Virus record (IMG/VR): IMGVR_UViG_3300044806_000023
Span: 1-45,913 of that record
Direction: 5' to 3' (one strand)
Length of the DNA: 45,913 nt
Source of the DNA: a virus
Taxonomy: Duplodnaviria; Caudoviricetes
Both the position numbers and the translations under genes were made by a program. Each line of letters opens with the position of its first letter. Position 1 is the stretch's first letter. Positions 1 to 45,913 of this stretch are shown here, piece by piece. The notes under the pieces are model-generated. The model had not been told where the DNA came from. It was given only the letters and a program-made list of their open reading frames with translations, and searched no databases.

Positions 1-1127
1 ATGGTGTCGTGCCGCCGATGAAGAAGAGCCCTGCAACAGGAAAGGAAACCTATGCCTTCGCAAAGACAGACGAGGCGTTCAAAGAACTTCTCGAACATCC
101 GAATCCGTCCGTACAAGCACTCGTCGCCGCCCGACTGGGTACGAAGTCTACGATTGAGGAGTCGAGAACTGAACGTTTTATTGGGATTGCTCAGCGAGGT
201 GCCATGCCAGTTCCCCTCCGTTATTACGCCGCTCACACTGGGCGATGGGGGGGCGATGACAAACTTAATCTTCAGAACCTGCCAAGGGGGTCGGCGCTGA
301 AGAAATCCATCCTCGCACCTGCGGGGTATCTGATGATCGACTCTGACTCATCACAAATTGAAGCGCGTACGTTAGCATGGCTAGCTGGGCAAGACGACTT
401 AGTGGAGGCATTTGATCGTGGCGAGGACGTTTACAAAATCATGGCATCTGCTATCTACGGCAAGGCGGTCGAAGAGATTACGAAGGATGAGCGCTTTGTG
501 GGTAAGACAACCATCCTCGGTGCTGGGTACGGCATGGGCGCGGCGAAGTTCCAAGCACAACTTAAAAACTTTGGTGTATCTGTTGAACTCGAAGAGGCCA
601 AGCGCATCATCGACACCTATCGTGCGACCTACCCTCGAATCACTGCACTTTGGAAATCCGCTGGTGTGGCACTTGAAGCAATTCTCAGAGGCCAGCTAAC
701 CACGTTAGGCCGTGGCGGTATCTTGAAGATTGAAGGTAAGGACGGCATCCGCTTGCCCAACGGCTTGTACCTGCGTTACCCCAACCTGCGTCAAAAGGCC
801 GACGAGGAAACAGGCAAGGTCGAGATTGTGTATGACACCAAGAAGGGCCGAGCCGTTATCCCCAACCGCATCTACGGCGGGAAGGTAATCGAGAACGTAT
901 GCCAAGCCCTAGCGCGTATCATCATCGGCGACCAAATGCTGATGATTGCCAAGAAGTATCACGTTGTGATGACTGTGCATGACGCGGTGGCTTGTATCGT
1001 CAAGACCGAGGAAGTTAAGACTGCGCAGGAATACGTTGAGTTGTGTATGCGCATCCGACCCAAGTGGGGCATGGAGTTGCCCTTGAATTGCGAAAGCGGA
1101 TATGGAGAGAGTTATGGCGACTGCTAA
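1..1127 (+). CDS. Family A DNA polymerase, C-terminal polymerase domain (5' truncated)
   Basis: HTGRW..NLQNLP; motif A DSSQIEAR; motif B RFVGKTTILGAGYG; motif C VHDA; the frame is open from the window edge. Confidence 0.95.
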   Translation, partial: GVVPPMKKSPATGKETYAFAKTDEAFKELLEHPNPSVQALVAARLGTKSTIEESRTERFIGIAQRGAMPVPLRYYAAHTGRWGGDDKLNLQNLPRGSALKKSILAPAGYLMIDSDSSQIEARTLAWLAGQDDLVEAFDRGEDVYKIMASAIYGKAVEEITKDERFVGKTTILGAGYGMGAAKFQAQLKNFGVSVELEEAKRIIDTYRATYPRITALWKSAGVALEAILRGQLTTLGRGGILKIEGKDGIRLPNGLYLRYPNLRQKADEETGKVEIVYDTKKGRAVIPNRIYGGKVIENVCQALARIIIGDQMLMIAKKYHVVMTVHDAVACIVKTEEVKTAQEYVELCMRIRPKWGMELPLNCESGYGESYGDC

Positions 1128-1785
1128 CATCAAATGGTCTTTCAGTAGCCTGAAGACATTTCAACAATGCCCGAAGAAGTACTACCACACCAAGGTAGCC
1201 AAGGATGTGAAAGAGCCCGACACCACGGCAACGCTGTACGGTAAGTCGGCTCACACTGTGGCTGAGGAGTACATCCGAGACGGCGTGGACATTCCACCGG
1301 CCTTTGAATATCTTAGAGATACGCTAGACGCTCTAGCATCTATCCCCGGGATTAAATTATGTGAAGAACAGCTTGGCCTGACCAAAGACCTAGAGCCATG
1401 CGCGTTTGACGCACCCGAGGCGTGGTGGCGTGGCATTGCCGACTTGGTCATCTTGGACGAGGAGAAAGAGCTGGCGTGGTCGGTTGACTACAAAACCAGT
1501 AAGAGCGCCCGTTATGCCGACGTGAAACAGTTGGACTTGGTGGCCACGGCCATCTTCAAGAAGTACCCCAATATCAAGCGCATCAAGTCAGCACTGCTGT
1601 TCGTGGTGAGCAAAGAGTTCGTCAAGGCTACGCACCATGCTGAGATGGTGGCCAAGTACATGGAGAAACCCACCCAAGACGTTGCGCGAATCGAGGCGGC
1701 GTTAGAGAACGGTGTGTGGAACCCAGTGACCGGCCCCTTATGCAGATTTTGTGCAGTGAAACAGTGTGAACATAACAGGAGTTAA
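1114..1785 (+). CDS. PD-(D/E)XK exonuclease, Cas4/AddB-like with four-Cys staple
   Basis: N-terminal WSFSSL..QCPKKY, central GIADLV..VDYKT, C-terminal CRFC...C; start taken at ATG 1114. Confidence 0.85.
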   Translation: MATANIKWSFSSLKTFQQCPKKYYHTKVAKDVKEPDTTATLYGKSAHTVAEEYIRDGVDIPPAFEYLRDTLDALASIPGIKLCEEQLGLTKDLEPCAFDAPEAWWRGIADLVILDEEKELAWSVDYKTSKSARYADVKQLDLVATAIFKKYPNIKRIKSALLFVVSKEFVKATHHAEMVAKYMEKPTQDVARIEAALENGVWNPVTGPLCRFCAVKQCEHNRS

Positions 1786-1994
1786 TGATGGATGAAGTTA
1801 CAAGTGACGACCAAGCTGCGGCGTATATGAAGTTGCAACTAGATGTGAGGCAGTTGATCGTGGACACGATCTACGAAGAGCTTATGAACTACGGAAGCCC
1901 CCTGCACACGCAAATTGCGGTGCCACTTTTGACTGGGTACGCTTTCAAAGAAAACGTAAAGATGGTTATTCAAAACCAATGGAACAAACAATGA
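1785..1994 (+). CDS. Hypothetical protein (69 aa)
   Basis: AGGAG SD; start overlaps the upstream stop (TAATG). Confidence 0.7.
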   Translation: MMDEVTSDDQAAAYMKLQLDVRQLIVDTIYEELMNYGSPLHTQIAVPLLTGYAFKENVKMVIQNQWNKQ

Positions 1995-2317
1995 GCGAAA
2001 TGACAAACCAAGAGACCGACACAGCCCTGATTCTTGAGAACGAGCTGAAGCGCCGCGTGAAAGAAGTAGCCGTACGCATCGTGCAAGACATTGTGCGTGA
2101 AGAGATGCGGGAGCAGTTTGCAAAGCAGAAAGAAGCCATGCTGATGGAGATCAGCGTCACGATTGGCAAACACCTGCGTTTGATCGAAAATGAGGGGCGC
2201 AAGCCGCTTTGGGAAGCAACCCCCGAGGAGTTTGGCTTGACGCGAGAATCTATTGACAGCCACCACATCATAGGAAAAGAACTCGATGCCGTACGTGAAC
2301 AAACCCCGTCCCTATAA
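1991..2317 (+). CDS. Hypothetical coiled-coil protein
   Basis: ATGA overlap with the upstream ORF; charged helical composition. Confidence 0.7.
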   Translation: MSEMTNQETDTALILENELKRRVKEVAVRIVQDIVREEMREQFAKQKEAMLMEISVTIGKHLRLIENEGRKPLWEATPEEFGLTRESIDSHHIIGKELDAVREQTPSL

Positions 2318-2567
2318 AAAAGAATACGAACAACAAGTTGCCCGAGGCGAACTGCCAGCCCGTATGGAGCGCCAACGTGCCCGTAACGAGATGGACAAAA
2401 AAGGTATCGACCGCACAGGCAAGGACATTGACCACGTCAAACCCCTGAGCAAAGGCGGCACTAATGCACCAAGCAACTTGAAACTGAAAACCCCTAGCGC
2501 CAATCGTTCGTTCAGCCGCAATGCTGACCACACGGTAAAGGTGAACAAACCCAAGAAGAAAAAATGA
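2286..2567 (+). CDS. Small HNH endonuclease-like protein
   Basis: GKDIDHVKPLSKGGTNAPSNL...ANRS motif. Confidence 0.85.
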   Translation: MPYVNKPRPYKKEYEQQVARGELPARMERQRARNEMDKKGIDRTGKDIDHVKPLSKGGTNAPSNLKLKTPSANRSFSRNADHTVKVNKPKKKK

Positions 2568-3961
2568 GCCTAGAGAAATACGAGTGGCCGCGCCCAGTTG
2601 GGTTCGAGCCATTCAACCACCAAAAAGAAACAGCGCAATTCCTGACTACCAACCGCAAGGCGTTCTGCTTCAACGAGCAGGGTACAGGTAAGACAGCGTC
2701 GGTGATTTGGGCGGTGGACTATTTGATGCAGCGAAAGATAGTGAAGAGAGTGTTAGTGATTTGCCCTCTGTCGATTATGAAGTCGGCATGGCAACAGGAC
2801 TTGTTCAAGTTCGCTATTCATCGTACGGTAGCAGTAGCCCACGGCAGTGCGCACAAGCGCAAGGAAATCATCAACGCTGGAGCCGAGTTCGTCATCATCA
2901 ACTTTGATGGTGTCGAGATTGTGAAGAACGAAGTCATCAACGGGGGGTTCGACCTCATCGTTGTTGACGAGGCATCTGCGTATAAGAACGCACAGACAAC
3001 CCGCTGGAAAACTCTGCGTGACATTAACAAAACCGTCAAAGGCTTGTGGATGTTGACAGGTACGCCAGCGGCGCAGTCCCCACTGGATGCGTATGGCTTG
3101 GCCAAGCTGATTAACCCAACGGGTGTGCCGATGTTCCACGGCCAGTACAAGGACATGGTTATGACACAGCTAACCAAGTTCAAGTGGATTCCCAAGCCGA
3201 CTGCCAAGCACACGGTGCACAGCATCCTGCAACCAGCTATTCGTTTCGTGAAGAAGGACTGCATCGACTTGCCACCCCTGACGTTCATCGACCGAGATGC
3301 GCCATTGACTCCGCAGCAAGCGAAGTACTACGGTATTCTCAAGAAGGAGATGTTGTTGGAGGCAGCGGGCGAAGAGGTTTCCGCAGTGAACGCCGCAACG
3401 AAGATGAGCAAGCTGCTTCAGATTTCATGTGGCTCGGTCTACACCGACACTGGCGAGGTGCTTGAGTTCGACGTGTCCAACCGCATGAACGTGGTGCAGG
3501 AAGTCATCGACGAGTGCAGTAACAAGGTGCTGGTGTTCGTGCCCTTCACCCACACGATTGAGATGCTCCAAAAGCATTTGCAGAAAAACAACATCTCGTG
3601 TGACGTGATTAACGGCGCAGTGCCAGTGAACCGTCGAAGCCAAATTGTTACGGACTTTCAGACTCAGCCGACTACGAAGGTTCTCATCATCCAACCACAA
3701 GCGGCGTCACACGGGCTTACACTTACTGCCGCCGACACAATCATTTGGTACGCTCCCTGTACCAGCGTGGAGACTTATCTTCAGGCCAACGCACGTATTG
3801 ACCGCCCCGGTCAAGTCAACCCAATGACTATCGTGCACATCTGCGGGAGCCAAACCGAACGCCGCGTTTACGCGATGCTTCGGGGGAACGTATCCAACCA
3901 CCAACAAATCATTGATTTGTACCGACAAGAAATTTCTTCAGATACTGTTGACAATGTCTAA
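2564..3961 (+). CDS. SNF2-family (SF2) helicase
   Basis: EQGTGKT, VVDEA, LTGTP, HGLTLT, QANARIDRPGQ motifs. Confidence 0.95.
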   Translation: MSLEKYEWPRPVGFEPFNHQKETAQFLTTNRKAFCFNEQGTGKTASVIWAVDYLMQRKIVKRVLVICPLSIMKSAWQQDLFKFAIHRTVAVAHGSAHKRKEIINAGAEFVIINFDGVEIVKNEVINGGFDLIVVDEASAYKNAQTTRWKTLRDINKTVKGLWMLTGTPAAQSPLDAYGLAKLINPTGVPMFHGQYKDMVMTQLTKFKWIPKPTAKHTVHSILQPAIRFVKKDCIDLPPLTFIDRDAPLTPQQAKYYGILKKEMLLEAAGEEVSAVNAATKMSKLLQISCGSVYTDTGEVLEFDVSNRMNVVQEVIDECSNKVLVFVPFTHTIEMLQKHLQKNNISCDVINGAVPVNRRSQIVTDFQTQPTTKVLIIQPQAASHGLTLTAADTIIWYAPCTSVETYLQANARIDRPGQVNPMTIVHICGSQTERRVYAMLRGNVSNHQQIIDLYRQEISSDTVDNV

Positions 3962-3975
3962 AGTTATGATATAGT
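3948..3975 (+). promoter_or_regulatory. Sigma70-type promoter with extended -10; -35 lies inside a GACA-N-TGTC palindrome
   Basis: TTGACA 3948-3953, 16-nt spacer ending TGA, TATAGT 3970-3975. Confidence 0.75.
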
Positions 3976-4060
3976 CGGTTTCGTGTGGGGTGAGTCACCC
4001 TTCACCAAGGTTGACGACCTTGGCCCCGCACACCTTTTTAACCAACCAAAGGAGTGTTAG

Positions 4061-4480
4061 ATGAGTGAAGAAAATGAAGTGGCCGAGCGGCCAGACCTAG
4101 ATAAGCTAACCGCTATCTACTTGAAGATTCGAGATACCCGTGCCGAGAACAAACGTGAGTTTGAGAACGTGGACAAAGACCTCGAAGAGCAACAGAAGAT
4201 GCTGGCCGAGCAGATGCTCGACTCATGCAAAGAACTTGGTGCTGACAGCATCAAGACCCCACACGGAACCATCATTCGTTCGGTCAAGTCAAAGTACTGG
4301 ACTGGCGACTGGGATTCCATGTACACCTTCATCAAGGAGCACAGTGCTTTCGGTTTGCTTGAGAAGCGACTGCACCAAACCAACATGAAGGATTTTCTCA
4401 ACGAGAACCCTGACGTTATGCCGATGGGCTTGAATGTTGAGAATGAATACACAATCGTCGTACGACGCGCAAAGAACTAA
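4061..4480 (+). CDS. Conserved phage replication-module protein (N-terminal coiled coil)
   Basis: AAGGAG SD; SIKTPHGT..DWDSMYTFI..LLEKR pattern typical of genes upstream of SSB in such phages. Confidence 0.8.
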   Translation: MSEENEVAERPDLDKLTAIYLKIRDTRAENKREFENVDKDLEEQQKMLAEQMLDSCKELGADSIKTPHGTIIRSVKSKYWTGDWDSMYTFIKEHSAFGLLEKRLHQTNMKDFLNENPDVMPMGLNVENEYTIVVRRAKN

Positions 4481-4489
4481 TCGGAGTAA

Positions 4490-5389
4490 ATGAAAATGAG
4501 TAACATCGCACTTTTGAACCAAGACTTGCCTGACTTCCTGCAAACCGCTGGCGTCAGTGACCTCACCAAACAACTCGCTGGCAAGACTGGCGTCAAGCGC
4601 ATCGTGCCTAAGAACGGTATCTTCCGTAAGATGGTCGGCGGCGAAGAGATGGGCAAGGTCAAGGGCAACCTCGAAGTTGTCATCGTGAACGCTTCCCCCA
4701 AAGTCGGTCGTATCTTCTACGCGAAGGCATGGACACCTGATGCCGACCCAAGCGCACCTGACTGCTTCTCTAACGACGGCAATGCACCTGATGCTGGTTC
4801 TACCGCACCTCAAGCTAGCCGTTGCGACACCTGCGCTCAGAACATCAAAGGTTCGGGTCAAGGTACATCGAAGGCTTGCCGCTACTCACGCCGCATCGCT
4901 GTGAACTTGGTGGAAGATTTTGGTACTTCTTTGGAAGGCGAAGTCTACCAACTGAACTTGGCATCGAAGTCTCTCTTCGGCGACGGCAACGGTGACAACT
5001 CACACACGTTCGAGAACTACACCAAGTACTTGGCCAACAACGGCAAGAGCTTGGACTACGTGGTAACTGAACTCAGCTTCAACGAGAACAACGACAACCA
5101 ATCTATCCTGTTCACACCTGCGCGTTTCATCAACAAGCAAGAGTACGCAGTGACGAGCGAAGTGGCTAAGAAGCCCGAAGTTCAAAAGATGGTGACGATG
5201 ACTCCTTACCAAGCTGACGTGTCGGGCCGTGCCCCTGCATTGGCTGCACCTGCTCCGAAAGCCGCCGCACCTGTGGCCGAGGATGTTGCCGAGCCAGTCA
5301 AACGCGAAAGCGCCAAAGCTGCCGCCCCTGCTCCAACCGCCAAAAAGGGTTTGGACGACGTGGTCAAAGCTTGGTCTGACGAGGAGTAA
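4490..5389 (+). CDS. Probable ssDNA-binding/annealing protein
   Basis: Cys cluster (PDC..CDTC..C), Ala/Pro-rich linker, acidic C-terminal tail (WSDEE), position in the replication module. Confidence 0.6.
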   Translation: MKMSNIALLNQDLPDFLQTAGVSDLTKQLAGKTGVKRIVPKNGIFRKMVGGEEMGKVKGNLEVVIVNASPKVGRIFYAKAWTPDADPSAPDCFSNDGNAPDAGSTAPQASRCDTCAQNIKGSGQGTSKACRYSRRIAVNLVEDFGTSLEGEVYQLNLASKSLFGDGNGDNSHTFENYTKYLANNGKSLDYVVTELSFNENNDNQSILFTPARFINKQEYAVTSEVAKKPEVQKMVTMTPYQADVSGRAPALAAPAPKAAAPVAEDVAEPVKRESAKAAAPAPTAKKGLDDVVKAWSDEE

Positions 5390-5392
5390 GCA

Positions 5393-5632
5393 ATGAGCTA
5401 CGGATATAGCTACCAACTGGTCGAAGCCAACAAAAAGGCCGATGACAAGTCATGGGGCGTCGTCCTTGGCCGCACTTGCATCCAACTCAACATTCCTGTG
5501 AGTGAGATAGCTGGTCGTCTTGATGTGAGTCGAGCGACCATCTACAACTGGTTTTGGGGGACTTCAACCCCAACCCGACACCACTGCGAACAGATTGAGC
5601 GTTTGCTCCCGCGCCTCAAGGCAAAAAAATAA
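5393..5632 (+). CDS. XRE/Cro-like HTH DNA-binding protein
   Basis: VSEIAGRLDVSRATIYNWFWG helix-turn-helix; GAGGAG SD. Confidence 0.85.
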   Translation: MSYGYSYQLVEANKKADDKSWGVVLGRTCIQLNIPVSEIAGRLDVSRATIYNWFWGTSTPTRHHCEQIERLLPRLKAKK

Positions 5633-5646
5633 ATCCGTGCACTGAC

Positions 5647-5662
5647 GGGGGCTTCGGCCCCC
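5647..5662 (+). terminator. GC hairpin with cUUCGg loop (weak terminator or processing hairpin)
   Basis: GGGGGC-TTCG-GCCCCC with a poor U-tract; same hairpin on the - strand at 35164-35179. Confidence 0.5.
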
Positions 5663-5691
5663 AGCTTTGCCGTCCCTAAAAGAAAATCAAT

Positions 5692-8544
5692 ATGTCTAAC
5701 TTCGACCTTCTCGACACCATACTGCCAACCCAAGGCCGGTATTGTGTGCTCGGGCTTGGACGGTACCCAGACCAAAAGTTTTTCGATACGAGAGAAGAAG
5801 TAGAGGCACAGGCTCAGACGTTGGTGGACAACAAGTTTGATGTGTATTTCGGATGCGCCAAATACGGCCCACTGAACAAGCGCACAGCAGACAACGCCAC
5901 GTACTTCCGCGCACTGTGGATGGATATTGACTGCGGCCCAACAAAGGGTGTGCCTAACGACAAGGGCATCATTCAAGGGTACCTCACGCAGCAAATCGGC
6001 TTGGATGAACTGAAGAAGTTCTGCATCGCCGCAGGTATGCCCCGCCCAATTATGGTCAGCTCAGGTTATGGCGTTCACGCCTACTGGTTGATTGAAGAAA
6101 CAGTTGAGCGCCGCGACTGGCTCCCCCTCGCAAACCGTCTACGTGAACTGTGCGTCGAGCATGGTCTCATTGTGGATTCTTCCGTATTCGAAGCAGCACG
6201 GGTACTGCGCATCCCCGGCACATTTAACTTCAAGCAAGCCGAACCGATGGAAGTCACGGTGCTCAATGAGCGCACACAGACCCTGACGTACGACCAATGG
6301 AAAGAGCTGCTCGGCGCTGCCGACCCAGTTGACGACAAGCCTGATTTCTTACCGTCCATCAGCCCAATGATGGAAGCCTTGATGGGTAACAAGGTGAAGC
6401 GGTTCAAGAACATCATGATGAAGGCAGAGAACGGCTGTGCTCAGCTGAACTACTGCTACCAAAACCAAGACACTATCGAGGAACCCCTGTGGCGCTCCGC
6501 TCTGTCAATCACTGCGTTCTGCGTGGACAAAGACAAAGCATCCCACATGATGTCCAGTCAGTATCCAGCCTACAACCCTTCCGAGGTAGATAAGAAGGTA
6601 GCCGAGTTGGTAGCTAACGGTGGCCCTCACCACTGCCTGACTTTTGAGAAGATCAACCCGACTGGCTGCGCAGGATGCCCACACAAGGGCAAGATCAAAT
6701 CCCCAATCGTGCTCGGCATGGAGATTGCCCAAGCTGAAGTCGAAGACGGTGAATACGTAGTCGAACAGCAACCGACAGAGGAAGAAGGAGAAGCCACAAG
6801 CTACCGTATTCCTGAGTATCCGTTTCCTTTCTTCCGTGGCAAAGAAGGCGGCATCTGGCGCAAGGGTGAGACCGACGAAGACGAATCCGTGCTGGTGTAC
6901 GAGCATGACCTGTACGTGGTCAAGCGGATGAAAGACCCTGAGATGGGTGAAGTAGCCCTGTTCCGACTGCACTTGCCCCATGACGGCGTGAAAGAGTTTT
7001 CGGTTCCCGCTACGGCAATTTCCGCGAAGGATGAGCTACGCAAACAACTGTCGCACCACGGTGTGATGGCAACACAAAAACAACATGAGCTGCTGGCGAT
7101 CTTCGTCGTGGCTTTCATGAAGAACTTACAGTATGTGAGGAAGGCAGAAGTTATGAGAACACAATTTGGTTGGGTGGACAATGACAGCAAGTTCATTGTC
7201 GGCGACCGCGAGATTACAAAGGACGGGGTGTTTTACAGCCCACCGTCAGCCATTACCCGTTCGTTTGCCGAGAAGATGGTGCCGACTGGTACGTTCGAGA
7301 AGTGGAAAGAGGTGTTCAATATGTACGCCCGTCCCGGCCTTGAGCCCCATGCGTTTGCCGCACTCACAGCCTTCGGTTCGCCCCTGTTGAAGTTCACGGG
7401 CTTGAGTGGCGCAATCATCAACGTCATCCACAAGTCGTCAGGCTCAGGCAAGTCGACAGCGTTGTTTATGTGCAACAGTGTGTGGGGCCACCCCAAAGAG
7501 TTGTCGTCTATGTGGAAGGACACGCTCAATGCCAAGATGATGCGTCTCGGTGTGCACAACAACCTGCCCAACACGATCGACGAGATTACGAACACCAGCC
7601 CAATGGAGTTCTCTGACTTGGCTTACAGCATCTCTCAAGGCCGAGGCAAAGACCGCGCTAAGTCGCAAACCAACGAGCTCCGTGCCAACCACACCAAGTG
7701 GAACAACATGACCTTGGCATCGTCCAACGCCAGCTTCTACGAGAAACTTGGCGCGGCAAAGAACTCACCCGACGGCGAATCCATGCGTCTGCTTGAGTAC
7801 AAGATTGAGCCGACAACCATCATCAGCGTGGAAGAAGGCAAGCAGATGTTCGACCATCAGATGCTTGAGAACTACGGCCATGCCGGTGACATTTACGCTC
7901 AGTGGTTGGTCAACAACTTGGAAGAGGCCACCAACTTAGTTCGCAGCATCCAAGCTCGTATCGACAAGGAAGTGAAATTCACAGCACGGGAACGCTTCTG
8001 GTCAGCCGCCGCCGCGATCAACATTGCTGGTGGTTTGATTGCCCAAGACCTTGGCTTGCACGACTACGACATGAAGGCTATCTACAAGTGGCTGCTCGGT
8101 ATGCTTGCCAATATGCGCGAAGAAGTAACACCCCCTGCATCGGACCCAACCATCATGCTCGGCGACTTCATGAACTCCCACGTACAAAATATGCTGGTGG
8201 TGAATGGTGCGATCGACGCACGGACAAAGATGGGTGCTATGCCGACAGCCGAGCCACGGGGCGAGTTGCTTCTGCGCTTTGAGCCTGACACGGGCGACCT
8301 ATTCATTGCGGCCAAAGCGTTCAAAGACTACTGCGTGAAGTACCAAATCCACTACCGCGATGCACTCAAGCAGCTCAAGGATGACGGTGTGTTCCTCGAC
8401 ACGATCAACAAGCGTATGTCGAAGGGCATGAAAATGGATTCCCCAGCCGTACGCGCATTGCACTTCAACACCAAGAGCTTTGATAACCTCGTGCCACTGG
8501 ACGCGCTGACAAATGAAGATCGAGATGGTAACGTATCGGATTGA
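5692..8544 (+). CDS. Primase-helicase: RepB/AEP-like primase fused to a DUF927-type P-loop helicase
   Basis: LWMDID, SSGYGVHAYW, RVLRIPGT primase motifs; Cys-rich middle; FGW; SSGSGKST Walker A; TIDE Walker B. Confidence 0.9.
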   Translation: MSNFDLLDTILPTQGRYCVLGLGRYPDQKFFDTREEVEAQAQTLVDNKFDVYFGCAKYGPLNKRTADNATYFRALWMDIDCGPTKGVPNDKGIIQGYLTQQIGLDELKKFCIAAGMPRPIMVSSGYGVHAYWLIEETVERRDWLPLANRLRELCVEHGLIVDSSVFEAARVLRIPGTFNFKQAEPMEVTVLNERTQTLTYDQWKELLGAADPVDDKPDFLPSISPMMEALMGNKVKRFKNIMMKAENGCAQLNYCYQNQDTIEEPLWRSALSITAFCVDKDKASHMMSSQYPAYNPSEVDKKVAELVANGGPHHCLTFEKINPTGCAGCPHKGKIKSPIVLGMEIAQAEVEDGEYVVEQQPTEEEGEATSYRIPEYPFPFFRGKEGGIWRKGETDEDESVLVYEHDLYVVKRMKDPEMGEVALFRLHLPHDGVKEFSVPATAISAKDELRKQLSHHGVMATQKQHELLAIFVVAFMKNLQYVRKAEVMRTQFGWVDNDSKFIVGDREITKDGVFYSPPSAITRSFAEKMVPTGTFEKWKEVFNMYARPGLEPHAFAALTAFGSPLLKFTGLSGAIINVIHKSSGSGKSTALFMCNSVWGHPKELSSMWKDTLNAKMMRLGVHNNLPNTIDEITNTSPMEFSDLAYSISQGRGKDRAKSQTNELRANHTKWNNMTLASSNASFYEKLGAAKNSPDGESMRLLEYKIEPTTIISVEEGKQMFDHQMLENYGHAGDIYAQWLVNNLEEATNLVRSIQARIDKEVKFTARERFWSAAAAINIAGGLIAQDLGLHDYDMKAIYKWLLGMLANMREEVTPPASDPTIMLGDFMNSHVQNMLVVNGAIDARTKMGAMPTAEPRGELLLRFEPDTGDLFIAAKAFKDYCVKYQIHYRDALKQLKDDGVFLDTINKRMSKGMKMDSPAVRALHFNTKSFDNLVPLDALTNEDRDGNVSD

Positions 8545-8707
8545 TTGGAAGAAATTCCGTGTGGGGCACAGCTTCTTTGTGCCCTGCATCGACCACAAGG
8601 AAGCTAGGAAGACCCTAGCCACCATCACGCGCCGACTGAAAATCCCTATTGTTACGAAAGTAACCATAGAAGAAGGAATCAAAGGATTGCGCGTCTGGCG
8701 AACCTGA
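8513..8707 (+). CDS. Small basic hypothetical protein
   Basis: W..F.VG.SFFVPC...GLRVWR pattern; followed by a terminator. Confidence 0.75.
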   Translation: MKIEMVTYRIDWKKFRVGHSFFVPCIDHKEARKTLATITRRLKIPIVTKVTIEEGIKGLRVWRT

Positions 8708-8744
8708 CGTAGACTAACAACCGTTAGTTGCTATCTCCTCTGTT

Positions 8745-8770
8745 AGCCCCGCCTAGTGCGGGGCTTTTTT
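8745..8770 (+). terminator. Rho-independent terminator at the convergence of replication and virion modules
   Basis: AGCCCCGC-CTAGT-GCGGGGCT followed by a T-run. Confidence 0.85.
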
Positions 8771-11700
8771 CATTCCTGCTTCATGCGCTTGTCCAGCTCT
8801 CTGCGTGTGTTGACCGCAGCTTCCGTAAACATAGGCGCATTTTTCTTGGTTAGTTCAAGCCCTCGGTACGACTCGGCACGTTTCTTGTCGCGCTCTTTTG
8901 CGGACTCCGACATGTCTCTAGTCAGTATCTTGTACTTGGCGTAACGTGCGTTGAAGTCAACGATGTCATCAAACGCTTTGTCATAATCATCCCAATTCTT
9001 ATGCTGTCTAGCAATATCGAGACGGTCTAAGAGGTCAAAGCGTTTTTCGATGACGCCCTTTTCTATGTTCATCAGCTCGAAATTGTCTCGGCGAATTTGG
9101 CCAATCACCCGAGGACGGAAGCCGAGCACCTGACCTGCGTGTTCATTCAACCTGATTTCCTCTGGGCTAGCAATCTCGACACCGCGAGAATCTTTTTCCC
9201 CTTGCGTCGCCATCAGATAGGTTAGGTACGGGCCGCGCATGATAGCGGGGAGCATCTTCTTCATGCCTTCTTCCACTTCGCCGCGCCACCATTTGCGTGC
9301 ACCTTCGACCATATTGACCATTACGCTGATACCCGGGGGTGTCAAGGATTGGCTCCAGTCCATAATCTGCTTGACCACGTCCAAGCTGGCGCGGTAAGTC
9401 AAATCCCAGCCGGTGTAGCCAAGCAAGCCGTGGTTAACGAACCCACCCAAACCATCGCCGAGATGCTCAGGAATCCATACCGTGCGGTACCACATCTCAA
9501 AGTTCATGGCCTTCATGTCTTCTGGCCAGTCGTCATCCTTGAGGTATTCAAACACAAGACCAAGCGCGCCTGTGATTACGGTGTACAGCGGAGTAGCAGG
9601 TTGGCCAAGCGCCAAAGCAGTGGTTGCCCAAAGCCCCATAAACTTAGTAGTCGCGGCAATCCGCTCTTCGCGGCTGTCGGCCTTAATCATGCGCTTCAAG
9701 TTGACGGCTTCAAACAGCAAAGTGTTGACCATGAACGACTTCAAGTTGAACGCCAAACGCCCAAGCTCACCCTGCATATAGCGGGGACGGTTGCTTACAG
9801 CGAAGTCACCTAAAGCTTCTTTGGTATCGGCAATCGCGATACGGATCGCTTCGTCTGGGCTCTTGCCTTCTTTGATGCTGAGGTTGTAAGACGCAGTGAA
9901 CACGATCTCGCGAGTCAGCTTAGACATGTAGTGGCTGAATCCGAGGGTAGCCACGCTAGCACCACGAGCCAACTTCTGCGCGGTCTTCTTAACCATGCCA
10001 GCGTTTACGTCCGTAGCCTTAGCACCGATGTACCCTAGGGACTCGACTTCAGTCATCTGCGTAACGCCCGAGCGCATCAACTCGCCGATGGCATAGCGCA
10101 TCTCTTTGGTCAGTGTGGGGTCGTCCAACATAGTCGGCACGCCCTCTGCGTTTTTGTGCAGGCGTTTCTCAGTGATTCGGTTGGCGATAGCGGTAGCCTT
10201 GGCCAACTCTTTAGCGGCACCCTTGCCGGGGTGGTTCGCAGTCAACACCGCCAAACCGCGTGTGGGTACGTTAATCAAGTCCATCAACGCAGTAGCGGGG
10301 CCGGACAGCAGCCACACATAGGAAACTTCGTTGATTCCAGTAACCACAGACTCAAATGCGCCTTGGTGGTCGTTGGACAACATCAGGTTGACGCGCTTCT
10401 CAGCTTCATCCACATACGGCAGTAGCTCGTACCCTTTTGGCTGGAACTTGAGTGAACGCTTAGCGTCGTCCAAAGACTTGCGCATAGCTGGGGTGTACTT
10501 CAAACGAGCGAGCTGCAATGCCTGCTTCGTAGCTGTGTGGGCAATGTTCTTGGTAATGTCGGTCGAGAAGCCGGGGATGTCCTCACGCTCCATGAACTGC
10601 TTCCTGAAACTCTGCTCAGGCATGGCCGACAAGTACGCTTGGAACACCACGTTCTTCAGTACTTCATTTGGGTTAGACGCAGGTTCTTTGCCGTCGGCGG
10701 GCTTAGCCGTAGGCTGCTTATCAATTGCGTTGAACATTGCGGTCAGCATGGCGTTGCCCTTACTGCCTTCGTTGCGGAAGTTCAGTTGGGTGCCGACTGC
10801 AAAGGTTTCCTCACCAATCAGAGTGTCGAGGTCAGAGCCAAACTCCTCAGCCATTTTTGCAGCGAACTCATCGCGCTCAGCCTCAGATTCAAACGTGTAC
10901 AGCTCGCGGTCTTCGCCTGTACCTACGCGCACCCAGAAGTTGCCAAGGCGCACCAGTGGGAAGTAGGGAGAGATGCGTTTGCTGGTCTCGTACTCTTTGC
11001 GCAGTAGTATGGCGAGATTCTTCTTCTCTGTTGGGTCGATGCCCAAGCCCTCGATTGTTTCCAAGAGCAGGTCGTTGTAGTAGTCCGAGATGTCGCGGTA
11101 GTAGTCACGCAGCGCAACATAGATTTTCTGGCCTTCTTCGCCCAACTCGGCGAACTGTGCATCCATGTCAGCCTGACGGCGCTTACGCTTTGTGTCCGCT
11201 GGGTCGTAACGCATGACCGTTGCCATGTAAATCACACGGGACAACAGCTCTTTTTTCTCTGGGTTCTTAGTGAGGTAGTCATCCACCCGCTTCTGCATCA
11301 AGCCAGCCGCACGCAAGAAGTCCGCAGCCATGCCGCTCATCTTGCCAGTAAGCTCGTACGTAGTAGTCAGGGCAGGGATGCTGTTCTTAACACTGTTGGC
11401 CAAGTACATGAAGTCCGGGCCAAAGGCCATAGCCTTCTTGAAATAGTACTTAGCCGACATTGCCTTGCGAAGGAACGAAACACCCTTGAGCAAAGCAGCT
11501 GGAGTGTTAGACCGATTCACAATGAACTGGGCACGGCTGTACTCTTCGTCCAGTTTCTGCGCCTCTTCAGCTTCTTTCTGCTCGGCTTCGGTCGTTACTC
11601 CTGCGGCGGCAGGTTTTTGTTTTTGTCCTTTTTGCGTTGCTTGGACGGCTTGAGTGGTTTCAGTGCCAACTTGTGCTCCTTGTTGCGCGGGTTGAGATTT

Positions 11701-14016
11701 CTGAATGTCTATGATCTTGTTGCCGATGTGCGTGTTCGACATCCCGTCTGGGGTGTACAGCTTCTCGACTGGGTGCAGGCCAACCTCTGGGGTTGTGAGT
11801 GCTGGGTACAAACCAACAGCCGTACCCTTCTTTCTGTTGAACACACCTACAAAAGCCTGAGCACCTTCTGGGATGTCAGTCACGTTCTCAACTGGGTAAA
11901 ACGTGTTGTTGTCGATGTAACCCAGACGCACGGAGTTAGCGCCCATGCCGCCTTGCATGTCGCTCAGAATATTTGTGTGGTCGCCCGGCTGGACGTACAT
12001 CGCCATGTGGGGTTCGTAAGTGGTTCCCTGTCCACGACCCTCAGAGTTCTTCGTGCGCGAAGTTTTGCCGTCTTCACCGACAACGTAGACACTGCCCTTG
12101 GCGGTAGTGAAAGTCAGTGCAGCGGGCTGAGCTCCTGCTCCTTCTGTAGCGCTTCCAACATCCTCTCCAGCAGGTACCACTCCATCGGCAGCAGGTTCTC
12201 CAAATCCTTCGGCGGCGGGGACTTGATCGGGCTGTCCAGCCAGCTCAGCGCTGACTCCACCTGTTTCGTCGATAGGCTGTCCAACATTTGTAGCTCCTTC
12301 TGCACTGGTGGCAGGTTGTGCTGTGGGTGTCTGAGTGGGCGCAAGTCCTTCTTCCTTTGCAACGTCAATGGCAGCTTGAGCCTTCGCTTCTTTGGGGGTC
12401 AAGCCGAGGTCAACATATACCTGTGTCAGCTCTTCAACTTTCGCAGCTGTCTCTTCGTCCAGACGGCGCTGGGCCAGCAACTGGGCGTTCTTCAGAGGGA
12501 TGCCACGCTCAATCGCAATCTGCTCGGCCAAGTCGTCGAGGGCTTTAGAAGTAGGCGCGGGTTGTTCGGTTGGCTCTGCGGCAGGGGCTGGCTGCTCTTC
12601 CTGCTTTGGTACAGCTTGCGTCAACTCTTGCGCGTTTTTCAGCGGGCTCAATACATCCGCAGGTACTTGCGTATCCGCAGTCTCGCCACGAACTGATTTC
12701 ACAGCTTTGTTAACCGCAGCACCGCCGCCATACATCATGCCCGCTTGGGTAACTGTGGCAAGGGCAGTGTCCATCGCACCATCAATGAACTGCTTGATAC
12801 CTGCTTCTTTGTTCAGGCCGTGGGCTTTGTCAACGGCAAACTGACCCGCATAGGTCAACTCTTCGCCGGGAATTTCTCTGGCCAACGCCTTGGCGTAGTA
12901 CGCCGACAAGTCGGAAAGGGGGATGCCACGCGCCGACATCTTGAGCGCCTTCATGCTTGGGCCGAGACCCAATCTCTCACCCACGAGTTCAAACGATGCG
13001 TTCGCAGCGGAACGTGCAAGGCTTTCATCCGCAGACATACCCAGTCGGCGGCTCTCGTCGTAGTTTTGGCCGAAGGACTGTGTGAACATGCTGGCCAGCA
13101 CCAAAGGCTCGGACCCAGTGAGCAAGCCACCAATCATTGCTGGAGCTTGCTGGATGATTGACGCCGCAGCGCCTTCGATAACTTGGACCGGCTTGGACTT
13201 AGACTCGCCCATGTTTTTCAACAAGAAGTCCAGATTGTCTAGCTTTGTCTTTGTGTCCGTGTCTTCCACACCAGCAAAGTCGGCGATAGCTTGTTTCACG
13301 CCATAGTAGCCCTGTTGCCCAGCAGCAACGCCTTTTGCGCTCAGACGTTTGAGTACGCGCCCTGTTTCGTCGATGCCGTGCAGCTTTGGGTCTATACCGT
13401 ATTCTTCTTGAATACGCGCCACGTCTTCGGGGGTCTCAGTCATTTGCGCGTAGCGCGGAGCTTCGTACCCTCTCCTTGCTTCGTCTTCGGCTTCTGAGGT
13501 AGCCCCTTCTAAGTTACGACCCTGTGCAATCTTGCGCTCAATCCTAGCTTCTAGGCGGGGGTCGAGACGTTTGGTAACGGGAGACTCGGCTGTCTTATCC
13601 AGCTCCCCATGCTGTTGGGTGTAGGCGTCGGCGACCTGAGCATAAATGCCGCCCTTGGCGCGGAGGTTACCAACAGCAAGCCCACGTTCTGCGCGGGGCA
13701 AAGAGTCGAGATGCGCGTTAACCCCCCGAACAAACTTGGGGTCTACGCCTCGGCTAATAGGAGAAGGCGCAGGAACTGGCATCTGTTTGCCTTCGAGCAC
13801 GCTTGATTTTTTAGGCGTAGCCACGCCCATGATTTCAGACGCGCCAGTGTCCATGCCGCCAGAAACTTCAGGCGTATCCTCAGTTGTAGCCGGTGCTGGC
13901 GTAGTTTCCGTAGGTGCCGACTGCTTACCGAGGTAGTTCAGAATCTTGGTTTTTGCCTCAGCATGGTCCTCGGTAGCAATGTCGTACTGCTGCCCTTGAT
14001 ATTCATAAATCGGCAT
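8770..14016 (-). CDS. Giant internal virion/ejection protein (1748 aa, large polyvalent-like)
   Basis: Last and largest gene of the virion block; helical regions separated by acidic low-complexity linkers; hydrophobic segments near the C terminus. Confidence 0.8.
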   Translation of the reverse strand: MPIYEYQGQQYDIATEDHAEAKTKILNYLGKQSAPTETTPAPATTEDTPEVSGGMDTGASEIMGVATPKKSSVLEGKQMPVPAPSPISRGVDPKFVRGVNAHLDSLPRAERGLAVGNLRAKGGIYAQVADAYTQQHGELDKTAESPVTKRLDPRLEARIERKIAQGRNLEGATSEAEDEARRGYEAPRYAQMTETPEDVARIQEEYGIDPKLHGIDETGRVLKRLSAKGVAAGQQGYYGVKQAIADFAGVEDTDTKTKLDNLDFLLKNMGESKSKPVQVIEGAAASIIQQAPAMIGGLLTGSEPLVLASMFTQSFGQNYDESRRLGMSADESLARSAANASFELVGERLGLGPSMKALKMSARGIPLSDLSAYYAKALAREIPGEELTYAGQFAVDKAHGLNKEAGIKQFIDGAMDTALATVTQAGMMYGGGAAVNKAVKSVRGETADTQVPADVLSPLKNAQELTQAVPKQEEQPAPAAEPTEQPAPTSKALDDLAEQIAIERGIPLKNAQLLAQRRLDEETAAKVEELTQVYVDLGLTPKEAKAQAAIDVAKEEGLAPTQTPTAQPATSAEGATNVGQPIDETGGVSAELAGQPDQVPAAEGFGEPAADGVVPAGEDVGSATEGAGAQPAALTFTTAKGSVYVVGEDGKTSRTKNSEGRGQGTTYEPHMAMYVQPGDHTNILSDMQGGMGANSVRLGYIDNNTFYPVENVTDIPEGAQAFVGVFNRKKGTAVGLYPALTTPEVGLHPVEKLYTPDGMSNTHIGNKIIDIQKSQPAQQGAQVGTETTQAVQATQKGQKQKPAAAGVTTEAEQKEAEEAQKLDEEYSRAQFIVNRSNTPAALLKGVSFLRKAMSAKYYFKKAMAFGPDFMYLANSVKNSIPALTTTYELTGKMSGMAADFLRAAGLMQKRVDDYLTKNPEKKELLSRVIYMATVMRYDPADTKRKRRQADMDAQFAELGEEGQKIYVALRDYYRDISDYYNDLLLETIEGLGIDPTEKKNLAILLRKEYETSKRISPYFPLVRLGNFWVRVGTGEDRELYTFESEAERDEFAAKMAEEFGSDLDTLIGEETFAVGTQLNFRNEGSKGNAMLTAMFNAIDKQPTAKPADGKEPASNPNEVLKNVVFQAYLSAMPEQSFRKQFMEREDIPGFSTDITKNIAHTATKQALQLARLKYTPAMRKSLDDAKRSLKFQPKGYELLPYVDEAEKRVNLMLSNDHQGAFESVVTGINEVSYVWLLSGPATALMDLINVPTRGLAVLTANHPGKGAAKELAKATAIANRITEKRLHKNAEGVPTMLDDPTLTKEMRYAIGELMRSGVTQMTEVESLGYIGAKATDVNAGMVKKTAQKLARGASVATLGFSHYMSKLTREIVFTASYNLSIKEGKSPDEAIRIAIADTKEALGDFAVSNRPRYMQGELGRLAFNLKSFMVNTLLFEAVNLKRMIKADSREERIAATTKFMGLWATTALALGQPATPLYTVITGALGLVFEYLKDDDWPEDMKAMNFEMWYRTVWIPEHLGDGLGGFVNHGLLGYTGWDLTYRASLDVVKQIMDWSQSLTPPGISVMVNMVEGARKWWRGEVEEGMKKMLPAIMRGPYLTYLMATQGEKDSRGVEIASPEEIRLNEHAGQVLGFRPRVIGQIRRDNFELMNIEKGVIEKRFDLLDRLDIARQHKNWDDYDKAFDDIVDFNARYAKYKILTRDMSESAKERDKKRAESYRGLELTKKNAPMFTEAAVNTRRELDKRMKQE
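11595..11669 (-). CDS. Putative overprinted 24-aa basic peptide (MALKPLKPSKQRKKDKNKNLPPQE)
   Basis: AAGGAG (11681-11676), 6-nt spacer, TTG start, TAA stop; +1 frame inside the 1748-aa gene. Confidence 0.4.
   Translation of the reverse strand: MALKPLKPSKQRKKDKNKNLPPQE
12114..12287 (-). CDS. Putative overprinted 57-aa helical protein (MLDSLSTKQVESALSWLD...QELSPLH)
   Basis: GAAGGAG (12300-12294), 6-nt spacer, ATG; +1 frame inside the 1748-aa gene; amphipathic protein-like sequence. Confidence 0.65.
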   Translation of the reverse strand: MLDSLSTKQVESALSWLDSPIKSPPPKDLENLLPMEWYLLERMLEALQKEQELSPLH

Positions 14017-14024
14017 ACCGAGCC

Positions 14025-16094
14025 TCAGTCAAGTTTGATCGGGGAAATAATACCACCCTTGGCTTTAAGCGGAATAGCGCCGTCATCTTGTGGGAGAGGC
14101 TGACTCATAACGCGTGTCTTTACCTCGGCTTCCATAGCTCGTTGGCGTTCTGGAGTGGCACGTACGTATTCCTTGTTGACCTTCAAGTCACCCAAAGCCT
14201 CTTCGTACATCTTGATGCGCTTGATCTCATTGCCTTGATTAGACACATCAAGTTTGCCGGGGCCAGCGTCTTTCGTTGCCCCCACAGCGCGGCGGAGTGC
14301 CGTGACAGTTTTAAGCGTCTGGGCGGTTGGGTTAGTCTCGTGCGCGATTTCAGCAGCGCCGAGCTGCTCGGCGAGTTTGACTTGTTTTGCACCGCCAGCA
14401 CCGCCAGTAGGCTTAGCGATTTTCGCGCCTTGAGCGGCCAAATTACCGAGGGCTTTCTGCTTATCCAAGGCGAATTTGTTCGCGTCAGAAATAGACCGGC
14501 GAGCATCATCTGCGGCACCGATAGAGTCCTTAGTCATGCCCATGCGTTCTTTGCGTTGCGCATCCTTGATGGCGAACTTAGCGTTGTTGAGTGAACGACG
14601 CTCCAAAGCCTCTGCCCTCGCAGCTTGGACAAACCCTTCACCAACTTCCGCACCAGCACCAGCAATACCGCGCATTGCGTTGTTGCCTTCCAATGCTGCT
14701 TTAGAACCCCGGAAAAACGCCGAAGCCCTAGCTAGGTTGCCGATACCGGAGACACCTTTTTCTTGCTCGCCCAACTCCGACAAACTATCGGCGTATGGGT
14801 CTGGACCCGCCATCTTGCTAAGCATTGCGTTTCGGTTGAAGATAGCCTTGTTGTAATCTTGCTCCGACATAGTGACTGGCTTCTGGTTGCGGATAGCCTC
14901 CATACTGCGCAGGATTTCTTGGTTGAAACCGCTGAAAGCGCGAGGGTCACCGGGGGAAGAAACCATCTGACCATACATAGGGTCGTTTTCTTCTTCGTCG
15001 CCAGCAAAAGCCAAGATGCCACCGCCCGCCATGCGTTGTGCCATGTCAGGAGTAATAGTGCCCGCCAAACCATTTTTCATAGAAGCGCGGAACGCAGCTT
15101 CTGATTGCGCGGCTTCAAACTCGGCGCGGGTTGTTGGGTGTTGCAAAACCTGTTGGAGTTGCTCATCACTCAGTTTGCTTACGTCCGCAGACATAGCCTG
15201 CTCGTCGTGCATAGGTGAACGAGAAATCGAGCCGCCATCGGCATAGCCGTGAATCACACCGCCGTCGGCTTTGGCCAACGAAGCAATACCAGCCGCGCCA
15301 AGACCCAAACTAGTCATGTTTTGAAGCGACGAAGGAGGAGCTTGGTACACCTGATTGCTCGACTGCATACCCAGCGGAGTGCCTCGGATGAGGTCAGACA
15401 TATAGCTAAGTTGCTTGTATGGCTGGTTCTGCTGGTTGATGAACTCTTGGTACGGCACGTCCAACTCTTTTTGGCGCTGTGCTTGTTGCTGGCCACCCAG
15501 CGTAGACATTTGTTGCAGGCCAGTGTTGTATTGTTGGGTAGCACCAGTAAATGCGTCTTGCAGACCTTTAGCCTGAATACCTTGCAAAGCAGAGTTACGG
15601 GCGCGCTCATTCTCCATGCGCATCACTGCGTCACGGCCACCACCAAAGGCGTTAGCTTGAGTAGCACCTGCACGTTGCTGCATACCTGTAATGTCGTACT
15701 GACGGTTGGCAGACATCATCTGCTGGTCAACCACGTTCTGCATATACGGAGACATGTACTGGCCGACAGTAGCGCCATAGCCTTGTGGCCCCGCGCTGGC
15801 AAACGATTGCTTTTGCAGATTGCTGAAATCCGCAGTGCGCTCACCGCCGTAAGTTTGGTATGGGTTTTGGCTAATGTCTGTCAGTGCTTGGCCTTTGGCC
15901 AATACGTCTTTAGCGTAACCACGCGCCCATTCTGGGAGTTCTTGTGTCTGTTGCGTAGTTGTATTCGCAGGCTGGCCACCGCCGCCACCACCGCCGCCGT
16001 CACCAAGGACTAAGCCGCCATCAGCCTTGCGGTAGGTAGCAGAGTCACCAATGGGTTCGCCCAAGGCGTAAAGTTCTCGACGTGAATAGCTCAT
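14025..16094 (-). CDS. Internal virion/ejection (pilot-like) protein
   Basis: GGGGGG-TTTQ..LPEW, QYMSPY, AFGGGR motifs; Gln/Ala-rich coiled coil; ATGA overlap with the upstream gene. Confidence 0.75.
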   Translation of the reverse strand: MSYSRRELYALGEPIGDSATYRKADGGLVLGDGGGGGGGGQPANTTTQQTQELPEWARGYAKDVLAKGQALTDISQNPYQTYGGERTADFSNLQKQSFASAGPQGYGATVGQYMSPYMQNVVDQQMMSANRQYDITGMQQRAGATQANAFGGGRDAVMRMENERARNSALQGIQAKGLQDAFTGATQQYNTGLQQMSTLGGQQQAQRQKELDVPYQEFINQQNQPYKQLSYMSDLIRGTPLGMQSSNQVYQAPPSSLQNMTSLGLGAAGIASLAKADGGVIHGYADGGSISRSPMHDEQAMSADVSKLSDEQLQQVLQHPTTRAEFEAAQSEAAFRASMKNGLAGTITPDMAQRMAGGGILAFAGDEEENDPMYGQMVSSPGDPRAFSGFNQEILRSMEAIRNQKPVTMSEQDYNKAIFNRNAMLSKMAGPDPYADSLSELGEQEKGVSGIGNLARASAFFRGSKAALEGNNAMRGIAGAGAEVGEGFVQAARAEALERRSLNNAKFAIKDAQRKERMGMTKDSIGAADDARRSISDANKFALDKQKALGNLAAQGAKIAKPTGGAGGAKQVKLAEQLGAAEIAHETNPTAQTLKTVTALRRAVGATKDAGPGKLDVSNQGNEIKRIKMYEEALGDLKVNKEYVRATPERQRAMEAEVKTRVMSQPLPQDDGAIPLKAKGGIISPIKLD

Positions 16095-16498
16095 AGTGTG
16101 ACCCTCATTACTTGGTGGGTGTTTTCCATACCCATTTTCTTGTACATATCGACCAGCGTGCCGCGTGCCCAGCACTGGGCTTTTGTTGCGCCCATACGGC
16201 GCATGAATTCTTTTGCTTCGTCAAACACGTAGTCCCTGACGATGCCTTTACCGCCCATCAGGTTTACATGCGCGATACGCTCCAGTGGGTAGTCAATGAT
16301 CTCGATCGTGCAAGCGCCGGTAATACCTTCGCCGGGTTCTTCCCAAACCAACAAGTGCGTCTGCCCCTTGCGGATGCTGTACTCGATGAACTGCTCGTTA
16401 TGAGAGCCGGGTTCAAGGTCCATTGCCTTCTTCAGCAGTGGGAGCGCAACAGGCCACACGGTCGGCATGTGGCTAGGATGAACATGATGCAATGACAT
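16091..16498 (-). CDS. GNAT-fold-like protein between ejection genes
   Basis: IIDYP...AHVNLMGG...MGATKAQCWAR...LVDMYKKMG pattern; position like T7 gp13/P22 gp14. Confidence 0.55.
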   Translation of the reverse strand: MSLHHVHPSHMPTVWPVALPLLKKAMDLEPGSHNEQFIEYSIRKGQTHLLVWEEPGEGITGACTIEIIDYPLERIAHVNLMGGKGIVRDYVFDEAKEFMRRMGATKAQCWARGTLVDMYKKMGMENTHQVMRVTL

Positions 16499-16500
16499 TT

Positions 16501-18267
16501 TTAGGCTGGGAGGAATTTGTCGGCGCGGGTGTTCTTAGCGACTTTCCCTTTACCGACGGTTTTACCACGGGCTTTCTGGACTCGGTCCATCATTGCGTAT
16601 AGTTTACGCGCACCAGCCTCAGTTGAGCCATTGCCAATCTCAGAAACAATACGTGCGGGCACAACAAATTCGCCGTCGGCGAGTCGGGCAGGCTGCTTAC
16701 GGCCAATCACAGCAGGGATAGAGTCAGAGACACCATCGCCGGGGCCACGAAGCAGTCGGCCACCATCAGAGTAACCGCCGAGGGTAGAACCGCCATTTGC
16801 GTAAGCCTGCATCAAGCCCCCATTTGCTGCCCCGCCGCCACCATCGTAGCCAGTGATAACGTCCGAAACAACTGATGGCAGTGCGTCAAGGATTTTTTGG
16901 CTCTCAGCGTCCAAACCATACTCCCCACCACCTTTGTAAATGTTGCCAGCACTAGGGCCGGAGCCGACGTAGCTTTGTGTAGATGGGTCATAGCGCATAC
17001 CATTTGCCGGGGCTGTAACAGTAGAAGCCATACGTGCGGGGGCCGCAGCAGAAATACCTCGGCCAGCGTTAGGAGCTGAGTCGTAGCCTGAGTAGTTACC
17101 AACATCTGGGCCACCGTAGCCTGAAAAATCAGCGCCTGAGAATGGGCCAGCTTCATAACCAACCGAAGGAGCTGCGGCAGTAGGGGCACCAGAAGCACCG
17201 CCAGTAGCCATGCGGACTACGGGCTCGTTATAGGGATACTGCACATCGCCGCCGTCGGCGAAACCGTAGAGCTTCTTGGCCTCTTCGTTGCTAACTGCCT
17301 TGTACGCAGGTTGGCCTGTACGCTCAGGAACAGAGTTGTCATAACCGGACTCAAACGCATAGCGTTGGCCCATGTCGGCATCGCCTTTAACTTCCGGTGG
17401 GGTATAAGGTTTTGGTGTCAGTTCATCAGCAATGGCTGGAGCTGCGGCCATACCGGCGAGCTTAGCTGTCTGCATACCGCCGCCGAGTTTATCGACGTAT
17501 GCACCGGGGTTTTTGTATGCTGCTTCCAGCCCAGACTGCATTGGGTTTTGAGCGAGTGTTTGTTGCGTTGAAGCTGAGAACCCTGTATTGGAAGGGATCA
17601 TGACATCGGTTGTAGCGCCGGGCAATTGCGGACCCATAGCTTCAGAACCAAATGCTGGGGTATAACCCCCGTTCAACTCGTATGTATTGCCAGCGGCGTT
17701 TGAAGCGTAGTCACGGGCGGATTGTTCCCATACCGCTTGGTTACCCACGGCGTTACGTGCGGCTTGTTCGCCAGCAACTTGCTCGATTGCTTGTGGGGTT
17801 ACGGCCTCTTGCCCTGCGGTTTGCAGTGCTGTTTGTTTTGCGGCTTCAGTTTCTGCCGCCGCTGCCGCCGCTGCCTCGGCTTCTCCTGCCGCTGCCGCTG
17901 TTCCTGCTTCAGCACCCATTGCACCAAGACCACCAGCCAAGCCAGCGCCACCGTATGCGCCGAGACCCGCCATCAAACCTTGTTTCAAACTACCTGTAGC
18001 GGCAAACATACCACCACCAACCATCGCAGCGGCCATAGGAGCGCCAACACCAGATGCAACCAAAGCAGCACCAGCAGCCATAGGTAGGAGAGACTTCAAG
18101 CTAAATGCTTCGGGCAACCCAGTGTGAGGGTTGATAGTCAAAGAAGTACCTTGCTTTTTAGCGAGTGCTTGAAGACCAGCAACTTCCCCTTTTGTCATGT
18201 GGACAAGTGTGGTGTCGCCGTTACGGCCTTTAGAAGCGAGGTGTTGTGCAGCGTGATGTAGGCTCAT
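16501..18267 (-). CDS. Internal virion/ejection protein
   Basis: N-terminal GRNGDTTLVHM..INPHTGLPEAF; Gly/Ala hydrophobic stretch; C-terminal GPGDGVSDSIPA..LADGEFVVP; GAGG SD before ATG 18267. Confidence 0.75.
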   Translation of the reverse strand: MSLHHAAQHLASKGRNGDTTLVHMTKGEVAGLQALAKKQGTSLTINPHTGLPEAFSLKSLLPMAAGAALVASGVGAPMAAAMVGGGMFAATGSLKQGLMAGLGAYGGAGLAGGLGAMGAEAGTAAAAGEAEAAAAAAAETEAAKQTALQTAGQEAVTPQAIEQVAGEQAARNAVGNQAVWEQSARDYASNAAGNTYELNGGYTPAFGSEAMGPQLPGATTDVMIPSNTGFSASTQQTLAQNPMQSGLEAAYKNPGAYVDKLGGGMQTAKLAGMAAAPAIADELTPKPYTPPEVKGDADMGQRYAFESGYDNSVPERTGQPAYKAVSNEEAKKLYGFADGGDVQYPYNEPVVRMATGGASGAPTAAAPSVGYEAGPFSGADFSGYGGPDVGNYSGYDSAPNAGRGISAAAPARMASTVTAPANGMRYDPSTQSYVGSGPSAGNIYKGGGEYGLDAESQKILDALPSVVSDVITGYDGGGGAANGGLMQAYANGGSTLGGYSDGGRLLRGPGDGVSDSIPAVIGRKQPARLADGEFVVPARIVSEIGNGSTEAGARKLYAMMDRVQKARGKTVGKGKVAKNTRADKFLPA

Positions 18268-18295
18268 GTTTGCCTCATAAATGGGGTTGTGGGTA

Positions 18296-18622
18296 TTATG
18301 CCTTGATGCGAAGCGGATAGCTAGTAGCGGGGCCACCAGATGTATCACAATACACATCGCCGGAACGGAGGTTTGCAAAGTCCACCTGAGTAGGCAGACT
18401 AATGATCGTGTTGCTTGGGTTTGCAGGGTCAGGCTGACTTAAAGACAGCGCTGTGACCACATTGGCCGCGCCGATATTTTGAGAGCCCGCGCTCATGGGG
18501 CCTTGGTTGACTAGCTGGTTGAAGAACAGACGTAGCACGTTGTTCAATTGGTCCATGTAGCGGCGGTCCGGCACCTCTGGGGAAAGAGGTAAGTTCGGTG
18601 CCTTTACGTTTACCTGTGCCAT
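18296..18622 (-). CDS. Small tail-associated protein
   Basis: APNLPL..YMDQLNNVLRLFFNQL; TAATG overlap with the nozzle gene. Confidence 0.7.
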   Translation of the reverse strand: MAQVNVKAPNLPLSPEVPDRRYMDQLNNVLRLFFNQLVNQGPMSAGSQNIGAANVVTALSLSQPDPANPSNTIISLPTQVDFANLRSGDVYCDTSGGPATSYPLRIKA

Positions 18623-21243
18623 TAGCGTCTCCCGTCAGGACGGATGTCCATGCGCGGTGCGCCGAGCTGCCATTGGCAACCAAGCTGGTCGGACTCAATC
18701 TTGAACGAAATCTGACGGCCACGCACGCGCACGTTAATCTGCTGTGTGAACTCTTCCACCTGAATAGCTGTACCAGCTTGCGTCTGCACCACAGGCTCAT
18801 TATCTGAGCCGCCCACGGATGGTGGAGTACTGTAACCCGAGCCAGAGTTCTTCAGCGGAATCATGTACATCGTCACAGTCGGCTGGTCTGGGGAAGCCAC
18901 AGTGGACCCACGGAATGTCACGTCGGGAAGCAAGCGCCAGACGAATCCAAAGTTGTGCCCGTCACCGATGTCAAACTCCGACGAGGTGATGTATGCGTTC
19001 ATTGGGGCTGGAGTGCCAGTCACGTTGTCATTGTTGCCGTATTCGTGGAACACCAAATTGTGTTCGTAGGTAGCAGCAATCGGGTAACCATTCAAAGCCG
19101 AATCACTCCACGCCGTGCGCTCCATAGTGCCGTAGTACCAGATGTCTTCAGCGTAGTTGTAGACCACGTACTTGTCGATAGTTGTCGATGTGCCTGAGCA
19201 ATAGAACCACCAGACTTCGTTGAAGCCTTCGTTTGTACCGGAGAACACCTGACCAAACTGAGCGCGGTTGATGTCTTGGAAGATGTACTGACGCAAGTCG
19301 CAACGCATGGTTTGGACGCGGCCATCGTATTTGTAGAACTTGTCCAAGCCCATCCAGTAGGTCACACCAGATGCCAAAGACGCGGCGTTCTGACTCACGA
19401 TAGAGACGTTGTCCATCAAAAGCTGAGTGCCCCAAACATAGGGAGCGCCTAGGTATTGCATGGAATACAGAGCTGAGTCAGTCCACACCAAGATTTCTTG
19501 GCGAACTTGTAGGGCCGTGACGATTTCTGAGCCGTGCGACAAGCGCAGGAAACCCGCTTGGTTGGTAGCTTCTGGATACCAGACCGTCAGTGATTCTTGG
19601 TCAGACCAGCGAATCAGCATGGGGTCAATCGTCGTGCTGCCAATCTCGTTCGTACCAAAGACAATCGTGAACCGGCTGGCGTCCGACACCAAGAAGTAGT
19701 TCTGCGCCACGGGACAGTAGCCGTCAGAAAACGCCAAAGAAGACACTGGAACCATACGTGTGGACAAGTACGCCGTGCCTGTGTAGGAGCCGGTGCCGAT
19801 GATGGCCGTACCGTTTGGCGTTAACGCCAGTTGAAACGTGTTTGTTACGTCGTCTGACTGCACCACATAGTAGAGCTGGCCAGTTGTGAACCCTGTTGGT
19901 AACACACCACTTGTCTCTAGCGTAAAGGTCACAGCATCACGGGGGAGGCCAGCGTATCCAAAGATAGTCGGACTCTGCATAGTCTGGGTGCCAGACTGAG
20001 AACCAGATGTATTGATGTCAGCACCGCCCAGAGTCGCGGAAAGGCGACATTTATGTAAGCCATCCGTACCAGCGTTCACAACGAAGTAAGTCGTACCTGC
20101 CACCAAACCTGTTGGCAAAGCGCCGGTGGTTGTAAGTTTTACAGGAGTACCGTTTGGCAGGTCGTTTAAGCCAACCCATGTAACAACCGCAGGAGAAGCG
20201 ATGGTCACAGTGAATGTCTGAGACTCTACATCCAGAGTAGTAAGTGCTGTTTGTTGTGGGCCAATGGACGCGTTCCAGTAGTACAACGGACCGCCACGGT
20301 ATCCAGCAATCAAGTCTTGGCCAAAGTTATTGGCGTTCCACAAACGCGGAGGTTGCACGGACGTTTGCCCGTTACCCCAAGTGCCAGCGCCCCAAGTACC
20401 GGAACCCCAACCACTGATACCTGTAGATACGTCAACGCCAGCAGGAATTTCATAGTAGGCGGATACCGAGCTGCCGCCCGTACCTGTGTCATAGGCCGTA
20501 GCAGCGACTGAAACCTCAATCGTGTAGGTGTCGTTGTCAATCACAGTCATCTGGAAGTTACTGTTCAACACAGCCGCAGTGATGCCTGTCTCAAGCGCGA
20601 GGGTCTGAGTGCCGGTGCCAGCCGACGAGATGTTGATGGGCGCACCACCGTTTGACAGGGCCAGTTGGCAGGTTGTGCCTGTAGCGTTGATGACGTAGTA
20701 GCGCGTGTCCGCAGACAAGCCGCCGGGCGCTGTACCAGTTGTGAAAACTTCGAGTGTTGTACCGTTTGGCAGTGCAGTGGTGAAGGTGATGAAGTCTGTA
20801 CCTGAGTCAGCCGTATAGGTCTGAGTGCTCAAGGCAATCGCACCACGAAAGGAGACAAAATCCCCAGTAGAGCTGCCATGCGCTACGTCGGTTACGGTCA
20901 CAGTAGTTGAGCCAGTTGTAGCTGCAAAAGGACCGCTCAAAGGCGTATTGCCTGTGGTCGCACGAAGAGGTGTCACATCGTAGTAGTTCAGCCCCTGCTC
21001 GATGTAGTATTTCAAGTTGGTGCCCACACCAATCCAGTCAATGCCGCTAAGTGAAGACCAGCTCCACAGAGAACGGCAAGTACCCTCATATCGGGCGCTG
21101 GAAATTTCGTCCCAGCCACCTAGCTTCTCAGGCGTGCCTTGGCGGAAGCGAACCTTGTCGCAGTCATACCATCCACCTTCAGTGGTGTAGCGTGTGTTTT
21201 CGCGGTTTACACCGGGCTTGAAGAGGATTTTTTGTAAAGGCAT
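18622..21243 (-). CDS. Tail nozzle/stabilisation protein (P22 gp10-like beta-propeller) with inserted repeats
   Basis: KPGVNRE..GGWYDCDKVRFR start; IRWSDQE; FNEVWWFY; RVRGRQ C terminus; position upstream of ejection genes. Confidence 0.75.
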   Translation of the reverse strand: MPLQKILFKPGVNRENTRYTTEGGWYDCDKVRFRQGTPEKLGGWDEISSARYEGTCRSLWSWSSLSGIDWIGVGTNLKYYIEQGLNYYDVTPLRATTGNTPLSGPFAATTGSTTVTVTDVAHGSSTGDFVSFRGAIALSTQTYTADSGTDFITFTTALPNGTTLEVFTTGTAPGGLSADTRYYVINATGTTCQLALSNGGAPINISSAGTGTQTLALETGITAAVLNSNFQMTVIDNDTYTIEVSVAATAYDTGTGGSSVSAYYEIPAGVDVSTGISGWGSGTWGAGTWGNGQTSVQPPRLWNANNFGQDLIAGYRGGPLYYWNASIGPQQTALTTLDVESQTFTVTIASPAVVTWVGLNDLPNGTPVKLTTTGALPTGLVAGTTYFVVNAGTDGLHKCRLSATLGGADINTSGSQSGTQTMQSPTIFGYAGLPRDAVTFTLETSGVLPTGFTTGQLYYVVQSDDVTNTFQLALTPNGTAIIGTGSYTGTAYLSTRMVPVSSLAFSDGYCPVAQNYFLVSDASRFTIVFGTNEIGSTTIDPMLIRWSDQESLTVWYPEATNQAGFLRLSHGSEIVTALQVRQEILVWTDSALYSMQYLGAPYVWGTQLLMDNVSIVSQNAASLASGVTYWMGLDKFYKYDGRVQTMRCDLRQYIFQDINRAQFGQVFSGTNEGFNEVWWFYCSGTSTTIDKYVVYNYAEDIWYYGTMERTAWSDSALNGYPIAATYEHNLVFHEYGNNDNVTGTPAPMNAYITSSEFDIGDGHNFGFVWRLLPDVTFRGSTVASPDQPTVTMYMIPLKNSGSGYSTPPSVGGSDNEPVVQTQAGTAIQVEEFTQQINVRVRGRQISFKIESDQLGCQWQLGAPRMDIRPDGRR

Positions 21244-21259
21244 GGCGGGATTTTCTCAC

Positions 21260-21919
21260 TTAGGCTCGGCACTGTCCATAGCACGCATCGTACAACGCTT
21301 GGCGGGCCTCAAGGCCAATATAACCACCATTGATTTTCTTGGTCATACCCTTGATGTCGCCAGCGTCGGCGAAGGCGGAAAGGTTATTTGCTTTCCAGAA
21401 CCAGCCAGCGGAACGTGCAGCATAGATGGGTTCGAGCAACAGGTCAGGATTGCCAACGAGGTCTACACCGAGGGCTGCCCCACAGCGGGTGTAATTGTCC
21501 TTGCCAGTTAATTGCTTCAAACCGCGCCCGCGAAACGCCCAGCCCTCACCAGACTCAGCAGGTCCGTTGCCCATACGTGACGAGTAAACCAAATTCGCGA
21601 TGAGCTCCGCCTTACCGGCTATGCTGTTAGCCACAGCGGTAGGGGTCAGTTTGCCCTGCTTATCCTTGACGGGTTTCTTGTCGGGGCCAAGCACAGCGAA
21701 GCGGTTGGGCCAGCACGCAGCCAGCGTAGCCGCACGGTAGTTCAAGTTCTCCGACAGCATGGTGTAGCCGCCGGACTCGTGGGAAGTCTGAGCCAAGAAC
21801 CCAGCAATGCGCTGGGGTGTGTTGATTTCAAACTCTTGGCAAGTCTGCACGATAGCCTCCAGCCACTTAGCTGGGTCTTTTACCTTAGCAGCTTGCAAGT
21901 CGGCGAGAGTAGGTGTCAT
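21260..21919 (-). CDS. Endolysin, GH19 chitinase-like
   Basis: FLAQTSHESGG, ENLNY, FRGRGLKQLTGKDNY, SAGWFW, TKKINGG; ATGA overlap places the start at 21919. Confidence 0.92.
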   Translation of the reverse strand: MTPTLADLQAAKVKDPAKWLEAIVQTCQEFEINTPQRIAGFLAQTSHESGGYTMLSENLNYRAATLAACWPNRFAVLGPDKKPVKDKQGKLTPTAVANSIAGKAELIANLVYSSRMGNGPAESGEGWAFRGRGLKQLTGKDNYTRCGAALGVDLVGNPDLLLEPIYAARSAGWFWKANNLSAFADAGDIKGMTKKINGGYIGLEARQALYDACYGQCRA

Positions 21920-22398
21920 TTGTCTTGGTCCTTTTGCTTCTGGTCCATAGCCTCTTGGCTCTTGTTGCTGCTGCCGTAGAAGAAGCGAATCAAGCTGTTG
22001 AGCGCGGTGCCAATCAAGAAGCCCAATATGATGTTCACAAAGTCGCGGTTCTTGTTCTCGATGTTGACAAATGACACGATGAAGAAGTACAGAAACGTCA
22101 CGATGCTCAGGAACCAAGCGTACTGCTGAGTGAACCTCTTAGTGCTGTCGTCCTGCATGTACATGTCCGTCGCCCGTTGGGTGGACTTCTCATCTAGCTC
22201 GGCCATGAACTCGCTGTGGCGGTTGGCTTCTTCTTGCAGCTTGGCGTTGTACTCAGGGGTGGCTTCACCTTCTGGCTTCAGCTCAATGCCCAGCTTTTGC
22301 TGCACGGCGTCCACACCCTTTTCGATCACTTGGTCGGCGACCTTGTGCATCCCGTTGTTTATGAGGTTGGCTACGATGCCTGCAACGATTGGTAACAT
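21916..22398 (-). CDS. Putative holin
   Basis: Two C-terminal TM segments ending FFYGSS; adjacent to the endolysin. Confidence 0.7.
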   Translation of the reverse strand: MLPIVAGIVANLINNGMHKVADQVIEKGVDAVQQKLGIELKPEGEATPEYNAKLQEEANRHSEFMAELDEKSTQRATDMYMQDDSTKRFTQQYAWFLSIVTFLYFFIVSFVNIENKNRDFVNIILGFLIGTALNSLIRFFYGSSNKSQEAMDQKQKDQDK

Positions 22399-22577
22399 TA
22401 TTCGTCCTTCTTAGGTTCAATTTTCGCGGTGCGCTTCTTTTCCAGTTGTTCAGCGCGTTGTAGGATTATCTCGGCTTTGCGTACTTGTTTGTCGGCGTGC
22501 AAGGCAAGTGCGGCGGAGAATCCCAGCAGCACCAAGATGAACGTAACAACAAGCACCCACCAGTAGAACTCCTTCAT
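22398..22577 (-). CDS. Small membrane-anchored protein (59 aa), lysis module
   Basis: N-terminal TM (WWVLVVTFILVLLGFSAALAL) and basic coiled tail; overlaps both neighbours. Confidence 0.65.
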   Translation of the reverse strand: MKEFYWWVLVVTFILVLLGFSAALALHADKQVRKAEIILQRAEQLEKKRTAKIEPKKDE

Positions 22578-23305
22578 AGAGCGGAATACAACGCCGTCGT
22601 CCACAGGACCCCGACCGTTATCACGATTACGTACCCCACTTTGGCCACCAGTATTTGTTTGCGGTGCTCGTGTCGCCATGCGCTGTCTCGTTCTTTCTTG
22701 CGTTTGACCTCACGGGCAACCTCTTGCTCTTCCAAAATTTCGTCGTACTTAGCCAAGAACTCTTGGTACATTGACCCAAGCCCTAGCTCCTCTGGCGTAC
22801 CGTAGATCATGGCCTGCTTTAGCTGCTTGGACAACTGCTGCATTTGCCACTGAATCTCGATGCGGTCGATAGCACTGTCGGCAACCTTCTCGGTGGTGAG
22901 AGCCTCTTCTTCAAGTTCCCGACAATGTATTTTGAGCTGACGAATCGCCTCAAAATAGACCTTCAAATTCTCACAAATCTCATGCACCGCACGAGCTTGA
23001 AACTCTTCGTAAGTTAGCTCCGCTTCAGGCTCATTCCGTTTCTTTTTCTCCAAATGCTTTGCCGGTTCAACCGACGTAACAACTGGATTAACTGGCCCCA
23101 CTTTTGGCTTTCCGCCAAAGACATTTTTGAGCCATCCCCAGATTCCAACGACTTCGCTGTAGATTGCCTTGGCATCTGCCACGCCGCCTTCAACTTGCTT
23201 CTTGAACTTGCCAATTTCAGCCTTCCCTTCACTGAGCATTTGACAGCCAGCGCGGATAGCACCGACTGCGCTTTGCGCCATGAGGAGAAGACTGATTGGG
23301 TCCAC
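22574..23305 (-). CDS. Coiled-coil protein with C-terminal TM, lysis module
   Basis: MDPISLLL start, long charged helices, C-terminal hydrophobic segment. Confidence 0.7.
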   Translation of the reverse strand: MDPISLLLMAQSAVGAIRAGCQMLSEGKAEIGKFKKQVEGGVADAKAIYSEVVGIWGWLKNVFGGKPKVGPVNPVVTSVEPAKHLEKKKRNEPEAELTYEEFQARAVHEICENLKVYFEAIRQLKIHCRELEEEALTTEKVADSAIDRIEIQWQMQQLSKQLKQAMIYGTPEELGLGSMYQEFLAKYDEILEEQEVAREVKRKKERDSAWRHEHRKQILVAKVGYVIVITVGVLWTTALYSAL

Positions 23306-23308
23306 ATG

Positions 23309-23902
23309 TTATTCGTACAAGATGTTGATGGTGCCAGCGTCAAATGTGTCTGTGCCGCCCAATGTGGTAATTCGAATCTGTGTTAGCGTGTCTGAAAGTG
23401 CTTTAGAGCCACCACAAGCCGATGTTGTAGCCCCGTCAGAGCGTCCAAACGACCCTTGTATCACCCACGTATTTGACCCCATGTAACTAAGAACAGCAGA
23501 GCCACTCCAAAACTGAGTTGTGGAAGTGTCGGCAAAAAGCCGAAACCCTGTTGTATCTAAACCGTTAGATGTGTTTGCGTTCCACGCGGAACCTAGATAG
23601 CTGGTTGTTTCGATGCCTCCAGAGTCTCCAAGTTGCACTTGAATAGGGTTAACTCCGTTTGTACTTACAGCCGCAAACATCACAGTAATCCGCTTCACCC
23701 AAGAAGGGATAGACGTAAAGTCAATGCTAGTGCCAGATGTGCTTGCTACGGCTGTGCCAGAGACCAGAGGGTAAAGAGTTGTACTCAGGCCGCTACCTGT
23801 GATCGCACCTGTAACAGCCAATGTGCCGGTAATAGTCTCGTTGCCTGAGTTTGCTACGCCGGGTGTTGATACGCCGGTGGTACCGTTAATTGTTACTGCC
23901 AT
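23309..23902 (-). CDS. Short tail fibre/receptor-binding protein
   Basis: MAVTINGTTG adaptor; SGTSIDFTSIPSWVKRITV; FDAGTINILYE end. Confidence 0.7.
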   Translation of the reverse strand: MAVTINGTTGVSTPGVANSGNETITGTLAVTGAITGSGLSTTLYPLVSGTAVASTSGTSIDFTSIPSWVKRITVMFAAVSTNGVNPIQVQLGDSGGIETTSYLGSAWNANTSNGLDTTGFRLFADTSTTQFWSGSAVLSYMGSNTWVIQGSFGRSDGATTSACGGSKALSDTLTQIRITTLGGTDTFDAGTINILYE

Positions 23903-23904
23903 GT

Positions 23905-24198
23905 TTATGCTCCTTTAGGGTACTTGGCTTTGACTGCTTGGACAGCAGCAAGCATCTCGGCGGCGGCGTCGCCACCTTTCCACAGTGCATCAAGTTGGTC
24001 GCCAATGGCTGGGTACTCTGCTTGGCGTTTTTGTGCGTATGTCAGTGCAGCTTGGATGGCTTCGGCTTGTTGCGCGCGTATAGTTTCAGCCTCAGTGTCA
24101 GTAACAGCCACTAAACCTGCTTTGATGATCGCGTCTTGAGAGCCGTCAGCTTCATACGCAAATAATTCGTTGGTGATAGGGTCTTTGTAGTGTTTCAT
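23905..24198 (-). CDS. Tail fibre chaperone-like protein
   Basis: YAQKRQAEYPAIGDQLDALW..VKAKYPK; directly follows a fibre gene. Confidence 0.65.
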   Translation of the reverse strand: MKHYKDPITNELFAYEADGSQDAIIKAGLVAVTDTEAETIRAQQAEAIQAALTYAQKRQAEYPAIGDQLDALWKGGDAAAEMLAAVQAVKAKYPKGA

Positions 24199-24207
24199 GT
24201 TTTATCC

Positions 24208-24837
24208 TTAACGAAGTTCAAACCAGTATCCGATTGTTGTGTTTGCACCGTTTGCAAATGAATACGTAGCTCCATTGGGAACGATCAAAGTAAATGGCGA
24301 TGCACCACCACCACCTGACGGGGTAAATTGCACAAAAGCTAAGGATACGCCGTTAAGGTTGGCGTAAGTTATCAAGCCACCAGACGCATTTGGACTAAAC
24401 AACACAGTAATTGGTCTGCCAGTTGAATTGGTATAAGTTGTACCAACAGCTCGGCTTGCCGCTACGTTTTGCCAAGTCTGACCAACACCGATAGCAAAAG
24501 AAGCGTTCTGGTACGGATACCAAGTTGTATTCGCCAAACGATAGGTGTAGGACAGCGACGCATTTTGCGCCAGCATCACAGAACCACCAGCAACAATGGA
24601 TTGGCCTGTATTTGCACTGACTGTTAAAGCGGTAATTTGCTGGCTAGAGCTAAAAGTAATCACCATACCGTCAACAGGCGAGGCAGGCATAGTCACAGTA
24701 CCCGTGGCCAAAGTGCCAGCAGGGGCCATAAACAATGTCTGCGTACCAGCAGCAAAGGTATAGCTGAAACCAGTCGTCAGGACTTGGTAATCGTAGGCTT
24801 GAAGGACGCCATTGGTCCCGTCAACTTTGAGAGTCAT
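24208..24837 (-). CDS. Short tail fibre/receptor-binding protein
   Basis: MTLKVDGTNG adaptor; GVGQTWQNVAASRAVGTTYTNSTGRPI..IVPNGATY..WFELR fibre-tip pattern. Confidence 0.75.
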   Translation of the reverse strand: MTLKVDGTNGVLQAYDYQVLTTGFSYTFAAGTQTLFMAPAGTLATGTVTMPASPVDGMVITFSSSQQITALTVSANTGQSIVAGGSVMLAQNASLSYTYRLANTTWYPYQNASFAIGVGQTWQNVAASRAVGTTYTNSTGRPITVLFSPNASGGLITYANLNGVSLAFVQFTPSGGGGASPFTLIVPNGATYSFANGANTTIGYWFELR

Positions 24838-24840
24838 GGT

Positions 24841-25131
24841 TTAGCCTTTCGGATATTTTGTTTTCACTGCGTCAATCGCAGCTTTCCACGCGTCATAGCC
24901 ACCGTGGTACAGCAAATCAAATTGGTCAGCGGTTGAGGGGTACTCAGCAGCGCGTTGGCGTTGGTACTCTTTAGCATCGTACTCGGCCTGAAGGCGCGCA
25001 ATTTCGGCTGCGGTTTCGTCTTCGGTAGGGCAAGTGCTTGCCTCATCTAGCCATACAACTTTACCTGACTCTGGAATTTCGAAGCTAGAGCCGGGGCGTA
25101 AAGAAATAAGCGCGGCAAATTTATCAATCAT
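24841..25131 (-). CDS. Tail fibre chaperone-like protein
   Basis: ALISLRPG..YQRQRAAEYPSTADQFDLLY..VKTKYPK; paralogue of 23905-24198. Confidence 0.65.
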   Translation of the reverse strand: MIDKFAALISLRPGSSFEIPESGKVVWLDEASTCPTEDETAAEIARLQAEYDAKEYQRQRAAEYPSTADQFDLLYHGGYDAWKAAIDAVKTKYPKG

Positions 25132-25709
25132 GCTGCAATCTCCGTCAAAACAACTGTGCTAGAACAAGAATATGAAGCGTCCGCCCCGCGGCGATTGAAG
25201 TACATAGTACGAACGCTGTTCGGTTTCGCTTGCAGTTTATAAGTGAGCAGTGATGTAGACGCGGGGGAGTCTAAATAAGACCAAGAAGCCGCGTTTCCAT
25301 TACCACTTGCCACGTTCATACCGGGCATAAAAGAGCTAGCGACACCACCGGTACCAACCGCTAAAGTAGTAGCGTCACGATAAACAATAATACCTAAATC
25401 AGCCGCTGAATCCGCCCCAATAAAACCAAGAAAAACCTGCACCAAAATTTTTGATGTCGAAGAAGTTGGCGTAATTGTTGTTTGTAACGGCGTGATGTAT
25501 TGGTTGTCTGTATATGTGGCTTGTGTGTTTGAGTTGGTGCTTACTACTTGCAACACAGACCCAGCAGGGAATCCTGTAGTCGTGGCGCTTGTCAAAAACG
25601 TGCCAGTGTTATCCGGCAGTGTCAGTGTTCGGTTTGTGCTTGAGTTGGGTGCAGCAATGGTAAAAATACCTGTGCCGCTTGCGTTGCCTGAGACTTTTAC
25701 TTGACTCAT
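25128..25709 (-). CDS. Short tail fibre/receptor-binding protein
   Basis: SGTGIFTIAAPNSSTNRTLTLPD adaptor; GSVLQVV..ITPTSSTSKILV..YLDSPA..LTEIAA domain. Confidence 0.75.
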   Translation of the reverse strand: MSQVKVSGNASGTGIFTIAAPNSSTNRTLTLPDNTGTFLTSATTTGFPAGSVLQVVSTNSNTQATYTDNQYITPLQTTITPTSSTSKILVQVFLGFIGADSAADLGIIVYRDATTLAVGTGGVASSFMPGMNVASGNGNAASWSYLDSPASTSLLTYKLQAKPNSVRTMYFNRRGADASYSCSSTVVLTEIAA

Positions 25710-25718
25710 GTTTCTTCC

Positions 25719-26315
25719 TTAGACGATTGACCAGACAGAATCGTCTGGAACTGTGACGGTAACGCCGCTGTCGATTGTGACAGGGCCGAACGTACCTGCG
25801 TTCTTGCCTGTAGGGATGGTGTAGTTTGCGGTCACGGTTTGGTCGTTCTCAAAGAAAATCTGGTCTGAACCACCGCCTGATGCACCTCCACCGCCGCCAG
25901 CAACCTTAACGAAGTCGCCTTCGCCGTTATCCCAAGCGCACAAAGCTGAACCGCCAGCTTCGATTTCCACGCCTGTGGTTGGACTTGTTGGGCCACCCTT
26001 CAAATACACAGAGCTTTGGTCCGTGCAGTTGTTTACCACCACGTAGGTCTTGCTTGATTTGGGTGCGTAGATGTTGCGTGTAGTGGCAGGAGCGCCTGTC
26101 ACCAGCAAAATGGCTGTACGGGCTTCGTTGGATGCGCCGCCACCTGTTGTGGTCAGTGTCCAGTTGCCGGAAGTCACGTCTGCCGTCGAATAGCCAGCAA
26201 TGGCGTCTTCTGTGTTTGTTGTCAACTGGGTGTTGACCGTCGTGCCCCAAGTGCCGTCAAGCTCACCTGTGACCGGAAGGACAAGACCCAGTAGCGGGGT
26301 ATATGCTGATGGCAC
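25719..26315 (-). CDS. Tail fibre base/adaptor protein
   Basis: GLVLPVTGELDGTWG N terminus; C-terminal FFEN..GPVTIDSGVTVTVP..VWSIV module; AAGGAG SD with GTG. Confidence 0.7.
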   Translation of the reverse strand: MPSAYTPLLGLVLPVTGELDGTWGTTVNTQLTTNTEDAIAGYSTADVTSGNWTLTTTGGGASNEARTAILLVTGAPATTRNIYAPKSSKTYVVVNNCTDQSSVYLKGGPTSPTTGVEIEAGGSALCAWDNGEGDFVKVAGGGGGASGGGSDQIFFENDQTVTANYTIPTGKNAGTFGPVTIDSGVTVTVPDDSVWSIV

Positions 26316-26357
26316 GGTTTACTCCTTGGCCGAAATTGTAGACATTCTATCGCTCCC

Positions 26358-26816
26358 TTACACAACAGTCCATACCGAACCACTAGGAACGGTGACGGTA
26401 ATGCCGGAGTCGATAGTCACTGGGCCACCGCTGATTGCGTTACGGCCTGTGTTGATGGTTGAGCTGACGCTGATGGTCGCATCGTTCTCGGTATAGCCTT
26501 GGCCACCGACGACTGCACGCTTGGCTGGGTAGTCACAAAACACATCCTTCACGCCCGATGAGAAGTTCACCAAAGAGCCTGAGTTGCTGGATGCCAACAC
26601 CGTGTCACGCGACAGGCTTGTGCCAGAAGATGTGTACGTACCAATACCCACTTCCCACTCACCGCCGGTCTGGCCAGCAATCGTGTAGTACGTGGTGTTG
26701 GCGTTGCCAATAGCCGAGAAAGACTGAAACCCAACAGACGCACCCAAGAGCGTGACTGCCCCCGTGCCTGTCGTAGAGGTCGTTTCTTTTACTCGGTCTG
26801 CTAATACAAATGCCAT
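26358..26816 (-). CDS. Tail fibre base/adaptor protein
   Basis: MAFVLADRVKETT..EWEVGIGTY..DVFCDYPA; same C-terminal module as 25719-26315. Confidence 0.7.
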   Translation of the reverse strand: MAFVLADRVKETTSTTGTGAVTLLGASVGFQSFSAIGNANTTYYTIAGQTGGEWEVGIGTYTSSGTSLSRDTVLASSNSGSLVNFSSGVKDVFCDYPAKRAVVGGQGYTENDATISVSSTINTGRNAISGGPVTIDSGITVTVPSGSVWTVV

Positions 26817-26825
26817 GTTCGTTCC

Positions 26826-27662
26826 TTATGTGGTCGCGTCCACAAGCTCCCAAGTGTTTGGCTGACTGTCGTCAATCAGCGCCCATGTGTCGGTCTGTGC
26901 GGTGGCCACATTTTGCCAGCTTGATGCTTGGCTGTCGTCAATAACTTTCCAGTAGTTCGCAATCACGTTACCTGCTGCACCACGGGCCGATACACCAGTC
27001 AAGGCAATCACACGGTCGCCAACGCCAACAGCACCTACGGAACCTACCACAGAAACGCCAGAAAGCTCCGCACCAACCGTAAACCCGACAGAACCAACGG
27101 CACCGGATGCTTCATTACTGTTCAGCGGGACAATCACACGCTCAACAGCGCCAAACGCCTGAACACCTGTCAGACCTTGAGAGTGCTGGACACCTGCCGT
27201 ACCGACAGCGCCTGCGGCAGCATTACCCGTGACACCCTTTGACACAGCAGCCAGCAAAGCACCAACTCCGCCAGAGGCGTACACACCGGCCAAAGCGTTC
27301 GAGCGCGTTACTGCAACGGAACCAACTGCCCCAGCAGCCACAACACCTGAGATGCTGACTGTCTTCGTGTGGACAACCGTACCGACTGCGCCAGAAGCGG
27401 CGACGCCTGACAGCGCAACAACACGACTGGACGTTACCGAGCCTACATTGCCTATCGCGTTATCGCCAATACCTTGCCCAGAGTTTGTCTCTGTGACGTT
27501 TCCTACCGCGCCAGCCGCGCTGACACCTGAGATTGCAACAGTTCGACTAGACGTTACTGACCCGACCGCACCAGCGGCGGCATCCCCTGTGACATCAACC
27601 GCAACGGTTAAGCCAGCAAGGGATGAAAACGGGGCTTCAGAAAACGCTGAAAAGCCGAACAT
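26826..27662 (-). CDS. Ala/Gly/Val-rich repetitive fibre protein
   Basis: MFGFSAFSEAPFSSL start; about 20-aa repeats of the form (I/L)SGV.A.GAVG.V. Confidence 0.75.
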   Translation of the reverse strand: MFGFSAFSEAPFSSLAGLTVAVDVTGDAAAGAVGSVTSSRTVAISGVSAAGAVGNVTETNSGQGIGDNAIGNVGSVTSSRVVALSGVAASGAVGTVVHTKTVSISGVVAAGAVGSVAVTRSNALAGVYASGGVGALLAAVSKGVTGNAAAGAVGTAGVQHSQGLTGVQAFGAVERVIVPLNSNEASGAVGSVGFTVGAELSGVSVVGSVGAVGVGDRVIALTGVSARGAAGNVIANYWKVIDDSQASSWQNVATAQTDTWALIDDSQPNTWELVDATT

Positions 27663-27690
27663 GTTCTACGCGGCCTAAGCCGCGCTCCGC

Positions 27691-28167
27691 TTAGGTTGTA
27701 GACAGGCGCAACAAGGCGGTGGACGTATCGTTGACAGGCATGGTCAAAGTGAATGTGCCAGCAGTGATGGTCTGAGAACCGAATGTGTGCACTGACACTG
27801 ACTTGTCGCTCTGGGTAGAGTTGTAAATCAGCACGGTGTCAAAGGCTGTGGTCAACGTCACGTTGGTGTACGTGATGGAAGCTGATGGAGTCCAGTAGGC
27901 TGTACCGGCTGTAGCCGATGCGTTGGTAGCTGCGGGAGCAGTACCGTTTGTCACAGCCACACCACCTGCGGTGTAGTTTGTACCGGAGACTTCACCAGTC
28001 GCTGAGTAAGCAGTGGTGCTTGCGTTGATGGTGGCCGATGTCAGGTACAGAGCTGCTTTGAACGTGTCAGCAGCGCCGGAAGCGCGGACAGGTGCGGTAC
28101 CGAAGTTGTGAGTGGCAGTTAGGACTTCGCCGAGAAACGAAGTGCACATTGCTTGGGTGTTTGCCAT
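27691..28167 (-). CDS. Virion structural protein
   Basis: FKAALY..TTAY..GEV...YTAGG motif; paralogue of 28368-28793. Confidence 0.75.
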   Translation of the reverse strand: MANTQAMCTSFLGEVLTATHNFGTAPVRASGAADTFKAALYLTSATINASTTAYSATGEVSGTNYTAGGVAVTNGTAPAATNASATAGTAYWTPSASITYTNVTLTTAFDTVLIYNSTQSDKSVSVHTFGSQTITAGTFTLTMPVNDTSTALLRLSTT

Positions 28168-28176
28168 GATTTTTCC

Positions 28177-28368
28177 TTATGCGATTGCCGCTGCTTCACC
28201 ACCGATAGGTGGCATCTTTTTCAAAGTTACGTGAGCTGACCGATGGACCAACTCACCCTCAAACCAGTATTCGACCCAAGTGGTCAATTCGTTTTCGTTG
28301 TCAACGGTTCCTTCGCGCTTCTCCAGCAACGAATCGTCCATCTCACCTTTAGTTGTCGTGACTAACAT
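28177..28368 (-). CDS. Small conserved hypothetical protein (63 aa)
   Basis: TTKGEMDDSLLEK..WVEYW..GELVHRS; TAATG overlap. Confidence 0.75.
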   Translation of the reverse strand: MLVTTTKGEMDDSLLEKREGTVDNENELTTWVEYWFEGELVHRSAHVTLKKMPPIGGEAAAIA

Positions 28369-28793
28369 TACACCATCCTTATGATTGCAGCCGTGTTTGT
28401 AACGGCGGGGAACTGTACCGTGAATGTGGTTGTCGAGGTCTTGTCAGAACCAAAGTCCAACACACAAACAGACGCGAGGGAAGTCGCGTCGTAAATCAAT
28501 GCGCCACGGGCAGTCAATGCTGAAGTCCAAGTCACGTTAGCGAACGACATGTAGACAGTCGCAACCCCAGTCTGGTTACCAATAGTGGGCACCTGAGAGA
28601 TTGTCAGCGCTTCTCCGCCAGCCGTATAGCCGGTAGCCACAACCTCACCATCTGTGGTGTACGCAGTTGTGTCTGGGCCAATGCTCGCCGCGCCTGTGTA
28701 CAGGGCGATCTTGAACGAACCAGCAGCTAAGTCGTAGCTGCCGTCCATCATCCCGATCTTGAACGTGTTGGTCGCGCTTTGTGCGATTGTCAT
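28368..28793 (-). CDS. Virion structural protein
   Basis: FKIALY..TTAY..GEV..GYTAGG..ARGALIY..VLDFGSDKTST. Confidence 0.75.
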   Translation of the reverse strand: MTIAQSATNTFKIGMMDGSYDLAAGSFKIALYTGAASIGPDTTAYTTDGEVVATGYTAGGEALTISQVPTIGNQTGVATVYMSFANVTWTSALTARGALIYDATSLASVCVLDFGSDKTSTTTFTVQFPAVTNTAAIIRMV

Positions 28794-29470
28794 GAAGTGA
28801 CCTTAATCTTTGTTTGGCCATCACGATACGCATCACCACGCTCCAGACCATCGCCCAGACGTTTAGCCAAGCTGAGAGCTTCGTTGTACTTGGTGTTGTA
28901 GGCAATGGCCATATCAGCCTCGCCCTTCATGTAGGTGTATGCCTCAACCAAAGTGCCGTACAACAGCACTGAGTCAAAGTTGTCACCCAACCAAGTCGTA
29001 CCCGCAGTCACGATGGACTCTGGGTAGAAGTAGTAGTGCAGCTCAACCGTGTAGCCTGCGTCTGGTGTTGGACCAAGAATCAACGACAACTCATTCGTCA
29101 GCACTGGGTCTGGTGAAGGGGGTACTGTCGTGGTTGTTGGGCCAAAGATGGCGTAGTACTTAGGGAACGCGGTGTCCGTCGGCTTTGGATATGCCTGACG
29201 GATGAAGTTCACATCTTTGTTCAGCAGGTACTCATAGCTCCCGTCCGTGTCGACAACGGCCAGCGAATACGCTGACAAGAAATCATTCGGGCAAGAGATG
29301 TACTTGTTGCCTGCTGTGGTGGCCCCTGTCACGTTCTTGCGAAGCGACGGAAACTGAATAGAGTTGTAGATGCGCTGCTCCGCCTGTTTAATGAACGTGT
29401 TCATGTCAACAGTATCAAACGTGTTCTCCGTGTAATCGGAGACAGCGACAACAAGCTCTGCGTAGTTCAT
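28790..29470 (-). CDS. Head-tail adaptor protein
   Basis: MNYAEL..FIKQAEQRI..LGPTPD..TWL....LLYGTLVEAY pattern. Confidence 0.7.
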   Translation of the reverse strand: MNYAELVVAVSDYTENTFDTVDMNTFIKQAEQRIYNSIQFPSLRKNVTGATTAGNKYISCPNDFLSAYSLAVVDTDGSYEYLLNKDVNFIRQAYPKPTDTAFPKYYAIFGPTTTTVPPSPDPVLTNELSLILGPTPDAGYTVELHYYFYPESIVTAGTTWLGDNFDSVLLYGTLVEAYTYMKGEADMAIAYNTKYNEALSLAKRLGDGLERGDAYRDGQTKIKVTS

Positions 29471-29472
29471 AT

Positions 29473-29745
29473 TTAGGCCATTGGTCCACGGGCCATCAAG
29501 CCCTTAGTTGCAGCACCGGTACCACGGATTTTGATGCCTGTGGTCTTGACGTCGTCACGAGCTGGGTTACCCGCACTCACGCGAGGGGCCACGGTACGTG
29601 GAGACATTTGCTCCGCAGACAAAGTGTTTGGGTCCTTCATCTTCTTCGCACCGGTACCGGCTTTGCCGTCCATAGTGTGTGGCTTGGCGTAGACGCTGGC
29701 GTCGCCAACTTCTTTACCCATCATTTTTTTGCTGAATTTAGCCAT
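29473..29745 (-). CDS. Small basic protein
   Basis: Lys-rich; GIKIRGTGAATKG; GAGG SD. Confidence 0.75.
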   Translation of the reverse strand: MAKFSKKMMGKEVGDASVYAKPHTMDGKAGTGAKKMKDPNTLSAEQMSPRTVAPRVSAGNPARDDVKTTGIKIRGTGAATKGLMARGPMA

Positions 29746-29747
29746 GA

Positions 29748-29942
29748 TTAGCCTCGCTTTTGGTTTGCAACTTTAGCCATGCCACGACCCATGCTCATCA
29801 TGTCCGCGTCAGTTTTGCCGCCCTTGCCGCCTTTGCTGCTCTTGCCTTTTTGGGCTGCAACCATAGGACCGCTGTCACCGAGGTTCTTGCCCTTGGTTTT
29901 ACCTTTTGTATTTACGCCTTGTGCGCCTGATTTGAAAGACAT
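29748..29942 (-). CDS. Small basic protein (64 aa)
   Basis: AAGGAG SD before ATG 29942; KGKTKGK motif. Confidence 0.7.
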   Translation of the reverse strand: MSFKSGAQGVNTKGKTKGKNLGDSGPMVAAQKGKSSKGGKGGKTDADMMSMGRGMAKVANQKRG

Positions 29943-29952
29943 GTTCGACTCC

Positions 29953-30381
29953 TTACGTCGTTGATATGGTGACTGTACCAATTTCCACAGTTAAAGCCAA
30001 GTAGTTTGGCGTTAAACCTGCATCATCTAATGCCGCGCCACCAACAGGGTTCCAGCCCCATTGTATGTTGCGACTGCCCTCACTCTGGAACCCTTGCTCC
30101 AAAGTGCTTGTGCTGTTACCCGTGCGAATTTGCAAGCCTGTTGTACCACCTGCTACATAGCTGCGGTCAGGGCGTGGGTTACGCAAACCTTGTGGATCAT
30201 CAACCGGATACATACCCAGTTGAAGCTGTGGTTGGTCAGGGTCCCAGCACTCTGGGCACACCAAGAGCTCGTAGTTCTTGGTCTTGATAATCTCGCGCTT
30301 GAGGACTTTCAACTTGAACCGCTGATCGCAACGGTCGCATTGAGCAATCGCCCATTTGCCACTGGCGAAGCGGTTACCCAT
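29953..30381 (-). CDS. Zn-ribbon protein
   Basis: CDRC...CPEC, then D.PQL..DPQ.L..PRPD. Confidence 0.75.
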   Translation of the reverse strand: MGNRFASGKWAIAQCDRCDQRFKLKVLKREIIKTKNYELLVCPECWDPDQPQLQLGMYPVDDPQGLRNPRPDRSYVAGGTTGLQIRTGNSTSTLEQGFQSEGSRNIQWGWNPVGGAALDDAGLTPNYLALTVEIGTVTISTT

Positions 30382-31310
30382 TAGGTGCCCCCGATGTACT
30401 GCTGACGCGGTACAAATCGAATCGCGGCCTTCTCATGGTCTTCATAAGCGGCCAATTCCCAAGCTTCGTCGTACTGTTGTTTCAGCATCATGAGGCGCTC
30501 AGCGCCTTCTGGAATCTTGCCAGCGACGTAATAGGCCAAACCAGCGGCCATACAAGGGATGAATCGGAAAGGTACGTCCATGACGTTCACACCGCCGCCC
30601 GCATCTTGGGTACGGCGGAGACGCCAGTAAACAAATTGATAGGTCTGGGCACCATCTGGAGTCGGCCACACCGTCACAGCGGGGAGGTTCTGCACGGAGA
30701 CGGCATCGCCAGAAGAGTGAGTTGCTGCGGTAGTACCGTTCTGGCCACGGAAACAGCCAGTCAAGTCGTTGCCGCTGATTGCTGTGTAGTTGATGGTCTC
30801 GCTGCCGATGAGCACGAAGCCCGCCGCTGGCATACCTTGGGTTGAAACTACCGTAATCGTTGAGTCAGTAGCCGATATGCCACTCGCAAGAGTCGTGATT
30901 GACGCCGCAGTCTGCCCATCCAATCTTTGGACCCATACCTGAATCGGACGAGCCTGCTGAAGCTTGTTTGGGAGGGTCGCATAGGTCGAGACGCTGATAC
31001 GTGTGATGGTCAAGTCAGCTTGGTTAGAAGTCTGACCGGCTTGTGTGCGGATGACGTGCTCAAGCAAATCAACGGTGTCATTGGGCAGGGCGTAGGTGCT
31101 CTGGCCTTGAACCAAGTCGATCTGACCTTGCTCAATCGTCCACATGTTGATGCCACGGTTCGCCCAGTCGGCGAACATGATGTTGAGGCTACGACGAGCT
31201 GTGCGCAGGTCATAACCTGAACGCAGTTCACGTCCGGCGCGCTCGAACGCTTCCTCGACCAACTCAGTTAGTTCGAGGTTAAAAGAGGTTTGACCGGATG
31301 TGACTGCCAT
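30381..31310 (-). CDS. Head-tail connector/adaptor with inserted beta domain
   Basis: EEAFERAG..GYDLRTARRSLN..WANRG; VWPTPD; VPFRFIPC. Confidence 0.75.
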   Translation of the reverse strand: MAVTSGQTSFNLELTELVEEAFERAGRELRSGYDLRTARRSLNIMFADWANRGINMWTIEQGQIDLVQGQSTYALPNDTVDLLEHVIRTQAGQTSNQADLTITRISVSTYATLPNKLQQARPIQVWVQRLDGQTAASITTLASGISATDSTITVVSTQGMPAAGFVLIGSETINYTAISGNDLTGCFRGQNGTTAATHSSGDAVSVQNLPAVTVWPTPDGAQTYQFVYWRLRRTQDAGGGVNVMDVPFRFIPCMAAGLAYYVAGKIPEGAERLMMLKQQYDEAWELAAYEDHEKAAIRFVPRQQYIGGT

Positions 31311-31313
31311 AGT

Positions 31314-31550
31314 TTATTTCTTCGCTGTTTTTGCAGAGTCAATAAATGCTTGAGCCGTTGGCGCGCCTTTGGCACCGGGCTTGCGCATCTTTTCTCCACG
31401 CTTACGCTTGGCGTTGATGTTAGCGTACAAACCCACTTTCCCCCCAGCAGCGTACACGTCGACAGGGTAGTCCCCATCGCGCTTCTTGACCACCTTGGGT
31501 TTAGGCATCTTGGAGGCGGCGACCGCCCCCATGCCACGGCTCGCCAACAT
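31314..31550 (-). CDS. Small basic protein
   Basis: MLASRGMG; GLYANINAKRKRGEKMRKPG. Confidence 0.75.
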   Translation of the reverse strand: MLASRGMGAVAASKMPKPKVVKKRDGDYPVDVYAAGGKVGLYANINAKRKRGEKMRKPGAKGAPTAQAFIDSAKTAKK

Positions 31551-31972
31551 CAGCACATCTTCCCACGAGTTTTACCCCGTGATGCCATGCCATCGGCACG
31601 GCGAGAAGCTGACGAACCAATCATGCCGCCCTTGGCTTTGTTCAAAGGCTTGCCGTCAACGCGAATACCGCTACCGGGTTCTTCGTACACAGGCTTCTCG
31701 CCCTTCTTAGGGCTACGAGTAGCAGATGCGCCGTCGATGTCTTGGGGGACTTTGCCACCATCAGCCATCTTCTTGGTCATGCCACCCTTTTTCATACCTT
31801 GGCCAGCAACGGCTTGCGTGCCAGCGGGGCCAGCTGCGGCGGCTTTTTTCTTTTCCTCTTCGGCTTTAGCCTCGGCTTCGAGCTGGCTCTTCTTGCCAAT
31901 CAAATCGCCAAACATGCCCTCGCCTTTGAGAGCGCCGTAAACAGGGGAGAGGTCTCCTAATTTGATACCCAT
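31550..31972 (-). CDS. Small basic protein
   Basis: AAGG SD; SASRRADGMASRGKTRG C terminus. Confidence 0.75.
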   Translation of the reverse strand: MGIKLGDLSPVYGALKGEGMFGDLIGKKSQLEAEAKAEEEKKKAAAAGPAGTQAVAGQGMKKGGMTKKMADGGKVPQDIDGASATRSPKKGEKPVYEEPGSGIRVDGKPLNKAKGGMIGSSASRRADGMASRGKTRGKMC

Positions 31973-31981
31973 GATTCTTCC

Positions 31982-32731
31982 TTAGTAAGTTTTTGCTGTA
32001 CGAGCACCGCGAGCGATACCCCAACCTTTTACACCACCGCCAGACTTGAAGTTATCCTTCATGCCTTTAGGGCCAGCCAACCATGCGTTGGGATTCAATG
32101 TCTTAGCTTCACGAGCGGCGCGAGTAGATTTAGCAGCGGTCTTCACGGCCTTTGCAACCTTCTCGGTTTTCTCAGCGGCTTCAGCTACCTTCGGAGCAGC
32201 TTGAGCAGCCTTGTTTGCTGCCATACCTTCACGAGCGGCCAAAGACAAACCGGTAACCAACTTGCCCGGACCCATGCCGTTCATAAAGGCGGATGCGTTG
32301 CGAGAAAGTTCAGTACTGTCCACTGAGTTACCGTTACCAGCCGTTGGGCCAGCACCAGCTTTACCACCTGTGGGGATAGCAGCGATCAACTCAGCACGAG
32401 TGCGGTTACGGGGTGGGTTTGCGCCCATAGTACCCTTTGGTGCGCCTTCAGCGGGACGGCCACGGGTCGTACCAGCTTCGTCATCCACGCTAGCGGTGCT
32501 ACGAGAAGACTTGCTTTCCATCTTGGCGGAAGCGGGCTTGGTAGACACCTTAGCTGCGGTAGTACGGGAAACGGTCTTCTCGCCAGAACCTTCGTCCTCG
32601 CTACCTTTTTCCGATTGCTCTTGCACGTACTTCATCGCACGAGCGCGAGTGTCGTCGTCGATACCAGAGTTTTGACCTTCGGTCACGCCACCTTCGTCGT
32701 AGCGCTTGGACTTGAATTTAAATTTTGCCAT
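31982..32731 (-). CDS. Disordered Ala/Lys-rich protein
   Basis: AAGGAG SD before ATG 32731; low complexity; GGVKGWGIARG end. Confidence 0.75.
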   Translation of the reverse strand: MAKFKFKSKRYDEGGVTEGQNSGIDDDTRARAMKYVQEQSEKGSEDEGSGEKTVSRTTAAKVSTKPASAKMESKSSRSTASVDDEAGTTRGRPAEGAPKGTMGANPPRNRTRAELIAAIPTGGKAGAGPTAGNGNSVDSTELSRNASAFMNGMGPGKLVTGLSLAAREGMAANKAAQAAPKVAEAAEKTEKVAKAVKTAAKSTRAAREAKTLNPNAWLAGPKGMKDNFKSGGGVKGWGIARGARTAKTY

Positions 32732-32741
32732 GATGGACTCC

Positions 32742-33161
32742 TTATTTCTTTTTGGCCATGCCGCCGCCACACATGGCGATCATTTTGCCCTTGGTTTTAC
32801 CCTTGGACTCGACGCCACCGCCCTTGGCCAACTTAGACAAGTTGGTTTTCTTGCCAGCGTGTAGCTGTTTATCGTGCATTTTGACGGCTTTCTTGATGAT
32901 CGCCTTGTCTTGTTTGATGTCTTGCTTGTCCATAGTTTCACCGCCTTTGCTGAATAGAGCCATCTTCCCGTGTCGGGTTTTTGGGTTGTTTGCTTTTTGC
33001 AAGTCAGGACGAGTCTTAGCGCCTGCGCCAAACTTCAACCCCTTACTCTTCTCACTGAATTCCTTGGCTACAGTTGTAGGCACGTCAGCTGCTTTTGCAA
33101 ATGCTGGGTTGTGCGCTGCGGCGTCCATGAACTTCTTTTGTTTTTCACTTGTTGCTGGCAT
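32742..33161 (-). CDS. Small basic protein
   Basis: GGAG SD; MPATSEKQKKFM..AAHNP; D.KQDK..IKKAVKMHD..LH. Confidence 0.75.
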   Translation of the reverse strand: MPATSEKQKKFMDAAAHNPAFAKAADVPTTVAKEFSEKSKGLKFGAGAKTRPDLQKANNPKTRHGKMALFSKGGETMDKQDIKQDKAIIKKAVKMHDKQLHAGKKTNLSKLAKGGGVESKGKTKGKMIAMCGGGMAKKK

Positions 33162-33393
33162 GTTTGTTCTCCATAAGGCGGTCCAGTTTTTCATCCAGCC
33201 TATCAAGGCGGTCCAATACGCGGTTAATGTCGGCGTGGACTTCGGTTTTGGTGACGTACTCTTTGGCAACTTCTTCGCGAGTGCGGTTAAGGAGGATCGT
33301 GACGCGGCTGAGCTCATCGGACTTCTCCTTAAGCACCCAAGTCAACAAGCCCATGCCTGCTGACAAAACAATGTTCCAAATCATGCCTTCCAT
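33145..33393 (-). CDS. Small protein with N-terminal TM and coiled coil
   Basis: IWNIVLSAGMGLLTWVL; LLNRTREE..EYVTK..LDEKLD. Confidence 0.7.
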   Translation of the reverse strand: MEGMIWNIVLSAGMGLLTWVLKEKSDELSRVTILLNRTREEVAKEYVTKTEVHADINRVLDRLDRLDEKLDRLMENKHASNK

Positions 33394-33394
33394 C

Positions 33395-33652
33395 TCAGCA
33401 CTTCCAACGGGCTAGAGATGCGGCTTTACGAGTGGGCTTACCCTTCTCGTCTTTCATTGGGCCGGGCATACCAGACATGCGGGCGCAGAATGAGTCCTTG
33501 CGCTTGCCGCCTTGTGGCTGGGGTGCCTTGAGGTTGCTGCCAGTAGCAGCGTTGTATTTAGCACGGCCCTTGGCTGTGAGACCCGCGCCCTTAGACGCTG
33601 GGAGTTTCTCGCCACGACCAACCGCCAACGATGGAGTCTTCTTAGTTGCCAT
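33395..33652 (-). CDS. Small basic conserved phage protein
   Basis: GLTAKGRAKYN..NLKAP..RKDSFCARM..RWKC. Confidence 0.75.
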   Translation of the reverse strand: MATKKTPSLAVGRGEKLPASKGAGLTAKGRAKYNAATGSNLKAPQPQGGKRKDSFCARMSGMPGPMKDEKGKPTRKAASLARWKC

Positions 33653-34394
33653 TGACGACTTTCAGTTTGGGTGTGCAGTGCTGGGCCAGCAACGGCTGCA
33701 ACACGTCTTCGTTGAAGTCACGAGAGAACTTCTCTTGGCCGACGTGAGGCAGGCTGATTGATGGGTCGAGGTAAACCGTGAAGCCGTCTTTGGCTGCGCG
33801 GTCACAGAAGAGGTAGTCTTCGCCGTAGTACTCGTTCTCCATGATGCCCAGATCAAAGATAGCGTGGTCAGTACGTTCGTTGACGTTGTTGTAGTAGGAC
33901 CATTCTGGATGCTTGTCGCGCATGGTCTCAAGGACGTGGCGTTGAATCATCATGAAGCCTGTACCGATGCGGCGTACGCGCAACATACCGTTGGCGTCGA
34001 ACTCCAGAGCACCGTCGCCATCCAAGTAGTAGTCCAAGAAGAACTTGCGGTCCATACCGCGACGAGGATAGATACCAGCAGTGATGTCTTTGTCCAAGCT
34101 CAACGCCATGAGGCGGAGCACTGCGTCGGCATTGATGACAACGTCGGCGTCAACAAACAACAATGTGTCTGCGTCGGACGCCAGAAAGTCCGCAACAAGA
34201 GCGTTGCGAGCCTTCGTAATAAGGGAGCACCCCGAGAGGTGCGTGAGGTAAAGCTTAACCCCCAAGTGACCCACCTGAACGGCGAGGTTGGACAAGGCGA
34301 AAGCTGAATCAATGTTCAACTTACCGTCATAGGCCGGGATGCAAATCATCAATTTGCGCCCAGCTAGGTTAATGCTTTTCTCAGTATCAGCCAT
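33642..34394 (-). CDS. GT-A fold (GT2-like) glycosyltransferase
   Basis: ICIPAY, SLITKARN, LFVDAD (DxD), GTGFMMI, GEDYLFC, HVG. Confidence 0.85.
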   Translation of the reverse strand: MADTEKSINLAGRKLMICIPAYDGKLNIDSAFALSNLAVQVGHLGVKLYLTHLSGCSLITKARNALVADFLASDADTLLFVDADVVINADAVLRLMALSLDKDITAGIYPRRGMDRKFFLDYYLDGDGALEFDANGMLRVRRIGTGFMMIQRHVLETMRDKHPEWSYYNNVNERTDHAIFDLGIMENEYYGEDYLFCDRAAKDGFTVYLDPSISLPHVGQEKFSRDFNEDVLQPLLAQHCTPKLKVVNGN

Positions 34395-35140
34395 TAAGCA
34401 CCATCGTTCTTAATCAAGTAACCTTCGGCAGCGATAGACACCGCGTAGGTGTTTGCACTTGTCTTAGCTTGCAACTGGATGTCTGTCTTTTCAGTAAAAG
34501 CACGAGGCATCACGCGTTGAGCATGATAAGTGTTTGTGAATGGCGCTTGTTGCGACAAGGTTGTCACACCAGACGACGATGTGGCCACGTTGCGATACTG
34601 AATCCAGTCTGCGGATGAACCGTTAGCTGATGTGTATGCGTCAATGCGGCTCAAATAGAACGTGTAGCCAGCAGGAACCGTGTATATGGCCATTTGCGAA
34701 CGACCAATACTTGGGTTAATCTGAGCGTAAGTCACACTGTTTGCTGTGTTCTTGAGCGTGATGGTGCCAGTTGGCGCGCCAGCAGTAACGGTAATGTTTG
34801 TGATTCGCAAATAAGACTTTGTTGTCACTGCAACAGTAGTTCCCGTTAACGCAAGCGTCTCAGAAATTACTTTGTAGTTTGCATCCAAACCGCTAATCAA
34901 AACTGTAGTGCCAGATAAGTCATCACCTGTGTTCACGCTACTTGCCAAGTGCATAGTTGCAGCAGAAGCAGGGTAAGCGTATGCGCCAGCAACTTCCCAA
35001 ACCGGGATGTTTGTTGTTGTTACGGATACTTGAAAACCGTAAATGTTGACCGTGCTGTGGCCTGTGATCTGGCCGCGAGCGACTTGCAAGTCAAACGGTT
35101 CAATCAAGCCAAAACGGCTGATAGACGAAACGATTGCCAT
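34394..35140 (-). CDS. Virion structural protein (beta-rich)
   Basis: AAGGAG SD; FDLQVARGQI.GH; GLDANY; QMAIYTVPAG; EKTDI. Confidence 0.7.
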   Translation of the reverse strand: MAIVSSISRFGLIEPFDLQVARGQITGHSTVNIYGFQVSVTTTNIPVWEVAGAYAYPASAATMHLASSVNTGDDLSGTTVLISGLDANYKVISETLALTGTTVAVTTKSYLRITNITVTAGAPTGTITLKNTANSVTYAQINPSIGRSQMAIYTVPAGYTFYLSRIDAYTSANGSSADWIQYRNVATSSSGVTTLSQQAPFTNTYHAQRVMPRAFTEKTDIQLQAKTSANTYAVSIAAEGYLIKNDGA

Positions 35141-35157
35141 AATCAATCTCCTTGTTT

Positions 35158-35179
35158 AAAACAGGGGGCCGAAGCCCCC
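35158..35179 (-). terminator. Hairpin terminator after the decoration gene
   Basis: GGGGGC-TTCG-GCCCCC-TGTTTT on the - strand. Confidence 0.65.
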
Positions 35180-35187
35180 GAGATCAA

Positions 35188-35652
35188 TTACTGTTGCGAA
35201 GCAGACTGGGCTTGAGCACCATTCGAGCCACGCACTGCGTACGTGATAACGATGGTTGCAGCGCCAGTGGTCAAACCTGTACCGGCCAATGTGTAGGTGA
35301 TGAATGTGTCAGAAGAACCGACGTTCAACCATTTACCGGGTGTAGTTGCGTTAGCGCCCAAGACCACGCTACCAACAGAAGTGATAGTGCCAGTAGTAGT
35401 GAAATCTTCGCCGCCGATGCTGAGCTTAGCTGTAGTAGCTGCGCTGAACACGGTAGTGGTCACGACCTTGATGTCCACGATCTGTGAACCAGCGGGGATA
35501 GAGATGGCGTTGCCAGTCAAGGTGCCGAACACGACGTCTTTAGACTGAGAAACAACGGTGCAACCAGTGTTTTGAGTGGTAGCAGCAGTAGTGCCAGTAG
35601 TGTTTTTAACAGTGCCCAACAACCAAGGGCCAAGGTGAGTTGCGAATCCCAT
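35188..35652 (-). CDS. Capsid decoration/minor capsid protein
   Basis: TAAGGAG SD before ATG 35652; ATHLGP; IPAGSQIVDI; Thr-rich; follows the major capsid gene. Confidence 0.7.
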   Translation of the reverse strand: MGFATHLGPWLLGTVKNTTGTTAATTQNTGCTVVSQSKDVVFGTLTGNAISIPAGSQIVDIKVVTTTVFSAATTAKLSIGGEDFTTTGTITSVGSVVLGANATTPGKWLNVGSSDTFITYTLAGTGLTTGAATIVITYAVRGSNGAQAQSASQQ

Positions 35653-35665
35653 GAGGATCTCCTTA

Positions 35666-35736
35666 CATGCGTTGAGGTGCTTCAGTCTGCATGAGGTCAG
35701 CCGGACCTGTCTGAAACACCGAAAAAATTCCGGTTG
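35666..35736 (-). ncRNA. Structured RNA downstream of the gpT-like capsid gene (candidate Mu-gpT-DE motif)
   Basis: GGTGTTTCAG/CTGAAGCACC stem, inner AGGTC/GACCT hairpin, possible CCGG and CATGC/GCATG pseudoknot pairings. Confidence 0.65.
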
Positions 35737-35760
35737 GGGTGAATATACACCCAAAAAGAA

Positions 35761-35790
35761 CAAAAGAAAAGGGACCGAAGTCCCTTTTCT
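35761..35790 (-). terminator. Rho-independent terminator after the major capsid gene
   Basis: AGAAAAGGGAC-TTCG-GTCCCTTTTCT-TTTG. Confidence 0.85.
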
Positions 35791-35798
35791 TAGTTGGC

Positions 35799-36731
35799 TT
35801 AGTTAGAGCCAGAGCTACCCCAGATACCCAGAGCATCAGACCAGCCGAAGCTGTAACGCTCGCGGGCCTTGTAACGCACGTTACCGGTATCGAAGTCGCC
35901 GTCCATGCTGTTTTGCAGCGGTGTACGAACGAAGTGCTTCAAACCGTTAGGCACGTCTGTAGTCAAGAACCAAGCGTTGTTGTCGGTCAAGAAGTTGTTA
36001 ACGGTGTAGCCTTCTGGCACAGAACCGTTGTTCTTGATCGCGTTGATGTCGTTGTCAGTTGTACCAACGCGGAGGTTAGTTTCCAACAAACGAGTAGCAA
36101 CGAATTGCAAGCTTGGGGGAACAATCATCTTCTTAGGCTTAGCAGCGATCAACAGGCCACGTTCGTCTGTCCAAGCAGCGATTTGAATAACGGCGGCTTC
36201 CAAAGAAGTCTCGTTCAAGTCAGCTTGAGTAGAAGGTGTGTTGGCGTTGGTGCCACCAGAGATCAACGGATGGTTGACCAAAGAGCTAGAGCTGTTGTAA
36301 CCGAACAATGACACACCGTCACCACCCAAGTAGCCACCGTTGAAGCCGTTGTTCAACACGGCTGCGGCTTTAACTTGCTTGGTGTAAGCCATGGCGCGAG
36401 CCAAAGACTTGGTGTAGCGGGCAGACAAGCTGTCGTACAAGTTATCTTCCACAGCTTCTTCAGTGATGGAGAAGCCCAGAGCGATAGTCTCGTGGTTGTA
36501 GCGAGTCGACCATGCTTCTTGTGCATTGTCGTAAGAGATTGCAGAGCCTTCGTTCTTCACTGGAGCAGCGGAGAAACCAGACAACTTCACCTCTTCTTCA
36601 AAGCTACGCTCTGAAGTTTCGGTTTCGTAAATCTCTTTGTGTTGCTCACCGTAGCGAGCGTATTCCATGCCGAACAAAGCGTTCAAGCCGGGGAGCAGTT
36701 CTTTAAGTAACTGTGCGCGTGAAATAGCCAT
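35799..36731 (-). CDS. Major capsid protein (Mu gpT-like, HK97 fold)
   Basis: MAISRAQLLKELLPGLNALFG; K.EG..I.YD; YKARERYSFGWSD; AAGGAG SD; downstream terminator. Confidence 0.9.
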   Translation of the reverse strand: MAISRAQLLKELLPGLNALFGMEYARYGEQHKEIYETETSERSFEEEVKLSGFSAAPVKNEGSAISYDNAQEAWSTRYNHETIALGFSITEEAVEDNLYDSLSARYTKSLARAMAYTKQVKAAAVLNNGFNGGYLGGDGVSLFGYNSSSSLVNHPLISGGTNANTPSTQADLNETSLEAAVIQIAAWTDERGLLIAAKPKKMIVPPSLQFVATRLLETNLRVGTTDNDINAIKNNGSVPEGYTVNNFLTDNNAWFLTTDVPNGLKHFVRTPLQNSMDGDFDTGNVRYKARERYSFGWSDALGIWGSSGSN

Positions 36732-36741
36732 GATTTACTCC

Positions 36742-37335
36742 TTAAACACCAGTGGTGTTGTTGTACTGATGAGTGTTGATCTTCACCAGCAACTCGGTGT
36801 AAACACCAGCAGAAGTGGCGGTCTCAGGGACCACGTCGATGACGCGCAATGGGATGGTTGCAGTTGTACCAGCACCGGTCAATGTCACGCCAAAAGCGCT
36901 ATCGCCAGTAGTAGTAGAACCTGCGTTCAACACCAAAGGAACGTTAGAACCAACGTCAGCACGGCTTGCAGTGCCCATAGTTGTACCAGAGGTAACAACG
37001 GCCACTTTGAACAGAGCTTGTTGGTCGTCCACAACGTAAGCTACAGCTGGGTTAGCAGATGTAGATGCGCCTGCGGGGATGTACTGACCTTGAACCAATT
37101 GGCCCGAAGAGTTAGTATATTGACCGCCCATCACAACACCGACGATACCGCCAGAGTTAGTTGTGGTTGATTTGATGAGATAGCCATCGCTAATCAGCAC
37201 GGTATCGCCATTGAAAATAGCGGTAGCGAAGCCAGTAGCCACGGGAATCTGACGGATTGCACCAGCGTATGGTTTACCGTCAAGCGAATTGACGGGCACC
37301 AAGCCATAAGGTGCCGAAACGGTAGGGTATGCCAT
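36742..37335 (-). CDS. Capsid stabilising/cement protein
   Basis: APYGLVPV..AIFNGD.V..AYVVDD..VKINTH; immediately upstream of the capsid gene. Confidence 0.7.
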   Translation of the reverse strand: MAYPTVSAPYGLVPVNSLDGKPYAGAIRQIPVATGFATAIFNGDTVLISDGYLIKSTTTNSGGIVGVVMGGQYTNSSGQLVQGQYIPAGASTSANPAVAYVVDDQQALFKVAVVTSGTTMGTASRADVGSNVPLVLNAGSTTTGDSAFGVTLTGAGTTATIPLRVIDVVPETATSAGVYTELLVKINTHQYNNTTGV

Positions 37336-37350
37336 TTAGGACTCCAAAAT

Positions 37351-37815
37351 TTAAGAACCAGAACCGAAAGTAACCTTCGACTTCTTGTCCGAGAACAAGG
37401 GCATACGAGGATCACTTTCACGAAGGAAATTGTTGTCCACGGACTCCATCTGAGACTTGTTCTGATTAGCGTAATACGCTGCTCGTTGATCCAAGAACTC
37501 CGACGGGATGCGGCAGAGCAACAAACCACCCACTTCAATGTTGCCTTTAAAGCGACCTTCAGTAGTAGCGTGCATCATGAGCTCAGGGTACTCCTCTGCT
37601 TTGCAGGGCTCGTAACCTTCGCGAAGCTTCGAAGAAATATTTGATGGGTCAGCGACACCAACAGTACTGGTACGAATCCAGCGATGAGTCCAGCCGGGGC
37701 GGGCATCAGGGCTAGGCAGAGTCTCGGGTGGACGCCACGCCGTTGGGCGTTGTGCGACCGTGCGATCTTCCAATTTACGATCCAGTCGGTTTTGTTTAGT
37801 ACCGTTTTCCATCAT
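37351..37815 (-). CDS. Conserved head-module protein
   Basis: W.PP..LP.P..PGW.HRWIR..LREGYEP..GGLLLCRIP. Confidence 0.75.
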   Translation of the reverse strand: MMENGTKQNRLDRKLEDRTVAQRPTAWRPPETLPSPDARPGWTHRWIRTSTVGVADPSNISSKLREGYEPCKAEEYPELMMHATTEGRFKGNIEVGGLLLCRIPSEFLDQRAAYYANQNKSQMESVDNNFLRESDPRMPLFSDKKSKVTFGSGS

Positions 37816-38813
37816 TCACCTCTCTTCAGCAAAGCAACCTGTTTAGCGTATTGTTCAATAGGGACACCGAGGCGGCGAGCGATCGCTGCTTCAGATGCCT
37901 TCAATCGAATACGATTAGGCGGGGTGCTACGTGAGGCCGGAGCCACTACAGTAGCGGGTTTTGTTGCACGGCGGGGAGTTTCCTCTTCAGCCGGTTCTGA
38001 CGTCTTTCGTGGAGGCGTTTCGTCATCCTCATAGCTCTGAGCACTTTCAAAATGCTCAGGAAATCGTTTGCGCATCGTTTTGTCGATGGTTCGGAAGTAC
38101 TCTTCACTTCCTACATAGCCCGAACCATACTCCTTTGCGAGCTTCTTGTCAAGCCCCATTGCAGTCATAGTCATTTCTTCGTCAACACCCCACCAATCGG
38201 AATTGGCTTCTACCCATTTCTGAGTACGTGGAGTCAGGCGAGGAGCCTCTTCTTGCGCGGGTTGTGCAGGTACGAAAGTTTCCTTCTCTTGCACCTCGAT
38301 CGGGCGCATGTTCTGGGCCTTCTCGATCTTCAGCGTTGCGCGGGCAATCTCGGCTTGGGCGTCGGCCTGAGCGTCAATATCACCTGCCTCAATGGCGTCG
38401 CGGTAGGCTTTCTTGGCGGAGCTCAGCTCGATGTCGGCGGACGACTTGGACTGCTCGATATAGGCTTGGCTACCGGTGGCAAGCTGCTGTTGGAGACGTT
38501 TGTTCTCGTCAATAACTTGGCGGGCATAGGCTTCAGCGGCCTGACGCTCACGCAAAGCTTCTTCTTTGGCGCGGCGTTCATCGTGGTAACCACGGGTGAA
38601 CTTCTTGATACGCGCTTGGACCTTCTCGTCGTACGAGTTCAACTCGTCATCTGATGGGTCTTCAGGAGGTGGCGCGGCTTTACGGCCACGGTCTTCTGGC
38701 GGGGTATCGTCCTCAATCTCTACTTCAAACTTGTCGTCTTCAGCAGCGGCTTGTTTAGCTTGTTTCGCTTCCTTCTCGTCAGGAAACTCGAACTCGTCTT
38801 CAAATTTGTCCAT
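37812..38813 (-). CDS. Capsid scaffolding protein
   Basis: Acidic N terminus, long coiled coil, C-terminal AIARRLGVPIEQYAK; lies between portal and capsid. Confidence 0.75.
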   Translation of the reverse strand: MDKFEDEFEFPDEKEAKQAKQAAAEDDKFEVEIEDDTPPEDRGRKAAPPPEDPSDDELNSYDEKVQARIKKFTRGYHDERRAKEEALRERQAAEAYARQVIDENKRLQQQLATGSQAYIEQSKSSADIELSSAKKAYRDAIEAGDIDAQADAQAEIARATLKIEKAQNMRPIEVQEKETFVPAQPAQEEAPRLTPRTQKWVEANSDWWGVDEEMTMTAMGLDKKLAKEYGSGYVGSEEYFRTIDKTMRKRFPEHFESAQSYEDDETPPRKTSEPAEEETPRRATKPATVVAPASRSTPPNRIRLKASEAAIARRLGVPIEQYAKQVALLKRGE

Positions 38814-38825
38814 TTCTAACTCCTA

Positions 38826-39239
38826 TTAAGCAACACGGCCAATACCGCGTGGGTCTTCCACAACTGCTTCAACCGAGTCATCATTGATGATGCGGAATTC
38901 ACGGCCATGAATCTTCAGGCGGGTGCCTGAATTGGGGCGGACGATGACGAAGTCACCTTCCTTGCATGACGGACCTGATGGGAAACGAGTCTCATCTTTG
39001 TACGCGTCAGGGCCAAGTTTCACTACGAACAACACAGAAGTCAGGACTTCTTCGTGATACATAGCTTGGCTAGATTTGATGATGCCTACTTCACTGTCGG
39101 CGTACTCTTCCATAGCCTCGGGGACTACACAAAGTACGTGAAAGCGCTTGGGATCAGGCAGTTGCTTCGCCTTATCCTCTGCGGGTTTGTTCAGAAGGCC
39201 GGACAGGTCTACTGCTCCCGCTAGGTTGATGTCATTCAT
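38826..39239 (-). CDS. GroES-like co-chaperonin
   Basis: LPDP..HVL..GII..VVKLGPDAY..CKEGDFV..GTRL..EFRIINDDSVEAVV; GGAG SD before ATG 39239. Confidence 0.85.
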   Translation of the reverse strand: MNDINLAGAVDLSGLLNKPAEDKAKQLPDPKRFHVLCVVPEAMEEYADSEVGIIKSSQAMYHEEVLTSVLFVVKLGPDAYKDETRFPSGPSCKEGDFVIVRPNSGTRLKIHGREFRIINDDSVEAVVEDPRGIGRVA

Positions 39240-39429
39240 CAGATTGCTCCATTCGTTGCACAAGGTCTTTGACAATGGTTTCTGCGTGAGTCAGACCTCG
39301 GATGACCCCACAGACGTGACGATACTCGTCAAACGTTTTAGCACCTCCTCCAGAGAGGAAGGAATTCTGGTCGCCACGGAGTTTGTCGATCTCCTTGGCG
39401 ATGTAAGCAAGCACTCGGCTGTTGTCCAA
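39232..39429 (-). CDS. Small conserved protein downstream of the portal
   Basis: AAGGAG SD with TTG; G.AKTFDEYR..CG.IRGL. Confidence 0.75.
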   Translation of the reverse strand: MDNSRVLAYIAKEIDKLRGDQNSFLSGGGAKTFDEYRHVCGVIRGLTHAETIVKDLVQRMEQSDE

Positions 39430-39432
39430 CTA

Positions 39433-41925
39433 TTACTCCTTCTTGTCGCGTGGCACACGGTTTTGCGCCATACGGTTTTGATGGGCCTGAGCTCGTTGCA
39501 TTTGCATCTGCGCCTTGCTCTTGGCGATTTCGATACCCATACGAGCACCGTCGGTCTCTTGCTGCTTGGCAATTTGATCGCGTTTCGCAGCGGCGGTAGC
39601 AGCCACTTGCATTGCAGCGATCTCTTTCTGGGCGGCAATTCGAGCCATTTCGATCTGTTGCTGGTTTTCTTTCGCACCTGCATCGACCATAAGTTTGCGC
39701 TCTTTGAGCTGCATTTCTTGTTGCTTGAGCTGGAGTTCCTGCTGTTGCATTTGTACAACAGGGTCCTGCATTTGTTGCTGGGCTTGCTGCTGCGCGGCTT
39801 CCTGCTTGTTCTGCTGGAGCATAGCTTGTGAGGCTTGAGCTGCGGCGATCGCAATCTGGTCGGCTTCCTCGGAAGACATGTGCTTCTGCTTGTCTTCGCC
39901 CGGCAACACGATGCCCATCTTCTCTTCCATCTGACGACGGTACTCGAACGCGACGTGCTCGTTGATGTGAGCCATCATTGCTGCTTGCAAGGCTTGAGCC
40001 TGTGGGTTCTGGCCAACGATCTGCATGATCTTGGGGTCCTGCATCGCTGCCATGTGAACACCCAAGTGAGCTTGGTGGTTCTGCTCCATGAACGCTTTCA
40101 CGGGCTTGCCGGTCAGGATGTTCATGTTCTCTTGCACTGGGTCGGTCGGCACTGCGTCGTCCTCAACTGGCACGAGCTTGTTGGCGTTCTTGATACCCAA
40201 CACTTCGATCATCTGGCGGTGAAGAAGGGGCAGGTTATACAACTGCGGTGCACTCTGGGCCAACTGCAACACTGCTTGGTATTGCACGACTTTTTGAGCC
40301 ATAGTGGCTGCGTTGGGGTCGGACACAGGGATGACATCCACCATGTCGTAGTCGGCTTTCTTAATAGCGCGACCGCCTTCTTCTGGTTCATACGCGTAAT
40401 CTTCTGGTGTGTAGTCGGCAATGATGACCTTGAGGAGTTTGAATTCCTGCTTCATCGCATAGTGCAAGCGGGCCTGCACAGCGGACATCACCTTCAGCGT
40501 ACGCTCCAACAGAGCCAGAGTCGTACCCACAGGAGCATTGGCGCTCATGTCGGACACGTTCATATCACCGGAAGATGCGAAGGCACGGCCCTCAGACACG
40601 ATCTGGTTGAACAACGTGAACAGAACCTGTGATGGCTCTTTGTAAGGCAACGGTAAGATGTTGTCGCGGATAGAACCCGATGGGACGTCTACGTCACGGA
40701 ACTCGCCCGGTTGGATTGGTGTGTCATCGCCCTTAATTCGCAAGCCGCGAGACTTGAGACCCCCCGGGAGGTTGGACAAGGTACCAGCATCGACGAGCTG
40801 ACGAATGAGCATGGTGGCGCTCTTCGCATAACCCCCGATGAGGTGAATGAGTCCGTAGCCATAAAAACCGAACCCCGGAATGTATTGGTAATGCACAAAG
40901 TGCTGGCGCTTGAGCTTGAGCGGGTCGTCTTCATACCAATTCCTACGGATGGCCAAGATTTTACGAGTGCCCTTCTCGATTGTCACCACGTATGGCAGAG
41001 CGATACCGGTGTCTTCCATGTCGCCATCGTCGTTCTCGTCTTGGTCTTCAAACCCTTCCAAGTCCAACATGACGTGCATCTCAAGCACGCGATAGCGGTC
41101 GTCCTGAATAGCAGACATGCCATTCTCTTCGGCCTTCTGCTTCTCAATGTCGTCCAACTCAACGATCGGATCGCCCAAGTCTTCATCAATGTAGAAGCCC
41201 GCATGTTGCAGTTTCTTCATCTCGTTCTCGGTCTTACGCATCACGTGGGTAACGCGCTCGGCATCCTCAATATTAGATGCGCCGTACGGAACCACGATGT
41301 CTTCAGCGGGAATGAACGTAGCAACTTGACGACCTTTCGATGGGTCGTAGTACACCTTCTTGAACGCGGAACCTGCCAATGGCAGAGACCACAACATCTT
41401 CTCGTGCTCGCTGCGGTACTCAGTCATCACCTCGGTGAGCTGGTAGTTCATGTCCTCACGGACGCGCGCGGCTGCTTCCTCTCGCATTACGTCAATAGCA
41501 CCAACGATTTGAGTTTTGACAGGTCCCATAGCTGGGAACGTCTCCATCATTGCCTCGGACTGGAAGCGAACAACTGACTCGGTGAGCATCGGGTGGAACA
41601 CACCGCAAGCGCCTTGCCATGGCTCGGTACGGTCTTCGTACTTCAAGCCCAACAGTTTCAAACCCTCAACATAGGTCTGAATCCATTCGCGTCGGTCGCC
41701 AGTATCTTTCTCGAAGTCCTCGACCAAGTCCATGCCCAAAGTCTGCAACGCGCTTGCGTCCATGAACTCTGCGAGGTTGGCATCAAAGTCTTCCGCAGTA
41801 CCTTCGGTCTCTGCGTCTAGGTGCTCGCCTTCTTCACCGGGTTCGAGCTCCAGCTCAATTTCCAAGTCTGGCATCTCTGCCAACTCAGACAAACCTTGAG
41901 GGGCTGCGTATAAACCTTTTTCCAT
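39433..41925 (-). CDS. Portal protein (podovirus type, Gln-rich barrel)
   Basis: 830 aa after TerL; HPMLTESVVRFQ; GSAFKKVYY; RQLVDAGTL; Gln-rich C terminus. Confidence 0.9.
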   Translation of the reverse strand: MEKGLYAAPQGLSELAEMPDLEIELELEPGEEGEHLDAETEGTAEDFDANLAEFMDASALQTLGMDLVEDFEKDTGDRREWIQTYVEGLKLLGLKYEDRTEPWQGACGVFHPMLTESVVRFQSEAMMETFPAMGPVKTQIVGAIDVMREEAAARVREDMNYQLTEVMTEYRSEHEKMLWSLPLAGSAFKKVYYDPSKGRQVATFIPAEDIVVPYGASNIEDAERVTHVMRKTENEMKKLQHAGFYIDEDLGDPIVELDDIEKQKAEENGMSAIQDDRYRVLEMHVMLDLEGFEDQDENDDGDMEDTGIALPYVVTIEKGTRKILAIRRNWYEDDPLKLKRQHFVHYQYIPGFGFYGYGLIHLIGGYAKSATMLIRQLVDAGTLSNLPGGLKSRGLRIKGDDTPIQPGEFRDVDVPSGSIRDNILPLPYKEPSQVLFTLFNQIVSEGRAFASSGDMNVSDMSANAPVGTTLALLERTLKVMSAVQARLHYAMKQEFKLLKVIIADYTPEDYAYEPEEGGRAIKKADYDMVDVIPVSDPNAATMAQKVVQYQAVLQLAQSAPQLYNLPLLHRQMIEVLGIKNANKLVPVEDDAVPTDPVQENMNILTGKPVKAFMEQNHQAHLGVHMAAMQDPKIMQIVGQNPQAQALQAAMMAHINEHVAFEYRRQMEEKMGIVLPGEDKQKHMSSEEADQIAIAAAQASQAMLQQNKQEAAQQQAQQQMQDPVVQMQQQELQLKQQEMQLKERKLMVDAGAKENQQQIEMARIAAQKEIAAMQVAATAAAKRDQIAKQQETDGARMGIEIAKSKAQMQMQRAQAHQNRMAQNRVPRDKKE

Positions 41926-41934
41926 GTCGTGTCC

Positions 41935-42201
41935 TTACTTTGACTCTTTGAGTGTTGCCCAATTTGTACGTGGGTCGTATTTGAAATCTGTGGCGGGACG
42001 GCCACTACGTTTGGAAGCGCGGTCTTTCGCACGCTGCTCTGCGGTCATATTATCCCGGGCTTTGCCCTTTTTGGTAAGTACCCCAGACTTTGTCATGTCG
42101 CCACGTTTTTTCAGGAGCGCGATCGCCAGCCCCTCGTCCCCCACCTGCGCGGTGAGGCGTTTGACCAGCTTGTTCTTACCGAGAAATTTCTGTGTAGCCA
42201 T
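41935..42201 (-). CDS. Small basic hypothetical protein
   Basis: Fills the TerL-portal gap exactly; Lys/Arg-rich. Confidence 0.75.
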   Translation of the reverse strand: MATQKFLGKNKLVKRLTAQVGDEGLAIALLKKRGDMTKSGVLTKKGKARDNMTAEQRAKDRASKRSGRPATDFKYDPRTNWATLKESK

Positions 42202-42203
42202 GT

Positions 42204-43730
42204 TTAGACGGTGTAGTACCGCTCCTTGCGGTGGTTACGGAACCACTGAATATCTTCCGGCTCGTCGCTCGGCAGTCGCAGGAACCCACCTTGGCGGAAT
42301 CGCATCAGTGCAAGTGTAGTCGCGTCAACCAAGTCATCATGCTCGCCTGATGGAAACGCAGCAATCTCGTCCACGAGCTCTTCAGCCCAGCGGGTTTTCG
42401 GCACCCAGACCTTGCCCGAGGCGATGATGTCAGAGACGGAGTTCAACCGAGCAATCTTGTCTTGGCCTTTTGACGGGGTGTACTCCATCACTGGGATACC
42501 CATGGCTCGCAACTCATAGATGAGCGGTGCGCCGGTCGCCTTCTTCTCGATCAACAGACCATCTGGCTCGTAGTCGTGGTACTCACGGAGCACGTCCTTC
42601 TTCAAGTCCACCCACTCCACACGCTTCTTATATGTATTCAGAAGAATGATGTTCTTGGAATGGTCCTTGTGATGTGTGAAGATGCCCCACGTAGTACCAG
42701 CTGAAAAGTCAGCCCGCTGGTGTTTCTCGAACGCGGTATCCCACGTCTGAAGAATGTACTCGCACTGAGGGGGTTCGTCCTCTTCCCACCACTGCCACCA
42801 GTCGCGCTTAACAATCGCACTTTCATTGCCCACAGGGTTCTGTTGGTACTGCGCTTGCCACTTCGAATTCGGGAGTTCTTCGCGAAGCGCAGATAGTTCA
42901 CCCATTGACCAAAACTCAGGCCAGAGAGGGTTACCCGAGGGAAGGATTGCCGGAAACTCAATGACTTCCCAGTCGGTTTCGCCACGTAACGCTGCATTTT
43001 TAAGCACCTGTCCTGTCAAATCACGCTGAGCCCAGCGCGTCATCACGATCACAATCGCCCCACCGGGTTGCAGACGCTGACGCGGACCTGACGTGTACCA
43101 CTCGTAGACCTTATCGTAGACTTCTGGGTTGGTAGCTGCCATCGCAGCCTCTTGTTCTGAGTGCGGGTCGTCAATAATGAGCAAGTCAGCGCCCTTACCG
43201 GTCACCGCACCGCCCACACCGATCGCAAAATAGTCACCGCCCTTGGATGTGTTCCACCGGCCCGCCGCTTTTGAGTCAGATTGCAATCCCAATTCGGGAA
43301 AAATGTCGTGATACTGCTCGGTATCCACCAAGTTACGCACTTTTCGACCAAAACCCACCGCCAATTCAGCAGTGTGGGACGTCTGAATGACTTTTTTGCC
43401 CGGATATTTGCCCAAAAACCAAGCTGGGAGCAGGTATGAGGCGAATTCTGACTTCGTATGACGTGGCGGCATGTTGATAATCAGCCGTTTACAGGTCCCG
43501 TTGGCCACTCGCTCGAACGCTTCAGCCATCCGCTTGTGGTGTCGACCGGCAATGAACGTCGGCCAGACCGTTTCCACGAACTTGATGAACTTCTCCTGCA
43601 TCAGCTCTCTGCTCTTGAGCTCTTCGAGCTTCGCAAGCTGAGCTTCCAACACCCGCTGGTCCGATTCCGAGAGACTCGGGAGGACTTTCAGGACGTCCGC
43701 TAGGGACATGTTGTCTATATTGATGCTCAT
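42204..43730 (-). CDS. terL: Terminase large subunit
   Basis: INMPPRHTKS Walker A, LLIIDDP Walker B, MTRW, WDTA and HDDLVDA nuclease motifs. Confidence 0.95.
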   Translation of the reverse strand: MSINIDNMSLADVLKVLPSLSESDQRVLEAQLAKLEELKSRELMQEKFIKFVETVWPTFIAGRHHKRMAEAFERVANGTCKRLIINMPPRHTKSEFASYLLPAWFLGKYPGKKVIQTSHTAELAVGFGRKVRNLVDTEQYHDIFPELGLQSDSKAAGRWNTSKGGDYFAIGVGGAVTGKGADLLIIDDPHSEQEAAMAATNPEVYDKVYEWYTSGPRQRLQPGGAIVIVMTRWAQRDLTGQVLKNAALRGETDWEVIEFPAILPSGNPLWPEFWSMGELSALREELPNSKWQAQYQQNPVGNESAIVKRDWWQWWEEDEPPQCEYILQTWDTAFEKHQRADFSAGTTWGIFTHHKDHSKNIILLNTYKKRVEWVDLKKDVLREYHDYEPDGLLIEKKATGAPLIYELRAMGIPVMEYTPSKGQDKIARLNSVSDIIASGKVWVPKTRWAEELVDEIAAFPSGEHDDLVDATTLALMRFRQGGFLRLPSDEPEDIQWFRNHRKERYYTV

Positions 43731-43891
43731 TTTTTGGTTTTGTTACGTTTCTTTAAACCGCCGGGGTGGCTAGATAGCAGCCCTGCGTCGATGATCTGCC
43801 TTTTGTATTTGTCGAGTTCTCGGCGCAACTGCTCCACTTCCGGAGTTTCAATCTCCAGCTTCACTTTAAAAAGGTTGAGGCTCACGTTCAT
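43727..43891 (-). CDS. 54-aa hypothetical protein missing from the ORF track (MNVSLNLFKVKLEIETPEVEQLRRELDKYKRQIIDAGLLSSHPGGLKKRNKTKK)
   Basis: ATGA overlaps with both the upstream gene and TerL. Confidence 0.7.
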   Translation of the reverse strand: MNVSLNLFKVKLEIETPEVEQLRRELDKYKRQIIDAGLLSSHPGGLKKRNKTKK

Positions 43892-44598
43892 TTTTTGGTT
43901 TTCTTACCTTTTGAGCCTGACGTTTCTTCAATAGTTACGTCTACTTGACACTCTGGCTCTTCTGTATCTTCTACAGTATCAGTAGTATTGTTTTCCCCGG
44001 GGGATAAACTTTCATCTTCCGTGAACTCCCCTTCCCTCATCGGGCCGAGGTGGGCATCCAAGTCGTCCAGTGGAAGCACGTCTGTAACTTCTGCGTTCAT
44101 CAGACGTTTGACGCGTTCTTTAATAGAGTCTTCCAATCCCTTGGAAGTTGTGTGGTGCACAGTAATTTCTGAGCGCTCGGTAAAAAGCCCGATGTCGCTG
44201 TGTTTGCCCAAGAGCTCAAGTGCCTTGAGTTCCAGCTTCGGGTCGCCGCAGTCGGCCATAGCCACAAGCTTGTTTGTTACGAAATTGCGCGCTTGCTGCA
44301 CATCCGCAAATACTTGGAAGTCGTATTCCTTGATGGCCACCGCCAGCACTTTGGCTGTTCCCGTTTTGGAAATGGTGGTGGGTGCGTTGGGTTTTACTTT
44401 ACCGGTGGCTAGCGCAGCAGCAGCTTGGAAATCTTTTGCGTCGTAATCAAGGGAGGCACCGAGGCGCTCGACCAAGTCGACTGTGTTTGCAGCAATAGCA
44501 ATGCTATCCGCATGAGTCGCAGGTTGCTCATCGGACAAGTCAAAGGGCAGAGGTTTGTCTGCGCTAGGCTGGATTTCAATCATAAATTGTGTTTGCAC
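43888..44598 (-). CDS. Probable terminase small subunit
   Basis: LKALELLGKH..GLFTER motif; upstream of TerL; start may be ATG 44583. Confidence 0.7.
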   Translation of the reverse strand: MQTQFMIEIQPSADKPLPFDLSDEQPATHADSIAIAANTVDLVERLGASLDYDAKDFQAAAALATGKVKPNAPTTISKTGTAKVLAVAIKEYDFQVFADVQQARNFVTNKLVAMADCGDPKLELKALELLGKHSDIGLFTERSEITVHHTTSKGLEDSIKERVKRLMNAEVTDVLPLDDLDAHLGPMREGEFTEDESLSPGENNTTDTVEDTEEPECQVDVTIEETSGSKGKKTKK

Positions 44599-44755
44599 CG
44601 GGTTAACGGGAAGGGGTTGTTGGAGCTTGGGCCTGTAGCTCTATCGTGTGTTGATAAAACTCCGAACTCCAACAATAAAGAAGACTGCAAGGGGGCACTG
44701 GGGGACCCAAAGCAAACCCAGAATTTCAGACCTATACAGCAATCTTCTTTATTTT

Positions 44756-44831
44756 TGGCTCCCCGACGTGGGCTCGAACCACGGACCCTGTGATTAACAG
44801 TCACATGCTCTACCGGCTGAGCTATCGAGGA
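44756..44831 (-). tRNA. tRNA-Asn(GTT)
   Basis: 76 nt; acceptor TCCTCGA/TCGGGGA, D arm GCTC/GAGC, anticodon arm TGTGA-CTGTTAA-TCACA, T arm with GTTCGA, encoded CCA. Confidence 0.95.
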
Positions 44832-45098
44832 ACATCACCAACGGGGCCGACTATACAACAAAATTTAAAAAATAAAAATATACCCCCCGGGGGTGGACGA
44901 AAAGAAAAGTAAGGGGGTGGGTTTCTACATAAATTAAGGGACTATATCGTGGTACAAAATATATAGGGGTACCCCCATTTTTAAAAACGCAACATTGTTT
45001 GTGCAGAACCCAGTGTATGGGACCCACGGGACTCCTTCATGGCGTTTGGGTGGGTGGGGTACGGGTGGGGCTGGCGTTTCCTGTATTTGCGAACCCGT

Positions 45099-45128
45099 AC
45101 CCGCTCGGCGATTCTGACAAATGTCAGA
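45099..45128. repeat. Repeat copy 1: ACCCGCTCGGCGA + TCTGACA-AA-TGTCAGA
   Basis: 16-bp palindrome at 45113-45128. Confidence 0.9.
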
Positions 45129-45140
45129 TATACATAAGGG

Positions 45141-45176
45141 CTCGACCCGCTCGGCGACATCTGACAAATGTCAGAT
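45141..45176. repeat. Repeat copy 2
   Basis: CTCGACCCGCTCGGCG, then the palindrome at 45160-45175. Confidence 0.9.
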
Positions 45177-45229
45177 TTAATACTCAAGTATTCATAGGGT
45201 TTGTCCCTAGAAAATAATTTGCCAAACGT

Positions 45230-45257
45230 TTGACATTGTCTAATTGTGTGATACAAT
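45230..45257 (+). promoter_or_regulatory. Sigma70-type early promoter with extended -10
   Basis: TTGACA 45230-45235, 16-nt spacer ending TGA, TACAAT 45252-45257. Confidence 0.8.
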
Positions 45258-45316
45258 AAACACATGGCAGAGAAAAGAACGGTTCTTTTCCCCATACTTT
45301 GAAAGAGGTAACTCAA

Positions 45317-45838
45317 ATGACTAAATCGACAAAAGCCCCTGCATCAATCAACGTAACAGCCGCCACCGAATCAAGCGTTCAAATTGTGCTCGACTCAATA
45401 AACGCTCTTGATAAAGTGCTCGACAAATGGGTTGAGATTGAAGGCAAAGCGGGAAAGATTCAGGCAGACTATGCCACCCAAATGGATGCGACATTCGGCA
45501 AAGGCTGGTGGAGCGCAAAGGGTGAAATTGGCAAAGCGGTAAAAGCCGCTCACGACCGATTCGTTGAGCGTATGAGTACGCTCGGCAAAAAGCGTGCCAA
45601 TATTGACCAAATGTGGAAACGGGTAAAAGAATTGTGCGGTTACGTTACAAAAGAAAAAGCCACAGCCACAGCCAATGCAACGGGTGGAGACGTTTCAATA
45701 ATTGACGCTAAGACAATCGCCGAACTCAAGACAATTTACAATCGCTTCACCAATGCAACAGAGGACGAAGCGCCCTTGTCTTACAAAATCAAGGCTGAGT
45801 TTGAGAACATTCTCGACCAGCTCGGCGTTGAAATCTGA
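45317..45838 (+). CDS. First early-region hypothetical protein (173 aa)
   Basis: GAGGT SD, own promoter and terminator. Confidence 0.8.
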   Translation: MTKSTKAPASINVTAATESSVQIVLDSINALDKVLDKWVEIEGKAGKIQADYATQMDATFGKGWWSAKGEIGKAVKAAHDRFVERMSTLGKKRANIDQMWKRVKELCGYVTKEKATATANATGGDVSIIDAKTIAELKTIYNRFTNATEDEAPLSYKIKAEFENILDQLGVEI

Positions 45839-45849
45839 CAAATGTCAGA
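45812..45849. repeat. Repeat copy 3, overlapping the stop codon of the early gene
   Basis: CTCGACCAGCTCGGCG, then the palindrome at 45834-45849. Confidence 0.85.
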
Positions 45850-45857
45850 AACCCCCG

Positions 45858-45887
45858 AAGCCCTAGCCGAAAGGCTGGGGCTTTTTT
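45858..45887 (+). terminator. Rho-independent terminator
   Basis: AAGCCCTAGCC-GAAA-GGCTGGGGCTT-TTTT. Confidence 0.85.
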
Positions 45888-45913
45888 ACGTCCCTACATT
45901 TCGTAACAATACC

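Follow-up and report, generated by a model that had tools for sequence, protein, structure and literature searches.

A small gene of 57 codons, referred to here as gene A, lies within the gene for a giant virion protein of a tailed phage, and comparison across its relatives indicates that it is almost certainly a real gene under purifying selection that annotation has missed. The overlap is unusually clean: constraint falls on the small gene, and the large one gives way. Because gene A sits inside another gene, a widespread family has been invisible to normal annotation.

Gene A within its host gene

The window, i.e., the whole stretch of 45,913 nucleotides that was analyzed, is a 73% complete virus record which encodes a terminase, portal, capsid, adaptor and endolysin, together with an ejection-gene cluster ending in the giant gene. 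The sequencing runs that best match it are freshwater metagenomes, with no RNA dataset among the matching runs, and its nearest cultured phages by nozzle gene include DSL-LC04, CRP-901 and HTVC023P. The features relevant to gene A are the following:

8770..14016, minus strand: host gene, encoding a 1748-aa giant polyvalent virion (likely ejection) protein (phrog_10089, E 5.9e-40)
14025..18378, minus strand: upstream late-cluster genes (625 aa, 135 aa and 716 aa), the 716-aa one matching a 'DNA ejection protein' PHROG
12114..12287, minus strand: nested gene A, 57 aa, pI 4.5, in the +1 frame of the giant gene
12300-12294, minus strand: Shine-Dalgarno site GAAGGAG of gene A, 6 nt before the ATG at 12287
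11683..12111, minus strand: cargo domain, a mobile module rich in beta structure that spans host residues 636-778, with a confident model (pLDDT 94)

The C-terminal half of the giant (about residues 920-1740) matches DarB-like/PLxRFG proteins of cultured podophages (28 records, 22-25% identity) and is homologous to the DarB-like proteins of PEp14, POI1126 and Skulduggery. By these matches, the host protein carries the conserved C-terminal module of DarB-like/PLxRFG polyvalent virion proteins. A match to LPD39 fell below the cut-off, and no methylase or helicase domain was found in the window's giant. Judging by gene position and relatives, the giant is likely packaged and injected. Another giant polyvalent protein, gp47 of phi24B, was found in virions and put forward as an ejection protein; in the accessible part of that report, no nested gene is described for gp47 or for the DarB-like giants (bioRxiv 10.64898/2026.04.10.717836).

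Gene A occupies the +1 frame relative to the ORF 14016-8770, across host codons 577-635. An earlier, sequence-only reading of this DNA had proposed the GAAGGAG motif, the 6-nt spacing, the ATG at 12287 and the 57-codon translation, all of which were confirmed on the minus strand. It had also described the host frame as a low-complexity linker with the stop codon of the small frame falling where the folded cargo begins. This likewise held, since the host frame opposite gene A is a G/A/E/P-rich linker and the TGA, which ends at 12114, lies two codons before the folded cargo domain, modeled as starting at host residue 636. In the window, the +1 frame stays open for 37 codons upstream of the ATG, with TTG alternatives present; conservation starts at the ATG and not in this open stretch.

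The chance level of such a frame was assessed by holding the host protein fixed and resampling synonymous codons across the linker. The +1 frame remained open in 41% of the trials (P 0.41), while start, stop, Shine-Dalgarno site and open frame occurred together in 2.7%. Moreover, 5 of 72 stop-free +1 runs of the giant gene reach 57 codons, and chance +1 ORFs with Shine-Dalgarno-like sites are common in relatives that lack gene A. As the frame is so easily open by chance, the window alone is no proof of gene A. Its reality rests on the comparative evidence, which decides the matter.

Relatives, selection and accessory distribution

Searches with the gene A peptide yielded three proteins and six, then 56, viral loci, and a wider search returned 102 cluster representatives at E 0.001, at least three of these being spurious repeats; the family comprises about 100 clusters at 50% identity. 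The alignment used (A2) omits at least three repeats of the 102, plus eight long or partial rows and P0003. A census gave 114 matches which, after removal of 4 duplicates, correspond to 110 distinct loci. Gene A is nested in the +1 frame of a giant gene in 108 of them, in the +2 frame in none, and free-standing in two; two further nested copies came from metagenomes.

Across the 56 loci, the frame spans 56-58 codons and is nested in a long ORF, indels preserve the frame, and all three stop codons (TAA, TAG, TGA) are used at the same place. Of 95 distinct nested copies, 83 have an ATG or GTG with a Shine-Dalgarno site at a distance of 55-62 codons from the stop, whereas the background rate is 410 of 9321 other +1-frame starts (4.4%); most of the nested copies outside the 83 start at 67-78 codons. 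Individual exceptions are L055, with no start codon at the expected place, L060, with ATA there, and L009, with a host-frame stop within the overlap.

The two free-standing copies (L058 and L059) are preceded by AGGAGG ahead of an ATG, and both other frames are closed. They sit between two ejection genes, in the counterpart of the window's upstream ejection cluster, two genes away from any cargo, and the giant downstream of them lacks a nested copy. Both are recovered, at E 8e-16 and 6e-15, by a model whose 87 input peptides are all nested and non-marine. Close relatives of these two (L060-L062) carry gene A nested, and in a quick unrooted peptide tree the free-standing copies cluster with marine nested ones (SH-aLRT 93). 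Their escape from the overlap is the simpler reading of this tree; as to the relative age of the frames, the sequences make capture of an older small gene as possible as de novo birth. Since nested, free-standing and lost states occur in close relatives, birth and escape of overlapping genes become directly studiable here.

No match was obtained when two members of the family were run by tblastn against 50,697 annotated phage records, gene A was found in none of five whole genomes of cultured relatives (DSL-LC04, MinM2, RW, HTVC023P and CRP-901), nor was it found in one region of 023Pt_psg01. Three partial pattern matches in prokaryote genomes were discarded by the profile, and the ESM Atlas gave no usable match for two gene A homologues.

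Selection was first analyzed in 37 non-redundant copies of 57 codons (of 45; other lengths were omitted) that had been found with the peptide. Here, the nested frame had a dN/dS of 0.19-0.25, the host frame one of 1.9-2.3 and the third frame one of 1.0-1.3, and amino-acid identity was 61% in the nested frame compared to 38% in the host frame. As these copies had been found with the peptide itself, an anchor set was assembled from the best 80 of 587 loci recruited by an unrelated anchor gene 4 kb upstream. In its 20 non-redundant copies, dN/dS was 0.13-0.29 for the nested and 1.65-2.49 for the host frame. Close pairs from this set (8 pairs, 7 of them informative for the overlap) gave a pN/pS within the overlap of 0.25 for the +1 frame and 1.94 for the host frame, and the reverse outside it (1.36 and 0.26, respectively). 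Furthermore, of 9 carrier pairs, 8 showed a flip of the constrained frame at gene A in a scan blind to the peptide; the 11 non-carrier pairs showed this flip nowhere. The expectation that the +1 frame is the more constrained one was therefore borne out by dual-frame dN/dS, close-pair pN/pS and the blind scan alike. These values also carry a warning: where the linker of a giant phage protein seems to be under positive selection (dN/dS of about 2 here), a hidden gene can be the cause.

Among the anchored relatives, 54 show at least 900 codons of the giant; gene A is intact in 29 and absent in 25 of these, two more copies lie in partial giants, and no broken copy was found. The sequence-only reading had named missing homologues, an interrupted +1 frame in close relatives and a missing initiation signal as grounds for abandoning the gene; instead, homologues exist, close relatives have no broken copy and the signal at 12287 is present. 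Gene A is carried by 23 of 28 giants that share the window's C-terminal module, compared to 6 of 26 others (two matches via the overlap alone were not scored as sharing the module). The five giants that have this module but not gene A have the segment deleted or other sequence in its place, in agreement with the proposal that the host frame is merely passive. No copy of gene A lies elsewhere in any of the 25 non-carrier records, 6 of which have a completeness of 90% or more.

On a quick nozzle tree of 51 rows, the presence of gene A changes 14 times, at least 11 of them forced by strong branches, which indicates that it travels with the giant and not with the core virion. Near-identical phages can differ, as L070 has gene A and L088 does not. 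From this distribution, gene A is accessory and dispensable. Its conservation far exceeds that of every part of the giant: the N-module of the window giant is detectable in 10 of 108 carrier giants and the C-modules in 61-65 of 108, some of which are truncated.

The peptide and its possible role

AlphaFold2 on 124 sequences predicted helices at residues 7-18 and 34-53 (pLDDT 86.7, pTM 0.64), which agrees with the helix, proline loop and helix originally read from the sequence. Among 92 peptides, ten positions (L5, E11, A13, P26, L29, L32, W37, L40, L47 and E50) are conserved in 95% or more. The C-terminal end is conserved as S-x-[LVI]-[HQ]: the last residue is H or Q in all 92 distinct peptides and the one before it L, V or I in 91, free-standing peptides included. 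Peptide A is acidic (median net charge -5) and amphipathic, without a membrane helix.

The window peptide had no match in Pfam, PHROGs, NCBIfam or PADLOC. A PDB profile search with peptide A reached at best E 0.5, Foldseek gave no fold match to its model at E 0.001 in PDB or BFVD, and the best match in the VIA fold search (Z 4.9, rmsd 3.2, 55 aligned) stood among generic small helical bundles, all of them below Z 5. Paralogy with an N-terminal motif of the upstream ejection protein was rejected, the match being an 18-column helix cap only. An Rz1-type o-spanin was discarded as well: the window peptide has no Cys, none is conserved (15 of 92 peptides have any), and the host gene is no spanin.

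A likeness to tail assembly chaperones (PF10109; P2 gpE, Mu gp41), which are likewise small acidic helical proteins beside a long injected protein, is only a lead. One of 124 members matches PF10109 at E 6.6e-5, with 23.3 bits against a cut-off of 25. A profile of 30 tail assembly chaperones, a comparison chosen after the fact, aligns over 44 columns with a probability of 49.5% and a score of 23, where 40 column shuffles gave no more than 11; a control, a helix-cap motif of unrelated origin, reached 36.6% over 18 columns. The alignment spans only columns 42-85 of 87, that is, the C-terminal half, leaving the N-terminal half without a match. No match of the family to P2 gpE or Mu gp41 alone was found, the reverse HMM search gave a best E of 1.8, and gpE has no solved relative by sequence. 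Gene A also differs from PF10109 in that it scores below the family cut-off, lacks the N-terminal half, belongs to a podophage, is dispensable and, unlike in P2, does not lie directly upstream of a tape-measure gene with a -1 frameshift.

We tentatively favor, over the alternatives below, peptide A being a late helper of ejection proteins, a possibility in which partner, timing and chaperone role are all read from sequence and context. Ribosomes would initiate inside the giant's late mRNA, internal initiation being the likely mode of translation, and yield a small acidic helical protein; the giant would meanwhile read through the overlap as a G/A/E/P linker that is dispensable to it, so that the overlap DNA would be shaped by the small gene. 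The peptide would then bind phage ejection proteins before packaging, as a cytoplasmic chaperone-like helper. Counted in favor of this role were the persistence of both nested and free-standing forms in the ejection cluster, the association with the window's C-terminal module (23/28 vs. 6/26), the acidic, amphipathic and membrane-free character of the peptide, and the tail-chaperone alignment with its single PF10109 match. Counted against it were the dispensability of gene A (25/54 without it), its far stronger conservation than that of the giant, the weakness of the chaperone likeness and the presence of unrelated frames in other linkers.

The closest alternative is a late accessory factor directed at the host (counter-defense, or a modulator of protease or lysis timing) that docks on a conserved host protein via S-x-[LVI]-[HQ] and uses the linker as free coding space. 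Such a factor is a conceivable, only slightly less probable explanation. It would account for the patchy presence among near-identical phages, the conservation of gene A while giants diverge beyond recognition, the nearly invariant C-terminal end in nested and free-standing peptides, and the occupation of such linkers by unrelated frames. However, searches of PADLOC, Pfam, PHROGs and NCBIfam gave no match indicative of a host target, the free-standing copies remained in the ejection cluster, and a promoter scan of the region gave no signal above shuffles (4 sites vs. 2.7 expected).

Unlikely is a scenario in which peptide A, as a small internal virion protein, is itself packaged and then ejected, and the basic peptide B, from a second nested gene beyond the cargo, serves as its DNA-binding companion:

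11595..11669, minus strand: nested gene B (TTG start, +1 frame) for a very basic peptide of 24 aa, located in the linker that follows the cargo
11676..11681, minus strand: Shine-Dalgarno site AAGGAG of gene B, 6 nt before the TTG

The position of gene A in the virion and ejection cluster, and the very basic B being found only with A, are consistent with this idea. Nevertheless, packaging is putative here, and gene A is dispensable in relatives with the same core virion genes.

That a +1 ribosomal frameshift makes the gene A frame the C-terminal tail of a shortened giant is very improbable. The frame is indeed open upstream of the ATG (37 codons in the window, median 17 in relatives), but the start and its Shine-Dalgarno site are conserved in 83 of 95 copies, an in-frame stop lies within one codon of the start in 6 of these 83, the start region is less structured in 90% of 77 loci, and free-standing copies exist.

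The earlier proposal that nested genes encode inhibitor or immunity partners of the adjacent cargo did not hold up. The window had suggested it, given that the gene A stop abuts the cargo. The cargo domain, for which no sequence match was found in Pfam, PADLOC or PDB, occurs in 91 polyvalent proteins. A profile of gene A's host-frame trace, validated on held-out carriers (46 of 47 detected) and on non-carriers (0 of 25), placed a trace immediately before the cargo in 30 of these giants, elsewhere in one and nowhere in 60; about 39 of the 60 are under 5 bits (hand count), many are near-copies, five are cut at the N-terminus and some are borderline. Conversely, the window's cargo is found in 1 of 108 host ORFs carrying gene A, and a second locus, L009, has it behind the host-frame stop. 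Gene A and this cargo are therefore not a cognate pair, as they do not co-occur in the manner of toxin and immunity genes. In addition, gene A precedes unrelated sequences in nearly all of the 108 loci, other cargoes being present in carriers, and the free-standing copies lie apart from any cargo. The idea is thus largely refuted for gene A. Even less credible is that there is no second protein at all, the conservation being that of an RNA or DNA element or a by-product of linker constraint: an open +1 frame arises easily in this linker, but the synonymous sites of gene A are free to vary (pS 0.35-0.72) while residues stay, indels keep the frame at 56-58 codons, and free-standing copies exist.

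Gene B, linker slots and known overlapping genes

The suggestion that a 24-aa ORF belongs with gene A in a set of nested genes was substantiated. Gene B is kept in 25 loci including the window, every one of them with gene A, at 12-548 codons after it, and its starts among 24 seeds are TTG (13), GTG (6) and ATG (5). Its pN/pS was 0.23 in the nested frame and 1.55 in the host frame, in 22 sequences that were chosen by the nested motif and are thus biased; the peptide-blind scan found the gene B flip in one pair. Contigs from two sequencing runs, taken as relatives of the window because they matched at 85% likeness, link A and B islands with different sequence between them. Genes A and B hence bracket a swappable or variable cargo slot, and cargo exchange would also find homologous sequence in these conserved stretches. 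In other linkers, small frames of unrelated sequence are present, which suggests that the slot is a generic one. Extended further, and as a speculation more doubtful than either of the two leading readings of peptide A, giant ejection genes of aquatic podophages may be operons in disguise, whose linker slots hold conserved +1 small genes (A, B and a third frame of 71-74 aa). One of these genes would encode the podophage equivalent of a tail assembly chaperone, made on the mRNA of its client, and the doubly coded islands would also serve as fixed homology arms for cargo swaps.

The nested arrangement itself is of a known kind. Embedded, overlapped and separated spanin genes all exist and are often missed by annotation, as exemplified by lambda Rz1 within Rz, and gene A resembles Rz1 in lying whole within a larger gene, in its +1 frame (PMC6139136, available portion). 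Unlike Rz1, peptide A has neither a lipoprotein cysteine nor a membrane signal, its host is a 5-kb virion-protein gene, and the host frame is not constrained. The gene A family also combines embedded and free-standing members, whereas the available portion of the spanin survey reports no such family (PMC6139136). The protein family and its setting were not found in print: a literature search, covering few subscription papers and no supplements, returned no account of the gene A family or of genes nested in such linkers. In viral overprinting, of which gene E inside gene D of phiX174 is an example, constraint is eased where one frame is disordered, according to the part of the source available, and gene A is likewise an internal overlap with one frame disordered (PMC8227390). 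In contrast to the E/D pair, gene A lies in a tailed dsDNA phage, and the disordered, relaxed frame is that of the large gene.

The cargo domain

The cargo domain, which directly follows the nested 57-aa gene A in the giant (the 1748-aa polyvalent virion protein), lies at:

11683-12111, minus strand, cargo domain

Across the 34 sequences compared, 34 residues were invariant, and the predicted structure was confident and beta-rich. No family match was found in Pfam, in PADLOC or, by sequence, in the PDB. The domain was mobile among polyvalent proteins bearing LPD38, LPD39 and other domains.

Gene A irregularities and other +1 frames in the giants

Among related phage loci, L009 carried a TGA in the host frame, 29 codons into the gene A overlap, and in L006 the host frame was shifted shortly past gene A; these may be assembly errors or broken giants. 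The nested gene A copy of L060 (at about 7965) had a strong SD followed by ATA, at the position where its relative L061 has ATG.

A third +1 frame of 71-74 aa, unrelated to gene A or to the nested 24-aa gene B, was observed at giant codons of about 1430-1610 in seven loci, two of which lacked gene A. It had an ATG start, a TAA stop and GAGGG conserved upstream:

L063, 12342-12566
L092, 9565-9789
L010, 9091-9315
L138, 7941-8159
L021, L129 and L018, also present

In the pair L069/L074, a second stretch with a constrained +1 frame and a relaxed host frame was seen at L069 giant codons 612-642, with no obvious start there.

Flanks of the giant gene

Upstream, A-x-G-G motifs, which are processing sites in tape-measure proteins, were repeated in both proteins encoded at:

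14025-16175, minus strand
16501-18378, minus strand

In this ejection cluster, the C-terminal 93 aa of the 625-aa protein showed 86-96% identity across 80 loci, and in several relatives a pair of distinct genes corresponds to the 716-aa gene. The giant and primase-helicase genes converge, and between them lies:

8745-8765, plus strand, terminator-like hairpin
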